From the IMG/VR virus record IMGVR_UViG_3300035520_000885, positions 1 to 64,000 of that record: a stretch of 64,000 bases of DNA. One strand, 5' to 3'. A program made the translations under genes and the position numbers. How positions within the stretch are numbered: position 1 is the first letter of the stretch; each line of letters begins with the position of its first letter. Below are positions 1 through 64,000 of this stretch, one piece after another. The stretch is from a virus. Its lineage: Duplodnaviria; Caudoviricetes. Below the pieces are notes generated by a model. That model saw only the letters and a program-made list of their open reading frames with translations. It did not search any database and was not told where the DNA came from.

Positions 1-1407
1 GGTTCTGCTCCTACGGTTAAGACTGATGCTCAGGCTCAGCAAGACCAGCAGACTGTCCAGAAGAATGATGCCGCGAATGCTAATAAGGCCGACAATCAAC
101 AGAATGGTCAGCAAAACAATCAGAATATGAATGGTACCAAGGAGTCCGTTGGACTCATTGAGAAGTTCAAGAAGTGGGTTGCTGATATTCTGCAGAAGTT
201 CTCTGACAATAGTCTGCGGCTGATTGGTAAGAATAAGAAATTCTTAGAGGGTTGTAAAGAGACCATCGAGAATCTCGATACTACCAATACGTCCATCACT
301 ATGGCTCCTTATAGAGGATTGACTTCTGCTACTCTTACCACGGAGATTGAGGGTGCGATTACTAGAGTTAAGTCTATTGATTCTAAGAATCCCCCGGCTT
401 CCATTAAGAGTAAGCAAACTACTCAAGTCGGTCAGTATCTGTTCAAGAACGTCCCCGCTAGTATCAATGGTACTAAGGGATTCGATGAGCGGGTTCGTCA
501 TTTCTATGTGTTCGGTACTGCTCCTGCTAATACCCTGACCACCTATACGGGTGACGATGCAAAAAAGAAACTTCAGGATATTTATGCATTTGTGACAGGC
601 TATGAGCAGATGGTAGACAGCGTGAAAAAGAAATTCACTGAGTTGGAAGAAGCTGCCGCTGCTAAGCAGCAGGAGATTTCTGCCAACAAGTCTACCCAGG
701 ATACCAATGCTCCTCAGAATAACAACAGTGGTGAGGAAAAGACTTCTGAGTCTAGCGTTCTGTTGACTCCTTGCCGTCAGTGGATGGCCGGTATTCTCAC
801 TTCTCTTGAGAAGGAATATCTGGACAGTATCCGTATTCTGAAAGCTCTGACTCCCCGTACCAATCAGAAGAACGAGGAAGAGAATAAGAATAACGAGAAT
901 GCCAACAACGAGCAGAATACGAATGAGGCAACGCTTGAAGAGTTAGTTGATTCTTTGTGGGAAGAGAGTGTGTTTGATAAGCCAGAGATTAAGTTCAAAC
1001 ATGCAGATTTGAAGAAAGCTTATGTGGGTGAATACTATTGTTGGCTTGCCGATAAAACTACTGTCGATGGTAGAGCTAATAGTATTTCTAAGGCTATGAG
1101 TGGAATCTTTAAGAAAGGGCCGACGGAGTTTTTAACTCTGACCACAGATGAATTCAATCGTGAACTTTCCCTGACTTCCGATGGTGGGGCATATGATTCT
1201 GGAGATATCTTCATTCTGTATCCTACGAGTGGGAGTAAAGATACGATTGTGAAGACTAAGGAGAAGACCGGTGCTCGTTACTTCTATGATGTTGTGGATA
1301 ATTGCGTTCGTCATGAGATGCGCAGTAACCGCAACTATAGCCCCAAAGATTACATTGATTTGAAGAGAATCAATGAAGTGAAAAAATCTATGGGATTGAA
1401 GAAATGA
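1..1407 (+). CDS. Putative virion/internal head protein, 5'-truncated
   Basis: Frame 1 is open from base 1 through the 127..1407 ORF. It has Q/N-rich linkers and a 'LIEKFKKWVADILQKF' helix resembling the paralogs at 26.5-30.2 kb. Confidence 0.45.
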   Translation, partial: GSAPTVKTDAQAQQDQQTVQKNDAANANKADNQQNGQQNNQNMNGTKESVGLIEKFKKWVADILQKFSDNSLRLIGKNKKFLEGCKETIENLDTTNTSITMAPYRGLTSATLTTEIEGAITRVKSIDSKNPPASIKSKQTTQVGQYLFKNVPASINGTKGFDERVRHFYVFGTAPANTLTTYTGDDAKKKLQDIYAFVTGYEQMVDSVKKKFTELEEAAAAKQQEISANKSTQDTNAPQNNNSGEEKTSESSVLLTPCRQWMAGILTSLEKEYLDSIRILKALTPRTNQKNEEENKNNENANNEQNTNEATLEELVDSLWEESVFDKPEIKFKHADLKKAYVGEYYCWLADKTTVDGRANSISKAMSGIFKKGPTEFLTLTTDEFNRELSLTSDGGAYDSGDIFILYPTSGSKDTIVKTKEKTGARYFYDVVDNCVRHEMRSNRNYSPKDYIDLKRINEVKKSMGLKK

Positions 1408-1542
1408 GTGCCCCAAAACTGAACATCGTATTAAAGCAGATTGAAAAATCTGTTGGCCCGCAAGCCAAACCACCAACATACGCGTCTACTTCCGAAGAGA
1501 TAGTTTCAATCGAGACCGTCCCTACTTCGGGAGAGGATATAA

Positions 1543-1578
1543 AAGAAGAGAGTAAGCGAAAACTTACTCTCTTCTTTT
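1543..1578. terminator. Bidirectional intrinsic terminator
   Basis: Inverted repeat aagaagagagtaag / cttactctcttctt with A/T tails, between convergent genes. Confidence 0.75.
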
Positions 1579-2854
1579 AGCCCACTTTTTTAAAGGTGAG
1601 CGTTGCAGTTACTTTGTATTCTGCTGGACTACCAGTGAAGTAGTATAGAGCAGTACCGAGACGGTAACTTCCTTTGTATTTGGAGTTAAGGTCGGCATTC
1701 TCGAATACGAATGTGAAATTCTTATTCGGATTGAATGCTTCCAATTTCACATTATCCAAATTCAATGTGACAGTGGTTGCATTTGCAGACATTTGGGTAG
1801 CATAGACGTCACCCATATACTGGTTGGAGTAGTTGTTAAAGACGATATTCTTATTGGCATCTCCAACCGTCTTTGCATTCTTAGCAGTGGCAGTGGAAGT
1901 GGAGCTTCCCGCCATATCAATTACAGTAGCATTGACACCGGTCAACACATTAGTTGATACAGTGTTACTTGCAATAGTCAAACCTTCTGTAGTAGCATTA
2001 TAGTAATACTTTTCTTCATCAGGCTTCTGGATTGCTGCAGATAAAAAAGAAAGATGATTACTCTTTTCGAGAATCATAATGATTGTGTCTTTCCACTCTT
2101 TCTTATACCATGCAGTACATCCTGCTTTGTAATTGATAAAATATGAGTGAAGTAATCCGAAATAAACGATAGTTCCATTCTTATGAAAACCGAAGTTATT
2201 ATTCAGATACCGAATCTGCTTATCAATTGACTGAGGAGGAAGAACCAATGTACCATAGTTCTTTGTATTCTCAAAGGGAGACATAAGAACCTTGTTAATT
2301 CCTGCCTTATATAGAAGATACGTGACAGCCGTCGTCAGATTCACACTGGTAAGAACCGTATTGAACGACTGACGGAGGCCAGTCACATAAGATTCCTTAA
2401 ATAGGAATAATTCTACACCATTTAGAAGCTGGTCGAGTTCGTTTTCATCGTTCTCAGTACCGGCTTCTTTTTTCTGGTCAATGTCATAGTCATCGTTGTC
2501 ATCATCAGGAAAGAAAACGAATGTGTCATTGATGACATCCGTAAGCATGGATGCTTTCTGAAGAGGGTCATCATTTTGAATATAGAAAGATTGCAATCTC
2601 AGTTTAAACTTCACTTTTGATTTGTTCTTAATCAGTTTATAGTAGCGAGACGCTTCCATAATACAAGTGAGTTTAAAGATTGGGAAAGTCGCTTCCTCAA
2701 AGTAATGCTCAATCTTGAAATCAGAAACTTGCTCAATGGGAAATTCTTCACTCTCTCCATCTATGATGACATAAAGTTCAGAGAGAACGTACTTATACGT
2801 CAAAAACTTATCTTTCTCAAGATCAATTAGTTTTGTCTCTGCCATTAAAGTCAC
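1577..2854 (-). CDS. Hypothetical protein, possibly virion structural
   Basis: 425-aa ORF co-oriented with its upstream neighbour; no recognisable catalytic motif. Confidence 0.5.
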   Translation of the reverse strand: MTLMAETKLIDLEKDKFLTYKYVLSELYVIIDGESEEFPIEQVSDFKIEHYFEEATFPIFKLTCIMEASRYYKLIKNKSKVKFKLRLQSFYIQNDDPLQKASMLTDVINDTFVFFPDDDNDDYDIDQKKEAGTENDENELDQLLNGVELFLFKESYVTGLRQSFNTVLTSVNLTTAVTYLLYKAGINKVLMSPFENTKNYGTLVLPPQSIDKQIRYLNNNFGFHKNGTIVYFGLLHSYFINYKAGCTAWYKKEWKDTIIMILEKSNHLSFLSAAIQKPDEEKYYYNATTEGLTIASNTVSTNVLTGVNATVIDMAGSSTSTATAKNAKTVGDANKNIVFNNYSNQYMGDVYATQMSANATTVTLNLDNVKLEAFNPNKNFTFVFENADLNSKYKGSYRLGTALYYFTGSPAEYKVTATLTFKKVG

Positions 2855-2858
2855 CTTC

Positions 2859-3959
2859 TTAACAGGTTAATTCTTCTAGCATTAAGGGATAATCCCTATA
2901 ATCCTTACGGTTGAGTTCCAGTAAGGAATTGTAATCGAATCTATCAACACACTGATTCTTGATATCAAACAATGCTTTTGAATCTAGTGCATTAAACTGT
3001 TTTTCAATACTCACACAGTTGAAATTCGTAATAATGTCATGAGCATCAACTGGGAGACTCTGCTCAATCATTTCAATTGAGCTAGTTCCTTCTGTGAGTT
3101 TTCCTTCTTCGATTGCACTCTGAAGACTTTTCGCAATGGTTTTGCAACCAACTCCCTTGATAGGTTCGATGCTTCTGGTCTTATCACCCAATGCAGACAT
3201 CAGGGTAGTGTAATAAGAAGGATTTTTGAAGATACTGTAATCCTGAACCTCGGCATTTGTCTCTTTAAATAAGTCCGCAAGATACTTATCGAAAGAGCAA
3301 AAAATCGCGCTCCCTAGTGGAGAGCGTTTAATATAATGCGTGCAGAAGTTTTTAGGACAGGCCTGGTATTGAGTCTCATATCTATCAGAAGTAATTACAA
3401 AATTCTTTCTGGTAGGGTCATTCGATGCAATAATCCAAGGGATCAGAGAACCCTCGATATTAGTTGCTTTAATGAAATACACATTTGGAATGAATTCCAT
3501 GATAGTCTGAACTCTAGGGATGATTCTATCTACCAGTGTATCTCCAAGCAATTGGAATCTTGGGTTGTTCATGTACTTATTTGTGTAGAAACTACGATAT
3601 TCATCGTTGAATCTATAGTTTGCAAATTCAGAAGAAGATAAATCCGTATAGTATAGATATACCTTCGTGTCTAAACCATTTCCACGGAAAAACTTCTTAT
3701 AATGAGCGCAGAGATTTACCATCTCTGCCTCTAGGATAATCGGAAAAGCTCGCTCTAAGAGCAATTTGTTTCCTATATCTTTTACCATACTCAAATTATT
3801 GAGCACAGATTCAAAGTTGATAAAGACATTTACCTTGTCAGTCGGGGTAAGGAATTGGAGTCCTTCGATGCTTCGGTCATAGTCCATATACCTAATTTTC
3901 ATCATTGTGAAACACACGGTAAATGGATTGCTCATTCCGTATTTGTCATACGCTGCCAT
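2859..3959 (-). CDS. 5'-3' exonuclease/FEN-like protein, possibly degenerate
   Basis: H3TH-like motif 'ALGDKTRSIEPIKGVGCKT' and 'ITSDRYETQ' segment; several acidic positions appear substituted. Confidence 0.55.
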   Translation of the reverse strand: MAAYDKYGMSNPFTVCFTMMKIRYMDYDRSIEGLQFLTPTDKVNVFINFESVLNNLSMVKDIGNKLLLERAFPIILEAEMVNLCAHYKKFFRGNGLDTKVYLYYTDLSSSEFANYRFNDEYRSFYTNKYMNNPRFQLLGDTLVDRIIPRVQTIMEFIPNVYFIKATNIEGSLIPWIIASNDPTRKNFVITSDRYETQYQACPKNFCTHYIKRSPLGSAIFCSFDKYLADLFKETNAEVQDYSIFKNPSYYTTLMSALGDKTRSIEPIKGVGCKTIAKSLQSAIEEGKLTEGTSSIEMIEQSLPVDAHDIITNFNCVSIEKQFNALDSKALFDIKNQCVDRFDYNSLLELNRKDYRDYPLMLEELTC

Positions 3960-4066
3960 GTGATCCCTTCTTTCAGCCCATATGATGTTTTAACGAATAG
4001 TTGGCAAAAAAGAAAAAATATGGATGGGGAACCTAAATAGGAACCCCATCCATATCTCATGGATTT

Positions 4067-4783
4067 TTAATCCTTGACATTCGTACGACCAGAAATCATT
4101 CCGGTGATCTGCTTGTACAGATCGTTCTCATCAGGATCGAACTTCTTGGTAGTCCGAACCCGATTGATGCTGTACTTGTAGTTACCAGTCCGGTCGATTT
4201 CAGTCCAACCCTGAATGTCGACAGTGAAACGTTCACGATCGAAGCTGGGATCGATGAGCATGTCATGGAACAGAGCGATAGGATCAATGGCCATGATCAC
4301 CTGGCTGTTCCGATTCTTGTTATACTTCTGCAGACGGGGAGACGCAAACATCTTCAGGGTGTGAATGGAAGAAGTCTTCAACTTCAGAGCATTCCGGAAC
4401 TGTGCACGGAACATGGAGTTGATATCCTCTTTCGTATAGCCATACGACTTCAGCAGGTCATACAGAGGCTTGTGGAGCTGAGGTGTTCCATCGGTCTTAG
4501 TGGGGCTGAAGATGGAAGGTTCATCATTGTTACCCCGATGACTGTTGATCAGAACGCTGGTCGGCATCATCAGAATCATCGGAGCAAACTTCTCCGACAT
4601 CTTTGCAGACCGCAGACGAATAGTGATGTCCGGAATATTGTTGTTACCGGACTTCTGACGAGCAACTTTCAGCTGATGATTGATACGCTGCTGCAGGAAT
4701 TGCTCAGCCTGCTCAGTGGTGATCTCGTAGAACACCTGATTTTGTGCGGGAACCAGGCCCGCTCTTGTCTTAAACTCTTCCAT
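4067..4783 (-). CDS. Hypothetical protein
   Basis: AAGGAGG RBS before ATG at 4783; hairpin terminator at about 4019-4054. Confidence 0.6.
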   Translation of the reverse strand: MEEFKTRAGLVPAQNQVFYEITTEQAEQFLQQRINHQLKVARQKSGNNNIPDITIRLRSAKMSEKFAPMILMMPTSVLINSHRGNNDEPSIFSPTKTDGTPQLHKPLYDLLKSYGYTKEDINSMFRAQFRNALKLKTSSIHTLKMFASPRLQKYNKNRNSQVIMAIDPIALFHDMLIDPSFDRERFTVDIQGWTEIDRTGNYKYSINRVRTTKKFDPDENDLYKQITGMISGRTNVKD

Positions 4784-4938
4784 GAGTAAGACCTCCTTCA
4801 ATGATAGAAAAATAGATTTATAAAAAGGGCACGGTTCATAACCATTTACCCAATTTACCTTATTGTGCTCTTGAATATGATATATAATGCTGTTTGGAAA
4901 TCCAAGAGCTTAAATTTATGTATGGAGTATATTCTTTT

Positions 4939-5802
4939 TTAATATAGGTCATTGGCTTTCGTCACATACTCATTCATGAGCGTCACAACTTTTCCTGCCC
5001 ACGTGTCGGTTTCACAATATGTAGGATTAATGCCTTCCGGAGTCATAGTAACTCCATAAGTATCCCTATATTTAATCATCAGTTTCCCGAAGTATTGAAT
5101 ACAACTCTCTTTACTCTTAAACGTGCAGTTGATTAGACCGAAGAGATTATTCTTCGTCGTTGCTAATGTAGATGTTCCACGTCCACTTTCTAATGCAGCT
5201 ACCGCTAAAGTATAAAACGCATTTACACCATAGGTTTCTTCGATTTCATCTATAGCACTTCCCAATCCTTCCAATCCACTGCCAGATACTAGACCATTAA
5301 TTTGGTCTGCATCTAATCCTGAGTCACTGATTATGATAGATGAGGTAGAGAACGCCTCATGATAATAGTCATACTGGGCATCTTCAACAACCTCGGTCGG
5401 ATCCTCTTCGATTACTTCTGGTTCTGGGTCGGATTCGACGGCCATCTCATATTCATCATCGGTGGGAGTTTCGATTCCATTGTCTTCTACTACCTCAGGT
5501 TCTGAACTCATTTCTGGTAAGCTGTCAAAGAAGTCAACATCAAGAGGTTGCCTTGAAACCAAATAATCAAAGCTAATAGAATCATTTGAAGATGATTCCA
5601 CACCACGTGTCGTGTTTGTTGTTGCCGCTCTCGCGGCGTCCACAGTCGAACTCATTGATTTTGTAATGCTAGGGATAGTAATTAGAATTGCCAAAATGAA
5701 AAACATGCAAATCCACATGACGGTGAAGGCCATGTCAATCGCGCTCGGTCGTTTTGTACTCTGGCGGTTGCCATTGCTTAAGTGCTTAGGCTGATACTTC
5801 AT
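4939..5802 (-). CDS. Membrane-anchored peptidoglycan glucosaminidase (GH73-like)
   Basis: N-terminal hydrophobic helix, acidic linker, C-terminal 'LAVAALESGRG...KNNLFGL...Y..D..W..KV' motifs. Confidence 0.75.
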   Translation of the reverse strand: MKYQPKHLSNGNRQSTKRPSAIDMAFTVMWICMFFILAILITIPSITKSMSSTVDAARAATTNTTRGVESSSNDSISFDYLVSRQPLDVDFFDSLPEMSSEPEVVEDNGIETPTDDEYEMAVESDPEPEVIEEDPTEVVEDAQYDYYHEAFSTSSIIISDSGLDADQINGLVSGSGLEGLGSAIDEIEETYGVNAFYTLAVAALESGRGTSTLATTKNNLFGLINCTFKSKESCIQYFGKLMIKYRDTYGVTMTPEGINPTYCETDTWAGKVVTLMNEYVTKANDLY

Positions 5803-5993
5803 TATCTTTGTCCTTCCTTCCTGGATACTGTTTTGCTTGCGGTGTTAAGAATATGGCAAATAGGTATTCTAAACACACAGCTTTCACCTAGGATATAATA
5901 TATATCCTAAAGAAACGGGATAAAGCTAACTGGGCCCTTGCCTATATATAAAAAATAGAGACCTCATGGGAAACATCCATAAGGTCTCTATGA

Positions 5994-7262
5994 TTAGATT
6001 GTGGAATTATATTTGTAGTAGTGGGCAGTCGTTTCGTCTAACTGAATAATCTTACGGTTTCCACCGGAATCTTCAGTAGTCGTACAAATCCCATATACAC
6101 TATTGCGGAGCATGAAGAACTTGAATAGCACATAGACATCATTTTTGTAAGTGCAGATATATTTGATTGTCTTTGTCATCTCATCACAGGCAGTCCCAAT
6201 TTGGATATCTGGATTGTGTACTAGATGACCGTAGTCATTGTCTGTGATAGCAAATGTGAATCCAATGTCAGCGAGATTATCATCAAGATACTCTCGAATC
6301 GTATCCTTATTCAAGAGACGAATACCTCTAGTGACTTCATCTATATTATCCAGGAAGGGGGTCCCCTTCTTAAATACATAGATGGTACCATCGTGCTCAT
6401 ATACAGTCTTGGAAATCTCAATTCCAATATTGGGAGAAGTGGTATCTTTTGCAAGACTTTCCAATCTCTCAGGATATACAAATCTTCCCATGACATCTGT
6501 GGATTTCTCCCCGTCATGGATAAATTTCTCCACGTTAGACTTTACAGTCTCGATGAGCTCATCATCCACTTTGTGATATTGGAGGTCCCACTCATAACGG
6601 GATAAGAGATCATACTTGTAGAATCCATCAATGATTCCGATCTCATTCATATAGGTATAGATAAGAACTGCCAAATCATGGGCATCTGCATAACTCCTGC
6701 AGTGCTCAATTGCTTGACAGATGGCAGTATTCAAAATCCAGATTTGGCTGTATTTCTCATCGGTCAGACCGAGCAAATCAACCAATTGCATATAGGTATA
6801 GAAATCGTATACCTTTGCTTTGTAATCCATAATTACTGTATTGATGATATGAGCGACTGCTTCTCGTTCCTCATAGCTATCGCAGTAGCTAATCAGTTTT
6901 ATAATTCCAAGCTCTACCTGAATCATCGTATCATAATCGTATGCCTCTGAATCCAGGAGAGAGACCAAATAGCGTCTCATCAATGTGAGAACCATCGGCA
7001 TCCGTTCAATTTCCTCTCTTGCAATGCAATATTCAGATTGAATAGATGCTGTGTGTGGGTTATCGTTGGTAGGTACTTTGGGCAGATACTTTGTGAAAGT
7101 AGAATATGGATGTAACTGTGATACATTCTGGTTGAATGCCTCAGGACGACCGATATTCATTTTCACATACTTATTCAAGACAGATGGCATTCCTTCAACG
7201 TAGTCGATGACAAAATGCCTAGATTCTTGTGGAATCTTTTCAATCAATTTTTGAATGTCCAT
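5994..7262 (-). CDS. Hypothetical protein
   Basis: 422-aa ORF with GGAGAGG RBS and a downstream hairpin terminator at about 5957-5990. Confidence 0.6.
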   Translation of the reverse strand: MDIQKLIEKIPQESRHFVIDYVEGMPSVLNKYVKMNIGRPEAFNQNVSQLHPYSTFTKYLPKVPTNDNPHTASIQSEYCIAREEIERMPMVLTLMRRYLVSLLDSEAYDYDTMIQVELGIIKLISYCDSYEEREAVAHIINTVIMDYKAKVYDFYTYMQLVDLLGLTDEKYSQIWILNTAICQAIEHCRSYADAHDLAVLIYTYMNEIGIIDGFYKYDLLSRYEWDLQYHKVDDELIETVKSNVEKFIHDGEKSTDVMGRFVYPERLESLAKDTTSPNIGIEISKTVYEHDGTIYVFKKGTPFLDNIDEVTRGIRLLNKDTIREYLDDNLADIGFTFAITDNDYGHLVHNPDIQIGTACDEMTKTIKYICTYKNDVYVLFKFFMLRNSVYGICTTTEDSGGNRKIIQLDETTAHYYKYNSTI

Positions 7263-7280
7263 ATTTCCTATCCCCTCTCC

Positions 7281-8054
7281 TTAATTCATAAAGATGGGTT
7301 TCTCAACCCCTTTAGCAAAGTATTCTTTTGCCAGAGCCAGATAAGTGAAGAATTTTCTATGTTCCTTATTGATGATTTTCAGGTAATTGAAGTTTTTGTT
7401 GTTAGACTTCATCACTTCGTCTTTCAGTTGCTCCTTCACTTTATCCACTGCTTGAATCTTCGGATGCATATTTGCATTATCTCCTCCATCCTTAATCTCA
7501 ATTTCAAGATTGAGAGATGGGATGAAAAAGTCGGGGATATAAAACTTCTTCTCGCCTTCATACTCATAATAATAGGTATGGGGAGAAGGAGCCATGACAT
7601 CCTCAGGATCGAAATCCATGATTAAATCTAAAAATTCCAGGAAAGCGTGCTCATAAGACCCAGTATACGTGGTTTTATGAACTCTATCTGACCATGTATA
7701 CTCTCCGCTAATATGTCGATTAGCAAGCATTTTCTTTTGCTGCTCAGGGTCATCTAGAAGATTAATCTTCCCGTATTTACCAATCATACGGTTCTTAAAC
7801 GTCTCTCTGTACTTCTCCTTGCATTTAGGATTCGTGCAGAAACGATTGTATTTCAGAGTCTTATTATTCCAAGTAGTGGGTTTCTTGCAGATAACGCAAT
7901 GGCCCTCTTTTTTTCCTGTCTTTAGGAAATAGTAGAATTCACCAGGACTCATTCCATCAGGAATCATATCCGGGTGCTTGGACTCTAAATGAGAGATGTA
8001 TTGTGCAGGTTCATCGAACCTTCTCTCACAATACCTACATTTCATAACAACCAT
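7281..8054 (-). CDS. Zinc-finger plus PD-(D/E)xK nuclease (TnsA/T4 gp4 head-completion-like)
   Basis: C2H2 finger 'CRYC...HLESKH', further CxxC pairs and 'YIPDFF...EIEIKD'. AGGAGG RBS places the start at 8054. Confidence 0.6.
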   Translation of the reverse strand: MVVMKCRYCERRFDEPAQYISHLESKHPDMIPDGMSPGEFYYFLKTGKKEGHCVICKKPTTWNNKTLKYNRFCTNPKCKEKYRETFKNRMIGKYGKINLLDDPEQQKKMLANRHISGEYTWSDRVHKTTYTGSYEHAFLEFLDLIMDFDPEDVMAPSPHTYYYEYEGEKKFYIPDFFIPSLNLEIEIKDGGDNANMHPKIQAVDKVKEQLKDEVMKSNNKNFNYLKIINKEHRKFFTYLALAKEYFAKGVEKPIFMN

Positions 8055-8177
8055 AATTGGCCCTCCTATTCTAAGTATAGGATTTCTCTTCATTAAACTA
8101 ATGTTTTTCGGCCCATGGTATATTAAATTAAAATAAATACACTTGTTTAAAGTTAATACTTAAGGTAGGTGAGGAGT

Positions 8178-8588
8178 ATGGCAGGAATTGAACCTAGTTT
8201 TGGGACGAATGCTTTCAATGAGGCAAGTTACAAGAATGAAACCGAAACCGTGGCAAATGCAATTTTGGCACTGTTATTTGGTAAACCCGGATACTTCCCC
8301 TCAATGCCAAACCTAGGATTGGATATTCAGAGAACGCTGTATATGTTCTGGGATGAAATTGATGCTGAAGTCATCAAAGCGCAGATTATCGCTCAATGCA
8401 AATCGTTCAAGCAATATGTGGATGATGGTTCCTTAGATGTCATTAAGACATACTACAAAAAAGAACCATTATTGCTCATTGTGATTCCAGTACAGATTCA
8501 AGATAGTACGGAGTCACTTGCAATTGGCGTTTCCAAGGATGGAAATGGTGGAATAACCTATAACTACGTCTACGCACAGACAACATAA
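8178..8588 (+). CDS. Baseplate wedge protein, gp25-like
   Basis: 'ILALLFGKPGYFPSMPNLG' matches the gp25 pattern (I..IL.T.PGER...P.FG); size fits; GAGGAG RBS. Confidence 0.65.
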   Translation: MAGIEPSFGTNAFNEASYKNETETVANAILALLFGKPGYFPSMPNLGLDIQRTLYMFWDEIDAEVIKAQIIAQCKSFKQYVDDGSLDVIKTYYKKEPLLLIVIPVQIQDSTESLAIGVSKDGNGGITYNYVYAQTT

Positions 8589-8609
8589 AAAAGAAAGGAA
8601 TGGTAGAAT

Positions 8610-10325
8610 ATGGCTATGAATGAAAATGAGAATGCATCTATTAACCCCGAGTCTTTTGGAGGGAATGTAAGCCGAGATACGGAAATGAATATCACTGACC
8701 TGTTGAGAACCAGCAAGCCTTCCGCTGAGACTGACGAGGCCGTCGGTCCTGGCCCTGATTTCAATGCAAATGAAGAGGCTAGTGCTCAGCCCGAAGAGCA
8801 TAAGAGCGCTCTCCAGAGATTTAAGGAGGAGCGCGAAAAGAATGGTGGTGGTGGCTTAATTGTCAATACTGCCGAAATGGAAGAGAAGAATAAAGAGAAA
8901 GAGCTCAAGAATCGTGCCATGGATGACGCTTCTACTGAAGCTGATGAGTACATGGGTGAGATGGATGAGATGATTAAAGCTGCACAGAATGTGAAGCTTG
9001 CTCATCCTCCTCAGAACGCCAGTGAGATGGTTGCTGTCATGGAGAATCTGAGCGATGTTTCCAAGGGTCAGGCTATGCGTGTTGATGCTGGCCAGAAACC
9101 CATGCTCGTTGCTAAGGACGAGAATGAGAAGCTGGAGACTGCTGAGGATGCTCCTGTAGAATCTGAAGAGGATACCACGGAGCCTACTCCTACGATTAGC
9201 CCTGAGAAGCAGCAACTTGTCAATATTCTGATTGATAAGACTGGTATGGGCTATGATTGGAAGTTCAGTGAAGAAGAGCAAGCTAAGATGGTTTCTGCTG
9301 CTGAAGTTCGTGTAACTGAGGTTGAGGAAGTTGACTTGGCTACCATCACTGTCAAGAAGGCTGAGAAGTCTTTCATTGACACTGTGACTGAGTTCCAGAC
9401 TGGCATGTCCAAGGTTCCTGTTATCTTCCCCGCTTCTCGTTTCCGTGCATATATGACCGGTCTCTCCTATGGTGAGATGGGTGATATCGCAAATAACAAT
9501 GAGAACATCACCTTTGACCAGGTGAAGAAGAAGCTGACCGTCATTTACAACAAGATGGTGAATCCTTCTTGTGGTAAGTTTGAGAACTTTGAGGATTTCC
9601 TGCGGAAGTTTGCTTATGTGGATATTGACCTGGCAGTATACGCCCTGGTCGTTGCCACCTTCCCGGAGGTTGACGACATTACTCTTACCTGTAACAATCC
9701 TACTTGTAAGAAGTCTTTCAACCATCGGTATTCTCCTCGTTCTCTCATCCGCTTCGAGTCTTCCAGTGAGCATATGCTGAAGAAGATGAATGACGTTATT
9801 AACTGCAGTGAGGCCGACTTCGCTAAGTTGATGGAGGAGTCTCCCACGCAGAATCATAAGCGTTATCGTCTCAATCAGTCTGGATACATCATCGAGGTTG
9901 GTATTGCTTCTGCGTATGACTGGTTGTATACCATGATGGATAACCTGATTGGTAGCAAGTTTGAGGACGAGCATCCCGACGATGTAAATGGTATCCTGCA
10001 GATTAACGCTGCTTTACTTGGCCTGATTCGCACTGTGTTTGTTCCCGATCCGAATGAACCTGGTTCTTATATTCAGTACGATGAGTTTGAGGATATGATT
10101 CAGGCTCTCTATAGCATTAAGCCTGAAGAGATTTCTATCCTGTCTTCTATTCTCGAGAAGTACAATTCTGGTTATCGTGTCGTCTTTGAGCTTCAGAATA
10201 TCAAGTGCCCCCATTGTGGACATCTGACGAAGCGTATTCCCGTTGACATCAATGATCTGATTTTTTTCAAGTATCAGCGTCTGATGAGTACCTCGATCGA
10301 CGTAAACAACGTTTTCGTTGTATAA
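8610..10325 (+). CDS. Tail/baseplate assembly chaperone-like protein, short form
   Basis: Follows the gp25-like gene; 'LTCNNPTC' and 'IKCPHCG' Zn motifs; slippery site near the 3' end. Confidence 0.55.
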   Translation: MAMNENENASINPESFGGNVSRDTEMNITDLLRTSKPSAETDEAVGPGPDFNANEEASAQPEEHKSALQRFKEEREKNGGGGLIVNTAEMEEKNKEKELKNRAMDDASTEADEYMGEMDEMIKAAQNVKLAHPPQNASEMVAVMENLSDVSKGQAMRVDAGQKPMLVAKDENEKLETAEDAPVESEEDTTEPTPTISPEKQQLVNILIDKTGMGYDWKFSEEEQAKMVSAAEVRVTEVEEVDLATITVKKAEKSFIDTVTEFQTGMSKVPVIFPASRFRAYMTGLSYGEMGDIANNNENITFDQVKKKLTVIYNKMVNPSCGKFENFEDFLRKFAYVDIDLAVYALVVATFPEVDDITLTCNNPTCKKSFNHRYSPRSLIRFESSSEHMLKKMNDVINCSEADFAKLMEESPTQNHKRYRLNQSGYIIEVGIASAYDWLYTMMDNLIGSKFEDEHPDDVNGILQINAALLGLIRTVFVPDPNEPGSYIQYDEFEDMIQALYSIKPEEISILSSILEKYNSGYRVVFELQNIKCPHCGHLTKRIPVDINDLIFFKYQRLMSTSIDVNNVFVV

Positions 10326-10513
10326 ATGAAATTCTCCTTCTCTTTAAAGGAGAGCTTTCATATAACGAGTTTATGTATCAGATGCCGTACAGAGATATGA
10401 TTAGTTTAAGGGATGCCAGAATTGAGCATCTCATCAACGAGAAAAAAGAAGAAGAGGATGCTCGGAAGAAGGCTGAACAAGATGCTATTCGAAACAAGAT
10501 TCTCGCCAAGTAA
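10262..10513 (+). CDS. -1 frameshift extension of the tail chaperone (G/GT-type)
   Basis: Heptamer T TTT TTC at 10262-10268. The -1 frame is open for 82 codons to TAA at 10511-10513 (FQVSASDEYLDRRKQRFRCINEILLLFKGELSYNEFMYQMPYRDMISLRDARIEHL...). Confidence 0.7.
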   Translation, partial: FFQVSASDEYLDRRKQRFRCINEILLLFKGELSYNEFMYQMPYRDMISLRDARIEHLINEKKEEEDARKKAEQDAIRNKILAK

Positions 10514-10573
10514 AAGGATGATAGCTATCACAGCTCTTTATTCCAATATTAAATATATTGGAGGAAGACTTTC

Positions 10574-10891
10574 ATGATGTCGATGACAGATTGTATTGGT
10601 GAACTCTCTGGATCGAACATGGAAACATTAGAGCAAATCGTAACCTTACAATATCGAAAATTTATTCGCTTTTATAAATTGATTTCTAAGCACTTTGATG
10701 CATTAGAGGGAATAGATTATCAATTCAAAGATCCTTCATCTTTGGATGTATATCTGCACTTTGATACTTCTAAACTGAAAGCTGTGAAATCGAAGATTAA
10801 AGAGGATATGGAGAAGTATGGTTACGAAGGAAATGTTTGCATTCGGAAACAGAGTATTTTGATATCAATTTTTATGGAGGAAGCAACATAA
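10574..10891 (+). CDS. Hypothetical protein
   Basis: 105-aa ORF with GGAGG RBS. Confidence 0.6.
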   Translation: MMSMTDCIGELSGSNMETLEQIVTLQYRKFIRFYKLISKHFDALEGIDYQFKDPSSLDVYLHFDTSKLKAVKSKIKEDMEKYGYEGNVCIRKQSILISIFMEEAT

Positions 10892-11070
10892 AGGTAATGA
10901 GTTTTGAGAAAAGCTCATTTCGTCATATTTTAATAATCTCCTAAACTGTCAGAATAGTCGCTTTGTACATCGAAAAATGAGGTAATTTCGATGTATTTGG
11001 TTATTATGGCATACTTATGTAGAAATTAGTGCAATTATCTTCGCGGTTGGTTGCACTGTTTTTATATAAG

Positions 11071-11108
11071 AAAAAAGAAGAGACCTTTTCGGAGGTCTCT
11101 TCTTTTTT
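11071..11108. terminator. Bidirectional intrinsic terminator
   Basis: aaaaaagaagagacct-tttcgg-aggtctcttctttttt. Confidence 0.8.
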
Positions 11109-11120
11109 ACCCGAAACGGG

Positions 11121-12230
11121 TTAGATTTTTATCCGGATTTTTCCGGATTTAATCATCCTCCGCACTTCGGAATCAAAGTTGGAGTTGATTTCATCCAGAT
11201 AATCTTGGATATTCTCGACATCGTCGATGGTGAGTAGATGCATATTCTGCTCCAGAACCCGCTTGTTAAACATGCCATATCGGATTCTGTAGTTATGCTC
11301 GGATTGGTAGAATTCTACAATTCCCTTCCGAGCAAAGTATGCAACCATCGGGTCTGGAATGAACCAAAGGTCATCCTTGGAGATTTTCTTCGCTCGGATG
11401 AATTGAGACATTTCCGGCTCGATGACGTCATGAGTTCTATTGAACTCGGTAACGGTGCAGTCCTGGAAGATGGGGTAGATAAAGTCCGAGCCAGTGCACC
11501 GTTCGAGAACTTCGCATTCGCGAATCCATTTATATTTCACGAATACAGTCTCGATGGAGCGGGAATTGTACTTCTCCTCTCCCTCAGGGTCGGTTTCTCC
11601 CACCTTCATGGTTTCATTCGGGAGAGTGACCTTGACGAAAAGAATATACCCGTCAGGAGTAGTCTTTCCCCAGAATACCCCATAACGACACCGGATTTTC
11701 TCATAGCGGTCATAGTCGGTATCACCCCAATGGTCTCGGTTATACCAATACATCTCTACGTCGGTTGCCGGGGTTAGTTTAGCATCCAGCTTTTTAAGGT
11801 AAACCTCATTGAACTCGTTTGGTTCACCATAGCTGCAATAAGCCAACCCACCACGGAAATTTTTCCATGAGGGGTCATTGGTGGTGTATGCTTGGATGTA
11901 AGCGTACTCTCTCCACCACCAGAATAAGCTAGCGCGTTTCTCGACTTGGCACTGCCAGCGAGGAAAGTCGATGGCTTCCTTATCACGGAGGAGCCAAACG
12001 AGCAGAGTTGCACGGACTTTCTGGGCGGCCGCTTTCGCCTTAGCGGTATCAACCCAGGTATACTCGCGGGTCATCTGATTTGTGAAATACTCATCGAACT
12101 GATGGTTGATTTCTTTCATAATTTCCGTGGCATTTGGGTCCTTGCAAATATCGGGATGGTACTTCTTCGCGAGTTTCTTGTACTCTTTGCGAAGCTCCTC
12201 ATTGTCCAGCCCGTCTCTAAAATATTGCAT
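11121..12230 (-). CDS. J-domain (DnaJ-like) protein
   Basis: N-terminal 'ELRKEYKKLAKKYHPD...MKEIN'; C-terminal region unrecognised. Confidence 0.75.
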   Translation of the reverse strand: MQYFRDGLDNEELRKEYKKLAKKYHPDICKDPNATEIMKEINHQFDEYFTNQMTREYTWVDTAKAKAAAQKVRATLLVWLLRDKEAIDFPRWQCQVEKRASLFWWWREYAYIQAYTTNDPSWKNFRGGLAYCSYGEPNEFNEVYLKKLDAKLTPATDVEMYWYNRDHWGDTDYDRYEKIRCRYGVFWGKTTPDGYILFVKVTLPNETMKVGETDPEGEEKYNSRSIETVFVKYKWIRECEVLERCTGSDFIYPIFQDCTVTEFNRTHDVIEPEMSQFIRAKKISKDDLWFIPDPMVAYFARKGIVEFYQSEHNYRIRYGMFNKRVLEQNMHLLTIDDVENIQDYLDEINSNFDSEVRRMIKSGKIRIKI

Positions 12231-12250
12231 TGTGCATCTCCCTTCTTTTG

Positions 12251-12493
12251 TTAGTCATCGTTTACGTGATTTCCTACAGGAGAATCCCCTGGGCCGAAGA
12301 TAGTACGAAGTGGCTCTTTAGTTGGGATTTCCCAGTTGGCGGCTAGGGTATGAATGGACCGGTACGGACATTTACCCCAACCGCGAGCATTCTTCACCCA
12401 GATGTAATTATCATCTGTGCAGATTTTAATGCTGTACACGCGATCGCTAATAAATCCGCACGATGTATTCCCGATAAATTTCCCAAGAATCAT
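12251..12493 (-). CDS. Hypothetical protein
   Basis: 80-aa ORF with ATGA overlap with the upstream gene and GGAGG RBS. Confidence 0.6.
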   Translation of the reverse strand: MILGKFIGNTSCGFISDRVYSIKICTDDNYIWVKNARGWGKCPYRSIHTLAANWEIPTKEPLRTIFGPGDSPVGNHVNDD

Positions 12494-13233
12494 GATGTTT
12501 TCTCACCTCCAGTTATATCTGCTTGACAGACCTCTCTCATAACCTCCAGAATCTTCTTATTGGAGGTTATGTCACTGACCATAGAGAGGATGTTTGTATA
12601 TTCGCTTTTAGGCCCGTCAGGATTAACGGCTTTGCCACAGTCGATGATATATGCGAGATCAATCAGCTCATCCCAATCAATCTCATATTCATTCCAGTCC
12701 TGGGCTAGCTGCTCTTTTGTCGGCTCTGGGAATGCTTTGGTCAACTCATCGAAGTAGTCATCTGGGAATGGCCGGTGGTCACAAGCCATACCGATTCCCT
12801 CTTTGGCCCTGTACTCTGGATGAATCATGCATCCGGTTGTCTCGCTGAGAAGGATGCAGGTTCCAAAGAAAGACGGATCTACGATGGATGAGAACGTATT
12901 CCGCATCCGTAAATAGTAGAGAGGAATCTCGTCGTCATTCACCGGGTCCCACCAGTCGATTGCGACGATGCCAGTCTCCAATACCTTCTTGAGAACTTCA
13001 TTATTCTCAATTTCGGTATTGTCTTTCGAGAGGCCCTTGATTTGGGTAGGATGAAAAATACATCCCATCCGTTTACAACACACTCCTTTGCAGAATGAGC
13101 AGACGGCTTCCGTGTACCTGGTTCCAATCTTTACTTGCTCATCAGACCAAGGAACCAGTTGGGATTGAAGCCGGTCGACCAAATCCGGAAGACTGACTTC
13201 TTCTGTGATAGAATTATAGTGTTTTATTAGCAT
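12490..13233 (-). CDS. CxxCxxCC (YkgJ-like) cysteine-cluster protein
   Basis: 'CSFCKGVCC' and 'CILL...GCMIH..R' pattern; GGAGG RBS. Confidence 0.55.
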   Translation of the reverse strand: MLIKHYNSITEEVSLPDLVDRLQSQLVPWSDEQVKIGTRYTEAVCSFCKGVCCKRMGCIFHPTQIKGLSKDNTEIENNEVLKKVLETGIVAIDWWDPVNDDEIPLYYLRMRNTFSSIVDPSFFGTCILLSETTGCMIHPEYRAKEGIGMACDHRPFPDDYFDELTKAFPEPTKEQLAQDWNEYEIDWDELIDLAYIIDCGKAVNPDGPKSEYTNILSMVSDITSNKKILEVMREVCQADITGGEKTS

Positions 13234-13262
13234 CTATAATCAACCTCCTAATTTATATACCA

Positions 13263-13276
13263 GTATATTATATCAC
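13263..13276 (-). promoter_or_regulatory. Early / extended -10-type promoter GTGATATAATATAC
   Basis: The identical 14-mer occurs at 58509-58522 (+) and a near copy at 16081 (+), each upstream of accessory genes; it contains TGnTATAAT. Confidence 0.55.
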
Positions 13277-13312
13277 GATTTTTTAGTAATTTGCCTAGGA
13301 ATATAGCTCGAA

Positions 13313-13324
13313 AACATACTTTTA
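13313..13324 (+). promoter_or_regulatory. Late promoter AACA-N6-TA
   Basis: AACATACTTTTA about 30 nt upstream of the RNAP gene; the same motif recurs before many core genes. Confidence 0.6.
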
Positions 13325-13356
13325 ATACTGAATGATAGAAGGAGGTATATATCCAA

Positions 13357-14925
13357 ATGCGTATCGATTTATTTGATATGGACGAGTTCATTGAAATCAA
13401 CCATCTGCAAGAGATTACGTCTCCTGTACTATTTGAGCGTGGAGGAATCCCTAACCCGAATGGGCTTGTTTCCAATGATATCTTTGGAGTTAGTGTGAAG
13501 TCTCGTAAAGAGACATTCGCATACATCAATCTTCATGGACATTTCTTCCATCCTCACATCTATAAGATTATCAAGCGTGTATTCCGCAATATTGACAAGA
13601 TTGTCAATGGTGAAGAGTACTACAGTATTGACGCCAAGGGGAATCTTGTGAAAGATAATGAGCTTGGTTATACCGGTATTGATTTTCTTTACAACAACTG
13701 GGAGAAGATTAAGTGGGAAGGCAATGCCGGAATGTCCACGGAACGTACAAATTTGATCAAGAAGAGCAAAAAGAACGAGGTATTTATCACGAAAATGATA
13801 GTCATTCCGCCATTTTATCGAGATATTAGCTCCTCTCGAGGAGGTGGTGGAGAGACTCTCCCGATTAATGATCTTTATACGAGATTGATTCGTATGGGTC
13901 AGTTAATCAATGACCGTGATATGTTTGACTTCTCTTTCCATGGCACTAATTTTAATATCCAGAATACTCTGGTAGATATCTATGACTACTTCAAGGATAA
14001 GTTGGATAAGAAGAATGGTCTTCTGAGAAAGTATTTACTTGGTAAGAATGTAGACTATTGTGTTCGTACGGTCATCTCTGCCCCTACATTTGTGGAAGAC
14101 CATCCTGAAAATAATATGGTAGATTTTACCCATGCCGCTGTCCCCATTTCTCAGGTCTGTGTATTGTGTTATCCTTTTATGGTTGCATGGCTCAGGAACT
14201 TCTTTGAGAGGGAAGTTATTGAGAATAAAGCCATTAAGTATTACACAAATACTAATGATGAAGGAAATGAATTTCCTTCTCTAAAGAATCCTGAATCGTA
14301 TTTCAACGACACCTATATCAAGAAAGCGATTGATAGATTTGTGAAAGACCCGTCTTCTCGTTATGATAAGATTATGGTTCCCACTTATAGTGATAAACCG
14401 AAATATCTTTGGTTTAACGGAAGATATGCTGATCAGAGAAATGAGAAAGCTACCATTGCAAATCGTCCTATGACTTGGACAGATTTGTTATTCATCGCTT
14501 CCTGTGATATCACGAAGGATAAGCATGTCATGATTACCCGATACCCTATCTTGGATAGCTTTGGCATCTTCTTATCCAGAATCAGAGTAGCATCTACTCT
14601 GAAAACCACTCCGGTGGAAATCAATAGTCAGGTCTATAGATGGTATCCATATATTGACCTCTCTATGACAAAGAGCCAAGTTAGTAACAACTTTATTGAT
14701 ACTACTCGATTCTCTAATTCCTATCTGGAAGGTCTAGACGGTGACTATGACGGCGATCAGATCACTGCGAAGATTCTCTGGACTCAGGAGGCAAATGCTG
14801 AATGCGAGAAAGCTATCAATTCTAAGTCCTTTATTCTTAGCCCGAATGGCAAGAATATGAGAACTTGTGATATCGAAGCGATTCAGACATTCTATGTACT
14901 TACGAAAGACCCTATTAAGAGCTAA
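13357..14925 (+). CDS. Phage multisubunit RNA polymerase beta' subunit (catalytic fragment)
   Basis: 'GLLRKYLLGKNVDYCVRTVI' (RpoC [20 protein letters not shown]), 'VIPPFYR', and the catalytic 'DGDYDGD' DxDGD motif. Confidence 0.9.
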   Translation: MRIDLFDMDEFIEINHLQEITSPVLFERGGIPNPNGLVSNDIFGVSVKSRKETFAYINLHGHFFHPHIYKIIKRVFRNIDKIVNGEEYYSIDAKGNLVKDNELGYTGIDFLYNNWEKIKWEGNAGMSTERTNLIKKSKKNEVFITKMIVIPPFYRDISSSRGGGGETLPINDLYTRLIRMGQLINDRDMFDFSFHGTNFNIQNTLVDIYDYFKDKLDKKNGLLRKYLLGKNVDYCVRTVISAPTFVEDHPENNMVDFTHAAVPISQVCVLCYPFMVAWLRNFFEREVIENKAIKYYTNTNDEGNEFPSLKNPESYFNDTYIKKAIDRFVKDPSSRYDKIMVPTYSDKPKYLWFNGRYADQRNEKATIANRPMTWTDLLFIASCDITKDKHVMITRYPILDSFGIFLSRIRVASTLKTTPVEINSQVYRWYPYIDLSMTKSQVSNNFIDTTRFSNSYLEGLDGDYDGDQITAKILWTQEANAECEKAINSKSFILSPNGKNMRTCDIEAIQTFYVLTKDPIKS

Positions 14926-15241
14926 TTCGTATTTCATCTCTATCGGCTTAGATAATATAGATATGTACCATGAAAAGAAGTTCGTGGTATAAATCTATAG
15001 AAAGGAAAGCGCTCTACCTAGAGTAGATAGAGACAAGATGACTACACATGAGAGACCGCCAAATAGAAAAAGAGATTGTTTGGTGAAATTACTTGGGTGG
15101 GGTATATCATCTTTCCTGCTTTGCGTGAGAGCGCGAAGTAGGTTAATATGGATGAAGATACCATTTTGGGTGACGATGAAGAAAATTTATTGCTACTCCC
15201 AAAGAAAAGTAATTAACAAATAATCTTACAGAACGGCAAAT

Positions 15242-15275
15242 GAGAACCTACCCAAATTTCCTTGGGTAGGTTCTC
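15242..15275. terminator. Intrinsic terminator-like hairpin
   Basis: gagaacctacccaa / ttgggtaggttctc between convergent genes. Confidence 0.7.
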
Positions 15276-15292
15276 AATGTGCCTTCGGGCAC

Positions 15293-15655
15293 TTATTTTT
15301 TTGTGAAATCACCTGTACTGGACTTAGCAGAAGCAGCCTCGGCCTCTTCTCTAACCTCAGTAGGAGTCTTCGTGACCGTCTTTGTGCTAGTCTTAGTAGA
15401 CTTAGCAGTGGTAGTCGTTGTCTCGACAGCGGGGAAATTGACAGTCTTTACATTCCGAAGATTCAGACGAATCCGCTCATCAAAGTTGTTGGGGTTCAGC
15501 TCATAGACAACCCGATGGTTACGAACCATGGTTTCCAGAGTCGTAATCTTCTGAATGCAGGGATGCAGGATAGGACCAGAGATACCACCGAGCTCCTTAA
15601 TGGTACCAGCGGACTCAATCACTACCAGCTTACTTTTCTCATTTAAGTTAGTCAT
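15293..15655 (-). CDS. Hypothetical protein, paralog of 17882..18232
   Basis: Shares 'ELGGI.GPIL.P...T..T.V.N.R.V.E' with the 17882 ORF; AGGAGG RBS. Confidence 0.65.
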   Translation of the reverse strand: MTNLNEKSKLVVIESAGTIKELGGISGPILHPCIQKITTLETMVRNHRVVYELNPNNFDERIRLNLRNVKTVNFPAVETTTTTAKSTKTSTKTVTKTPTEVREEAEAASAKSSTGDFTKK

Positions 15656-15679
15656 TGGAATAATCCTCCTTTCATTTTT

Positions 15680-15985
15680 TTATTTGCAGCATTCCGACTC
15701 ATCGTCAATGCCACCCTCAGGAATCTCAGGATTGACACCCAGAATGGCGTCAATATCCAGATCCTCATCGGAATCGGCAACGCGATCGATCTCACTATCT
15801 TCAGAGTCGGATTCGGGGATGCGTTCAATCAGCTCTTCCAGCTCATCTTCAGAAACGTCCTCAAACATGACATCGCCAACCAGCATATCGGAGACCATAG
15901 CGCTCTCCAGCATAGAACCGATTAAAACGCGCTCTCTCTCCAGAGAAGCCCGCTCACGGCGAATAGACTTCAGGCCATTAATCAT
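15680..15985 (-). CDS. Small acidic protein
   Basis: Start placed at ATG 15985 after AGGTGG; late promoter motif at 16018-16029. Confidence 0.55.
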   Translation of the reverse strand: MINGLKSIRRERASLERERVLIGSMLESAMVSDMLVGDVMFEDVSEDELEELIERIPESDSEDSEIDRVADSDEDLDIDAILGVNPEIPEGGIDDESECCK

Positions 15986-16138
15986 GTGGAGCACACCACC
16001 TTTCTTTTTACTGAATTTATAGTATTGTTTTTCATTGCAAATTAAAACCCTGTAATTTCCTTGGAAAAGGCCGTTTTTGCTGATATAATATAATTTTAAA
16101 ATAAGTAAAGAGTTTGCCTTGAAAGGAGACAAATTAAT

Positions 16139-17827
16139 ATGAGTCGGGAAGAAGAAGTTCGATTACTGAGACGATTGTTTGTGTCTCCAGACGCAGGCAT
16201 GAGAGATCCGTATAAAGAATGCCTAATTAATCCACTGTATATTCTAACGAATCTATTAGAGTTGGAATTCCCTGTAGATAATTGCTGGTATCTGAATCAG
16301 TTCTATGATTTCATGCATGATATCTGCGAGGGCGCATTGGATTATACGACAGGAATGAAACGGATAAACCACATACTTCACGATCATGAGATTCCGGAGC
16401 ACATGCTTCATACATCTTTTGATGATGAACCGGAAGAAGGGCTCCCAGTTCTCTATAATGATATTTATGAAGATTTAGTATATTATTATGAGGATAGGAT
16501 TCTTGATATGATTCCTGGTGGGCCACTTCATTCAGTTCTCATGGTAATGATGACTAGAGAACCACAGGAAGACCCGATGGATTTCACGATCAATGTGGAA
16601 GCGATTAGAGCTGAACTTGGATCTGCGCTTCCACATAAGAACCCTGAGCTGTTGGATGTCTGTACGAAGTATGTGACGGAATTTTGTGGTATCGTATTAG
16701 ATACCTTATGCGGAAGGAGAAGAGCTATGGACAAACGGTCACCAGCGATGATGAAACGCTGGCATCCTGACACAGACGGAGACCTCATTAGTGATATTGA
16801 GGTCCGAATTGTGAAGGATACTCTGAAGGGTAATAATGCCCGGAAGAAAGAAGATGCACGGCAACTTCGAGAGAACGTGAATGAACTTGACAAACAGCAC
16901 GGGTTGAGACTTCGTCACCCGGAAAAAACAACAATCGACGACAGGTGGGATATGAGAAATGCTTTTGCGTATATTGGACGTTATATCATTAGGCTTATCG
17001 CTGTTATCAATTCTCTCGACAGCGAAGCACTTATTGGAGACGATGGGACTATTAAGGAGAAAACCCTGCTGAAATTTATCCATACAATCCAGTTCGAGAA
17101 ATACGATGAACCGAAGAACGATAATTCTACAGATTATCAGATTCGGTATCTGAGTCGACTGGGATGTTGGATTTTTGCACAACTGGAAGTGATGGCCGAA
17201 GTCATGTATGTGTGCAAACAGGGTTCTGTTCTGGAGGCATACGAAGTCAAGGTTGATTATGCCAAGGAAATCCTCAAGAACTATAGTCTCCTCATTCAAA
17301 AGATGTTGAGTGGAAAAGATTGCACCAGCAACATCATGTTCTTTGAGGAGCTTGCTATCTATATTGATAGTTGCCCTCTGGAACTGAAGAAACAGCAGGA
17401 GAAAGAGGAGAAGATTGAATTGCAGACTGCAAGTTTGCATTTCATGCTGAAACCTTATCGTAGACACGACGACGAAGTCGCCTTTGACACAATCCTGAAA
17501 CTCGCATATTATACTGCGACAAATGAAACCAATCTGAAGAAATCTGGAATAGAATTTCCAGAGAAGTACAGATGGTGGAAACGAAAATATGCGAGAGAAT
17601 GTATCAGAGATCTGGGCAAGCATATTAGGATGTCTTGGAAGCGACGGGAACAGTGTCCACAGATGTATCTGGAATATATGAGAGCAGAACCAGATATCAG
17701 ATGTGCTGTCATCAACGACAACAAAGATAATGATCTCCTAATCGGAGTATCTGCTATCCAATTCTATGGATTTATCTCTGGAGCAACCAGAGTTCAAAGA
17801 TATATCAGAAAAATCTTGAGATGTTAA
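16139..17827 (+). CDS. Hypothetical protein
   Basis: 562-aa ORF with AAGGAG RBS, early-type promoter at 16081 and terminator at about 17838-17872. Confidence 0.65.
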   Translation: MSREEEVRLLRRLFVSPDAGMRDPYKECLINPLYILTNLLELEFPVDNCWYLNQFYDFMHDICEGALDYTTGMKRINHILHDHEIPEHMLHTSFDDEPEEGLPVLYNDIYEDLVYYYEDRILDMIPGGPLHSVLMVMMTREPQEDPMDFTINVEAIRAELGSALPHKNPELLDVCTKYVTEFCGIVLDTLCGRRRAMDKRSPAMMKRWHPDTDGDLISDIEVRIVKDTLKGNNARKKEDARQLRENVNELDKQHGLRLRHPEKTTIDDRWDMRNAFAYIGRYIIRLIAVINSLDSEALIGDDGTIKEKTLLKFIHTIQFEKYDEPKNDNSTDYQIRYLSRLGCWIFAQLEVMAEVMYVCKQGSVLEAYEVKVDYAKEILKNYSLLIQKMLSGKDCTSNIMFFEELAIYIDSCPLELKKQQEKEEKIELQTASLHFMLKPYRRHDDEVAFDTILKLAYYTATNETNLKKSGIEFPEKYRWWKRKYARECIRDLGKHIRMSWKRREQCPQMYLEYMRAEPDIRCAVINDNKDNDLLIGVSAIQFYGFISGATRVQRYIRKILRC

Positions 17828-17881
17828 ATTTCGGGTGATAGGATAGTGGCCGACAGGCCACTATCCATCTTTCTTGTATTC

Positions 17882-18232
17882 TCACTCATCGAGAATTTCA
17901 ATATACATTGTGCCGGCTGCCATAGTTGCCATATTTTCAGCAGTAGCATCGGCAACACTGACCACGAATGTATTCTCATTCACCGACGGGTCAATGATTT
18001 CGCTATTTCCCGGATAAATGTTGAAATCATCATAGTTACTCTTCGTAAGAATGACGTATTTCAAAGGATCCGTAATCGCGTGCTCGCAGACAGTCCTACG
18101 GTTATAGACTAGCGTCTTAACTGTGTCGATATCCATCCATGTAGGATTCAGGATTGGTCCTTGAATTCCACCGAGTTCATATAGAATACTGGAATCACGG
18201 ACGGTTACGTACTTCATTCTAGTTGTGGACAT
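17882..18232 (-). CDS. Hypothetical protein, paralog of 15293..15655
   Basis: Shared N-terminal motif; late promoter motif at 18284-18295. Confidence 0.65.
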   Translation of the reverse strand: MSTTRMKYVTVRDSSILYELGGIQGPILNPTWMDIDTVKTLVYNRRTVCEHAITDPLKYVILTKSNYDDFNIYPGNSEIIDPSVNENTFVVSVADATAENMATMAAGTMYIEILDE

Positions 18233-18297
18233 TATATACTCCCTCGCTTTCTTTCAGTTTTAGCGATAAAATTCAAGCCGTATTAACTATTTGTTTT

Positions 18298-19989
18298 TCA
18301 ATTCCTCATTCTGTCAACATCAAAGGGCTCGAATTGTAGGATGGGAGAGATTGCTTCGTCATCTTTATTCTCTCTCGTAATTGCATTCTTCTTACCCCGC
18401 TTAGCGTCTTCCAGAGAAACAAACTGAGTTGCAAGACTATAAAGAGAGATGCTCTTCGGCAAATCAACGTCGTCAATAAGCTTGATTGTATTGCCAGGTT
18501 CATACGGATGGTTAAAGTATTCGAGTCTCTTAAGTGTGTCATCGGTTTCAGAAGAACGATAACGTCGCTTGAGCAATTTGAATGTCAGATAAACTTCGCC
18601 AGTATCTGCTTTCACCTCTTGGTTAATGATAATGCACACGTCGGAGTTCTCAATGATTTCCCATGCACCAGCAATACCATCTCTACCAACAAGACGAGTA
18701 ACGTCTTCTTTTTTTGCCTGAATGGCTGCGTCAACGACACTGGATGCAGTTCTGTTAAGCTGTTGAGCAGAGATAACCGGAATATCCAGAGACTTTGCGA
18801 GAGTCTTCAATTCATTGGTAATATTCTTGAGTTCCTCTTTCTCAGTAGGTGCTTTTTCAGCAGGACGAATACGCTTCAGATAGTCGAGAATCAGAGCAAC
18901 TACTTCAGTGCCAGAATCATACAGGTCTCTGATAATACCATAGAGGTCATTCGTATCAATGCTTCTATTCGGATAGTACTGGATGACAATGTCGATATTA
19001 TTCTTATCGCTCAGAGTCATCTCGCCATCTTCTTTAAGCTTACGGATAACTTGTTTCGGAGTATAGTTACGGATATCATCAGAACAGACTTTCATATTGA
19101 AGATGCGCTCAATGGTCTCATCAATATCATTCTCCATGGTAATCAAGAGAACTGCAGGAGTCTTACTTGGGTCTTTAGCTTTGATATCCGGATTATACTT
19201 CTTGATGTCGAGTGCGGCCTTCAGAAGAATCTGAGATTTTCCGCCACCAGGAAACGCTAAATAAGTATAGAGTCTCTTTGAGTGATAACCAGGAGAAAGA
19301 ATTGTGTTTAATCTACGGATACCAGTCAAAAATACTCTATTTCTATCCTTTAGTTTTTCCACCGCATCTGTGACCACATCCTCAAAGGTGTCATCCTTCA
19401 AAGAGAATGTGTTATCGGCACCCAAACTATTGGTGTTTCGCTTCATGTTGATGACAGAAGTTGCAATGTCATACAAGTCTTCACTTACGGATTTATAACT
19501 CTTAAAGTTACCATCCTCGATATTATCAAGAATATCTTGGTAGGTATCTTTCAGAGTCAGGGTATAACCAAACTCCAATCTGTCATCAATGCACTTAATG
19601 AGGTATTTTGTTTCCTCATAGGATAATTTCAACTTATCGATTCCATCCACAATGGAATTCGTAGCCTCAGTGGCATCTGTCTGTTCCTTGCAGTATTGCT
19701 TGATGAGTTCATTATTCACGAACCCCTTCTTCAGGATGGCCTTTAGACTATTTAAAATCACCCATATTCTAGATTGTAACTCCTCGTTTCCTTCGTAGAT
19801 ACTCATGTCCAGGATATTGAAGAGCTTATATGTGTTGCTCAGGCATTTACGGGTTCTGAGCACACTGTCTTTATAAATAAATGCTATGATACTGTCAAGC
19901 ATCAGCACATCCATCTTGAGTTTTATCTTTTTTAATTTGATATTAGAGATATTTGGAATTTCCTTGGATATGATGTCTTTACTCATCAA
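18298..19989 (-). CDS. dnaB: Replicative DnaB-like (SF4) helicase
   Basis: Walker A 'AFPGGGKS', 'ITMEN', Walker B 'LILDYL' and 'AQQLNR'. Confidence 0.85.
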   Translation of the reverse strand: MMSKDIISKEIPNISNIKLKKIKLKMDVLMLDSIIAFIYKDSVLRTRKCLSNTYKLFNILDMSIYEGNEELQSRIWVILNSLKAILKKGFVNNELIKQYCKEQTDATEATNSIVDGIDKLKLSYEETKYLIKCIDDRLEFGYTLTLKDTYQDILDNIEDGNFKSYKSVSEDLYDIATSVINMKRNTNSLGADNTFSLKDDTFEDVVTDAVEKLKDRNRVFLTGIRRLNTILSPGYHSKRLYTYLAFPGGGKSQILLKAALDIKKYNPDIKAKDPSKTPAVLLITMENDIDETIERIFNMKVCSDDIRNYTPKQVIRKLKEDGEMTLSDKNNIDIVIQYYPNRSIDTNDLYGIIRDLYDSGTEVVALILDYLKRIRPAEKAPTEKEELKNITNELKTLAKSLDIPVISAQQLNRTASSVVDAAIQAKKEDVTRLVGRDGIAGAWEIIENSDVCIIINQEVKADTGEVYLTFKLLKRRYRSSETDDTLKRLEYFNHPYEPGNTIKLIDDVDLPKSISLYSLATQFVSLEDAKRGKKNAITRENKDDEAISPILQFEPFDVDRMRN

Positions 19990-20356
19990 CAGTCTCCTCC
20001 TTCCTCATATCAAATTGTTTCCAGTGTGCTAAAAAGTGATTTTTCTTATTTTCCCATTAGCTCTTTTTCTATAGTTAAAAAGACCATATGTATAAAAATG
20101 CTATGTGAATCATGTTCACAGTAGTAGTTCATTTATTTATACTGAAATTTGTCATAAATACCTAAGTATAGGTAAACTCTTAACTGTGGGAGAATTACGT
20201 CTATTTTTATTTCTATTAGAAAAAGAGATGATGACAGAAGATAAGAAAATTCCTGATGAGAAAGCGAGCGCTTTTCTCATTTTAACCACAAGAAGACATT
20301 AGATTAAATCTCTCTATGGCTAAAGAGTAATTTTTATTTTCGAGGAGGAGATTTCT

Positions 20357-23300
20357 TTGTTTGAAATTGTGAATTGGAATTATACGAATGAATCGTATAA
20401 GCAAGTTATTAAACGGGATGGTCGCAGTGTAGACTTCAATCCCGATAAAATTCGTATGGCTATCATTAAGGCTTTTAATGAGGTAGACCATACGGAAACT
20501 CCTTCTACGCGAGCAGCGAAGACCGCCTTCAATATCTCTAAGAAGATTTCTAAGAAGGCCAATAAGCGTTCTTATAGCGTGGAAGAAATCCAGGATATGG
20601 TTATCTATGCGCTGATGGCAACAACTCGTAAGGATGTCGCATTGGCGTATTCTAATTATAGACTTGGGCGTAAAGTAATCCGTGAAGTCCATGGTAACAC
20701 CACGGACAAAAGTATCATGGAGATCGTAGAAGGAAAGAGTGATTACTGGAATGGTGAAAATTCTAATAAGAATCCAAGACTAAATTCTACTATTCGTGAT
20801 TACATTGCGGGAGAGACTTCTAAAGATATCAGTCGACGTATCTTACTTCCACACGATATTATGGAAGGTCATGATGAAGGAATTCTTCACTTTCATGACT
20901 CCGACTATTATATCCAGAAGATAGCCAATTGTTCATTGATTAATCTCGAAGATATGCTGCAAAATGGCACAGTAATTAGTGAGGTTATGATTGAGAAACC
21001 ACATTCGTTCTCCACCGCTTGTAATATTGCAACCCAAATCATCGCACAGGTTGCAAGCTCTCAATATGGTGGACAGTCAATCTCTCTTGCGCATCTTGCT
21101 CCATTTGTCGATGTTTCAAGACAGTCGATTAGGAAAGATGTGATTTCTGAGAGAGAAAGAAATGGTGACGACCTTGATGAGTCAAAGATTGAAGCGACTG
21201 TACAAAGTAGACTTCAAAAAGAAGTTAGGAAGGGTATTCAATGTATTCAGTATCAGGTTACGACCCTAATGACAACTAATGGTCAGGCACCTTTCTTAAC
21301 TGTGTTCATGTACCTTGGGGAGGCTAAGAATGAACAAGAAAAGGAAGACCTTGCGATGCTTATTCGGGAGGTACTTGAGCAACGATACCAGGGTGTAAAG
21401 AATGATCAAGGCATATTCGTCAGTCCCTCTTTCCCGAAGTTGATTTATGTCACTGAGCCGGATAATATTTATGCTGGCTCCAAATATTTTGATTTGACTC
21501 TTTTGGCTCTGAAGTGCTCTGCTAAGAGAATAACTCCTGACTATATCTCTGAGAAGAAGATGAAGGAGAATAAAGAAGGAAACTGCTTCCCTGTGATGGG
21601 TTGTGTCACCGGTACTTCTGCGATTACTTATAAATATCGCGGGGTTATGTATATCGAAAACATGGAAGAAATGTGGGATAGACTCAGCCGTGATTTTGGA
21701 AAGATTGAGCAAGTTCCCGATAGTGGAAACTACTATATTGATATCGACCATACTCAGATTTACGATTCTGTGAAAGGTTTCGTAAATGTGAGCCGAATGG
21801 TTTGCAATCGTATGGAGTCTCCGAATACTTGGTACAATATCCGGTTGAAGAATGGTAAGATGATTACATGTACACATGACCATCCTCTCCCTGTAACTGG
21901 TAAGGGTCGGACGTATGCAGAGAATTTAGAGCTTGGAGATAAAATCCCGACTGCAAATATCCAGCCCGTAGAAGTCACTGAGAGTGTATCTGAGGAAGAT
22001 GCATATCAGTGGGGTTATTATATTGCAGAGAATGCCTGCAAGCTTGAGTATGATATTTCTCACATGAATCAGGTCTTTGACTTCTATGAGAAATATATGA
22101 GAAACGACATCCGTAAGAATGTCTATCACATCCCGTCCATCATTTTCAAGACTGATGTAAATACCAGACTTGCGTTCTTGGCTGGCATGATTGATGCATT
22201 CGGTACTATTGAGATTGACGAAGAGAATAATGTGAAGTTCTCTATCGACGTCTACAACCATACCACTTCGGATGAACTCATGATGCTTCTAACTTCTGTT
22301 GGAATTCCTTCCGGTCTCTCTGATGATAAGAATAAGTATCGGATTGATGGTACTCCGAAGTACTATTCTATCAATGCAGAAGTAACCAAGGAGCTCTATG
22401 AGAAGCTGGTAGTATCCAACACTCTTGGCGGAGAGTATAACTTTTATAAGGCTAATGCGTCTGAACTCACCACAGATAGTGAAATCATCTCCATTAAGAC
22501 CAGCACAGTTGGTGGATATTGGAGCTATGATGTTACCACAGAGTCTGATCATTTCGATGTTTCTGGCATTTATTCTCATAACTGCCGCTCTGCTCTGGCG
22601 CCCTGGAAGGATGAGAATGGAAACTACAAATTCTATGGCAGATTCAATCAGGGTGTGGTTACAATCAATCTTCCTGATATCGCTCTGTCTTCCGGGGGAG
22701 ATTTCAAGAAGTTCTGGGAAATCTTTGATGAGCGTACTGAGCTTTGTCACAAGGCGCTTCAGTATCGACACAAGAGACTGAAAGGAACATCTGTCGACGT
22801 CGCCCCTATCATGTGGAAATACGGAGCTCTTGCTAGACTAAAAGATGGTGATACCATTGATAGTTTACTCTATGGTGGCTATTCTTCCATTTCTCTTGGC
22901 TATGCAGGACTCTATGAATGTGTAAAATATATGACTGGCCATAGTCATGCTGACGAAGGACCTGGTACTGAATTTGGCTTGGAGGTTATGAAAGCTCTCA
23001 ATGCCAAATGTAATCAATGGAAAGAAGCCGAGAATATCGGTTACAGTTTATATGGAACTCCTATTGAATCTACGACTGAGAAATTTGCACTTGCCCTTCG
23101 TAGAAGATTTGGAGTAATCCCGGGAATTACTGATAAGGACTACATCACAAACTCTTATCACGTTCCGGTATTTGAGGAAGTTGACGCTTTCACAAAATTA
23201 AAGATTGAGTCAATCTTCCAAGACCTCAGCACTGGCGGTGCCGTTTCTTATATTGAAACTCCCGACATGCAAAACAACATTGATTCCATGTTGGAAGTCT

Positions 23301-25152
23301 TGCAGTACATGTACGAAAACATCATGTATGCAGAATTCAATACTAAAAGCGACTATTGCAAATGCTGTGGTTATGACGGTGAAATTCAACTGGTTACGGA
23401 TCCGGACACTGGAAAGTATATCTGGAAGTGTCCTAAGTGTGGAAACACAGATCCGAAACAGATGAACGTCACACGCCGCACTTGTGGTGAAGCCCTGTAC
23501 CTATAGCCACAATGCAAAACGATAGAAATTCAAGGAAACCCCGTTCCTGTGCCCAGGCACAAGACAGGCAATCTTGAGCTAAGTTCTCGTATTTATTCAA
23601 TTTGCAAAAAATGAGGTAAAATTGTATGAGTAAAGATTGGAAATGTGATTTTTGTGGAAGACCGTTAACACGACAGATAAAAGCTTATGGACATATATAT
23701 TGTCCAAAGCACTATAGGCAATTCAAAAAATATGGAAAAGTGCTAGATAATAATCCACGTACTATATATGACAAAAATGAGATTCATGTGAAAGGAAAAA
23801 TCGCTTTTGTAGATTTATACAATAAGAATTGTGAAGTCATAGCACAAGCGATAATTGATACAGAGGATATCCCTAAGATCAAATATACAAAGTGGAAACT
23901 TTCTGGAAGTGGATATGCAATGAATACGCCAAAATTCAAGGGTGGTTCTAAACACATGTCCAGAGTCATTCTGGGAGTCGACACGTTTGTAGATCATATT
24001 AACCATAATACATTGGATAATAGGAAAAAGAATCTTAGAGTTGTATCAAAATCCCAGAATCAAATGAATGTCAACTATAGAGGCGTGGATAATAGAGGAG
24101 ACGGTAGATGGATTGCTCGAATAAAGAAAAATGGAAAAATGGTCTATCTTGGAACTTATGTATTTGAGGAAGAAGCTTATTTTGCTAGATGGTATGCAGA
24201 GAAGCTTGTCTTTAAACAATACAGATTTCCGAAACCAAAACCTGTCATTCTTCCAGATAGAGAAAAAATGATAAAGAAATACGTACGAGAAAAAGTGCAA
24301 CGACTATAATTATCGGCGATGCTCAACCAAATTAATGGAGAGATCGTAAGGAATAGTCTACTCCCCGAGGGAAACCTCAACTGACCTAGAAATATCTCGA
24401 AAGAGAGGGTAATAAGGTACATTGGTACGGCGTCCAATGGATGGAACCAAGGAAGACTTGGTGATATTCATGATAGAGTCCTTCACATTTGTGATAAGGA
24501 TTCGGACATCTATAATAACGGAGAAGAGATTATCGACCCCGTCGTAAAAACTACTATGTTTGATTATACTCCTGATGACTATAAAATGCTTTCTACTACT
24601 AAGAAGAAAAATGCTATGCGGTATTCTTCTTTACGCGGTATGGATGTATCTAATGGTACTGGAGTTGGAGTCGCTCTGTTTACTCAGGGTTGTCGGTTCC
24701 ATTGTCCTAAGTGCTTCAATCAGAATCTTTGGGACTTTGAGGGCGGGCATTCCTGGGAAGCTCGGAATGATGTTCAGGTTCTGAATATGTTAGCAGACTC
24801 TCATGTGCAACGATTCTCTATCCTGGGTGGTGAGCCTCTGGAGCCTGAGAATCTGGAGAATCTGTATACTTTGATTCAGAAAATCAAATCTGTACATCCT
24901 CATATTAAGATTTGGCTGTATACTGGAAATACAACGGAGAAGATTTTCGATCCTAAGAATGAAGTGAGTCGTGAGAATACACTTCGTAAGTGGATCTGGA
25001 GAACTGTCGATATCGTTGTGGATGGACAGTATATTGATGCACAGCGCGATCCTAGTTTGGATTATCGTGGAAGTGCAAATCAACGCATCATTGATGTAAA
25101 GAAATCTATCGAGAGTGGTCATATTATCACGATTGATTCTTTTCGTATGTAA
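20357..25152 (+). CDS. nrdD: Class III ribonucleotide reductase, spliced and fused in frame to its activase: join(20357..23488,24418..25152), with an intein
   Basis: ATP cone 'VIKRDG...FNPDKI', 'NCSL', 'YGGQS', MG/CRS thiyl Cys, CxxC...CxxC. RRTCG|YIG is restored by splicing, and there is no stop between exon 2 and the NrdG domain. Confidence 0.85.
21602..22582 (+). mobile_element. Intein (327 aa) with LAGLIDADG-like endonuclease remnant
   Basis: Starts CVTGTS, block B 'TCTHDHP', 'FLAGMIDAFG', ends 'YDVTT...SGIYSHN' followed by Cys. Removal restores 'PVMG-CRS'. Confidence 0.92.
23489..24417 (+). mobile_element. Group I intron in nrdD
   Basis: 5' exon UGUGGU pairs with IGS GCCACA (U-G at the splice site). 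'uguac' can pair across the 3' splice site (g|uaca). Core 'aatcttgagctaag', 'caacgactata', 'gaatagtcta'; ends in G. Confidence 0.9.
23626..24309 (+). CDS. Intron-encoded HNH homing endonuclease with AP2-like domain
   Basis: 'VDHINHNTLDNRKKNLR' HNH motif and 'RWIARI...YLGTY..EEEA' AP2-like segment. Confidence 0.88.
   Translation: MSKDWKCDFCGRPLTRQIKAYGHIYCPKHYRQFKKYGKVLDNNPRTIYDKNEIHVKGKIAFVDLYNKNCEVIAQAIIDTEDIPKIKYTKWKLSGSGYAMNTPKFKGGSKHMSRVILGVDTFVDHINHNTLDNRKKNLRVVSKSQNQMNVNYRGVDNRGDGRWIARIKKNGKMVYLGTYVFEEEAYFARWYAEKLVFKQYRFPKPKPVILPDREKMIKKYVREKVQRL
24556..25152 (+). CDS. nrdG: Anaerobic RNR activating enzyme domain (radical SAM); C-terminal part of the spliced fusion
   Basis: 'NGTGVGVALFTQGCRFHCPKCFN' CxxxCxxC, 'LGGEP', 'DG.Y' and 'RGSANQR'. 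Confidence 0.9.
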   Translation: MFDYTPDDYKMLSTTKKKNAMRYSSLRGMDVSNGTGVGVALFTQGCRFHCPKCFNQNLWDFEGGHSWEARNDVQVLNMLADSHVQRFSILGGEPLEPENLENLYTLIQKIKSVHPHIKIWLYTGNTTEKIFDPKNEVSRENTLRKWIWRTVDIVVDGQYIDAQRDPSLDYRGSANQRIIDVKKSIESGHIITIDSFRM

Positions 25153-25177
25153 ATAACGGAAAGGCGGTAAACTACAA

Positions 25178-25390
25178 ATGCCCATCGTAGACTTTTGTTG
25201 TCATGCAACACTGTATGATGATTTGAATACCGGAAAATTCTATGCAAGACTTGGGAATTTCTCCAGAGCGACCACACAGTATGACACTCTAGACGAATTG
25301 AAATCTGCACTGAGAAGTGGAAAGTTTGAATACGATCCAAAATCACGTGGAGTTTCACTTTCACAATCTAGATTGCGTTACACAGATTAA
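25178..25390 (+). CDS. Hypothetical protein
   Basis: 70-aa ORF with AAGGCGG RBS, followed by a terminator at about 25403-25440. Confidence 0.5.
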   Translation: MPIVDFCCHATLYDDLNTGKFYARLGNFSRATTQYDTLDELKSALRSGKFEYDPKSRGVSLSQSRLRYTD

Positions 25391-25491
25391 TTTCTGTATA
25401 AGAGAAGAGAGAACTCTATTCTGAGTTCTCTCTTCTTTTTAATTAGAATACAAGATACAAAGTAATAATCTTTTATAAGGAGGATTATCTT

Positions 25492-26436
25492 ATGGAATTG
25501 CAAAAAATCGCAAAATTTGAACGGGTGAGCGAGAAGCTGTATAACCAGTTTGTGAAAGAGGCTGAGAACTCCACTGCACTGGTGAAGTACGGTGAGATTC
25601 AGCTTCCCCAGAGAGCTACCGAGGGGTCTGCTGGGTATGACTTTATCTGCACCGATTTCGTGGCTCTGAAGCCCAATGAGAGCGCTATCATTAATACCTT
25701 CGTAAAGGTATATATGGAACCCGGTTGGGCTCTGACTATCATTCCTCGCTCTGGCCTTGGTTTCAAGTATTTCGTGCGTCTGGCCAATACGATTGGTCTC
25801 ATTGATACGGACTACTATAACAATGAGAGCAACGAAGGTTGCATCATGGTTAAGATTCGTAATGAGGGTGAGAAGACTATGGTGCTGGAACCCGGTGATC
25901 GTTTCTGCCAGGGTATGCTGGTTCCGTATGGAATTACCTATGACGACGACGCCCATCAGAAGATGATTCGGGAAGGCGGCACTGGTTCTACTGGTACGAC
26001 TACTGAAATCCATGATAATAGCAAGGAGGATAGCAAAATGAGTGATACCGCTGCTAGTGGTGGGGTAAAGTCTCCTAACATAAAAAAGGTGAAAGTCTTT
26101 ATCTCCCAGCCGATGAATGGCAAGGAAAATGTGGAGATTAAGAAGGAGCGTCGGAATATTTTGGACAAGGCTGTCATTCCGAATCTGTATAGTTTCGTGA
26201 CTGACCACCACGACTACGATGCCATCGCTCTGGATGCTGCCGATACCATTTTTGATTTGGAAGATGGGACTCATGCCTTGGTCTATCTGGGTAAGTCTCT
26301 GGTGGAGATGGCTGACTGTGTCATGTGCTTCTTCCCGAAGAATTATGCAGACTATCGCGGTTGCAATATTGAGCACACCTGTGCTATTGCATATGATATG
26401 CCCATTATGTACTACGAGCCCGAGCTTCTGGGCTAA
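25492..26436 (+). CDS. dut: Trimeric dUTPase fused to a C-terminal NDT/DUF4406-like domain
   Basis: dUTPase motifs 'AGYD', 'PRSG', 'GLIDTDY', 'GDRFCQG', 'REGGTGSTG'; then 'KVFISQPMNG...RGCNIEH..A..Y.MPI'. Confidence 0.85.
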   Translation: MELQKIAKFERVSEKLYNQFVKEAENSTALVKYGEIQLPQRATEGSAGYDFICTDFVALKPNESAIINTFVKVYMEPGWALTIIPRSGLGFKYFVRLANTIGLIDTDYYNNESNEGCIMVKIRNEGEKTMVLEPGDRFCQGMLVPYGITYDDDAHQKMIREGGTGSTGTTTEIHDNSKEDSKMSDTAASGGVKSPNIKKVKVFISQPMNGKENVEIKKERRNILDKAVIPNLYSFVTDHHDYDAIALDAADTIFDLEDGTHALVYLGKSLVEMADCVMCFFPKNYADYRGCNIEHTCAIAYDMPIMYYEPELLG

Positions 26437-26483
26437 AGAAAAGAGAGTATCTGGAATTTCCAGATACTCTCTTTATTAACCGA

Positions 26484-27365
26484 TTAATCTTCGGCAGGAG
26501 TCTCAGGCTCCTCAGCCTTTTTACTCTTCCGCACTTCACCAATTGCACGGACGATAGTATTCAGCTTATTGCTGATAGAGTTTTTCAAAACTCGCATAGC
26601 AGGAGTGAGGCGGTTATTCAGATTGCTGACAGAGGAACGGATACCGCTCAACATATTTGACGCCGCTTGAGACGGATTGTCTTTAATCTGTTCGCACACC
26701 TCTTCGGCCTGTTTTTGACACGCCTCAACAGCATCCTGCCAAGCTTTTACATAAAGCTCGTTGATGGCATCGACATTAGCAAGTTCTTTCTGAGTCATGG
26801 TATACGCAGCGTTCAAAGAAATATCAATGTCGTATTGTGTGACGTCGTCCAACTTCAGATCCTTCCATGCTTTGTCATTTGCCTCAAAATACTTCTGCTG
26901 ATACAGATCGAACTCCTCAGCACTGGTATACTTTTTTGTATACAGAGCTCTAGTGTTCTTCAGAACAGTTGAAATGTACTTATCGTACGCTTTCATGTAT
27001 TTAATGGTGTCCAGAATCTTCACGGTTTTACCATTAAACTCAGCATGGGATTTGGCCAGAGTCTTCTCAACTTCCTTCAGAGCCTTCTTCACAGTCGCAT
27101 CTCTCTTATAAGCAGCGATAGACTCCTTAACGGAAGCCGCCAGAGATTTAATCTTCTCGATAATCTTGGCGAAGAATTTCTTGATTTTATCCAGCATATC
27201 AGAAACAGCCTCAGTATAGATACTGGAGCTCTCCATGACATGGCCGGCAGCATTTAAACCATCCAGTTTGGCACTAATGATACCAAACATGGAATTGGCA
27301 TATTCGAACATGTTCTCAGCTTCAGCGCAGCCAAGTTCGAACTGCCGAAAAGCAATTTCATTCAT
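26484..27365 (-). CDS. Putative internal head protein (paralog family)
   Basis: Shares '..EAV......IKKFF..I...I' and 'D..KY..AY.KYI' with its neighbours. Confidence 0.5.
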   Translation of the reverse strand: MNEIAFRQFELGCAEAENMFEYANSMFGIISAKLDGLNAAGHVMESSSIYTEAVSDMLDKIKKFFAKIIEKIKSLAASVKESIAAYKRDATVKKALKEVEKTLAKSHAEFNGKTVKILDTIKYMKAYDKYISTVLKNTRALYTKKYTSAEEFDLYQQKYFEANDKAWKDLKLDDVTQYDIDISLNAAYTMTQKELANVDAINELYVKAWQDAVEACQKQAEEVCEQIKDNPSQAASNMLSGIRSSVSNLNNRLTPAMRVLKNSISNKLNTIVRAIGEVRKSKKAEEPETPAED

Positions 27366-27390
27366 GGTCTTAACCAACCTTTCTTGTTTT

Positions 27391-28215
27391 TCACATCGCA
27401 ATTAAGAGTACAATCAATGCGGTAATACACTCAAATGGATGTCTAGTGATAATTCGGACAACGGTCTTAATTGCTTGAGCAATCTTATTGCAAACCATAG
27501 CAAGGAAAGAGTTTTGCATCTTGAAGATTCTAAACCCATCCTTAGAGATATTTACCTGAGAGTGCTCAAGGTCAATTTGCTTGTAATGTCTCTCTAAATC
27601 CTTTAGAGCACGAGTTCCATCTTCTTCAACCATCTTGAGATTCTTCTCTCGATTCATAGCTTCCTTTTCAGTCAGCTCAACTGCTCCATTGATGGTAATA
27701 GATAATTTCCACTGCTCTTCATCAGAAAGCTTAAAGTTGAAATCGGATAGCTTGTTTAGCATACTAACACGCCATCTCTCATACTCATCGACATTCTTAA
27801 AGTTCTTATTCAATCCCTTCTTGAGTTCAGCAGTATAGCGATTGATAAAATCCGTATAATACGCTTTATACTTCTGAATATCAAAATAAGAATACTTGGT
27901 GCCGAGAATCTTGGCTTTTTTCTTAGCCATTAAATCCTTCAGTTCCTCAAGTTTCTTATTCAGCTTAAACTGCTCAACCTTGATAGAGAGTTGAACTCGA
28001 ATCTTCTGGAAGAACTCCTTCAGAGACTCCAGAATCTTCTTGATAACTCCAGATATTTTTTCTTTGAAGTCATCCAATGTCATTTCGTAAAATAAAGAGT
28101 TTGCATCTGGGTGAGACGCAAATTCAATAATGGCCGTGTCGATAGCTTTACAAAAACTATTCTCACACTCTAAAAGATTAATATCAAGAGTCTTTTCTTC
28201 AATTAGAAAATCCAT
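27391..28215 (-). CDS. Putative internal head protein (paralog family)
   Basis: Same repeated architecture as the neighbouring ORFs. Confidence 0.5.
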   Translation of the reverse strand: MDFLIEEKTLDINLLECENSFCKAIDTAIIEFASHPDANSLFYEMTLDDFKEKISGVIKKILESLKEFFQKIRVQLSIKVEQFKLNKKLEELKDLMAKKKAKILGTKYSYFDIQKYKAYYTDFINRYTAELKKGLNKNFKNVDEYERWRVSMLNKLSDFNFKLSDEEQWKLSITINGAVELTEKEAMNREKNLKMVEEDGTRALKDLERHYKQIDLEHSQVNISKDGFRIFKMQNSFLAMVCNKIAQAIKTVVRIITRHPFECITALIVLLIAM

Positions 28216-28229
28216 CCAGATATCACTCC

Positions 28230-29057
28230 TTAATCATGCTCTGTAGCAGTAGCAATCATGTCTCCGATGGCAGCAATCTTTTCGTCGATAGATCTCTTTG
28301 TCTTGCGCAGAGCACCTCTACACAAGAAGCACAGAGCATTTGCACGGACACGCATGTCTCCGATGATGGTCTGATTGTCTGTATGAGAAGCAAGATTCGC
28401 CATCTCCTTCACGGAATTCTCCCATTCATTCTGGTAAGCTTTCACGATGGAGTTGATGGAATTGACCTCATTCTCAGTATAGACTAAAAGAACCTCGACG
28501 TTATCATCTAGAGTCCATCTTTCATCATTGGCTAAGCCCAGTTCCTTTGCTTTGGCTTCGCAGCGAGCATCAGACGCAGCCAGAGCAGACTTATAATCCG
28601 CAGAGGTCTTATACTCCTTGGAATACAGCTTACGGTGGTCTTCAATAAAGAAATTGATGTACTTGTTATACGCACGGATATATCCGATGGTATCGAAGTA
28701 ACTAATCTTTCCCTTTCTCGCAAGACTCTTGTTGTCCGCCATAGCTTTCTTGTAATTCTTCAGCTTCGCATGAACCTCACGGTTCTTGATGTTCTCAGAA
28801 ATAGAATCCATGGTCTCACTAATCAGTTTCCTGATGTTCTCCATCAGATTCGCAAAGAACTTCTTAACAGCAGCAGCAAAATCGGATACCGCCTCGCCAT
28901 AAATATCCTCCTCAGACTCAGACTCGGTAAAATATCCACGATTATGCAGCGTGGTTAATTCTGCAATATTGATTTCAAGTTTGCGTTGTGCAGACTCAAA
29001 CATGAGATTATTTTCATCACATGCGAGGTCAAATTGCGAAATTAAAATATCTTCCAT
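28230..29057 (-). CDS. Putative internal head protein (paralog family)
   Basis: 'YGEAVSDFAAAVKKFF' and 'FDTIGYIRAYNKYI'. Confidence 0.5.
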   Translation of the reverse strand: MEDILISQFDLACDENNLMFESAQRKLEINIAELTTLHNRGYFTESESEEDIYGEAVSDFAAAVKKFFANLMENIRKLISETMDSISENIKNREVHAKLKNYKKAMADNKSLARKGKISYFDTIGYIRAYNKYINFFIEDHRKLYSKEYKTSADYKSALAASDARCEAKAKELGLANDERWTLDDNVEVLLVYTENEVNSINSIVKAYQNEWENSVKEMANLASHTDNQTIIGDMRVRANALCFLCRGALRKTKRSIDEKIAAIGDMIATATEHD

Positions 29058-29208
29058 GAAATTTCACAACCTCTCTTTCATTTTAAGTTTTGAAAAAATC
29101 GTCTCGATTTATAATAATGTCATTTAATTAAACCTGTAAACACAGGCAATAATAAGGCTAGTCAAAAACAATCCTTTAATGATCTATATATTGAAAGGGG
29201 AAATCGCT

Positions 29209-30180
29209 ATGGATTTTTTCAATTATATTGATAAAACCTGTGAACTTCAGATTAGCGAAGCGACGCATGAAGCGACTATCTGCTACGATAAAGCGATGAT
29301 TGACTTAAAGACTCTTTGTATCAATCGCACATTCATGGAATCCGTTGATGAATATACGGTGGATGCTGTATATGAGACAACCGTGAAAGACCTGGCCGAG
29401 AAAGTCAAGAAAACCATTAATGACATCATCAAGTCTATTAAGGGTTTGATCGATAAAGCGAAGCAGAAACTCTTTGGTAAGACTGAGGATAAAAATGCTG
29501 TTGCTGCCAGTGCTGAACTTGTCAAGAATATCAAGTCTGTTCCGAATGCAGATTTGAAAGTTGATGTGTACAGCTCTGAGGAGTACAAAAAAATTCTTAA
29601 TGACTATCTGAGAGAGATGCTTGCTCTGGAGAGAAAGCTCCAGAGAGTAAAGCAGGTTGAGAGATTCGGCGGTAAAAAAGGAAACGTTGGTACTATCGAG
29701 TGTCAGGAGATTTTCAGAGAGATGGATAAGCTGAATGAGAAATTCGATAAAGAATTCCTTGACGCCAATGAGAAAACCATCCAGATGGCAAAGCGAGATG
29801 CCATTCGATTCAATGATAAGCAGTTGAAAACTGTGAAAGTTGATTTCGATGCTCTGCAAGCTGACTCTGAGAAAATCCTTGAGGCATTTAAGAAAGATGC
29901 TGATGGATGTGAAGTTCCTGAGAAATTGAATCTCTTCCAGAAGATGAGTTCTAGTGTTGCCACTGCTACCCGGAAAGTAACTACCAAGATGAGTCAGAAT
30001 TATTCCAAGACTCTGTCTTCTGTTCTTATCTTTGCAGCAGCTGGTGCAGCCATTCATAATCCTATTCTTCGCGAAAAGGGTAAAGAGTTTGGTAAGAAAG
30101 CCGTTACTAAGATTCAATCTGCGAATGCTGATTTGCGGGCTGAGAATGAACGTCTGATGAATGACCTGAAAAACGGTTAA
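29209..30180 (+). CDS. Putative internal head protein (divergent paralog)
   Basis: Similar N-terminal acidic segment and amphipathic helix; late promoter AACAATCCTTTA at 29167-29178. Confidence 0.45.
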   Translation: MDFFNYIDKTCELQISEATHEATICYDKAMIDLKTLCINRTFMESVDEYTVDAVYETTVKDLAEKVKKTINDIIKSIKGLIDKAKQKLFGKTEDKNAVAASAELVKNIKSVPNADLKVDVYSSEEYKKILNDYLREMLALERKLQRVKQVERFGGKKGNVGTIECQEIFREMDKLNEKFDKEFLDANEKTIQMAKRDAIRFNDKQLKTVKVDFDALQADSEKILEAFKKDADGCEVPEKLNLFQKMSSSVATATRKVTTKMSQNYSKTLSSVLIFAAAGAAIHNPILREKGKEFGKKAVTKIQSANADLRAENERLMNDLKNG

Positions 30181-30223
30181 AAAAGAAGGAATACCTTTCA
30201 TAAGGTATTCCTTCTTTCTTTCC

Positions 30224-30607
30224 CTACTTGAGAGGGAATAATGCGTGATTCTGTGAGATAGATGTCAAAATTGTTATAATGAATTTAATGCCAAACAAAA
30301 TTGCCTTTCCCACAATATATAAAAACCATGCATAGAATGTGACGAAGATGGATACCACAATTGTCGTGATAATGGTAACCAATCGAATTTCGAATTCATT
30401 GTACTTATTACCATATTCGTTCATCACACTCTTACTGATACGTTTAAACGTCAGTATCATAGAGCCTAAAAATATGCATAGATAAACCATGGATATATCT
30501 CCTCCAGCTGAAATAAAACTCGTAAATACAAATCCAGTATTTTTAAGAGCTGTTCGTATCCAGAGTTCAACTACTTGTATCAGTAGTAGTGAATTTAATA
30601 ACCACAT
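30224..30607 (-). CDS. Small membrane protein
   Basis: Several hydrophobic segments. Confidence 0.45.
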   Translation of the reverse strand: MWLLNSLLLIQVVELWIRTALKNTGFVFTSFISAGGDISMVYLCIFLGSMILTFKRISKSVMNEYGNKYNEFEIRLVTIITTIVVSIFVTFYAWFLYIVGKAILFGIKFIITILTSISQNHALFPLK

Positions 30608-30608
30608 C

Positions 30609-31649
30609 TCACAATTTCTCTCTCCTCAAACTTATTTGGTCTTTCGGAACCCCACAGTCCTTGCTCTTTGTGTTGTAGTAGACATTGATTTCTTTCATCA
30701 GACAAGTAAATCTTGACAGAGTTCTTCTATAGAAATCTATGGAGGTATCGTCCGTCTTATCATTGTCTGAGAAGATATTGACTGCCACATTATCCCCAAA
30801 AATCCCTAGTCCAACTAGGTGTCTCAATACTCCAGCATAAAATTTCCCACATACTGCAATATTGAGTGTATTCTCGTTGGAGTCATTTACATTGTATGCA
30901 ATAGAGATTGCGTCTATGACTCCTTCTGATAGATTAATTGTAATCTTCTCCTCTGTGAATAAATCAACTTCAGATGTCATGGAATAGAATATCTTCTGTC
31001 CTCTAGCATCCTCTACGATTGGGTATTTATACCATCTCATCTTTTCTCTATCGGTGATATCTCGAAAGAGGATATACGCATTGTTGTTAGAGAGAAACCC
31101 AACATATTTATCTTCTAGTAATCTAGCAAACTGTGGTTTGCATGTGATTGTAGTAAGATTATTTGCTATCAGAAATTCTCTAAGAGATGTGATGATTTTA
31201 ATATCTTTGAGTTCCTGGTCAGAAAAATACTTACCGATTCGATTCTCCACATATCGAATTTTTGGTAAGTCATAATGGTCAGGAAGCTTAAAGTCAAATG
31301 TCAGTTCCTTTACATTTGAATTTGCAGAAGAGAATTTGTCACTTGTCTTATTGAACGTCTTGATGTATTCTAAAGAGTCCATATCAAGATTCAAATCAAG
31401 CATCTCTGCAGTTTCTTTATCAAAGATACCTTCTGCAGGGCACTTGAAACAGTGGTAAACGATTGGCAAGTTATCGTTTGGATTGATGCGAATATAGAAA
31501 TGACCAGTATGAATATTCTTTCTGGAATCTCCGCAGTATGGACATCTCGTATAGTACTGGATATCTGATGCTTTCTTTAGGAAGACATTTCTACTTTTTA
31601 GTGCTTCGATCACTTTCAATTTAAAATCACGATTAGTCAAAATATTCAC
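30609..31649 (-). CDS. DNA primase (T4 gp61/DnaG-like)
   Basis: Zn ribbon 'RCPYCGDS...YHCFKC' and TOPRIM 'SEGVIDA', 'FSDND'. Confidence 0.85.
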   Translation of the reverse strand: MNILTNRDFKLKVIEALKSRNVFLKKASDIQYYTRCPYCGDSRKNIHTGHFYIRINPNDNLPIVYHCFKCPAEGIFDKETAEMLDLNLDMDSLEYIKTFNKTSDKFSSANSNVKELTFDFKLPDHYDLPKIRYVENRIGKYFSDQELKDIKIITSLREFLIANNLTTITCKPQFARLLEDKYVGFLSNNNAYILFRDITDREKMRWYKYPIVEDARGQKIFYSMTSEVDLFTEEKITINLSEGVIDAISIAYNVNDSNENTLNIAVCGKFYAGVLRHLVGLGIFGDNVAVNIFSDNDKTDDTSIDFYRRTLSRFTCLMKEINVYYNTKSKDCGVPKDQISLRREKL

Positions 31650-31675
31650 CTCCTCTCTTATGAGTTATGATATTC

Positions 31676-31996
31676 TCACACGATTTCCTCAGCAAGGCCA
31701 GCTTCAAGAAGTTGTTTACGTTTTCTCTTAGCTTCATCCGTATAGAGGAATCTTCTATTCCAAATCCAGTTAAAGATTTCAAATATAACAGGACGGCATC
31801 GTGCCAACCACCACACTGCTAATGGTTTATCTGTGATGTGGGAATTCATGATATGTGCAATGACCTCTCCTTTATCAGTGCGCTCCATATAATGAATCAA
31901 TCTGAGCCCTGTGAAAAACTGACATAGTGCTATCTGGTTATCCGTAAATGCAATCATTTGAAAATAACAATCTTTCATTCTATCAACTCCATTCAT
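31676..31996 (-). CDS. Hypothetical protein
   Basis: 106-aa ORF co-oriented with the primase gene. Confidence 0.5.
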   Translation of the reverse strand: MNGVDRMKDCYFQMIAFTDNQIALCQFFTGLRLIHYMERTDKGEVIAHIMNSHITDKPLAVWWLARCRPVIFEIFNWIWNRRFLYTDEAKRKRKQLLEAGLAEEIV

Positions 31997-32098
31997 AGTA
32001 TATTTGGCACTTAAAGAAAAGTAAGGTGGAATTTACAAGCGTATTCAGAGAAAAAAGAAAGTGATACAGATATTTCACTGTATCACTTTCTTCTATGC

Positions 32099-34126
32099 TT
32101 ATTTCTTGTCTCTCTTTGCAAACTTAACTTTCTTCTCAGTCATGTCTGCATTATCGACGAACCACTGATGACAATCAAACTCACCTTTCAATTTCTTATA
32201 AGAGCCATCATCATCCATGCGGAAGGAATTTGCTCTATCCTCTTTAAAGACCTTGATGATATTTGCAAGCTTTCGAGTACACTCCTGCGTATTGATATTC
32301 AGGAGAATCTCAATTCGTCTATCCAAATTTCTAGTCAGAAGATCTGCCGATGCAATATAATACTCCGGTTTATCATCATTCCTGAAATAATAGATTCTGG
32401 AATGTTCCAAGAACCTACCAACAATGGACTTGACATACAGATTCTTCTTAGCCACAAGAGAACAGATTCCTCTACAGATGATATAGACTTCAACGCCTTT
32501 ATCTGCAGCCTCATAGAGCTTGTTGATAATCTCTGGGTCATTGATGGAATTCAGCTTCAGGAATACTTCAGCTTTCTTTCCTTTCTTTGCATACCCAATC
32601 TCGCGGTCGATATTCTTGATGATCTTCTTACGAAGATTTGTAGGAGCATAGAAAACTTTCTGTAACTTCTCATCCGGAGAAGATACACCAGAGAGAATAT
32701 TGAAGATATTGATTAAATCTCCACCGACCTTTTGCCTAGAAGTGAAATACGAAATATCGGTATAGATTTTCGAGGTCTTCTCATTATAATTCCCAGTACC
32801 AACATGGGAATACACAATGGAGCCTTTCTTCTCTGCTCTCACAACCAGACAGAGTTTACAATGAGTTTTCAACCACTCCTTTCCAAATACGAAATTCACT
32901 CCAGCCCGTTTCAGCTTATCCAGGATTTCAATATTCTGTGCTTCATCATTTCTCGCTTTCAGCTCAATCAGAAGACAGACATTCTTTCCTTTCCTAGCTG
33001 CGATACAAAGAGCATCAATAATTGGAGAATCCTCAGACGATACCCTATAAAGAGTTTGCTTAATCGCAATCACCTTCGGGTCCACTGCTGCATGTTCAAT
33101 GAACTTGACTACCATGTCATAGGAGTCATACGGATGCTGAAGAATGATATCCTTCTCCTGAAGAGTTTGGAAGATATTACTCTTCTCCTCAATCGCATTA
33201 TACGGCACAGGAGTGAAATCAGGATAAGAATATCTCTCACTAAGATATCGTTGCTTACTGAATCTGCTATAATCAAGAACCTCCCCGCCCTCAAAAGAAT
33301 GACGGTTCTCGATATTCAAGACGTTGCAGATGATGTGACGCAGACGTTTCGGGAAATCTTTCTGGAACTCAAGGAAGAGTGGTTCAGATGTTGTTCTCTT
33401 ATCCACTGTGTCTCTCATCCGGTCTAAGAAATACGTTGTCTCGTTACCGTTGAAGAAGACACTTTCATCTTTGATGATTCTGAAATGGCCACAGCAGGAA
33501 ATTTCTTTATTCACAAAGAACTTCCCAATGCAATGCATGACGATATCTTCAATCATCACAAGTTTATTCCCGATTTTATACGCTGCGGTCAGATGTTTAT
33601 CAATCGGTACAAAAGTCAAGTTCTCAACCTGACCTTGTTTTACGATTGCGGCTACCACCGCTTGCCCATTCTTAAAAGTTGGGATTTCATTCGTGGAGCC
33701 TAAGCTGATGGGTGTGAGAACTGGAAAGATGATATTTGCAAATATCTTCTTAACGGTGGCTCTCTCCTTCTTATCCAAATCTCTGATTTTGGATACTTTC
33801 AGATTTGCAGCCTCCATCTCTTTTTTGATATCTTTAAAGATATCCACCTGGGCTTCCAAAGAATTCTTAATTTCATTCAAAATCTTCTTTGCCTCAGGAT
33901 TTTCTTCTGCGATTGCTCGAGGATATCGGATAGAGATAAACTCATCAAGATTGGACGACGTGATTCCTAAGAAATTCAGTCGTTCGTTCAAATAGAGTCC
34001 TTTATCACTTGCGCAATAAAGGACTCTATTGTTGAATGCCAACCAAGATAACTCTCTATCCACATACTTACCCTCGATTTTCACAGGTTCTTTCTTAGGT
34101 ACTTCAGTACGGGATTCGGATTTCAT
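32099..34126 (-). CDS. ppk1: Polyphosphate kinase 1
   Basis: 'DRELSWLAFN.RVL', 'SSNLDEF', 'HPYDS', 'KQTLYR', 'ELKAR.DE', 'KTHCK', 'GTGNYN', 'GRFLEHSR', 'SADLLTRNLDRRIE'. Confidence 0.95.
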   Translation of the reverse strand: MKSESRTEVPKKEPVKIEGKYVDRELSWLAFNNRVLYCASDKGLYLNERLNFLGITSSNLDEFISIRYPRAIAEENPEAKKILNEIKNSLEAQVDIFKDIKKEMEAANLKVSKIRDLDKKERATVKKIFANIIFPVLTPISLGSTNEIPTFKNGQAVVAAIVKQGQVENLTFVPIDKHLTAAYKIGNKLVMIEDIVMHCIGKFFVNKEISCCGHFRIIKDESVFFNGNETTYFLDRMRDTVDKRTTSEPLFLEFQKDFPKRLRHIICNVLNIENRHSFEGGEVLDYSRFSKQRYLSERYSYPDFTPVPYNAIEEKSNIFQTLQEKDIILQHPYDSYDMVVKFIEHAAVDPKVIAIKQTLYRVSSEDSPIIDALCIAARKGKNVCLLIELKARNDEAQNIEILDKLKRAGVNFVFGKEWLKTHCKLCLVVRAEKKGSIVYSHVGTGNYNEKTSKIYTDISYFTSRQKVGGDLINIFNILSGVSSPDEKLQKVFYAPTNLRKKIIKNIDREIGYAKKGKKAEVFLKLNSINDPEIINKLYEAADKGVEVYIICRGICSLVAKKNLYVKSIVGRFLEHSRIYYFRNDDKPEYYIASADLLTRNLDRRIEILLNINTQECTRKLANIIKVFKEDRANSFRMDDDGSYKKLKGEFDCHQWFVDNADMTEKKVKFAKRDKK

Positions 34127-34131
34127 TATGG

Positions 34132-34860
34132 TCAGTCCTCTCCATTGGATAATTTGTTATTCCTACTTGTATATACTACATCTTTGAAGAGAGGGTTGAT
34201 TGGATCATTTCCGTTGTCATTCACGGAAACCGTGAAATCAATTCCAAGCAACTCACACCAGATGCAGAAATTCTGGATAGACATCTTCGTGGTGCCAATT
34301 AAAGCACTCTTGATATTGGTCAATCCATACTTCTTAGGCATCCGATGCTTCAGACGGTTGATGTCGATTTGCTTAGAGATGATGACTTGCTTGATGATCT
34401 TCTTCAGAGGGTCATCGTCATCATTGATGATTGGGACAAAAACGCTGGTTGCAGCATTCATATCCCGAATAGCCTCGTCGTTGTAGAGAACCTCATCTCC
34501 CCGCGTACGGTCAACGATGCTATTGATACTCAGGTCATACATCTTCTCTACAGTGAATGCCTCCATAGTGAGAGGATTCAGAGAAGGGTGTAACTCAAGA
34601 GTCTCCTCCGAGATAGTATAAGAACCATTCTCGTCACTCTTACTGCTCTTATGAACATATAAAATCGGAACGTCATTGTGGGCAGGAGTCAAATCCTTCG
34701 AGCAGATGTAAATCTGCATATCTTTAGGGTTAATGTAACCCTTATTATCCAAGTAATTTCCTACCTGTCCAATGTATCCTTGGACAGAGTAGGTGCGATC
34801 TTTAAATTGAAGATAGCATGGAAATTGAATTTCCTCATTCATCTTTCTATCACTCCTCAC
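34132..34860 (-). CDS. Hypothetical protein, possible C-terminal HTH
   Basis: In the ppk1 operon; 'MSIQNFCIWCELLGI' resembles the tail of a Cro/C1 HTH. Confidence 0.5.
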   Translation of the reverse strand: MRSDRKMNEEIQFPCYLQFKDRTYSVQGYIGQVGNYLDNKGYINPKDMQIYICSKDLTPAHNDVPILYVHKSSKSDENGSYTISEETLELHPSLNPLTMEAFTVEKMYDLSINSIVDRTRGDEVLYNDEAIRDMNAATSVFVPIINDDDDPLKKIIKQVIISKQIDINRLKHRMPKKYGLTNIKSALIGTTKMSIQNFCIWCELLGIDFTVSVNDNGNDPINPLFKDVVYTSRNNKLSNGED

Positions 34861-35417
34861 TTTTCATCGGTAATGATCAGAGTTATATCCACAGGGATAA
34901 CATCAATCATGTCGAGGTCGACAATCTTATCTTCGTCACCCTCTTCCTCGATGCCCATGTCGATGTCTTTTCCATCGGCATCAATGAAACGCTTGATGAC
35001 GGTGGTGAAGCCAAAGATTTCTCTAAACATCGCGCAGAACGCAGACTTTTCTCTCTTGGACGCAAATTCATTGGAACCGATAACAAAAACGATTCCGTCC
35101 TTGGTGAAAAGCTTATCGTACGTATCGTACAGATACGACTGTCCCGCAAGCTGATTCAGATTCAGGATAGCGAGACGCATGACTTCACGAATGGTTTTTC
35201 CATTGGAGTCCTTAACGCAGAGAGCGATTCTCCCTGGTTTAGTTTCGGACTGGATGACGTTCCCCTCCTCAAACTCTTCAGCGATGCTCGGAGAAAGGTT
35301 TTCTTTACCAACGGTAAAGAGCTGTGCGAAGCGACCCTTGGTCACCGCACCACGCTTAATCAGATCTTCGAGAGACCCACTGGTCTCCAGGATTTTAACA
35401 AACTCAGGCTGAAACAT
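34857..35417 (-). CDS. Hypothetical protein
   Basis: AGGAGG RBS; overlaps the downstream gene. Confidence 0.6.
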   Translation of the reverse strand: MFQPEFVKILETSGSLEDLIKRGAVTKGRFAQLFTVGKENLSPSIAEEFEEGNVIQSETKPGRIALCVKDSNGKTIREVMRLAILNLNQLAGQSYLYDTYDKLFTKDGIVFVIGSNEFASKREKSAFCAMFREIFGFTTVIKRFIDADGKDIDMGIEEEGDEDKIVDLDMIDVIPVDITLIITDEK

Positions 35418-35497
35418 AATAATTTACCTCCTATGTATCAAAGCAACTTTAAGAGTTGCAATGTGAATTAACTTGGTGTATAGTATTTTATTCATTC

Positions 35498-36010
35498 CTA
35501 TTCATCGGGAATTTCTCTTGGTTTAGGAAAAAATGTATTTCGGAATTTGGTATGAAATACAGCCAGTAAATTGATAGTGGATAGATGGTCTAATGCACCA
35601 TACTCACATCTTTTAAAATATGAGATTCTGGTTAAATACTCAATTGATTCCATATACTTATCCTTCAATTGGTGCTCAGACATTCTCTTCTTCAATTCAC
35701 CCACTTCGTTATCAATGTCATCACACATTGACATCATACCAGAATCCTCGTCTATGGTTGCGACTATCGTCACATTCTCGTCTTTCACATCTGTGGTGAG
35801 TGGAATATTGGAAAGCGCTTTCCTCATATTTAGAGTAGCAAACACTCCAAACTCCAACTCATCCATTTTTTCCTTCTTGACATAGAAGCATTCACGATTC
35901 CTCTGTCTCAGGAAATCATCCCTGAGCTCTTTGTTAATCGTGAATGCATACAAGTCTTTTCGAGTCTTCAGGTATATGAGATAGACCGTGATCATATCAA
36001 GCTCAATCAC
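35498..36010 (-). CDS. Hypothetical protein
   Basis: 170-aa ORF overlapping the upstream ORF. Confidence 0.55.
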   Translation of the reverse strand: MIELDMITVYLIYLKTRKDLYAFTINKELRDDFLRQRNRECFYVKKEKMDELEFGVFATLNMRKALSNIPLTTDVKDENVTIVATIDEDSGMMSMCDDIDNEVGELKKRMSEHQLKDKYMESIEYLTRISYFKRCEYGALDHLSTINLLAVFHTKFRNTFFPKPREIPDE

Positions 36011-36263
36011 CTAATAAGTCACCAAACTTTCCAGACTCAACCATCTCGATATATTTTTCCTTATCGAAGACTTTATCGCCATCGCCTGCACGTAGATGTT
36101 TGACGAGTTTCTTCACTTTCTTGACTGCATGTTCATACTCCTCTTTTGTCAGTCCTTCAATAATCACATAGGACTCGATGACGTTCAGATACGCTTCCAG
36201 ATTGTCTGCCATCGCATCCATGAGTTTACGATTGTACTCCATATGAATTACTCTCCTCTGCAA
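36003..36263 (-). CDS. Hypothetical protein
   Basis: Short ORF; true start probably MEYN after GAGGAG. Confidence 0.55.
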   Translation of the reverse strand: MQRRVIHMEYNRKLMDAMADNLEAYLNVIESYVIIEGLTKEEYEHAVKKVKKLVKHLRAGDGDKVFDKEKYIEMVESGKFGDLLGD

Positions 36264-36362
36264 AAAATAAGCTAAATCTTTATTTTTAAAGCTCTAAATT
36301 ATAATATATTACTACGAATAAAAATTGGCTCATGGTAAACTGTCTTACCATGAGCCAACTTG

Positions 36363-36959
36363 TTACCGACTCATGCAGACGATTTCGCAAGCATGATCGG
36401 ACAGATAATCACTATTGCATCTCGGGTCCAAATTGATGATTTCGAACTTCCCTTTGTATTCACGGGCTAACTGGGTATAGGAACGATAGAAAGTATCGAA
36501 GTTGTCACGCATAGCGATGTACGCTCTGACTTGAGGATACTTCTTCGCAGCCTCCTGAAGTTTCGTCTCATTGTAGACGTCGACTTCTTCAGGGCAGCGA
36601 GCAGCTAACTTTTGAAGATACACTTTCTTAGACTGCCAGACAGGACGATACATCAGAACGGTTACTCCTTTATCCAGGAACCCACGAATGAGAGCTTCGT
36701 GAGAAGGAATCAGGAATACGAGCTTTCCGTTGTTTCCATTCTTTCCGGCTTCTTTCTTGAGTCCCAGAATCTTCTTCTGATATAACTCAACCCAGTTCTC
36801 TCTGTTTTTATCAGTTGAAAGAATCTCCTGTCTAAAGATACTGCTCTCGCAGTCAATGAACCGATTCATTGTCGGGTTAGGGACGCAGCCATACTGCTGC
36901 ACATCTGCAAGATAAGATTTACCAAGGCAAGGCCACACGGAAACGATTTTTGTGTTCAT
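36363..36959 (-). CDS. P-loop kinase-like protein
   Basis: N-terminal 'IVSVWPCLGKSYL' degenerate Walker A, then 'FIDCESS'; AAAGGA RBS. Confidence 0.5.
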   Translation of the reverse strand: MNTKIVSVWPCLGKSYLADVQQYGCVPNPTMNRFIDCESSIFRQEILSTDKNRENWVELYQKKILGLKKEAGKNGNNGKLVFLIPSHEALIRGFLDKGVTVLMYRPVWQSKKVYLQKLAARCPEEVDVYNETKLQEAAKKYPQVRAYIAMRDNFDTFYRSYTQLAREYKGKFEIINLDPRCNSDYLSDHACEIVCMSR

Positions 36960-37151
36960 AAATAATTCATTCCTTTCATATAGTATCTCAGAGATTATTT
37001 TTATGTGAGAATTCATATACTTTTTTATTACATATAAATCTCCAAAATGGGGGTAAAAATGACTTGTGTAGAAACACAAGTCATTTTACCAAATGAGGAG
37101 GAATACCATATAAAAGGAAAGGAGAAAAGAAAGGAAATGAAAAAAGAACGC

Positions 37152-37799
37152 TTACTTCTTATGGAACACGCCCATAACTTTGCTGGCAATCTTGGACAGA
37201 ACGCCGGACTTACTCTTCTTGGCGCGAGCTAAATACTCTTTCACCTTCCGAGTGGCAGGACCATTGTACTTCTTACGAAGCTTGGCCTTAAGAATACGTT
37301 CCATTTTATAGACGGTTTCCAGTTTACGCCACAGAGGATCCTTGTGCTCACGAGCGCAAGCAGCAACGGCAACCTCATACAGCTGAGCCTTCTTCGCATG
37401 TTTATCGAACTTGATAATCGTGCGCTCAGTCAGCAGACCCTCGGCTTCGAGAATCATGGCATCGGTGGACTCGGCAAACTCTTTAATCTCTTCGTCATCC
37501 ATCTCATCTGCAATCAGCAGAGGAGTGGCAATCGCATTCATCGCGTCATCAACGCGCTGGTCTTCCTCAGGAGGCAGTTCATCGACAACCTCAGGCGCAG
37601 GAGTCACAGGAGGGACAGCGGGAGCAGGCTCATCACCACCGGCGGGAACTTCAGGATTGTCAATGTCACCACACTCTTCAGCGGGGGTGTTGGTATCCTT
37701 AGGAAGATCGGTATCTTCAATCCCATCGTCGGTAGCTTCAAATTTACTATTGACAGTGGAGGGCAGAGGCTCCCCAAGCAGTTTCTCAAACATAGACAT
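37152..37799 (-). CDS. Putative virion protein (acidic N-terminus, basic C-terminus)
   Basis: Late promoter motif at 37856-37867; bipartite charge distribution. Confidence 0.45.
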   Translation of the reverse strand: MSMFEKLLGEPLPSTVNSKFEATDDGIEDTDLPKDTNTPAEECGDIDNPEVPAGGDEPAPAVPPVTPAPEVVDELPPEEDQRVDDAMNAIATPLLIADEMDDEEIKEFAESTDAMILEAEGLLTERTIIKFDKHAKKAQLYEVAVAACAREHKDPLWRKLETVYKMERILKAKLRKKYNGPATRKVKEYLARAKKSKSGVLSKIASKVMGVFHKK

Positions 37800-37942
37800 A
37801 GTTGATAAACCATCCTTTCTTAATATGAATTGCATGATTTAAATCTCATATCAATTAACTTAATGTTTTATTAGGAAAAACTAATATCTATATTGATTTT
37901 TACTTTTTGATAAGAAAATTATGAAAGGAGAGAGTCTTTTTT

Positions 37943-40900
37943 ATGGCTGGAGTGAAAATAGACAAAGATTACGCTGTGGAGCACAGCCTATTTTTATCAG
38001 AGTGGAAAGCTCAAATGACAGAAACTCTCTTACGCATGCATCCTGATTGGGATGAAGGACTTATTGAAGAAACTCTCAATGAAGAGATTCGAAATAAAAT
38101 AATGGTTCCGATGGTGGAACTTGATAACAACTTTACAGGAGAGAGAAGACAATCCAATCTTCTGTCCGTATTCGACTGGTCACTAAAGAGAAAGCCAATC
38201 GTAGCGGGAAATGGTACTTTCTACAAGAATCAGCATGAAGCGGTTAATCCTATCGCAGACATGCTTGATGGATTTTTGTCAGAACGTAAAGCGATTAAAA
38301 GACGCATGTTCGACGTTGATGATCCAAATTCAGACCTCTACAAAGATCTGGATCGTGGTTAATTTTGCTGGCCACGTAACCTCTTTAATTGCGGGGACTT
38401 ATCATAATACACAATTACTAAGCTATCATAGCGATATGATAGTGGCGACGGGTAACTCCGAAGGTATAGTAACAAGATTGCGTATGGTATAATCCGCAGC
38501 CAAGACTCTCTACGAGAGTAAGGTTCAACGACTAGGGAAAGGCTATCTATAGATAGAACCGAGTAGGTCCAATCATAGGACGAAATGTAGGTGAGATAAT
38601 ATCAAGAATCCGAAGTGGGGGGCACTTTACAAGTGAAGATATAGTCTACAAGTATTAGGTTTTTTGCAGCAAAACCAAAAAATCCTTGCTAACTCCTATT
38701 ATGGAGCTAGCGGAATGCCACTGTCGGCATTCTATTCTCGATGGTCTGGACCTGCAGTTACAGGTACTGCTCAGAGCATCATTTCTACAACTAAAACCTT
38801 CTTTGAAGGTTTTCTGATGAATAACTACAAGTTCATAGATACAAATGAATGCTTTCATTTTATGAATCTTGTGCTAGAGCAGGACTATGAATTACCTTCG
38901 TGGATAGTTCCTGTGAGTGAGGATGAACTCTATGACCATATCGTCGATTTGTTCATGGATGAAGACCTCAAAGAAAAGAGTCGGAAATTCGTTCGTAAGT
39001 ATGTTAGGAATCTGAATGAGGAAGAGAGAACAAGAATCTTCTATAAGAATCAGATGATGGAATTTACACGGAGGCATCCTCATATCATACGTCTGTATGA
39101 AGACTTGTTTGCGGCAGTTAAAAATTACCCACTTGCGGATAAGGAAGAAGATATTCCTATATCCATGGCTGGTGATTTTACGGGAGAGCCAAAAGAACGA
39201 GTTAAGGCGTACAATGCGTTTGTGAATAAGGAAGGGTTCATCAATCCAAACGATCCTCCTGACTCCATTATCAATATTCTAAAAGAATTGAATGGATACT
39301 ATTCTACCTGTGTCTATATGCCATTCATGGCACTTGACAGAATTTATAGATTGAAGTATTTTTATAGAAAGACCGTTTGTATTGTGGATACTGACTCTAA
39401 TATTCTGGCGCTCGATCCATGGGTAGAGTTCTTTGAGGATGAAGTTCTACAAGGAAAGACGTATGGGAGAACCGATGAAGAAAACCACTTCATCATGGTC
39501 AATAGTCTTGCGTATTTCATCACCTCTGCAGTGTCTGATACATTGGATCAATATGGTAGACACTCCAATATACCTGACGAGTTTAGACCCCGTTTTAATA
39601 TGAAGAATGAGTTTGAAGTAAAGCTCATTAAAAACTTTTCTAATTGCGGGAAACTCTTGATAGACTATATATACCAAACTATAGTAGCAATATTATGGTG
39701 GCAATGGGTAATTCCAAAGGTATGGTAAAAAGTATATAGGTAAAGACAATCCGCAGCCAAGACTCAAAAATTGATTTAAATTCCTACAATATGAAAAATG
39801 AATACAGGAGGAATTTAAATGAAATTCAAAATTATACTTACTGAAAATGGCGAAAAAACTCACTATAAGATTAGTGACACAGGTATCGTTATTGATACAA
39901 ATACGGATACTATTGTGGAGCCATATGTATCACAAACCCGAAAATATAAAGGGGAAACTCTAAAAACGAAATCCCGATATTATGTCATAATTGAATATCC
40001 CGATGGAGAGAAGCATAGAAAGCAGCTAGCGAGATGGATGATGTTATCATTTCACTTTAGGAAAAAATCGGCCAAATACCAAGTTAATCATAAAGATGGT
40101 GACCCATCCAATAATAATTTATATAATCTTGAGTGGGTAACCAGACAAGAAAATATGAAACATGCTGCAGATAGCGATCTTCTTCCATATGGAGAGAATC
40201 ATCATAACTCAAAATACTCTGATGATTTGATTCACTCTATTTGTAAAGATATATCTGCAAAGAAGAGTAGGAAGTCAATAATAAAGAAGTACGGGGTGAA
40301 TGGGCAGCTTATTGATGACATTAGATCTGGGAGATCTCATAAGAAAATCAGTAAGCAGTATATAGATAAAGGGTTTGTGTATAAAAGTTTTGATAAGACA
40401 GAGTCTATCAAGACTGCTAAAAAAATTTGTAAGCTAATTGAGAAAGGCCTTACTAATAATGAAATTGTGCTACGTTTGGGATTGGAAAACGTGTGTCTTC
40501 CAAATGATATACGAAAGCATAGAGTGTATAAGTATATTAGTAAGGACTATAATTTTTGAGTAAGGTTCAACGACTAGGGAAAGGCTGTCTAGAAATAGAT
40601 AGAACTGAGTAGACCCAATTATAGGGTGAAATGTAGGTGAGATAATATCAATAATCCGAAATGGAAAGTATTGCATTTTTTGCAATAAAGATATAGTCTG
40701 TCCTCTATGGAGACATAGAGGTTTTAAAATACGTTTATTTCGACAAACTGGTTATTGGTAAGAAAAAGAAGCGTTACATTTCTCGTATTAAGCTTCGTGA
40801 AGGTAACCGAATGAAACCGTATAAGCCAGACGTAAAGGGCTTCGATTTTATGAAAGCTACTACTTCTCAGGCGGCAAAAGATTACTTCGATGTAATCGTA

Positions 40901-41470
40901 AAGAATAGAATTCTTGAGACCGACCTCCCTGATGTTGCTGGAATTGTCCATGATGTCAGAGAATTTGAGGGAATTCTATACGATAGTATCGACAAAGGTG
41001 AGACCAAGTATCTTCCTTTGGGAAATGCAAAAGAATTGGAAGCATATAAAAATCCGTATTCACAGCAAGGCGTTCGCGGTGCTATGGCATGGAATCTTAT
41101 TTATCCCGATAGAGCTATCCAATTTCCCTCTAAGGTAAGTATGCTGAAGCTGAATATCTTCACTCCTGAAGATGCACTCCCTCTACGTGATGAATATCCC
41201 GAGGTATATGAAACTATCATGACAGGAATCTTCGGTTCTTATATCAAAGAGGTTGCTGAAAAAGGAGTTCAGATTATCTCGATTCCCAGTGGGTATGATA
41301 TTCCGATGTGGTGTCGTCCGTTCATTGACAGACAGACCGTTGTGAATAATATCCTGGGCCAGTTCAAAGGTGTTCTGGATACTTTTGGAATCCAATCTCC
41401 TGAGATTGGCAAGAGTATGAAAACTGTCAATCGCAAGACTAAGAAGTTTACAAATGTGGTGCGGTTCTAA
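37943..41470 (+). CDS. Divergent family-B DNA polymerase: join(37943..38359,38667..39612,40734..41470), 699 aa
   Basis: Splicing restores 'DLDRG|QQNQKILANSYYG' (motif B), 'VDTDSN' (motif C) and 'MKNE-F|YFDKLVIGKKKKRY...VKGFD'. Confidence 0.88.
38360..38666 (+). mobile_element. Group I intron without an endonuclease ORF (DNA polymerase intron 1)
   Basis: P1 CGUGGU/GCCACG, P10 uuuugcug/cagcaaaa, core 'aattgcggg', 'aatccgcagccaag', 'ttcaacgacta', 'gatatagtct'; terminal G. Confidence 0.9.
39613..40733 (+). mobile_element. Group I intron with HNH ORF (DNA polymerase intron 2)
   Basis: P1 AAUGAGU/GCUCAUU, P10 gaaguaaa/uuuauuuc, core nearly identical to intron 1; terminal G. Confidence 0.9.
39819..40559 (+). 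CDS. Intron-encoded HNH homing endonuclease
   Basis: 'QVNHKDGDPSNNNLYNLEWVT..EN..HA' and two C-terminal helical repeats; AGGAGG RBS. Confidence 0.9.
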   Translation: MKFKIILTENGEKTHYKISDTGIVIDTNTDTIVEPYVSQTRKYKGETLKTKSRYYVIIEYPDGEKHRKQLARWMMLSFHFRKKSAKYQVNHKDGDPSNNNLYNLEWVTRQENMKHAADSDLLPYGENHHNSKYSDDLIHSICKDISAKKSRKSIIKKYGVNGQLIDDIRSGRSHKKISKQYIDKGFVYKSFDKTESIKTAKKICKLIEKGLTNNEIVLRLGLENVCLPNDIRKHRVYKYISKDYNF

Positions 41471-41517
41471 GCCGCACCACCACTCTTAAATAAACTTATG
41501 GAAGGAGCACGTAAATA

Positions 41518-41730
41518 ATGGACGAGAATATTCCTATGCAGCTTCATCTTATAAGAGAAAATGATGAGGTTGACGTTTTATTATTGCCCTATAAGGATGG
41601 ACGTGGGTGGTCTTATGTGAATTTGACCAATCCCCATATTTGTAGCTGTGTATTTCCTGACAAGATTTCGGCGCTGAATGACTTGAATAATCATGAAATT
41701 CACGGTTATAGCACGAAGAATCTAATCTAA
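41518..41730 (+). CDS. Hypothetical protein
   Basis: AAGGAG RBS. Confidence 0.55.
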   Translation: MDENIPMQLHLIRENDEVDVLLLPYKDGRGWSYVNLTNPHICSCVFPDKISALNDLNNHEIHGYSTKNLI

Positions 41731-41745
41731 TGGGAGGAAAACTCT

Positions 41746-42201
41746 ATGGAGGTACGACCCGTTAAAATTGTGACATCGTTTTATCCGGCTATGATTATGC
41801 AAAGCGGACGATACATCGACCTTTGTACATACACCGATATGATGGATGAATGTAACCAATGTCTCGCAACAACAAAAGAAGTTCCTCTTCTATTAGACAT
41901 TGGAGATGGAAAGGCTGATGAACTTTTAAAAGCAAATGATATGAGTGAAATCAAAAAATTTGCTATCGGAAGAGTCACTAAGATTGATTTAGGATTTATA
42001 GAAGCCATTCTCTCAGTAGACCCAGAGAATTTCAAAGGGAATACAAGAGAATATATCAGAATAGCTTCTAGGGCACTGAAGTTAATCTCCAGCAACAAGT
42101 ATTTTGCAAATATCAAGTTTCCTGGAGAATATGACTGGGATTGTATGATTGAGAATGTCGATCCTAAGTTTTTCTATCTGACGGACATTAAAATGTGGTG
42201 A
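41746..42201 (+). CDS. Hypothetical protein
   Basis: GGGAGG RBS. Confidence 0.55.
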   Translation: MEVRPVKIVTSFYPAMIMQSGRYIDLCTYTDMMDECNQCLATTKEVPLLLDIGDGKADELLKANDMSEIKKFAIGRVTKIDLGFIEAILSVDPENFKGNTREYIRIASRALKLISSNKYFANIKFPGEYDWDCMIENVDPKFFYLTDIKMW

Positions 42202-42218
42202 AGAAAGGATGATTCAAC

Positions 42219-42971
42219 ATGGATGATTTTGAGTTGGACTACGGCTACCAGCCGAATGATATTGACTCCGATATTTTTTTGTCTGAAGCTCCTGCTTCCT
42301 TGATGAAAGAGAATATCAAGGCACAGTTCCAGGATCCCCTGGAACATAGAAAAAAAGACCATATGACGACATTCCTTAGGATGTATCAGTACTCTAAGGA
42401 AAATGTCGATGCGTATGAAGATGAAGACTTGGATAGTCTGCATGAATTACGGGATGATTTCTATGTATTCATGCAGAGGATGTTTATGGACTATCTGCAA
42501 CTGGGCTTCGTTAATTTCGATGACATGGGTGAAGACGAGCAAGATTCTCTGATGCACTATACGTATCGTTTCTTTTTGATTAATATTAAGAGAAACTTCG
42601 TCCAGTTTGTGCTTGGCTACATCAATAAGCATCGTGAGCTATTCGAGAATGAGGATAACAAGCGGAAAGACGTTACAACGATGTCTTTCAAGAAAGAAAT
42701 TACAGACCCAACAGACGTTTACGTCCTCTCGAATCTGTACAGAATCATTGACGATATTCTCGGAAATGATGATTTGGATATTGATGAGTTCTTTGAGCTG
42801 TGTGATGAAGACAACTCTTTAGAGACCCGTCTCGTACAAGAAGCCTTTAACAACGATACCATTACTGGTAACTTCCTGCCTCATTATATTGAGATGCTGG
42901 ATGAGGACTTCAAATCTGAAATTGAATCTAAGGTTAGAAATAAGATTTTGAAGAAATATAGAAAGAAATAA
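42219..42971 (+). CDS. Hypothetical acidic protein
   Basis: 250-aa ORF with AAAGGA RBS. Confidence 0.6.
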   Translation: MDDFELDYGYQPNDIDSDIFLSEAPASLMKENIKAQFQDPLEHRKKDHMTTFLRMYQYSKENVDAYEDEDLDSLHELRDDFYVFMQRMFMDYLQLGFVNFDDMGEDEQDSLMHYTYRFFLINIKRNFVQFVLGYINKHRELFENEDNKRKDVTTMSFKKEITDPTDVYVLSNLYRIIDDILGNDDLDIDEFFELCDEDNSLETRLVQEAFNNDTITGNFLPHYIEMLDEDFKSEIESKVRNKILKKYRKK

Positions 42972-43016
42972 AGTCGAAGACACTCTGTTTAATTATTTCT
43001 TAAGGAGGAATATTTT

Positions 43017-43805
43017 ATGTTCGGAAACAATTATGGCAATAGTAGCTATGGGAGCAATAGCTCTACTTTTGGGAGCTTTGATCGCATTAACGTGAATACT
43101 CGTATTAAATCTTTTTACAATGACAAGGCGTGCTTGGCCTTGAGCTTTTGGAATGACAATCTTTCTATCAAGATTAACCCGATTCTGACCATCGGTTTTG
43201 ATGGGAAGCGCCAGTACGACTATAATCGTCGTGGAAATACCACCATTACTGCTGAGAAATGTGTGGCTCTCCGTCAGAAGATTGACGAGCTTATCATGCC
43301 TCATCTGAGTGAGATCGCTCGTGGTGAATATGACGGAACTGTCGCAATTTCTACCATTGCTGGTGGTCCAAGTTCTTGCGCAGTTGGTGTTGGTGTGAAG
43401 AAGGATGAGAATGGCATTTCCAACATCTCTGTCACCATTTACGGCGGAGTAGATTCTAATGGTCGGGCATTGAAGGATGCTACCTATACGTATATCTTCA
43501 GTAAGACTGAGATCATTGAGGATTACGATCCTGACACTGGCGCTGGTACCAAGACCAACGTCGAGGCTGAGTTCCAGTTCTTCTATGATAAGTTGAAGAC
43601 TATCGCTGACATGTTTGGTACTGCTGCTCATTCTGATAAGAGCGATAGTGCTGGCTCTGCCAAGTTCGGCGGAAGAAATTTCGGCACTGATAATGGCGGT
43701 TTCCAGAACTCTTTTGGTTCTACCACTCAGCCTCAGCAGACTCAGGGTACTCCGTCCACCTATTCTGCTCCTGTGAGCGATTTCAATTCTGGCCTTCCTT
43801 TCTAA
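43017..43805 (+). CDS. Putative single-stranded DNA-binding protein
   Basis: Beta-rich core and a G/S/Q-rich tail ending 'DFNSGLPF', like SSB C-termini; lies in the replication cluster. Confidence 0.5.
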   Translation: MFGNNYGNSSYGSNSSTFGSFDRINVNTRIKSFYNDKACLALSFWNDNLSIKINPILTIGFDGKRQYDYNRRGNTTITAEKCVALRQKIDELIMPHLSEIARGEYDGTVAISTIAGGPSSCAVGVGVKKDENGISNISVTIYGGVDSNGRALKDATYTYIFSKTEIIEDYDPDTGAGTKTNVEAEFQFFYDKLKTIADMFGTAAHSDKSDSAGSAKFGGRNFGTDNGGFQNSFGSTTQPQQTQGTPSTYSAPVSDFNSGLPF

Positions 43806-43881
43806 GGAATGAGTCGGTTAAAAGACTCTATGGTTAGTTTTAGCCATAGAGTCTTTTATTTTATGAAAGGAGGCATTCTGA

Positions 43882-44592
43882 ATGGATAATGTAGGAACGA
43901 TATTTTACAATGCAGATTATGTCGTGATAGAATACATGGATTTGATTAAGAGCCCATATCTGGTTCTTCTTGGAGTCTTGAAAGAGAATCCAAGGATTCG
44001 AGAGATTCTGAAGATTGAAGATATCCAGTACTATGATGATGCTGCATTGTGTGAATGGTATATCCAGAGAAAGCATAAAAACTTTCTAATGGATTTATAT
44101 CGTTTTCCGGAGAATCTGGATAAGGACGCAACAAGATTGGATGAGTTACTCAATGACCAAATTTGTTTGACCCCTAAATTCTATGAATACGCCACTCCAT
44201 TGAGAATGGTAGATAGTCTAATATCTATACATACACAGAATATTGCAAAAGGTATTATCATCTATCATCCTCATGATAACGATTTTGCTAAGAAAGACCT
44301 GAAGCAATTGACTGGAATTGATTTTACTTTCATGAGTGATTTCAAGGAAGTCATGAAGAAAGCAGGTCATAACAGCACCTATTTCTTATCAGATATTGAC
44401 CATCTGATGGAAATGAAGGAATATGGAGTTCTGAAGTTTTCTTCAGTAACTCTTCCCATTGAATACCGATACAACAAGAAAAACATGGAAGATATGAAGT
44501 ATGACTTAGTAGAATTGGCACATGAGTGCCCATTCAAATTTTCATACTATCTTGCATGCTCGTATGCAAATACAGGAGGTAGTAAAAAATGA
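43882..44592 (+). CDS. Hypothetical protein
   Basis: AAGGAGG RBS; translationally coupled to the chaperonin gene. Confidence 0.6.
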   Translation: MDNVGTIFYNADYVVIEYMDLIKSPYLVLLGVLKENPRIREILKIEDIQYYDDAALCEWYIQRKHKNFLMDLYRFPENLDKDATRLDELLNDQICLTPKFYEYATPLRMVDSLISIHTQNIAKGIIIYHPHDNDFAKKDLKQLTGIDFTFMSDFKEVMKKAGHNSTYFLSDIDHLMEMKEYGVLKFSSVTLPIEYRYNKKNMEDMKYDLVELAHECPFKFSYYLACSYANTGGSKK

Positions 44593-46514
44593 AGTTTCAA
44601 GATGAAAAAGACGGTCTGACTTTCATTGAAAGCCAATTGGCGACCCCGCCGTGTATCAATGTCATTGATAAAGAGACTTTCGATGAGAGAGTTCATACTG
44701 TGTTTAATATTCTCTGGGAGAAACTCTCCAAGTCTTTCGGACCTGGTGGAGCTGGTACATTCATCTCCATCTATCCGAATTATTACAATACGAAAGATGG
44801 TTTTACCATCATGAAGAATATTGCCTGGGATAAAAAGCTTGACCAGGTAATTTCTGATATGGTAATGACTGTGTGTAGTCGTCTGAATTTCACTGTCGGT
44901 GACGGTACGACCACTGCGACCATTGCCACTAAGAGCACTTATGATGCTTATATGGAGCATGCTGAATTCTTTAAGAAGAATCACATTCTTCCTAGAGAAG
45001 TCCTCAAGGGGTTTGAGAATATCAAAGAAAAGCTTCTGAAGAAGATTGAGGAGCATGCTATCAATATTCGTAGCGATGACCCGAAGGTATTGCGCCAGAA
45101 TATTGAAAAAGTCGTTTATATTTCCAGTAATGGCAATACTGAACTGACTGAGATGATTGGGAAGCTTTATGAGGAGCTGATGTTCCCTGCAATTTCTTCT
45201 GTCATTGCTCAGGATGGTGTCATGAAGGCCAACATCGTAGACGGCTATAAGATTGACATCAATCTGACCGATAAGCTCTACATCAATAACGACAGTAACA
45301 CCATGCGTCTGAATGGCGCTGATGTGATTCTCTTTGACCATCGGGTTGGCCGTGATACCTATGAGAAGCTGTTGAAGCCTCTGTCTGAAGCATCTCGTAT
45401 TCGTGGTCGGCATCTCATCTGCGTCGCACCTTTCTATGATGAGACTGCATTGCAGGGTGTCATTCGTACAGATTTGCTTGCTGAGTATAATAAGAATAAA
45501 GATGTGAATCTGGTTCTTATGGTATGTGCTCGTCCGAGTGGATATGCTCGTACTCAGCTGGATGACTTTGCCATGCTTCTCAACACTACCATGGTTTCTA
45601 CTGCTATGGAAGCAGAGTTGATGGAGATGGTTGAGACTGGTTCTGATGGAATTTACAGTGCTTTCGATCTTGATGCTAGACATATTCCTGGTGTCACGGT
45701 TGCATATCATGCAAATGGTGATGTGAACTCCGAGAGCCTTGGTCTTGCTACATGGAAGCCCGAGATGATTCCTATGGAGTTCAAGCAGTGTGGAGAGAAG
45801 GGTCTTCGGGTTGGATATTGTGATAGTCTCGAGATGGGACTGAAGATGTCCACTTTTGCTGGTTTTTATTATAACGACGATATGTACAAGAAGTACATGG
45901 ATGTCGCAAAAGAGGAACTGGCTGAGATTCAGAAGAAGTGCGAGAACGTTGGGTCTTATTCCTTTGACCTGCTCCAGAAGCAGCAAAGAGTTTATTCTCT
46001 TGGTCTGAAGACTGGTGTCATCGAAGTTGGTTCTACCAGTGAGATTTCTCAGAACTATCTGAAGGATACTGTCGATGATGCCATCAAGGCTGCCGCATCG
46101 GCATACAATAACGGAGTTGTTCTTGGTTGTAATGTGACGATGCTTCAGTGTATTCAGGAATTGAGTGATTCTGAAGATTTCAACACTCCTCTTGCTTCTG
46201 AGCTTCTGAAGATTCTCTACACTGGATTCTCTGCAACCTACAAAACTGTGCTGAGCAATGTCTTTGAAGATATGCCAGTGAGCCAGTTCGGCAAGGAGTA
46301 TGGTGTTGAGATTCACTCCTCTGGTGCTGAAACTGAGAATATTCACGATAATATCGTTCAAGCGTCTGTGAATCTCAGTGAGGTATTCGACCTTGACAGT
46401 TTCAAATTTAGTGATGGAATCATCAATAGTGCAGAGACTGACAAGGAGATTCTCAAAGCCACCATTGATTTACTCAGCCTTCTGATTACAGGCAATCAGT
46501 TAGTTCTGTGCTAA
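44589..46514 (+). CDS. groEL: Phage chaperonin (GroEL-like)
   Basis: 'SFGPGG', 'TKDGFTI', 'VGDGTTTATI', 'DDAIKAA..A...GVVLG'; no GGM tail. Confidence 0.9.
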   Translation: MKFQDEKDGLTFIESQLATPPCINVIDKETFDERVHTVFNILWEKLSKSFGPGGAGTFISIYPNYYNTKDGFTIMKNIAWDKKLDQVISDMVMTVCSRLNFTVGDGTTTATIATKSTYDAYMEHAEFFKKNHILPREVLKGFENIKEKLLKKIEEHAINIRSDDPKVLRQNIEKVVYISSNGNTELTEMIGKLYEELMFPAISSVIAQDGVMKANIVDGYKIDINLTDKLYINNDSNTMRLNGADVILFDHRVGRDTYEKLLKPLSEASRIRGRHLICVAPFYDETALQGVIRTDLLAEYNKNKDVNLVLMVCARPSGYARTQLDDFAMLLNTTMVSTAMEAELMEMVETGSDGIYSAFDLDARHIPGVTVAYHANGDVNSESLGLATWKPEMIPMEFKQCGEKGLRVGYCDSLEMGLKMSTFAGFYYNDDMYKKYMDVAKEELAEIQKKCENVGSYSFDLLQKQQRVYSLGLKTGVIEVGSTSEISQNYLKDTVDDAIKAAASAYNNGVVLGCNVTMLQCIQELSDSEDFNTPLASELLKILYTGFSATYKTVLSNVFEDMPVSQFGKEYGVEIHSSGAETENIHDNIVQASVNLSEVFDLDSFKFSDGIINSAETDKEILKATIDLLSLLITGNQLVLC

Positions 46515-46529
46515 TAAGGAGGTGGCATT

Positions 46530-47429
46530 ATGGATCCCCTAAGTGTATCAAACCAAACTTTGGCTGATTTCTTAAGTCAGCCATTCGGGAAACCGCATGA
46601 TTTGAAGTATCTTGAGTATGATGGAAGATACCAGAAATACAAAAAAGAGAACCGAATTAAAATTGAATCCGCTATCGACATAAAGGATAATTACTTTATC
46701 CATGTGACGGTTCCCTCTGAATCTCAGAAGGGAGCTAGTTACTACGATGTCGTGATTCAATTCATGCCTCCTGATGATGCTGCCAAAAGAGCTCTAAACG
46801 TGGAAAATTACTATGTGCAATTTTTCTCAAATAGCCCTGGCTTTTATTACAAGTATGCTGCTTTGTATAAGCTAGAGGGTTATTTGATTGAAGCTCTCTA
46901 TGATAAGTATCCTCAGGGAGCATTAGACACTTTACCGGAGAAAGCAAATAAAAGCTTTGAGCTTTATTTTGATTCTTCCATTTACTATGCATCTCGTTAT
47001 CTTCTGGATCATAAGATGTTTACTTTAGGTAAATTCAATCTTCGTCTTTTTAAGAAGAAGAGTCCAGAGCGTTTTTTCTCTGATATCCAGGATATTGAAA
47101 CCGTGGGTATTATGAGACAGACAGCAGATTTGCATAAAGCGGTAGAGAAGGAAATTGAGAAAGATACGAAGATGTCTGTCCAACAAGAGGGCAAATTGTC
47201 TAAGAACTCCGTTCTCAAAGACCAAATCTTGCATAGGAAATCCGGTAAAACTTATACTGATAAAGATCCTTCCAATGTCTCTGTAAAGCGAATTACGTCT
47301 TCTAAGAGCACTGTGAAATCGAAAGACATAAAAGGACTTAAACGCGTCTCGGCTACTACGAATACATCTAAGACTAAGTCTTCAGTTGTAAGAAAGAAGT
47401 CATCCAAATCCACTACGAAAAAACCATAA
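46530..47429 (+). CDS. Hypothetical protein with K/S-rich basic tail
   Basis: GGAGG RBS; low-complexity C-terminus. Confidence 0.6.
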   Translation: MDPLSVSNQTLADFLSQPFGKPHDLKYLEYDGRYQKYKKENRIKIESAIDIKDNYFIHVTVPSESQKGASYYDVVIQFMPPDDAAKRALNVENYYVQFFSNSPGFYYKYAALYKLEGYLIEALYDKYPQGALDTLPEKANKSFELYFDSSIYYASRYLLDHKMFTLGKFNLRLFKKKSPERFFSDIQDIETVGIMRQTADLHKAVEKEIEKDTKMSVQQEGKLSKNSVLKDQILHRKSGKTYTDKDPSNVSVKRITSSKSTVKSKDIKGLKRVSATTNTSKTKSSVVRKKSSKSTTKKP

Positions 47430-47527
47430 TGTGAGTAGAAATATATTCATTTTATGCTCGGAAGAGCCAAAGTTTATATATTATACTCACAAGGTCTCAT
47501 GAATGAGAACAAAGGAGGGTACTGTGT

Positions 47528-49093
47528 ATGGCAGCTAAAAACGGAATACCTGGCTGGAAACTAATCACCGAGTGGAAACCTAAGAAAGAGGATATTCTCG
47601 CCACCAATGACGGGAAAATCTTCCTGATGCTTTTTGAAAAAGCAATTCCTACTGAGGGCGGAAAAGTTAGAATCTATGACCAATTCTATATCAAGAAGGG
47701 GTCATATGAGAAACAACTGGAAGTGATCTGTAAGTATATCAACTATTTTCTCAGATACTATGACACTGACAGGGAACTTGTCTTGGCTTACTTGAAGATC
47801 AAGTTTGCTATGGACAAGGAAAAGAGGTTCAATGCAGACAATTATAACCAGTTAATTGATCTGATATATGAAGTTCTTTTTTCTGACAGTATCATTGAAA
47901 AGATCTGTAAGATGGTCGATGACAATTATACTGATGATATCGAGTCATCAGATAATAGGAAGAGTGGTGGAAAAGAAAAGAAGCATCTGGAGAGCCTTGA
48001 ATTTACCAATGCACAAATCAAGGTTCTTCTTAGGATTTCGTTCGGAATGAAGTGCATCAGTCCGATTCTATTCCATTTCGCTGCCATCAATGTCATTAAG
48101 ATTGACAAGGATAGCGACATGATTTACAACTTCTATCAGAAGCTGTTCAAAGTCTTGTCTCCTCCTGATATCAATATCTACAATAAGCTCTTTGTGTATG
48201 TGAAGGCGAAGGTGCTGGAGAGTAAATCTCACAATGCACCTATCTTCGAACAGAGAGACATTATGGGTAGTGATGAATACTCAGTCATTAGTCAATTTCT
48301 TCGGAAGGTACTCATTAGTGAGAACATAGTCAAATACAGATTTGGGGAGAACATCGTAGGCTTCAATAAAACTGTGATCAAATATCAACTCATGTTTTTC
48401 TTGAAGGAGCAGTATAACAAAAACCTCATTGAGGTTACGGCTGCAAAGAATGTCGATGGGCTCTCTGGCATGGATAAACTTGAAATGAACCTTCAGAAGA
48501 TTGATGAGGGTTCTGTACTTCTTGCAGAGATTGGTATCAAAACCACTCTTGAGAGAATCTATCGAGATAATGACTTTGATATTACCGATGACGAAGTCGA
48601 GTATTACAAGAAGAACCTTGTTCTGTCCCCTCTCCAGGTAAATCTTATCTGGAATTACTGGGCCAGTGAATTTGGTTCATTTAGAGACACTTCGCAAATT
48701 GGACGTATGGATTACATCAAGTTACTCTTGATTCTGAAGTACCGTCTGATGATGTCTTTTGGTGTTTCTAACAAGGATGGGTTTAACGATGCTATCGTTC
48801 TTCCCTATCTGATTACTGGAAATATCCAGGATAAAATCAGTACAAGACTTATTAGAAATAGTAAGTTTACTGGTAAAGTTGAAGAGTCTGCACTCTACAA
48901 GAAGCTCAATGAGAAGAAGTATAGTGCATTGTCTCAGATTCGACCGGACTACATCATGTCTCTTTTGTCTACGTTCAATAACACAGTATTCACATATTGT
49001 GTCTATGAGAACCAAGACCTCTTTGGTCAAGTCATTGAATACAATGAGGACAAGGTGTCTGACGAGATGTTGTTCCTGATCGACCAAATCTAA
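47528..49093 (+). CDS. Possible promoter-specificity (sigma-like) subunit of the non-virion RNAP (AR9 gp226/phiKZ gp68-like)
   Basis: 521-aa helical protein two genes from the chaperonin, as gp226/gp228 in AR9; AT-rich early-type promoter upstream. Inferred from synteny and size only. Confidence 0.35.
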   Translation: MAAKNGIPGWKLITEWKPKKEDILATNDGKIFLMLFEKAIPTEGGKVRIYDQFYIKKGSYEKQLEVICKYINYFLRYYDTDRELVLAYLKIKFAMDKEKRFNADNYNQLIDLIYEVLFSDSIIEKICKMVDDNYTDDIESSDNRKSGGKEKKHLESLEFTNAQIKVLLRISFGMKCISPILFHFAAINVIKIDKDSDMIYNFYQKLFKVLSPPDINIYNKLFVYVKAKVLESKSHNAPIFEQRDIMGSDEYSVISQFLRKVLISENIVKYRFGENIVGFNKTVIKYQLMFFLKEQYNKNLIEVTAAKNVDGLSGMDKLEMNLQKIDEGSVLLAEIGIKTTLERIYRDNDFDITDDEVEYYKKNLVLSPLQVNLIWNYWASEFGSFRDTSQIGRMDYIKLLLILKYRLMMSFGVSNKDGFNDAIVLPYLITGNIQDKISTRLIRNSKFTGKVEESALYKKLNEKKYSALSQIRPDYIMSLLSTFNNTVFTYCVYENQDLFGQVIEYNEDKVSDEMLFLIDQI

Positions 49094-49169
49094 ACTTTTA
49101 GGTTGGTGAGTGCTTTTCTAGGCACTCACCAACCTTTTTCTAATCTCAATATGAAAGGAAGCCAACACC

Positions 49170-49526
49170 ATGAGAAACGATTTAGAAATGTTTTCCGCAA
49201 ATCAAGTATACCTGCTGAAAGATGGTACCTTTATCCTGGTCAGTGATGTTGACCCCGTTACGAAGTTCGCAAACAATGACAAGTCACGCAAGGTACACTA
49301 TAAGATTGGTCAGAAGTATGACAAGAAGAAAGTGTTCAGCATGACCTATGGAGTAGAGATTGAAGATGCTTCTACAAATTCTCAAATGATGTTCGATTGT
49401 GCCCAGAGTGGAAATATGTCCATCCATGACCTGAAGAAGGTGGTTGGATGTTATCTGGGCACACTGAATGGTGCCAGTGCAAAACGCTTCGGCACTACAA
49501 ATAGTGAATACGTAAATGATTTATAA
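49170..49526 (+). CDS. Hypothetical protein
   Basis: AAAGGA RBS. Confidence 0.55.
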   Translation: MRNDLEMFSANQVYLLKDGTFILVSDVDPVTKFANNDKSRKVHYKIGQKYDKKKVFSMTYGVEIEDASTNSQMMFDCAQSGNMSIHDLKKVVGCYLGTLNGASAKRFGTTNSEYVNDL

Positions 49527-49592
49527 ATTATACATATAGCGCATATATGTAAGTAACAACACATGCACTTAATTTGAAAGGAGTTCTCAAGA

Positions 49593-50264
49593 ATGTCAGC
49601 TACAATTATCTTAGCAATCGCGGTACTCATCGTTGGATGTATCGGGTGTGCCGCCTATATCTGGTACAAGACTTACCAGTACAGGATGCACCCGACGGAC
49701 GGAACGAATCTGTTCGGAGTTCATGTTCCTATGAATGATTTCTTCTCTATCATCAATACGCTTGCCATGTATGTGTATTGTGATAAGCAAGTAGATTTAA
49801 AGAATTTCTTCGACGCAAGCCTGTTGCAAAATGCAGAGTTGAAGGATTTCAAATTCGTGGAGACTATGATTAATAGCTACCCGCTCATTAAATGCGACTA
49901 CTACCAGAACGGTATCTTTGTGTTGGATGAAGTTGGAACGGCTGAAAAACTCGCTAAGTTCCAAGCTGAGACAGGGACGGATAACTACATACTTCCGCTC
50001 TTTGATATCAGCATCATCCAGAGAAATGCCGATATCTTCAATATCAGCACGAAGTATCAGCAGGCCAAGGTCATTGATAATATCTTGGAGAATAAGGTCA
50101 AGAAAAGATATTTCGAGAACCCTGAAAAATTAAAGAGATTCATCACAGAAAAGATGGAGGACGAGATTCTGGTTGAAAAGAAGGAAACCACGAAAGCCAT
50201 TACCAAATTGGTGACAAAGTTCATTCCTTCTGTCGAGACAAAAGAATCCGTTTCTGCCGAATAA
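49593..50264 (+). CDS. Hypothetical membrane-anchored protein
   Basis: N-terminal transmembrane helix; AAGGAG RBS; terminator at about 50278-50314. Confidence 0.6.
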   Translation: MSATIILAIAVLIVGCIGCAAYIWYKTYQYRMHPTDGTNLFGVHVPMNDFFSIINTLAMYVYCDKQVDLKNFFDASLLQNAELKDFKFVETMINSYPLIKCDYYQNGIFVLDEVGTAEKLAKFQAETGTDNYILPLFDISIIQRNADIFNISTKYQQAKVIDNILENKVKKRYFENPEKLKRFITEKMEDEILVEKKETTKAITKLVTKFIPSVETKESVSAE

Positions 50265-50315
50265 AAAACGGCAGATAAAGAGAGACACTAGAAATTCTAG
50301 TGTCTCTCTTTTTTG

Positions 50316-52916
50316 TCATTTTACCATGATTCTGATATAGTTGGCTAGCCTATTATCTGCATCCGTATTATTTTTTGTATCAATAATATCTACTGGGTAC
50401 ATATTAAACATGTTATTGTGACTGATGACGAAGATTTGTTCTCCGTCTATCATATTCATCTGTTTCTCGAGTATCTGTAAGAACTTCTCTCGATTAGATG
50501 TATCCAAAGTAGAATCAATCTCATCTAACAACATGATGTTGTACTTGGAGATGGATTGATATATGAGGGCAAAAGAAAATGCTAAGGATATAAAACTTCT
50601 TTCTCCCTGGGATGCATAACAGACATCTCCAATTTCTGTTCCTTTCGTAGTATAAGGAATCTTGAACTCATCAGCAGTGATATTGAAATTCTCTATATAG
50701 AGTTCATCATCATAGACAATTTCCAGCAACTCATTTGTGATTTCCTGGATACTTTTTAGATATATCTGAATATAGAGAAGAGGAATTCCTTCCTTAGCAG
50801 ATAAAGCATTCTTGACAAGTTCCATCTCATCATATTTTGTATTATATGCTGAGAGGTCTTCATTAAACGATAAGTAAGACTTGATTCTATACTCAGTATC
50901 ATTAAACTCTTTCAACGCTTTTTCATACTCATATTTCAATCGGTCGTACTGCTGGAGGAGGTCTTTCTTTTTTCGAAAAAAATCGGTTAATTCATCATAA
51001 CTATCCTGGAGTTTCTCTACCTCCAGAACAAGTTTTTCTCTAGATTCTAATGCTTCAATAAATTCCTTATGGAATTCAATATCTTCAATGGTATCCTTTC
51101 TATCGGATTCCAGAGTCTCTATCTCTTCGTTGATCTTTGTGAGAGAATCGGCAGTTTTCTCTAATTCATCAGAGATATCTCCAATCTTATTAGAAAGATA
51201 CTCAGAATTTCCAATAGATAGTTTCGTAAGTTTCAACTTCTCTTTCAGTCTATCCAATTCTGCTAAATCCGTTTGCTGCAAATCATATTCTGTGGCAATC
51301 GTTAATAGAGAATAGATAGCTTGCTTATTGTAGATGGGTTTCATATCCACAATATTATCCATGAAAGTCTGAAGAATGAAATCTTTCTGAATATCTGTGG
51401 GAAGCTTCTCTAAAGTAGATTTGCAATCTCTCAGATTCTTCAGAAGCCCCATGATAGTCTGATGAGACATTTTCACATAGGTGACGAATGCTTCATCCTC
51501 AATGACGACATCCGGTTCCTCTGTGACCAAATCAAATAGAGTATTATAGAAATCCTTGATATCACAAGCATCAGTGCATTTTGTTTTAACAGGCCCGATT
51601 TTCTTAAGGATATACTGATACACAACTTCGGCAGCATTCTGAAATTTGCTTTTTTCAGACTTCTGCTTATTACTGGTCACATACTCAGAAATATCCGTAT
51701 TGCTCAGAATATAACTAGCAGCTTTCTTGATGGGTTCTTTTCCAAATTCATACATGGTAAGAACCATCTCAGAGCACTTATCCAGCATGACGATTAAGTC
51801 TTCCAATTCTTCCTTGGATACTTTGTTATCATACTTAGATAAAGAGCACTCTGTATCACGCTTCTGAATCTTTGCACGAAGCTCAGAAATCATATATTCA
51901 AGATTCTTAACGTCAGCAGATTCAGCTATCTTGTCAAGTTCATCTTTAATCTCATTAGAATCACAGATGAGCTTATCGTATACATCAAGAAGTTCTTTTC
52001 TTTTCTCTCTACTATGAGCGATATCAGATTCAATCTGTACTAGATTCTTCTCCAGTTCAGTAGATTCTTCTCTCATTTCTTCCAGAGATTTAGAATCTAG
52101 CTTTCCTTTCTGGACAAGTTTCTCCGCTTTCACACATTCTTTTTTCTTGATATCCAGGTTTTCCTTTACCTCAAGAATAGAATCGTACTTGGAAATCTCA
52201 TACTCAATCACATCAAGTTGACTCTTCATAGAGTCTAGAGCAGACTTCAATGTCTCAATCTGTTTCTGTCTCTCTTTTTGAGATTTCTTAGCCTCATCTA
52301 TGTCTCCAATAGAAAGCTTTGTAATCTTATCTACAGTATGAGAGATGACAGATTTGACTTCTCTCATATCTGCAACGATTTTCTTATAGTATTTCAGATA
52401 GATATCTACTTCATCAAGAATCTTTCCCATGAAGGATTTTCTGTCCGTAGTCTTGAGGTCAATGAAGTTTGTTACATTACTCCCAAGCCTAGTAAGCTTC
52501 AGATAATCCATCTCAATTCCAAGTTCTTCATGGATAATATCCTTGAAGGACTTCACATTTCCATTCACATTCAACTCATTCCCGTTTTTCTCTATATAGG
52601 ATTTTACGGTATGACTGTCCTTAGATGCAGTATAGAAATGCTTGATGACGTATTCGTCTCCATCATCTTCGATACGGATTTCTTTATATCCATCCTCCCC
52701 GCTTACGATAAGAGGATTTTCGCTTCTTACATCCAGATTACCATTTGTAGCAAACGGATGCATACAACTAAGAATACTGGTTTTTCCACTTCCATTTGGC
52801 CCAGTAATCAGTATAATCTTATTTTTACATTTCGTGAGATCAATACTAATCTCATCGCTATGATACGCAGTTTTGATATTTGCGAAGTTTCTTAATAGGA
52901 TATATGTAATTTTCAT
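50316..52916 (-). CDS. sbcC: SbcC/Rad50-like SMC ATPase
   Basis: Walker A 'GPNGSGKT', long coiled coil, signature 'ASQGE', Walker B 'LLDEID', 'ISH'. Confidence 0.88.
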   Translation of the reverse strand: MKITYILLRNFANIKTAYHSDEISIDLTKCKNKIILITGPNGSGKTSILSCMHPFATNGNLDVRSENPLIVSGEDGYKEIRIEDDGDEYVIKHFYTASKDSHTVKSYIEKNGNELNVNGNVKSFKDIIHEELGIEMDYLKLTRLGSNVTNFIDLKTTDRKSFMGKILDEVDIYLKYYKKIVADMREVKSVISHTVDKITKLSIGDIDEAKKSQKERQKQIETLKSALDSMKSQLDVIEYEISKYDSILEVKENLDIKKKECVKAEKLVQKGKLDSKSLEEMREESTELEKNLVQIESDIAHSREKRKELLDVYDKLICDSNEIKDELDKIAESADVKNLEYMISELRAKIQKRDTECSLSKYDNKVSKEELEDLIVMLDKCSEMVLTMYEFGKEPIKKAASYILSNTDISEYVTSNKQKSEKSKFQNAAEVVYQYILKKIGPVKTKCTDACDIKDFYNTLFDLVTEEPDVVIEDEAFVTYVKMSHQTIMGLLKNLRDCKSTLEKLPTDIQKDFILQTFMDNIVDMKPIYNKQAIYSLLTIATEYDLQQTDLAELDRLKEKLKLTKLSIGNSEYLSNKIGDISDELEKTADSLTKINEEIETLESDRKDTIEDIEFHKEFIEALESREKLVLEVEKLQDSYDELTDFFRKKKDLLQQYDRLKYEYEKALKEFNDTEYRIKSYLSFNEDLSAYNTKYDEMELVKNALSAKEGIPLLYIQIYLKSIQEITNELLEIVYDDELYIENFNITADEFKIPYTTKGTEIGDVCYASQGERSFISLAFSFALIYQSISKYNIMLLDEIDSTLDTSNREKFLQILEKQMNMIDGEQIFVISHNNMFNMYPVDIIDTKNNTDADNRLANYIRIMVK

Positions 52917-53003
52917 TCAAATACCTACTTTCTTCTCATATAAGAAACGGTCATCTGAAATATGAAAAAGGTGAGTTTGAATAATTTTCTACAACATAAG
53001 TTT

Positions 53004-53328
53004 AATCATTCATCTATGATTTCCCAGGTGGGAGCACTATGTTTATGCTATCAGCATGCCTGTCATGCATAAACTGAGCAGGCTTCTTCGGTGTTGTAGA
53101 GCTTTTTTGCATTTGTTTCCTTCACAGAGATAGATTGCATCTCGTTCACGCGTCTATGGATAACTCCTCCTATATGATATGTTTGGGTGCACGTTACAAT
53201 TTCTGCGGGGCATGCTGATCCGCTAGGGTAGCGGGGCCCTGGCAACCTGCTCAGTTTGACAGGAATCGCATCGAAAGATGCGTGTTAAATAAAGAAGTGG
53301 ATACAGTTGATTCTGTATCCACTTCTTA
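53004..53328 (+). ncRNA. Candidate structured non-coding RNA, family unknown
   Basis: Late promoter motif at 52993-53004, several long perfect helices, terminator at 53292-53328, and no credible + strand ORF. Confidence 0.5.
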
Positions 53329-53337
53329 AGACCCATT

Positions 53338-54603
53338 TTACTTGAGTTTGTAAATATCCTTAACGAGATTATTGACGTAATCGACATTAATCATGATAAG
53401 GATTTTATAAGTGTAGTACACATCACAATTGTGGAACTGCAATGTGTAATCATCAAAGTTGATGGTATAGTCCTTCCCATATTCAAGAAGTTTTCCTTGT
53501 TTCCTTACTCTAATTCTAAAGAAGTCCATCAAGGTGATTCCTCTATCTGTATGGAATTTGATTGCAGCTTTGATGCTATTACTCAGTAAGCTATCAATAG
53601 ATACTGAGTCATTTTTTGTCTCCAATCTGCAAGATGGAGAAGCATAAAGTTGCCAGCCCATGGGAAGGTCAATATCATCCTTAGTCAATACGTCTGTGAA
53701 GATAGGAATGATATTGGAATCGTTAGAGTTATCAATTGTGATAACCGTTGGATTCACTAAAGCGTCGGAGAACAGATAATAGAAACCAGTAGAGTAGAAC
53801 TCACATCTCACATTGAAAGAAATACTATACCGCTCAGAAATCTGTCCAACCTGAGACCCTTCATCAGGACTAAAGTTCGTGATGATAGTGTCGATATTCA
53901 CAGGATAGTACCGATAGTATTCATCGGAATTTGTGCTACCTTGAAGCTTATAAGTGATAGGGAAAGCAGAGTTAGAGTTCAGGTATTTCAGAAATTCCCT
54001 GTTGCTTCCATTCTCATCATACATAGGAATCCCTACGATTTTAGAAAGTTGCTCAAGGAGTTTCGGGGAAATGTAACTCTCCAGACATGTCTGAAGGAAG
54101 AATGGAATCTCCTGTCTGACGGCATTCCTGAAATAGTTGGCCCAGTTAATCTGCTGAATCATAGTCTGGAAAATCAATACAACATCGAAATTCATGACAT
54201 GTCGATTCATCTGATACTTGATGGCTACCTTTCTTCCTCTGTCCATAAAAAAATCTTGCAGATTCGTTCCTGCATATTTTGAATACAGGTCTCCCTGTCT
54301 TTCAATCAGCATCGTTCCATTTAAGAACTTAGATGTATCCGTCCAGTCGATTTTAGGACGGATGATAAACATAGGAGGAGCTTTCTTCAGAAACTCCTTT
54401 GGTGTACTCCGCATTTGAGAATGTGAAATCTTAGAATTCACATGGATGGTACGGAATAAATCTTTCGGAAATAGATTCAGTAACCAGTTCTGAATGAATG
54501 CCGTCACATTTCCAAATGTATGAGCCGTAGAGCACTGGCACTGTATATAATGTACAGGGTGACCCTCAAAGAATTCTTTTTTAAAATCCTCCATGATTTT
54601 CAC
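53338..54603 (-). CDS. Putative virion structural protein
   Basis: 421-aa ORF with late promoter motif at 54620-54631. Confidence 0.5.
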   Translation of the reverse strand: MKIMEDFKKEFFEGHPVHYIQCQCSTAHTFGNVTAFIQNWLLNLFPKDLFRTIHVNSKISHSQMRSTPKEFLKKAPPMFIIRPKIDWTDTSKFLNGTMLIERQGDLYSKYAGTNLQDFFMDRGRKVAIKYQMNRHVMNFDVVLIFQTMIQQINWANYFRNAVRQEIPFFLQTCLESYISPKLLEQLSKIVGIPMYDENGSNREFLKYLNSNSAFPITYKLQGSTNSDEYYRYYPVNIDTIITNFSPDEGSQVGQISERYSISFNVRCEFYSTGFYYLFSDALVNPTVITIDNSNDSNIIPIFTDVLTKDDIDLPMGWQLYASPSCRLETKNDSVSIDSLLSNSIKAAIKFHTDRGITLMDFFRIRVRKQGKLLEYGKDYTINFDDYTLQFHNCDVYYTYKILIMINVDYVNNLVKDIYKLK

Positions 54604-54830
54604 TCCTTTCTTTATTGCTTAATACAATGTTTTCTAGGCAATTTCTTGATTCCGTTCTATAAGTGAAGCATATATTATAATACTAAGACATAGAAAGATA
54701 TTCGAATAGATTTTCTAAAAGGAGATGATGACTATGTGGATGCGTGGGCCGTAGGTCTCTCCGCACATAAATACATACGGGGTGTACGTATGTATGTTTT
54801 TTGTTTTGGATATGAACAAATACGGGAGAG

Positions 54831-55211
54831 TTGCAATTTGCTATGAGGGACATCACTTTAAATGACGTACAGCTTGCCATGAATAACGGTGGCAAGAGCG
54901 CAAAATTTCTTTTGGAAGCCCTGACAACTTTGGACGCATGGGATCTGCCTATTATGGCGGGAGAAAAGAGTAATGAAACGGAAAAAATATGTGAAATATC
55001 GACAATGAATTCCCCACTTGTGGATGCAAGTGAGAACTTAAGGCGGGCTCTCGAAATGTTAGTCGAAGATGGGTTTGGAGATGAAGTCGTTTTCTTTACG
55101 GATGAAGACTTGACATTGAGTGAACCAATTCCATTCAAACAGCCGACAGTTCATACGTATAAGACGTATGATGGAAATCATATAATTTCTATGTCTTATT
55201 TGTCCATTTAG
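54831..55211 (+). CDS. Hypothetical protein
   Basis: 126-aa ORF followed by a terminator at about 55226-55268. Confidence 0.5.
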   Translation: MQFAMRDITLNDVQLAMNNGGKSAKFLLEALTTLDAWDLPIMAGEKSNETEKICEISTMNSPLVDASENLRRALEMLVEDGFGDEVVFFTDEDLTLSEPIPFKQPTVHTYKTYDGNHIISMSYLSI

Positions 55212-55274
55212 TGTAAGAGAGGGTAAGAAGAACGAGATACCAGCCAGTTGGTATCTCGTTCTTTTTTGTATTGA

Positions 55275-57689
55275 TTAAATCAACATGTCATCCACGTCGA
55301 TTTGTTTAGACGAAATATTAGAGGTGTGGAATTTCTTCATACCCAGTCTCAGAAGAGTAGTAGCAATCTTACTACAACCGAGACCAATATTCTGACGGTC
55401 AGTCATGTAATTCATTTCTCCAGCACAGATATTGCAAATCTTGTCTGTAGTGCAGTACATGGGAGATCTCAAATTTACATGCTTTCCAACGTATCTATCA
55501 ATTACATCAGGGGTGAGAAGTTTGGGCTTCCCACCTTCCATAATATAACGATAGAAATAGGATCTCTTATTTTTTTCAGTGATTAAGATATCCAGAGTCT
55601 TCTTGCATTGGCAATCCGTCCCATGGTCATCAATCACTTCAGTCTGCATAGCAGCCAATAGCTGCTTTGCAAGATATCCTGATTCTTGAGTTCCGCATTA
55701 CTTGTATTCATAATAGGTCGTTACTCTATTATCGCTTTATTCAAGCTGCTCTATATTACTATAGAGAGTAGACTATATCATCACTATACATCCTGTTACC
55801 AGACATATAATGCCATGCGCTTCGATTTAATGGATTTACTATAGACTAATCTCATCTATACACCAACCCAATCACTTGGCTCTACTCTACTTACTTCCTC
55901 ATATAGGTGTTTCTCCTATACTATGCTTTCGATAGTCGTTGAACGTCGATTAGAAATCATAATCTTTTGAGATATCCTTTCTTCTTCTATGAGTACGGAT
56001 ATCCTTAACCAATTCTCGTTTAACCCCAAACAATGCAGCAATCTCTGGGTCTTTATACTTCTTTAACTCAAGCATCTTACAAATCCCATGAATAGTGGAT
56101 AATGGAATGGTATTAGGAATTGAATTTCCAAGCTTCGGAAATTTGTATCTGGATGTAATGTGCTTCCAGCACTCACCAGAACGAATGTGTTGTATCGTCT
56201 TTTTTCCAATACCAAGTTTTTTGGAAATCTCTCCATTATTCATTTTCTTCATAATGCATTCGCAGATTTCAATAGCTTCCTTCTCACTAATTTTAGCAAG
56301 ATGCGCATTCTCTCCACGAATACCATCACAAAGACCTTCTCTCCAGGCGTGCTCTGTATTTTCTTTTCCTGTCACCCACTCAAGATTGAAAGCCGCGTTA
56401 TGATGTTTATTCCCATCTTTATGATTAGGAACTAAATCATCGAAGCGCTTTCCATCTTTTTTATGTCGTTTCGGAATCTCACAGAAGTACATAGCAACTA
56501 ACCTATGAATACTGAATTCTTTCTTCTCACCATTTATCTTCACATACCCTCTATAGTATATGAGATTTTGGCCAGAGAAATCATTTATTGTTTTCTTCTT
56601 GGTATTTTTAAGACGACCATGATTCGATATCTGATACTGAGTTCTACTTCCATCATCATTTAGGATCCATTTCCAAACCTCTTTGTACTGACTAAGCATT
56701 GTATTATAGATAGCGTCAGGTTGCTTTGAATTGAAGATAATTTCAAGGTTAAAAGATGTTTTAGGCATTTTGCAATACACTCCCTAATATAAGATTTAGT
56801 ATAATGTACTGCAAACATTATTTTAATAATTTCTAATCTTTCGCTGCTGATTGTCGACACTTGTCGATGTTCCAGCAATTCACATGGTTTAAAGGCTGCC
56901 ACAACTCAAAACAGCCTTCGGGTAAGCGCCTGATACCACAGCAGTACCGAAACTTGGGATGTCTTCTTTACGAATACCATCCATAAAGGAAGACCTCACG
57001 ATTTCGTACTCACCGCGGTTATTCATGGTAGCACCCTTAAATAAATTCATATTCTTGTAGTTACCGAAGTTACCACGAGCTTCTGAATTATATAGATCCA
57101 TACCAGGATCGCCCTTAAGAATCTCTTTTGCATCTGCAACAAGCTTCTTCTCAATCTTTTCAGAAGTAACAATGTCACCTGCATTGAGTTCTTTATCATA
57201 CTTCTTAAATAGCTCTTCCTTTTCTTTCTGTACAGATGGAGGAGTTTTAATTGTATTCATGGTGAAAGAAGTGGTTATGACAGAATTGAGCTGCATTCCC
57301 AGATTATCACGGTAGTCGATATATCTGAAGAACTGGTCAATCGTCATTTTATCTTCAATCAGTGCTTGTGTAAGTTTTCCTTCCAACTTACCATTTACAC
57401 TCTTCGTAATGGGTTCATTGACATAGCCCAAGACTTTCTGCAAGCCAACTCTTTCTACAATGTACTTATTATAGATGAATCTTCCTACAGTAGTTTCAGT
57501 CTCTTTATCAACGAAGTATTCTTTTGGAGTTAATACCATAGTATCAGTGGTGTTGAATCTACTTTTCTTAGTAGATTTCATATCTGCACCAATCTGAGTA
57601 GTATCTCCAAAGAGTCCAACTAAAGTGGAGAAAGATAAGTCTTCCGGTTTCAGAGAAAGCAAGTACTTCTTTTCAGAATCACTAATCAT
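55275..57689 (-). CDS. RNA polymerase beta' C-terminal fragment: complement(join(55275..55695,56911..57689)), 399 aa
   Basis: 'TTVGRFIYN', 'SEARGN', spliced bridge helix 'GAYPKAV|GTQESGYLAKQL' (RpoC TA.KTA.SGYLTRRL), 'DC', 'LRSPMYC...IC..CAG'. Confidence 0.88.
55696..56910 (-). mobile_element. Group I intron in the RNAP beta' gene
   Basis: P1 AAGGCUGU/GCAGCCUU, P10 uugaguu/aacucaa, core 'aattgctggaa', 'aatcagcagcgaa', 'ttcaacgacta', 'gatatagtct'; terminal G. Confidence 0.9.
55950..56768 (-). CDS. Intron-encoded NUMOD4-like/HNH homing endonuclease
   Basis: 'EVWK...YQISNHGR', 'IHRLVA', 'NHKDGNKHHN..FNLEWVT..EN..HA'; C-terminal repeats like the 39819 ORF. Confidence 0.9.
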   Translation of the reverse strand: MPKTSFNLEIIFNSKQPDAIYNTMLSQYKEVWKWILNDDGSRTQYQISNHGRLKNTKKKTINDFSGQNLIYYRGYVKINGEKKEFSIHRLVAMYFCEIPKRHKKDGKRFDDLVPNHKDGNKHHNAAFNLEWVTGKENTEHAWREGLCDGIRGENAHLAKISEKEAIEICECIMKKMNNGEISKKLGIGKKTIQHIRSGECWKHITSRYKFPKLGNSIPNTIPLSTIHGICKMLELKKYKDPEIAALFGVKRELVKDIRTHRRRKDISKDYDF

Positions 57690-57691
57690 AA

Positions 57692-58420
57692 TTACGCCTC
57701 CTCATCCAATGTCTTCTTCAACATCAGACCTCTCGTAACGAGGTCTGAATTTAACCCCATACCAAGTAGATAAGTATCTACTGTATTAAGAGTCGTTTTG
57801 TTAGAAGGATCGGATTCCATATCATCGAGAGAAACGAATCCCTTATTAGAAATCGCAGTATACATCTGCTGCTTCATAACAGGGTCATCGGCACGGGGAC
57901 CATTCAACTCCTTCAGCACATTCTCCATACCAAGAGAAATCAGCATAGAATTCTCCAGGTCAGATTCACGGCCATTCTTATCTGCACCAGTAACCTGACC
58001 AGTAAGAGAAGCTCGACTATTAATAGAAGTAGAAAGTCCATTCTTCTTCGCTAGAGTCTGTTGCGTTCTCTTCACATGACAATAACCAACAGGAATCGGT
58101 TCCTTAGATACCACAACGTGGTCTTTGTCCATTGTATAGTGCGGGAATGCGACTTTCTCCATGAGAGGAATTTTTAGTACCTTGGCTGCTCTCTCGATAT
58201 CTTCAATTTTCAAATCAATCTCATAATCACAGATATTGAGAGGAAGATATGAGGTTTCGCTCTTAAATAACTGAGAGAAGAATCTGTCAAATTGACTATC
58301 TGTCATGCTATCGAACATGGCTTTGTAATGCTCTGTATTCCTATGGGTAGGATCGAGAGCATCGAAAGTCTTATAGACAAGATCCTCCATTTTTTGCCGT
58401 TTTTGCGGTGTAATCGCCAT
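57692..58420 (-). CDS. RNA polymerase beta C-terminal fragment
   Basis: 'VGY', 'R..LTGQVTG..KNGRESDLE...L...G....LKEL...RADD' parallels RpoB 'QQPLGG...GQRFGEME...LQEMLT.KSDD'; late promoter at 58453-58464. Confidence 0.8.
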   Translation of the reverse strand: MAITPQKRQKMEDLVYKTFDALDPTHRNTEHYKAMFDSMTDSQFDRFFSQLFKSETSYLPLNICDYEIDLKIEDIERAAKVLKIPLMEKVAFPHYTMDKDHVVVSKEPIPVGYCHVKRTQQTLAKKNGLSTSINSRASLTGQVTGADKNGRESDLENSMLISLGMENVLKELNGPRADDPVMKQQMYTAISNKGFVSLDDMESDPSNKTTLNTVDTYLLGMGLNSDLVTRGLMLKKTLDEEA

Positions 58421-58508
58421 AAACAGTGTTCCTCCTTTCTCAGTATAGAACTTAATATTTTGTTTCCTATAGGGATTTCTATGAAATCCGTAAATTGGCT
58501 CAAAAATG

Positions 58509-58522
58509 GTGATATAATATAC
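58509..58522 (+). promoter_or_regulatory. Early / extended -10-type promoter GTGATATAATATAC
   Basis: Identical to the motif at 13263-13276 (-). Confidence 0.55.
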
Positions 58523-58630
58523 GGATAGAAATGAGAGAAATAAAACTACAATACTCTCGTTTCTATGTTCCTGGAAATTCTGGGTTAGCAGGTATCCTTA
58601 AAACAAAAACTGCATATGAAAGGAGTTCAC

Positions 58631-59104
58631 ATGAAAGCCACTTTTACCGAGCTGAAGAACATGGCCGTGAATGGATGCGAGAATGAGTTCTTGAATACAG
58701 ACGGCATCGTCGGAGGCGTCAAGCAGGGCGTCGCCGCCGGCACCGGCATCATTGCTGGATGTGCTGTCTGGAAAGAGACTAAGTTCTCGGATGCCGGCTT
58801 GATCGCAGCCACCGGTGTTGGCGTGGGCACCTATCGTGCCACCTCCATCGGTATCGACCTGGTAGGCAACCTCGCCAAGAACCTGGCTCTTAAAGCCAAG
58901 CTCAATGGGGTTACGCCGAGCGCCGCCTTTGAAGCGGTAAAATCGAAGATTCCCCATAAAGAATCTTCCGAAACGGTTGCCGCTGAGCCCGTGGCCACTG
59001 AGCCGGCCTCGACCTTTGATCCCAATGTGGCTGAAGATGCCACGTTCATCATTAGCGACGACCCGGTACCTGAAACTGACGCCGATGACGGCGACAACAT
59101 CTGA
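58631..59104 (+). CDS. Gly/Ala-rich putative membrane protein with acidic tail
   Basis: AAGGAG RBS; two GxxxG-rich hydrophobic segments. Confidence 0.65.
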   Translation: MKATFTELKNMAVNGCENEFLNTDGIVGGVKQGVAAGTGIIAGCAVWKETKFSDAGLIAATGVGVGTYRATSIGIDLVGNLAKNLALKAKLNGVTPSAAFEAVKSKIPHKESSETVAAEPVATEPASTFDPNVAEDATFIISDDPVPETDADDGDNI

Positions 59105-59119
59105 GAGGAGGAGAAAGCC

Positions 59120-59263
59120 ATGTTAATCAGAATGGGAAGCTATCAGAAGAGCGGGGGCTTGAATAAGCTCCTGGGCAGGTCTTCCAAAAAAATTAAGAAA
59201 GCCGCCAATAAGCGGCGTAAGGCTGGTGGATTTGTATTCACCGGCCTGAAGGGAGGTAAGTGA
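59120..59263 (+). CDS. 47-aa highly basic peptide (absent from the ORF track)
   Basis: GAGGAGGAG RBS; MLIRMGSYQKSGGLNKLLGRSSKKIKKAANKRRKAGGFVFTGLKGGK; fills the gap between its neighbours. Confidence 0.65.
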   Translation: MLIRMGSYQKSGGLNKLLGRSSKKIKKAANKRRKAGGFVFTGLKGGK

Positions 59264-59264
59264 T

Positions 59265-59522
59265 ATGGGAGTCAAGAAAGGCCTCGTAGGGATCGGCAAT
59301 ATTATCAACGGCACTGCCGTGTTGGCGGCGTCCGGAGCGACCGGCATCGTAACCGCCGCGTACGTCATCGACAATCCGGTGCTCGATGACTTTAACTCCA
59401 ATACCGGATTGGCCATCGGTGCTGGCGCTGTTGCTGGCGCCGGCACCAGTACTATGATTCTCGGAGTTGAGAATCTGGTGTTGAAAGGCATGAAAAAGAT
59501 TAAGGAGGTGGCGGAAGGATGA
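59265..59522 (+). CDS. Small Gly/Ala-rich hydrophobic protein
   Basis: GGAGG RBS; two glycine-zipper-like helices. Confidence 0.65.
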   Translation: MGVKKGLVGIGNIINGTAVLAASGATGIVTAAYVIDNPVLDDFNSNTGLAIGAGAVAGAGTSTMILGVENLVLKGMKKIKEVAEG

Positions 59523-59845
59523 ACGCCCAAGCCAGTTTCGAAAACGGGATTGCGACCGGTTCCGCTCTTGCGGTTGGCGTTGGTGGAGCCCTAATGTTGG
59601 CCCCTGCAACTGCCTGTCTGGCCGCCGCAGGCATCACGCTAATCGGCGTGAAGACTTTCTGCCGGATGTCCAACGTTACGGCAGAAGTCAGACACCTTCA
59701 GAAGAAGGTGAAGACCAAGAAGATATTAAAAACCGTCGAAGAGCTCACCGGCGAGGCTGAGGCTCAGATGACGGCTGAGAATATGGCCGCGACTGCTGCG
59801 GCTACAATGGGATCCGTGTTACCGAATATTCCGGATCCCGAATGA
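59519..59845 (+). CDS. Small Gly/Ala-rich hydrophobic protein
   Basis: AAGGAGG RBS, ATGA overlap, hydrophobic hairpin. Confidence 0.65.
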   Translation: MNAQASFENGIATGSALAVGVGGALMLAPATACLAAAGITLIGVKTFCRMSNVTAEVRHLQKKVKTKKILKTVEELTGEAEAQMTAENMAATAAATMGSVLPNIPDPE

Positions 59846-60011
59846 CGCCCGTACGGGCTGGGATGCAGTAAGCCTGCATGTGAAGGCCGAGCTGCTCATT
59901 AACTCACTCTTAATGAGACACCATCAGACGGCTGAGGCACAAACTAATAACTTGGTTGGCCGACCGAGGACTTAGCTGAGCTGGGTATACTCTACATCCC
60001 AGATTTCACAT

Positions 60012-60052
60012 ACCCCTCACTTATCTCTGTATAAGTGAGGGGTTCTTTTTTT
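60012..60052 (+). terminator. Intrinsic terminator
   Basis: acccctcacttat-ctctgt-ataagtgaggggt followed by a T run. Confidence 0.8.
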
Positions 60053-60087
60053 GTATTCTGACAATGTATTAAACTATTGAAAAGGAA

Positions 60088-60594
60088 GTGAATGCTATGA
60101 GCGTGCCTATTAAACTTTTGCTTTTGAATAAAGGGGAGACTCTTGGTTACGGCTTAAGAGCTATCCGTGAGTATGCTGATAGAATGATTGATGTGTCTGA
60201 TTGGGAACTCGGTATTTCTGACTCTACCATGTCTTCTGCCAAGCAGTATGTCATCAAAGACAATGTCATGTACATGTGCATGAAGTCTTTTTTTGATCTG
60301 GATAATAACGAGAGAATTTTCGTTTGTGTGGAGAATACTGAGCCATATGATGTTCTCCCTGAAGAGGAGACCGTCACGACTGCAGTACCCAATCCGGATA
60401 ATAATCCTGTAGTTGCCGTGGATACCTCTGAGAAGACTTTAAGTGCAACTCTGACTGAGCTTGAAGAGAGCGACGAGCCCACGATTCTTGTTATGCCGGA
60501 CGAATCCATTGATGAAGAGGTCACGGTTAAGACCTCCACCACGTTCGCTGGTTCTAATGCCGAGAAGGCACAGAATCGTAATCAGAGTATCTAA
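60088..60594 (+). CDS. Hypothetical protein
   Basis: 168-aa ORF; GACA-N6-TA promoter variant upstream. Confidence 0.55.
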   Translation: MNAMSVPIKLLLLNKGETLGYGLRAIREYADRMIDVSDWELGISDSTMSSAKQYVIKDNVMYMCMKSFFDLDNNERIFVCVENTEPYDVLPEEETVTTAVPNPDNNPVVAVDTSEKTLSATLTELEESDEPTILVMPDESIDEEVTVKTSTTFAGSNAEKAQNRNQSI

Positions 60595-60651
60595 TTTTTT
60601 CTTTGGAACACAGAAAATAGAGAGTAGGATTTTTATCCTACTCTCTATTTT

Positions 60652-61887
60652 TTAGCAGTATTTCTGAATACACATGACAAAATACAAGAAGATTCCCTTG
60701 GTATAATCAATCCGGGTTGCCAATCTTCCATATTTTCCGTATATGCCTGTATCTGTACCCCACTTATCCAATTTCTTCTTGATATTGGAAATATTGGTGT
60801 TTTTGCTATTGGATTTCTTGAATAACGCCAGAGCAAAAGCAATGAATGCTTTACTATTGATTTCCTCAAAAGTGTGCTTCTCATCATACAAATAGATGAA
60901 AAGAATGGATTCCACGAAAGACTTCATATCATCACTATTCTTCTCTACGGTAATCTGAGTAATAGCATTTCTCAATTCAATCTTGGATACTCCCGATGCA
61001 TTGGAAGCAAAGTCACAGATTTTCAAATCTACTCCATTGATGAGTATATTCAAGACAATCTTATTTGTGACTGACTCCACTCTATTGGTATCATTCTCTG
61101 TATCTACTACGATTGCATCGTCGTAAGCATCTACAGAAGTATTGACACGGAGATTCAACTTCTTGTTTTCCATATAGGCATTTTTGATTTTTTTCATTAG
61201 AGAGTTCTGGTCATTCCGAATTCTCTGAATGAAAGCAATCACGTTCGAGTCTGCACCATTGATGATGTTCTTCTCATGGAATCTCCAAGAGTTTTGAATA
61301 GACGTCGTAAGGGTATTGAAAATCGTACCGGCTTTCTTGATGATAAATCTCTGGGAGAGATTATCAATCGTGTATTTCATGACCGCAGGGTCTGGTTGGA
61401 AACCAGAATAATACTTATCCCAAATGGAAGGATAGTAAGCCATAGCAGTAATAGCCAGAGCAGAATTCAAACCCTTATTATCTTTCTTAATGGTATAGAA
61501 ACGAATGATGAAAAAAAGAAGCGTATATACTGGGTTATTCTTAATGAAAAGCCAATTGGCTTTCTCATTGACTTTCTTAAGAACTCCAGAGATTATCTCA
61601 ATGGTATCCTTTTCAGTCATTCCAAATAATCCAAATAACTTACCTTTGTCATCATAGGTGAACGGAATCATATATAGAGGACCAATTGCTGCTAGTTTAC
61701 TACTATTTCGATTGAAGTAATCTTCAACGATTCTCATAAACTTACGATTTCCCTCCGGTGTCTTCAAAACTTCCTCGATCTTTGGATATAAAGCATCCCG
61801 CAATTCATATGTATTAGCGGGAGCAGCTTCGAAAAAAATATCAAAAGGATCGTTGTCTATATTTGCATTTTCGTAAAAAATATACAT
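60652..61887 (-). CDS. Hypothetical late protein
   Basis: AGGAGG RBS; late promoter motif at 61917-61928. Confidence 0.6.
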   Translation of the reverse strand: MYIFYENANIDNDPFDIFFEAAPANTYELRDALYPKIEEVLKTPEGNRKFMRIVEDYFNRNSSKLAAIGPLYMIPFTYDDKGKLFGLFGMTEKDTIEIISGVLKKVNEKANWLFIKNNPVYTLLFFIIRFYTIKKDNKGLNSALAITAMAYYPSIWDKYYSGFQPDPAVMKYTIDNLSQRFIIKKAGTIFNTLTTSIQNSWRFHEKNIINGADSNVIAFIQRIRNDQNSLMKKIKNAYMENKKLNLRVNTSVDAYDDAIVVDTENDTNRVESVTNKIVLNILINGVDLKICDFASNASGVSKIELRNAITQITVEKNSDDMKSFVESILFIYLYDEKHTFEEINSKAFIAFALALFKKSNSKNTNISNIKKKLDKWGTDTGIYGKYGRLATRIDYTKGIFLYFVMCIQKYC

Positions 61888-62061
61888 CCGAATCCCTCCT
61901 ATTCCTTAATTATGCTTAATACACTGTTTTTAAGGGTGCTAAAAAATGAATTTTGAGTTGTATGATATATTTGTGTAATCATAATAATGCTGGATTAGGC
62001 ATTGGTGGTTACGTGTGTTGTCTACCCAAAATGTGCATGTGGAAAGGAGATTGATGAATGA

Positions 62062-62895
62062 ATGTGCACCATAATTCAGCAAACTGAGGGGCGGCAAAAG
62101 TATTGCAGAGGTCAGGTCTGGTTCATGAGAGAACCGGTAGATATGACCAATGCGAAGATGGTAAGCGGTGATGGAACAACTGCTTATAATCGTCCAGTTC
62201 TCATTCTCAGCGTGAATGAGGACAATAGGGATTGCCGTACCGTAACGGTAGTTCCTCTGAGCACTTCCCTGTCGCATGTCGATGGTGGCGATGTCCTGTT
62301 CATGACGAATGGGAAAACTATCAAAGCCATGTCCTGGCAGATTACTGCTAAGGACAAGAAGTTCCTTACGGAGTACATGTATTCGGTGGATGCCGAAGTT
62401 ATGGATTCCGTGGAGGCCAAGGTCGCTGCTCATCTAGGATTTGGTCGGAACTATGACTCCGAACTCGTGCAGAAAATAAACGCTTTGCACGAAAAGGTTG
62501 ATTATCTTCTCAGTGAGGATAAATCGACTGGTGAGAAATATCACTCAAAGAGTATCGTAGACAATCCGAATGTCTCGGTGTCTGTGGATACCAGTACTCC
62601 TGAGCCTTATAAGGAAGCCCACGAGGAGGACAGGATCACCAAGTCCGAAGCTCTTGAAAAGATTACCAGAAGGAGGATGACGAAAGAGGAAGGAAAAGCA
62701 TTCGTAGATGACTATACTTCCATGTCTATGGCTGATATGAAAGCCAAGTATGGGAGTAGTGAGGGAGCTATCCGTCAGAAGTATCGCTACTGGTCGGAAA
62801 AGCTCGACCTCAAACCCCAACACAGTGCCCCCCCCCCCCTTCAGAGGGAACGTCCAGCTCTAGTAGGAGCAAGGATTCCATTACCGCTTTCATAG
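62062..62895 (+). CDS. PemK/MazF-like protein with C-terminal extension
   Basis: 'RGQVWF', 'RPVLILS...N', 'VTVVPLSTS', 'V...VM..VE..VA.HLG', then a possible HTH. Confidence 0.75.
   Translation: MCTIIQQTEGRQKYCRGQVWFMREPVDMTNAKMVSGDGTTAYNRPVLILSVNEDNRDCRTVTVVPLSTSLSHVDGGDVLFMTNGKTIKAMSWQITAKDKKFLTEYMYSVDAEVMDSVEAKVAAHLGFGRNYDSELVQKINALHEKVDYLLSEDKSTGEKYHSKSIVDNPNVSVSVDTSTPEPYKEAHEEDRITKSEALEKITRRRMTKEEGKAFVDDYTSMSMADMKAKYGSSEGAIRQKYRYWSEKLDLKPQHSAPPPLQRERPALVGARIPLPLS
62828..62839 (+). repeat. C12 homopolymer, candidate slippage/phase-variation tract
   Basis: Twelve consecutive C in an AT-rich genome, at the junction between two reading frames. Confidence 0.7.
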
Positions 62896-63110
62896 ATAGC
62901 GTGTGTATTTTCGGGGAGAAAGAAGTTTCTTTCTTCGCAGATGTATATAGAGAATACTATAAATTCTGCACGAAGGAAAATATGGTTCCTCGGTCCCGCC
63001 AAGCATTGGAACATCGTCTATCTAAAAAATCCAATGTGTCGACAAATCGAATTTGTAGGTCAGGAGGTCACCCTGAACTGAAAATTACAGGATTGGGCAT
63101 GAAGCCTTAA
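62841..63110 (+). CDS. Winged-helix-like domain in the -1 frame, probable continuation of the MazF-like gene
   Basis: Frame open from the C tract: 'DSITAFIDSVC...ADVYREYYKFC..EN..P.S...L..RL', resembling D5/primase C-terminal wHTH domains. Confidence 0.55.
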   Translation, partial: SEGTSSSSRSKDSITAFIDSVCIFGEKEVSFFADVYREYYKFCTKENMVPRSRQALEHRLSKKSNVSTNRICRSGGHPELKITGLGMKP

Positions 63111-63158
63111 TCAAAAAATACAAATAAGAAGAGACGGAGAGAAATCTCCGTCTCTTCT

Positions 63159-64000
63159 TCATAATCGCCATATCTGAATGGCTTTACATTTTTTCTTCAA
63201 GTGGCTGACTCTAGTCTTATATTGTCTTTCACAAGTAGAGAAAGCGATATCCACTAAATCAAAGAAGTAGGTATCTTTGTCTTTTGCATACTCTCTCAGT
63301 CTTCCGGGTAGCTGATTGCATACGATTGGAGAACTGAAAGGCTCCAAATTTATGATACAACGAAGACCTGGTATATCTACTCCAGTACCACAGGATCTTA
63401 TGGTACTACAGATAATATCCGCACTCTTCGCCTCTTCGTTTACCTCTTTGGTATTAGAAGAATTGATAGTAACGATTTTTTTACCTTGTCCTCTGCAATG
63501 CTCAGATATGAGACTCTGAATAAATTCAGTATCTGCAATCTTTGGCACTGTGACAAGAATCTTTCCCTCTAGCTCAGAAGCCTTATCAAAGACAATGAAG
63601 AAATTCTCTATCTGAGTTTGGTCACGGTCATCGTGTAATGCATACCTTGAAAAATTCAAGACAGAGAAACCATAAGAATTCATTGTGGAAGCAATCTGGG
63701 TGTCAGTCGGATTGCTTCTATACAGCACTGGAACATAGATAATATGCTTTCTTTTTTCTTCTGTCTCCGTAGGTTCATTCCCATATTTAACAACAGATGA
63801 GAAGCACTTCTTGAAAAGTTTCGCTTCTTTACTGTCGCTTCTTTCAAAGTTTGCAGTCAGATAGAATGTCTTTTTCGTATTGGCAAACATGTCTACCCGT
63901 AAGACATTCTTAAATGACAGATGGGCCTCATCGAAAACTTTCACCCCAACATGGAGTTTTTCAAAGAACTTCTTAACTGCTGGCCACCCATGTGTTCTCG
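63159..64000 (-). CDS. SF2 (UvsW-like DEAH) helicase, 5'-truncated
   Basis: 'VFDEAH', 'LTAN', 'STIRSCGTGVDIPGL', 'QLPGRLR'; frame open to the window edge. Confidence 0.85.
   Translation of the reverse strand, partial: RTHGWPAVKKFFEKLHVGVKVFDEAHLSFKNVLRVDMFANTKKTFYLTANFERSDSKEAKLFKKCFSSVVKYGNEPTETEEKRKHIIYVPVLYRSNPTDTQIASTMNSYGFSVLNFSRYALHDDRDQTQIENFFIVFDKASELEGKILVTVPKIADTEFIQSLISEHCRGQGKKIVTINSSNTKEVNEEAKSADIICSTIRSCGTGVDIPGLRCIINLEPFSSPIVCNQLPGRLREYAKDKDTYFFDLVDIAFSTCERQYKTRVSHLKKKCKAIQIWRL

Follow-up and report, generated by a model that had tools for sequence, protein, structure and literature searches.

In-frame joining of nrdD and nrdG in a gut phage: a locus predicted to encode a single-chain class III ribonucleotide reductase and activase interrupted by an intein and a group I intron

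Can a phage make a class III ribonucleotide reductase (NrdD) and its radical-SAM activase (NrdG) as one polypeptide? The question is raised by a locus in a 64,000-nucleotide stretch of DNA (positions 1 to 64,000 of IMG/VR record IMGVR_UViG_3300035520_000885, Caudoviricetes; hereafter the window). The locus comes from a gut phage. The only public gene call there is a 198-aa ORF at 24556-25152; an initial annotation of the window had anticipated that ORF callers would miss a fusion of the two enzymes, and this is what we found. All features described below lie on the + strand.

The first exon of nrdD (20357-23488, 1044 codons) ends with RRTCG, while the second (24418-25149, 244 codons) is free of stops up to the stop codon at 25150-25152. 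Removal of positions 23489-24417 joins RRTCG to YIGTASNGWNQGRLGDIHDRVLH and leaves a single frame that opens with the TTG at 20357 and closes with the stop ending at 25152, with no stop in the NrdD frame of 24418-25149 in the predicted spliced mRNA. Across this junction (RRTCG/YIGTASNGWNQGRLGDIHDRVLH) every residue agrees with unfused NrdDs. When the RNA is left unspliced, the NrdD frame terminates at 23504-23506. Six nucleotides before the TTG start lies a Shine-Dalgarno (SD) sequence (GAGGAGGAG, 20342-20350) with an anti-SD duplex energy of -11.6 kcal/mol. The encoded order is an ATP-cone and NrdD, with a 327-aa intein inside, then about 43 linker residues and NrdG. The precursor is 1288 aa long and 961 aa without the intein. 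The initial annotation had proposed this intron, the restored NrdD C-terminus, a frame running without a stop through a linker of roughly 40 aa into NrdG, and both lengths; its coordinates and junction were confirmed, both figures were reproduced, and the linker was measured at 43 codons. The reading that we favour, and consider likely, is that nrdD, in a class III ribonucleotide reductase gene of this phage, lost its stop and became continuous in frame with nrdG. That such a fused polypeptide is made, that it is active and that NrdG synthesis depends on splicing are all predictions from sequence.

We examined the NrdD part as two extein pieces. The N-extein (20357-21601, ending FPVMG) carries the ATP-cone and the N-terminal half of NrdD (Pfam ATP-cone and NRDD) and matched positions 3-384 of the NCBIfam profile NF006732 with 382.6 bits. 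The C-extein part of exon 1 (22583-23488), which begins at the catalytic cysteine, has the Zn-ribbon cysteines and closes with the glycyl-radical glycine of RRTCG, matched positions 385-681 with 429.6 bits, and the summed score of the two pieces exceeded the 657-bit cut-off of the profile. The Pfam NRDD score was 558.6 bits. The C-extein part aligned with residues 290-579 of T4 NrdD and 400-697 of 9d3x, and was 70% identical to an unfused NrdD (P0013). The start of exon 2 (24418-24486) encodes the conserved NrdD C-terminus YIGTASNGWNQGRLGDIHDRVLH, which is 88-96% identical to the C-termini of unfused NrdDs P0001-P0025. Splicing would restore RRTCG/YIG, so that the glycyl-radical motif RxCGY is present together with the finger-loop cysteine.

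The intein (21602-22582, 327 aa, CVTGTS to YSHN) contains a LAGLIDADG-type homing endonuclease and directly precedes the cysteine that aligns with Cys290 of T4 NrdD. Its Pfam Intein_splicing score (29.8 bits) was below the cut-off of 35.8, while Hom_end (27.3 bits) was above its cut-off of 21.1 and TIGR01445, for the intein N-terminal region, gave 31 bits (cut-off 24.5). It has Cys1, a terminal HN and a +1 Cys (CVTGTS...YSHN/C), it matches both splicing and endonuclease models, and the host profile NF006732 continues across it without a gap, breaking off at position 384 and resuming at 385.

The 929-nt intron (23489-24417, terminal G at 24417) was recognised by a partial Rfam match and a core located by hand, with P1 (23482-23488 paired with 23506-23512), P3 (23520-23525 with 24310-24315), P4-P6 (23530-23617), P7 (24302-24306 with 24354-24358) and P8 (24317-24324 with 24338-24346). 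A U precedes the 5' splice site and forms the U.G pair of P1, and the junction restores NrdD. With Rfam RF00028 (Intron_gpI), the match covered model positions 60-138 only and scored 22.7 bits (E 0.0033), short of the gathering score of 50, and the 3' part of the intron, when scanned, gave no match. A 684-nt ORF splits the core, an arrangement that the model handles poorly. Two further group I introns, both in pol, lie in the window; the one that is free of an ORF scored 44.5 bits, likewise below the Rfam threshold, and all three introns share the J6/7-P7 string CAACGACTA. These structural features identify a group I intron, which is expected to self-splice from the mRNA. Its ORF (23626-24309, 227 aa) encodes an HNH-AP2 homing endonuclease (Pfam HNH_3, 32.4 bits, and AP2), is preceded by an SD-like GAGG (-7.0 kcal/mol), and ends with a stop that overlaps the 5' strand of P7.

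The activase domain occupies 24616-25152, including the stop codon, and begins with MRYSS, followed by GCRFHCPKC (the CX3CX2C cluster) and GGEPL. Residues 69-228 of the exon-2 product matched the NrdG equivalog model TIGR02491 with 137.8 bits (cut-off 126.1), and Pfam Fer4_12 was matched at 1e-36. C92, C96, C99 and G137-G138-E139-P140 were invariant or nearly so in our alignments A1 and A2, and AlphaFold gave pLDDT values above 90 for residues 67-240.

The fusion depends on the linker (24487-24615, 43 codons, ICDKDSDIYNNGEE...STTKKKNA), which has no stop in frame 0, compared with one and nine in the other two frames. Open windows of 43 codons make up 5.5% of off-frame and 8.6% of intergenic windows in this genome. 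The codon score of the linker, 0.70-0.72 bit/codon, was gene-like in frame 0 only; it was higher than that of 95% of real in-frame windows and was reached by none of the off-frame windows tested and by none of the 876 intergenic windows. Frame 0 scored highest in every sliding window, and 24487-24555, the part upstream of the first in-frame ATG, was itself gene-like (0.66 bit/codon). The linker thus appears, by its codon usage, to be translated. Its first 8-12 residues or so are the counterpart of the acidic tail that ends NrdD in relatives, and in total it is about 27 residues longer than their tail plus gap. No Pfam or NCBIfam domain was found in it, and the predicted fold of the exon-2 product gave pLDDT values below 50-55 in the linker. 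A 2-nt insertion shifting an ancestral 'VLHL-stop-stop' had been suspected from CAT TTG TGA TAA in the -1 frame (24481-24492). It was rejected because the tails of relatives reach 10-16 aa past VLH (HLDDIEYKGCDS, HIKDTEFQYEDNK) and resemble the frame-0 HICDKDSDIYNNGEE, and because frame 0 had the best codon score throughout.

Megablast of phages, IMG/VR and metagenome contigs gave no close relative spanning the linker, although near-identical records may be missing from these collections; one relative (L011) begins at 24770, past it. A Logan contig (L092) was 100% identical over 24164-26470, linker included, and the stretch between 24490 and 24615, where a stop codon or frameshift would have spoken against the initial annotation, was the same and open in this separate assembly. 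L092 may come from the same sample as the window; the two assemblies stem from different pipelines. That the open linker results from a sequencing or assembly error, or from the recent inactivation of a decaying locus by a lost stop or an indel, appears very unlikely to us. A single metagenomic lineage is at hand and the stop is present in 156 of 156 surveyed relatives, which would suit an artefact; against it stand the identical linker in the two assemblies, the lack of any gain in coding signal in the other frames throughout 24418-24700, and the intact state of the catalytic motifs of both enzymes, of the intein and of the intron core. Judged from these sequences, the fusion is not an assembly slip.

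We then compared the locus with its relatives. Not one of the 79 viral and 77 Bacillota loci surveyed has nrdD fused to nrdG; in these loci the distance from the nrdD stop to the nrdG start is usually no more than about 5 nt (-5 to +5). Phage tblastn matches spanning the NrdD C-terminus and NrdG looked fused, but all nine that were opened have stops, and a word-based search for long proteins with an NrdG part gave no further fusion. One other fused NrdD-NrdG (P0245, 903 aa, unannotated) was found on a 34-kb phage-like contig (Logan SRR13001973) with a prokaryote-type gene neighbourhood. Fused NrdDG proteins have been described in fungi (Schizosaccharomyces japonicus, Fusarium) and in the oomycete Phytophthora (Lundin et al. 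2010, PMC3019208), as well as in Trepomonas (PMC4967989), and the eukaryotic fusion has been explained as a means of expressing an operon within a eukaryotic cell (PMC3019208, PMC4967989). The statement of the initial annotation that NrdD and NrdG are normally separate therefore holds in general but not for these eukaryotes (PMC3019208, PMC4967989) or P0245, and the novelty of the fusion was overrated, since eukaryotic NrdDG and the phage-like P0245 already exist. The phage fusion is rare, in an arrangement already known in some eukaryotes, and its biological surprise is for that reason moderate.

Comparison with P0245 showed the same order of ATP-cone, NRDD/Gly_radical, short linker and Fer4_12. 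P0245 differs in its linker (about 18 aa instead of 43), in having a leucine in place of the canonical NrdG methionine, and in lacking an intein and, as a single called ORF, an intron. NrdD of the phage locus is 70% identical to the unfused P0013 and only 56% identical to P0245, and the two fusions are therefore independent. The eukaryotic NrdDGs, compared by published descriptions, also have NrdD followed by NrdG in one ORF; they are nuclear genes acquired from bacteria, whereas the present gene belongs to a phage of SD-using bacteria, carries a group I intron and an intein in addition, and its fusion probably arose independently of the other known fusions. P0245 and the eukaryotic NrdDGs indicate that such a fusion is viable elsewhere.

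Ordinary phage and Bacillota operons (L093, Clostridioides phage ES-S-0173-01) encode the same two enzymes in the same order, with the same NrdD C-terminus (RVLH and an acidic tail) and NrdG N-terminus (MRYxxxR). They have a stop between the genes, an nrdG start no more than about 5 nt away from that stop (TAATG in L093) and an SD inside the NrdD tail, whereas the phage locus has neither the stop nor the SD and has about 27 extra codons. The fusion probably arose from this usual, tightly coupled junction, a small change being sufficient to fuse genes that are -5 to +5 nt apart. The nrdD gene of phage T4 (sunY) has a group I intron encoding I-TevII, and its nrdG is separate (PMC2988022). Both T4 and the phage studied here have a class III ribonucleotide reductase gene with a group I intron, self-splicing in T4 and predicted to be so here, and a homing endonuclease, and Cys290 and Gly580 of T4 NrdD align with the points where intein and intron are inserted in the present gene, the +1 Cys aligning with Cys290 and the glycine following the residue aligned with T4 579. 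T4 differs in its intron endonuclease (GIY-YIG rather than HNH-AP2), in having no intein and in its separate NrdG.

The open frame could be real and the working activase nevertheless be a free-standing NrdG. Ribosomes would then initiate internally, at 24616, 24586 or 24556, possibly on a transcript that begins at a promoter-like site in the linker, and the fusion would be a by-product that is tolerated or of minor amount. The ATG at 24616 coincides exactly with the canonical NrdG N-terminus (MRYSS), so that the Met codon that is Leu in P0245 was kept here, and the in-frame ATGs at 24586 and 24556 precede it; the linker contains a promoter-like TTGTGA-16-TATAAT (24489-24516); and NrdG is always separate in the relatives. 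The initial annotation had seen no convincing ribosome-binding site at these ATGs, and the anti-SD energies bear this out: +0.4 (24556), +0.6 (24586) and -1.9 kcal/mol (24616), like those of internal Met codons, compared with -11.6 for the nrdD start and a genome median of -8.45 kcal/mol. No SD was found before any of the three, although most genes of this genome have a strong, AGGAGG-type one. The closest cellular NrdGs to that of the phage are from Bacillota, users of strong SDs and the likely hosts; a Bacteroidales host, our first guess to explain the absent SD, was rejected on the SD type and on these NrdGs. Promoter-like sites were not in excess (21, compared with 17.2 +/- 3.4 in shuffled sequence), the gene-like 24487-24555 would be translated from nrdD in any case, and, with no stop in the phage locus, NrdG could not be made by the termination-reinitiation coupling that relatives show. 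We regard internal initiation as the main source of activase as unlikely.

Somewhat less probable still is that the precursor is made and then cut in the linker by a host or phage protease, so that NrdD and NrdG end up as separate proteins of the ordinary kind. In its favour, structure prediction left the linker disordered, residues 1-47 of the exon-2 product having pLDDT values below 50, and the linker exceeds the tail plus gap of relatives by about 27 residues; on the other side, neither a protease site nor a self-cleaving element could be recognised, Pfam and NCBIfam gave no match in it, and the much shorter linker of P0245 argues for a chain that works uncut.

In the in-frame fusion that we favour, the group I intron would splice itself out of the mRNA, and a ribosome starting at the strong nrdD SD would read on to the end of NrdG. 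Excision of the intein would restore the MG/CRS finger loop and give the 961-aa chain, in which the radical-SAM [4Fe-4S] activase domain would begin 67 residues past the glycyl-radical glycine (Gly717 of the mature chain). Attached in this way, NrdG would cleave S-adenosylmethionine and take a hydrogen from Gly717, either in its own chain or in the other subunit of the NrdD dimer. As parts of one chain, the reductase and its activase would be produced 1:1. NrdG would come only from spliced mRNA, since unspliced RNA would end the frame at 23504-23506 and NrdG is preceded by no start with an SD. A stronger proposal, that the enzyme is obligately single-chain and self-activating, with the tethered activase acting stoichiometrically on its own dimer and its synthesis gated by self-splicing of the intron, which sits exactly at the glycyl-radical codon, seems to us doubtful.

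For annotation, the locus is a trap, as the intein, the intron and the absent stop lead gene callers to a truncated NrdD and a 198-aa 'NrdG'. A sequence search of the PDB returned no structure of NrdG or of an NrdD-NrdG complex. A natural bacterial-type 1:1 tether could suit cryo-EM and EPR work on the access of the activase to the buried glycine loop, and the chain, if obligately single, would be a natural scaffold for the long-sought structure of an activase-glycyl radical enzyme complex. The locus illustrates how easily tightly coupled genes, with stop and start within 5 nt, can fuse. If the chain were both obligate and gated by splicing, RNA splicing would be a switch for radical-enzyme activation during infection.

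The source virus is a 114-kb IMG/VR record with an estimated completeness of 47%. The nrdD exon-1 ORF on the plus strand starts with a TTG at 20357, 6 nt downstream of the Shine-Dalgarno (SD) sequence GAGGAGGAG; its stop is at 23504-23506. It contains ATP-cone, NRDD and Gly_radical domains together with intein splicing and homing-endonuclease domains (Pfam). The NrdD equivalog profile NF006732 matched with its positions 3-384 up to 21601 and with its positions 385-681 from 22583, which fixed the boundaries of a plus-strand intein of 327 aa at 21602-22582 (CVTGTS...YSHN/C, at the profile break 384/385). Its +1 Cys was aligned to Cys290 of T4 NrdD, and the final exon-1 residue comes after the residue aligned to T4 position 579 and is therefore the Gly580 equivalent. 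In T4 NrdD, Cys290 is the thiyl radical site and Gly580 is the glycyl radical site. The intein is located immediately 5' of the Cys290-aligned codon and the intron (23489-24417) immediately 3' of the Gly580-equivalent codon; thus, each of the two NrdD radical sites is occupied by a different self-splicing element.

Past RRTCG, whose last base is T23488, the frame decays to EALYL and a stop, and the NrdD frame is picked up again at 24418 with YIGTASNGWNQGRLGDIHDRVLH, showing 88-96% identity to unfused NrdD C-termini, in agreement with the proposal of the initial annotation that intron removal joins RRTCG to the normal NrdD C-terminus. The intron carries a 227-aa HNH-AP2 endonuclease ORF (23626-24309, plus strand; Pfam). 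The Rfam model Intron_gpI gave only a partial match of 22.7 bits, covering P4-P6 at 23530-23617, and the Rfam scan gave no match in the 3' part of the intron. The following elements were located by hand: P1, pairing exon TTGTGGT (23482-23488) with GCCACAA (23506-23512) such that the splice site carries a U.G pair; P3 (23520-23525 with 24310-24315); P7 (GACTA 24302-24306 with TAGTC 24354-24358); P8 (24317-24324 with 24338-24346); a GAAA-capped hairpin; and the terminal G at 24417. Moreover, CAACGACTA is common to this intron and to two other group I introns, both of which interrupt the DNA polymerase gene of the window (38351-38669 and 40501-40720). The partial match, the hand-located pairings and the shared sequence led us to accept a group I intron with these boundaries, and we infer that it self-splices. 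The polymerase introns scored 44.5 and 33.9 bits with Intron_gpI, and neither reaches the gathering score of 50; Rfam run with default settings therefore shows no intron in the window. The only Rfam match at gathering score in the whole window was RF00630 (Pseudomonas sRNA P26; 59189-59247, 38.9 bits), which looks like a terminator-type hairpin.

Translation of 24418-25152 gave 244 residues with no stop, as had been claimed for the frame leading past the NrdD C-terminus into NrdG, and a recount returned the same 1288 aa for the precursor and 961 aa after intein excision. Residues 67-244 of this exon-2 product form a complete NrdG, with a TIGR02491 score of 137.8 bits (cut-off 126.1) and with the CX3CX2C and GGEPL motifs invariant in alignments. 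A search by sequence found no NrdG in our copy of the PDB. AlphaFold modelling of the exon-2 product from an 81-sequence alignment placed NrdG confidently (pLDDT >90 at residues 67-240), with low confidence for residues 1-47 and moderate confidence up to 66, which is consistent with a flexible tether ahead of NrdG.

A stop or frameshift between 24490 and 24615 was absent from a Logan contig of run SRR11794512, which is 100% identical to window 24164-26470 and covers the 3' splice site and the entire linker. A JGI contig from another metagenome, differing at 1 of 974 bases, begins only at 24770. The linker (24487-24615) scored 0.70-0.72 bit per codon in the NrdD/NrdG frame, above 95% of the 43-codon windows within real genes of this genome, a value reached by no tested off-frame window and by none of 876 intergenic windows; the score was high in each half, and stops interrupt both alternative frames (1 and 9). 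In sliding windows, frame 0 was top over the linker (24463-24613), frames 0 and 1 were about equal over the conserved NrdD C-terminus (24418-24448), frame 2 was far lower throughout, and no window showed a clear shift of the coding signal into another frame. Because of the contig identity, the codon usage of the linker and the lack of a frame switch, a hidden frameshift, or a stop lost in former spacer DNA, is unlikely. The fusion at the DNA level is close to certain.

The main rival is that NrdG could be made separately by internal initiation, and it is ranked so because the Met at the canonical NrdG start is kept: homologues that are separate proteins start precisely at M67 (ATG 24616). However, AGGAGG-type sites precede most genes of this genome, and the anti-SD duplex energies at ATGs 24556, 24586 and 24616 were +0.4, +0.6 and -1.9 kcal/mol, resembling internal Met codons, versus a genome median of -8.45 and -11.6 kcal/mol for nrdD, which bears out the reported absence of a convincing ribosome-binding site. 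The nearest cellular NrdGs are from Bacillota, an affinity that SD-dependent initiation would fit. A promoter-like TTGTGA-16-TATAAT at 24489-24516, within the linker coding sequence and 5' of the three in-frame ATGs, might provide a separate transcript, but such sites were not commoner in the sequence than in shuffled sequence.

NrdD and NrdG are usually separate, as had been stated: none of the 79 IMG/VR loci (of 80) and none of the 77 genome loci (of 80, mostly Bacillota) with a readable NrdG frame was fused, and nine phage records in which tblastn joined an NrdD C-terminus and NrdG all had stops between them. The distance from the nrdD stop to the first nrdG codon was mostly -5 to +5 nt in these relatives (loci L012-L091 and L094-L173), and many IMG/VR loci have a codon for Leu, Ile or Val in place of Met at the canonical NrdG start, which suggests coupling by termination-reinitiation. 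The closest unfused relative found, with a C-extein 70% identical, has a TAATG overlap and a GGAG within the NrdD tail. The search for relatives with a continuous nrdD-nrdG ORF, proposed earlier, was carried out by exhaustive phmmer against 1.8 billion representatives; of the best 150 matches, one is a true fusion. The protein (P0245; 903 aa; ATP-cone, NRDD, Gly_radical and Fer4_12), carried by a 34-kb phage-like contig, differs from the present fusion by a linker of about 18 aa, a Leu replacing the NrdG Met and an NrdD identity of only 56%, and represents a separate fusion event.

Three other database proteins (P0195, P0242 and P0173) are single ORFs with an HNH homing endonuclease in frame with an NrdG lacking its own Met (joints such as NRRGIGN-LRYATIK and KKRNQ-LRYAKIK); it thus seems that genes for endonucleases insert just 5' of nrdG and fuse to it. 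A 538-aa NrdG homologue (P0298) has an intein-type homing endonuclease domain (PF05203), and the activase gene is therefore also able to host an intein. In the window, 25492-26436 encodes a 314-aa ORF with a strong SD and a dUTPase domain (Pfam, on Logan contig L092); being about twice as long as the 146-aa dUTPase of L093, an unfused relative, it probably has an additional C-terminal domain.

Most likely, the intron would be spliced from the mRNA, a single ribosome pass from the nrdD SD would yield NrdD-linker-NrdG, the intein would be excised, and the tethered radical-SAM domain would make the glycyl radical at Gly717, either of its own chain or of the dimer partner. We consider it probable that the single chain is functional. 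A single ORF codes for NrdD and NrdG in fungi and oomycetes (Lundin et al. 2010, PMC3019208), the two are fused in Trepomonas (PMC4967989), and in T4 nrdD is interrupted by an intron and nrdG is separate (PMC2988022); in a limited literature search, no NrdD-NrdG fusion of a phage or bacterium came up. The present fusion is a new, separately arisen version of an already known architecture, made more curious by the intein at the thiyl Cys and the intron at the radical Gly.

Follow-up and report, generated by a model that had tools for sequence, protein, structure and literature searches.

Evidence for a conserved structured RNA with crossing long-range helices and an anti-Shine-Dalgarno-like motif in an AR9-like jumbo phage

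Phage regulatory RNAs are barely charted, and the few small RNAs mapped so far in jumbo phages are of unknown function. In the Bacillus phage AR9, early promoters follow the pattern AAATATATATTAT-N6-G and late promoters the pattern AACA-N6-T(A/G), in which the last base is the start site (PMC5312081). An orphan AR9 late promoter convergent on the late gene g142 can be predicted from sequence, with its start at 115851 (+), and exactly this position is recorded among the active late start sites, under the label 'Antisense' and with a signal above that of its neighbors (PMC5312081 Table S3). Orphan convergent promoters thus fire in AR9, a result that does not by itself show expression in the related phage studied here. 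Elsewhere among jumbo phages, 201phi2-1 sRNA005 and the phiKZ sRNA upstream of gp182 are conserved, syntenic sRNAs of unknown function (PMC11512511). The phi29 pRNA (RF00044) is a structured phage RNA of 120–170 nt that relies on a pseudoknot-type loop pairing. In Firmicutes, RoxS/RsaE-type RNAs and S. aureus RNAIII carry C-rich seeds that pair with Shine-Dalgarno regions, and in phage T4 the proteins RegB and RegA shut off early mRNAs through such regions. Our search of the literature on jumbo-phage small RNAs and anti-Shine-Dalgarno motifs returned no pseudoknotted RNA of ~300 nt, and none linked to an anti-Shine-Dalgarno motif.

The locus described here is a 421-nt gap (52917-53337) in the window, the whole 64,000-nt stretch of DNA that was analyzed, which comes from a 114-kb viral record; the relatives are phages of 250-260 kb. 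Split multisubunit RNA polymerase subunit genes are encoded by the phage, with an HNH endonuclease gene inserted in one of them, and its SbcC-like protein is nearest to those of the Bacillus phages BpSp, AR9, and PBS1 and of Staphylococcus and Listeria jumbo phages. On this basis, the phage is AR9/phiKZ-like. The gap is bounded by a divergent gene for an SbcC/Rad50-like ATPase (50316-52916, minus strand; phrog_77, SMC_N) and by a convergent gene for a 421-aa late structural protein that resembles neck or tail-terminator proteins (53338-54603, minus strand; phrog_21946) and has an AACA-N6-TA promoter of its own at 54620. The 421-aa protein has no TBLASTN match among cultured phages, and its identity therefore comes from its fold: in Foldseek, the AlphaFold model matches the phiKZ neck chain 9xps_w (E 1e-15) and resembles T4 gp15-type tail terminators as well. 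Both neighboring genes lie on the strand opposite to the proposed RNA. We interpret the gap as a stand-alone plus-strand gene for a non-coding RNA of ~325 nt. That it is a conserved structured RNA locus is very likely and the assignment to the plus strand is likely, while transcription in this phage is inferred.

Comparison with the described systems places the RNA closest to the AR9 115851 transcript. In both, an AACA-N6-TA motif without a gene behind it converges on a late gene, the transcript (predicted here) runs into the terminator hairpin of that late gene, a C-rich stretch (CCCCUC in AR9) is unpaired, and RNA polymerase and sbcC genes are nearby. In contrast, the AR9 RNA is only ~82 nt long and lacks a long-range helix or pseudoknot, our covariance model misses the AR9 locus, the convergent genes have no detectable homology, and no function has been assigned in AR9. 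The 201phi2-1 and phiKZ sRNAs are likewise positionally syntenic small RNAs of phiKZ-related jumbo phages, but they are derived from 5' UTRs by premature termination, are <250 nt, and belong to another lineage and promoter system (PMC11512511). Like phi29 pRNA, the RNA is structured and phage-encoded, and it lies beside a neck gene; however, it matches no Rfam model, there is no evidence of association with virion or motor, and the architecture differs. With RoxS/RsaE and RNAIII it shares an unpaired C-rich motif complementary to GGAGG, a structured body, and a predicted end at a terminator hairpin, yet it is phage-encoded, late, and ~325 nt long, has a covarying pseudoknot core, finds no Rfam match at any threshold, and has no demonstrated target. 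The locus likely represents a new structured phage RNA family with covariation support and no Rfam counterpart, whose function is inferred only.

Two motifs found in upstream regions of this genome match the AR9 early and late promoters. The element AACATAAGTTTA at 52993-53004 (+) is an exact match to the AR9-type late promoter AACA-N6-TA, with a predicted start at its final A, 53004. The promoter cannot be judged from the window alone, where the 12-mer occurs exactly once, and 17 times with up to two mismatches as compared to 8.6 expected. It is validated instead by the AR9 consensus and by conservation in relatives, which make it a likely promoter with a predicted start site and no transcript data in this phage. 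Intergenic AACA-N6-TR motifs number 24 in the genome; 13 of these precede a same-strand start codon by 19-40 nt, and the copy at 52993-53004 (+) has no gene downstream. Of 23 relatives, 21 carry a late motif on the equivalent strand at a distance of 40-76 nt from the start of sbcC (shuffles: mean 0.8, maximum 4), and sense-strand copies in relatives are few and scattered. An open reading frame with a ribosome-binding site is absent from the RNA strand in every relative, and no sense-strand frame is conserved among relatives. This includes the minus-strand frame 53063-53245, whose conservation would have refuted the sequence-only reading and which is conserved in no relative.

The sequence-only reading had proposed that perfect complementarities of 11 and 12 bp cross and imply a pseudoknot. 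This held. The arms of the long-range helix (LR; 53071-53082 and 53246-53257) are 100% complementary over 12 bp, those of the second helix (PK; 53050-53060 and 53209-53219) are 100% complementary over 11 bp, and the two pairings cross; both show compensatory changes in relatives. Dinucleotide shuffling of 53004-53290 (1000 replicates) gave a longest long-range perfect helix of 7.2 bp on average; four shuffles contained one of 12 bp or more, and none contained two helices of at least 11 bp (0/1000). All coordinates in that reading proved correct, with every feature found where it had been placed, including the ccgcta/tagcgg hairpin, the cgcatc-GAAA-gatgcg hairpin (53267-53282), CTCCTCCT (53164-53171), and the minor pairings GTTTATGC/GCATAAAC (53041-53048 with 53067-53074) and CCTGTCA/TGACAGG (53059-53065 with 53257-53263). 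The two auxiliary pairings, 53059-53065/53257-53263 and GUUUAUGC/GCAUAAAC (gtttatgc/gcataaac), are present in the window and are not kept in relatives.

Syntenic loci of relatives were collected via the 421-aa protein; the gap between the genes spans 85-786 nt in them. BLASTN of the gap against the phage collection gave no match, and BLASTN against the gaps of syntenic relatives gave nothing above chance. Because BLASTN similarity was lacking, homology was sought by architecture and then with a covariance model. A common order of elements emerged in eight to ten relatives that share 68-74% protein identity. Further contigs carry the gene for the 421-aa protein at 65-74% identity. In RNA orientation, the 5' part opens with a short leader and the PK 5' strand, followed by an 8-nt linker, a U with the LR 5' strand, and a variable domain; the 3' part begins with GCG and the PK 3' strand, continues through an optional hairpin to the LR 3' strand and a G, and, after a short spacer, ends with the hairpin P1, an A/U-rich stretch, and the terminator.

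The window fits this order. The 5' leader (53005-53049, +) is predicted to fold into two small hairpins that are specific to the window, and the leaders of relatives are 11-27 nt long. The PK 5' strand (AUCAGCAUGCCU, 53050-53061) pairs with 53208-53219, a pairing kept with two-sided changes in relatives, and is followed by the conserved unpaired linker L1, GUCAUGCA (53062-53069), which reads G(U/A)C(A/U)UGCA in five members and AGCA in two. The LR 5' strand, U plus AAACUGAGCAGG (53070-53082), has its partner at 53246-53258 and is supported by covariation and by RNAalifold. The variable domain (53083-53204; 83-205 nt in relatives) contains the anti-Shine-Dalgarno-like motif CUCCUCCU (53164-53171), located partly within a hairpin loop in the domain fold. 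Conserved GCG (53205-53207) lies directly 5' of the PK 3' strand, GCGG being invariant in the alignment of relatives. The PK 3' strand itself (GGGCAUGCUGAU, 53208-53219) is identified by complementarity and covariation, as is the LR 3' strand, CCUGCUCAGUUU plus G (53246-53258). Between them lies L3 (53220-53245), with the optional hairpin CCGCUA-GGG-UAGCGG; L3 measures 0-56 nt in relatives and is absent in relative L084. The P1 hairpin, CGCAUC-GAAA-GAUGCG (53267-53282), has a counterpart at the equivalent place in 8/8 sequences, with stems that differ in sequence. All of these elements are read on the plus strand.

Covariation supports both helices. With the register set by the conserved anchors GCAU·AA and UU·G, all 12 LR pairs are canonical in 8/8 sequences and 9/12 positions show two-sided changes. 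PK comprises 7-9 pairs, and 6-8 of 9 positions covary across the eight sequences. Three of these sequences (L022, L019, and L051) were placed by the conserved anchors with a partly fitted PK register, and more weight is given to the five anchor-fixed members. In five members whose register is fixed by the linker and GCG, PK positions 2, 3, 4, 7, 8, and 9 covary, as illustrated by a G-C pair in the window that is A-U in L058. In a MAFFT alignment of four relatives, from which the window was left out, 97.8% of cells pair, as compared to 29-42% with slid partners, and 12 pairs (6 LR and 6 PK) are changed on both sides, as compared to 0-2 with slid partners; none of 500 shuffles reached that. RNAalifold predicted LR unaided on the four-relative alignment.

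A covariance model built from the four relatives, without the window, yielded a single match in the window, at 53049-53286 (+) with an E of 5e-4; the same locus was the sole match in the 114-kb record (E 2.3e-4). The model has limits at greater distance. At E up to 1, model R1 did not recover L022, L019, or L051, and it found nothing convincing in two complete distant relatives. The pattern CTTATGCATGACAGG matched viral contigs 25 times, never with the complementary arm, so these are chance matches; TGWCATGCATAARTYGRRCRR matched once in viral contigs and four times in genome contigs, again without the complementary arm and without matching the model. The PK core has been observed in just about eight lineages. 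Distant relatives keep the promoter, the motif, a hairpin, and the terminator, and their RNA bodies are unrelated. In relative L020, the gap is only 104 nt, taken up by the terminator, the sbcC promoter region, and a TATATAAT stretch. With the RNA body missing there, the unit appears to be separable as a module. Taken together, these data make a real conserved structured RNA locus very likely. As a side observation, no clear opposite-strand late promoter was noticed by eye in L020; no scan was made.

Covariation establishes LR and PK individually but does not show that both exist in one molecule. The linker measures 8 nt and L3 0-56 nt, and PK faces competition from a local GYAU/AUGC hairpin. 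In L084, where L3 is 0 nt, both full helices may be unable to form simultaneously; the helices may coexist or may alternate. The MFE z-scores are modest (mean -1.7 for the plus strand, -2.0 for the minus strand) and did not discriminate between the strands.

The functional RNA strand is likely plus, an inference that draws on wobble pairs. At helix ends, wobble positions number 74 for the plus strand and 39 for the minus strand (expected share 0.52, p=0.0045). The curated helices contain 20 G-U cells on the plus strand, among them the conserved U-G closing pairs of both helices, as compared to two A-C cells, which correspond to minus-strand wobbles. The idea that the gap holds an undescribed stand-alone plus-strand structured RNA with late promoter, pseudoknot, and terminator is thus supported, with the transcript unproven in this phage.

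One element of that idea, that the terminator is the RNA's own, did not hold. The hairpin is real: it has a perfect 15-bp stem (53292-53306 with 53313-53327) within the predicted terminator at 53291-53328. However, the hairpin 53292-53328 begins 10 nt beyond the stop codon of the minus-strand 421-aa gene and is therefore considered a bidirectional terminator, acting on both strands and shared with that convergent gene. A hairpin is present at the terminator position in every relative, with A and U tracts on both sides. For the plus strand, the U-rich CUUCUU sits inside the stem and is followed by AAG, and a simple terminator scan listed the site on neither strand.

The RNA belongs to no family that we could identify. 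In Rfam 15, whose families cover among others tRNA, tmRNA, RNase P, 6S, pRNA, ROOL/GOLLD, introns, ribozymes, and riboswitches, none reached its gathering threshold for the region 52850-53400; relaxing the cutoff to an E of 10 brought up only chance-level snoRNA/miRNA matches, all far below threshold. ARAGORN found no tRNA or tmRNA. The claim of novelty made at the outset thus held in this check. Several identities were considered and rejected. A type I toxin-antitoxin system is not supported by the sense-strand mini-ORFs (1-46 codons), which are unrelated, not hydrophobic, and in about half of the cases without a canonical start. A cis-acting leader or riboswitch of sbcC does not fit the conserved sbcC promoter-like motif AAC(T/C)-N6-TA, which is situated downstream of the module and 30-45 nt from the start codon, and which L020 keeps without the module. 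A TnpB/omega-RNA-like pair was rejected as the neighbor is a neck protein with no Pfam match, a group I intron as both flanking genes are intact, and a retron as no reverse-transcriptase gene was noticed among neighboring ORFs, although no systematic search was made. A phiKZ-type TATG promoter at TTATGC was dismissed, the motifs used by this phage being of AR9 type, and a sense-strand early promoter at the TATATA stretch after the terminator does not fit the early consensus. The linker and helix may also resemble a conserved segment of 16S rRNA; this was discounted because that helix covaries.

C-rich motifs of CCUCC type occur in ~20/22 RNAs of this locus, including those of distant relatives with unrelated bodies, and their mean unpaired probability is mostly 0.5-0.98; their position shifts within the variable domain across relatives. 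The extended consensus, (A)CCUCCU(U/A), corresponds to the 3' end of 16S rRNA. Four further orphan late-promoter RNAs with a C-rich motif ahead of the terminator are found in the genome: a unit at 10885-11106 (+) with AAUCUCCUAAAC (CUCCU) and three tandem units on the minus strand at G000:C1 110566-110917, with ACUCCUU, CACCUCC, and CCCUCCU. Each combines a small hairpin at the 5' end with a C-rich single-stranded stretch and a strong terminator, and the same pattern is seen in the AR9 115851 RNA (CCCCUC) and in a BpSp counterpart directly upstream of sbcC (UCCCCC). In the sister units, promoter and terminator together show that the RNA carries the C-rich sequence, which argues for the same reading here. 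The RNA under study is the largest of at least five late, motif-bearing small RNAs of this phage.

Attempts to identify targets were negative. Duplex energies against 111 translation-start regions of the 114-kb record, about half of the phage genome, were no better than those of shuffled seeds, and complements of the conserved linker were not found in the genome. Predicted motif pairing did not differ between start regions of early and late genes. In this respect the RNA departs from T4 RegB and RegA, which are moreover proteins; the likeness lies in the late-acting recognition of GGAG-type ribosome-binding sites, as inferred here. An anti-Shine-Dalgarno seed would find matches in late mRNAs of the phage itself as well, which leaves specificity unexplained. 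The opposite strand of the motif is a perfect Shine-Dalgarno sequence, AGGAGG, followed by ATG after 4-12 nt in ~8/18 lineages, above the expectation from base composition. This excess could mean that the RNAs are complementary to whole initiation regions or that the sense strand matters; either is possible.

We favor a model in which the RNA is a trans-acting late small RNA that targets Shine-Dalgarno regions. The non-virion RNA polymerase of the phage would start at 53004 from the AR9-type late promoter, and transcription would run to the bidirectional terminator that also serves the convergent neck-protein gene. The RNA would then fold so that a PK helix of 8-12 bp crosses an LR helix of 12-13 bp, with the 8-nt linker joining them and P1 and the terminator following. 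This core would enclose the variable domain, exposing a largely unpaired (A)CCUCCU(U) through which the RNA would base-pair with mRNAs at their Shine-Dalgarno regions and reduce the translation of these mRNAs, and the pseudoknotted core may provide stability or a platform for protein binding. The function is inferred, and neither expression in this phage nor targets have been shown; we assign the model a probability of roughly 0.3-0.4, ahead of its competitors yet short of an even chance. A bolder version, which we regard as no more than possible, is that AR9-like jumbo phages encode a set of late sRNAs that copy the anti-Shine-Dalgarno sequence and mask ribosome-binding sites to reprogram late translation. 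The RNA studied here may then be an elaborate member of the set, in which the mimic sits on a pseudoknotted scaffold that perhaps recruits a protein or switches between two folds.

The strongest alternative, also possible, is that the plus-strand late RNA acts via its pseudoknotted core and conserved single strands (GUCAUGCA, GCG), with the C-rich motif secondary. The core could bind or sequester a protein, could counter a host factor or defence by acting as a decoy, or could be a structural or assembly RNA beside the neck gene. In support, the core helices and unpaired linkers are the most conserved parts, unlike the surroundings or position of the motif; no base-pairing target was found; the RNA far exceeds the four short motif-bearing RNAs in size and complexity; and its neighbor is a neck protein. 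Against it, the C-rich motif, and not the core, is the sole feature common to distant relatives and the other orphan late RNAs, and no known protein-binding RNA family matches.

A second alternative is that the transcript acts only in cis. The convergent late promoter and the common terminator would insulate the weakly expressed sbcC gene from strong read-through of the neck gene by polymerase collision, by pairing with the read-through RNA, or by 3'-3' overlap at the terminator, and the structure would merely stabilize the RNA. The convergent layout and common hairpin are present in every relative, AR9 has the same layout downstream of the very highly expressed late gene g142, to which an antisense RNA has been reported (PMC5312081), and the RNA bodies are unrelated between distant relatives. 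However, insulation requires no covarying pseudoknot, conserved linker, or conserved C-rich motif; motif-bearing late RNAs also occur in tandem on the neighbors' strand with nothing converging; and L020 manages without the module. We consider this explanation unlikely.

Still less probable is a functional minus strand, in which a structured leader or read-through RNA would hold a strong ribosome-binding site and a tiny ORF inside the long-range helix, controlling sbcC or encoding a micropeptide. In its favor, AGGAGG has the flanks typical of a ribosome-binding site, with the ATG at 4-12 nt in ~8/18 lineages, both flanking genes lie on this strand, and its MFE z-scores are slightly better. Several observations make this reading very unlikely. 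The tiny ORFs (1-46 codons) differ in length, frame, and sequence, and about half, that of the window included, lack a canonical start; no conserved AR9-type early or late promoter lies upstream, the terminator precedes the module, and the sbcC promoter-like motif lies downstream of it. Furthermore, helix wobbles turn into A-C mismatches on this strand, and the promoters and terminators of the other motif-bearing units fix the C-rich strand as RNA.

Finally, a DNA-level feature or decaying insertion without RNA function, such as inverted repeats of a miniature mobile element or protein-binding sites, could account for the missing module in L020 and for arms that form inverted repeats around a variable segment, but is all but excluded by arm pairs that cross, unlike terminal inverted repeats, by compensatory arm changes at the orthologous site in diverged phages together with the wobble asymmetry, and by the absence of a second copy in the genome or scanned collections.

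Whichever function applies, the locus, as interpreted here, adds a structured RNA family that is supported by covariation and has a defined promoter, a predicted start, and a putative terminator. The recurring anti-Shine-Dalgarno-like motif, common to at least five predicted late RNAs of one phage and to an experimentally detected AR9 transcript, turns the role of AR9-like 'antisense' late transcripts into a testable question, for which AR9 and Bacillus subtilis offer a tractable system. If the trans-acting model is true, it would amount to RNA-based translational control, global or class-specific, by a virus with its own transcription machinery. Should the bolder reading also be true, RNA would do for AR9-like phages what RegA and RegB do for T4.

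At the locus between the sbcC-like and neck-like genes, where the ~325-nt plus-strand RNA is predicted, more distant relatives retain a late promoter on the opposite strand, together with a CCUCC motif, a hairpin and the shared terminator. These relatives comprise L001, L004 and L006 (gap about 5258-5717) as well as L007, L036, L037, L045 and L047, and the RNA bodies at the locus are unrelated in all of them. In L001/L004/L006 a covarying hairpin adjoins the terminator, with CCAAUU/AAUUGG versus CCAACUAUA/UAUAGUUGG. Short counterparts are present in two cultured relatives, AR9 (L086; 82 nt, KU878088.1 115749-115932) and BpSp (L087; 58 nt, locus 2340-2500), each with a late promoter, a single-stranded C-rich stretch and a terminator that serves both directions. 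For AR9, experimental mapping places the start site at 115851.

The convergent gene (53338-54603, minus strand) encodes a 421-aa protein of an unknown family, phrog_21946, that has no Pfam match. Its fold resembles that of a phiKZ neck protein and those of tail terminators of the T4 gp15 type; among viral models, the nearest is a PBS1 protein that is itself uncharacterised. On the other flank, the sbcC genes of relatives (e.g. L022, L050, L051 and L084) are preceded by late-promoter variants, AAC(T/C)-N6-TA, at a distance of 30-45 nt from the start codon. In the window itself, the corresponding copy (within 52940-52990, minus strand) is degenerate, GAAAATTATTCAAAC, and sbcC has a weak ribosome-binding site.

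Elsewhere in the window, the RNA polymerase beta-like gene phrog_2962 (55275-57689, minus strand) is split into two pieces, 56889-57689 and 55275-55658, by an insertion bearing an HNH endonuclease ORF (55950-56780); the arrangement is that of an intron-like homing element. Rfam matches Pseudomonas sRNA P26 at 59189-59247 (plus strand; 38.9 bits against a gathering score of 36). The matched stretch is made up of two hairpins, of which the second resembles a terminator, and its likeness to P26 is probably only structural.

The same genome carries further orphan late-promoter units. At 10885-11106 (plus strand), the promoter AACATAAAGGTA leads into a 5' hairpin, single-stranded UCGUCAUAUUUUAAUAAUCUCCUAAAC, more hairpins and a strong terminator; this unit is another small RNA candidate bearing an anti-SD-like motif. 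Outside the window, three tandem units of 82-115 nt each (positions 110566-110917 of the 114-kb viral record, G000:C1, minus strand) carry ACUCCUU, CACCUCC and CCCUCCU, each unit being followed by its own terminator, and two of the three have similar 5' starts, A(A/G)CGGUAG.
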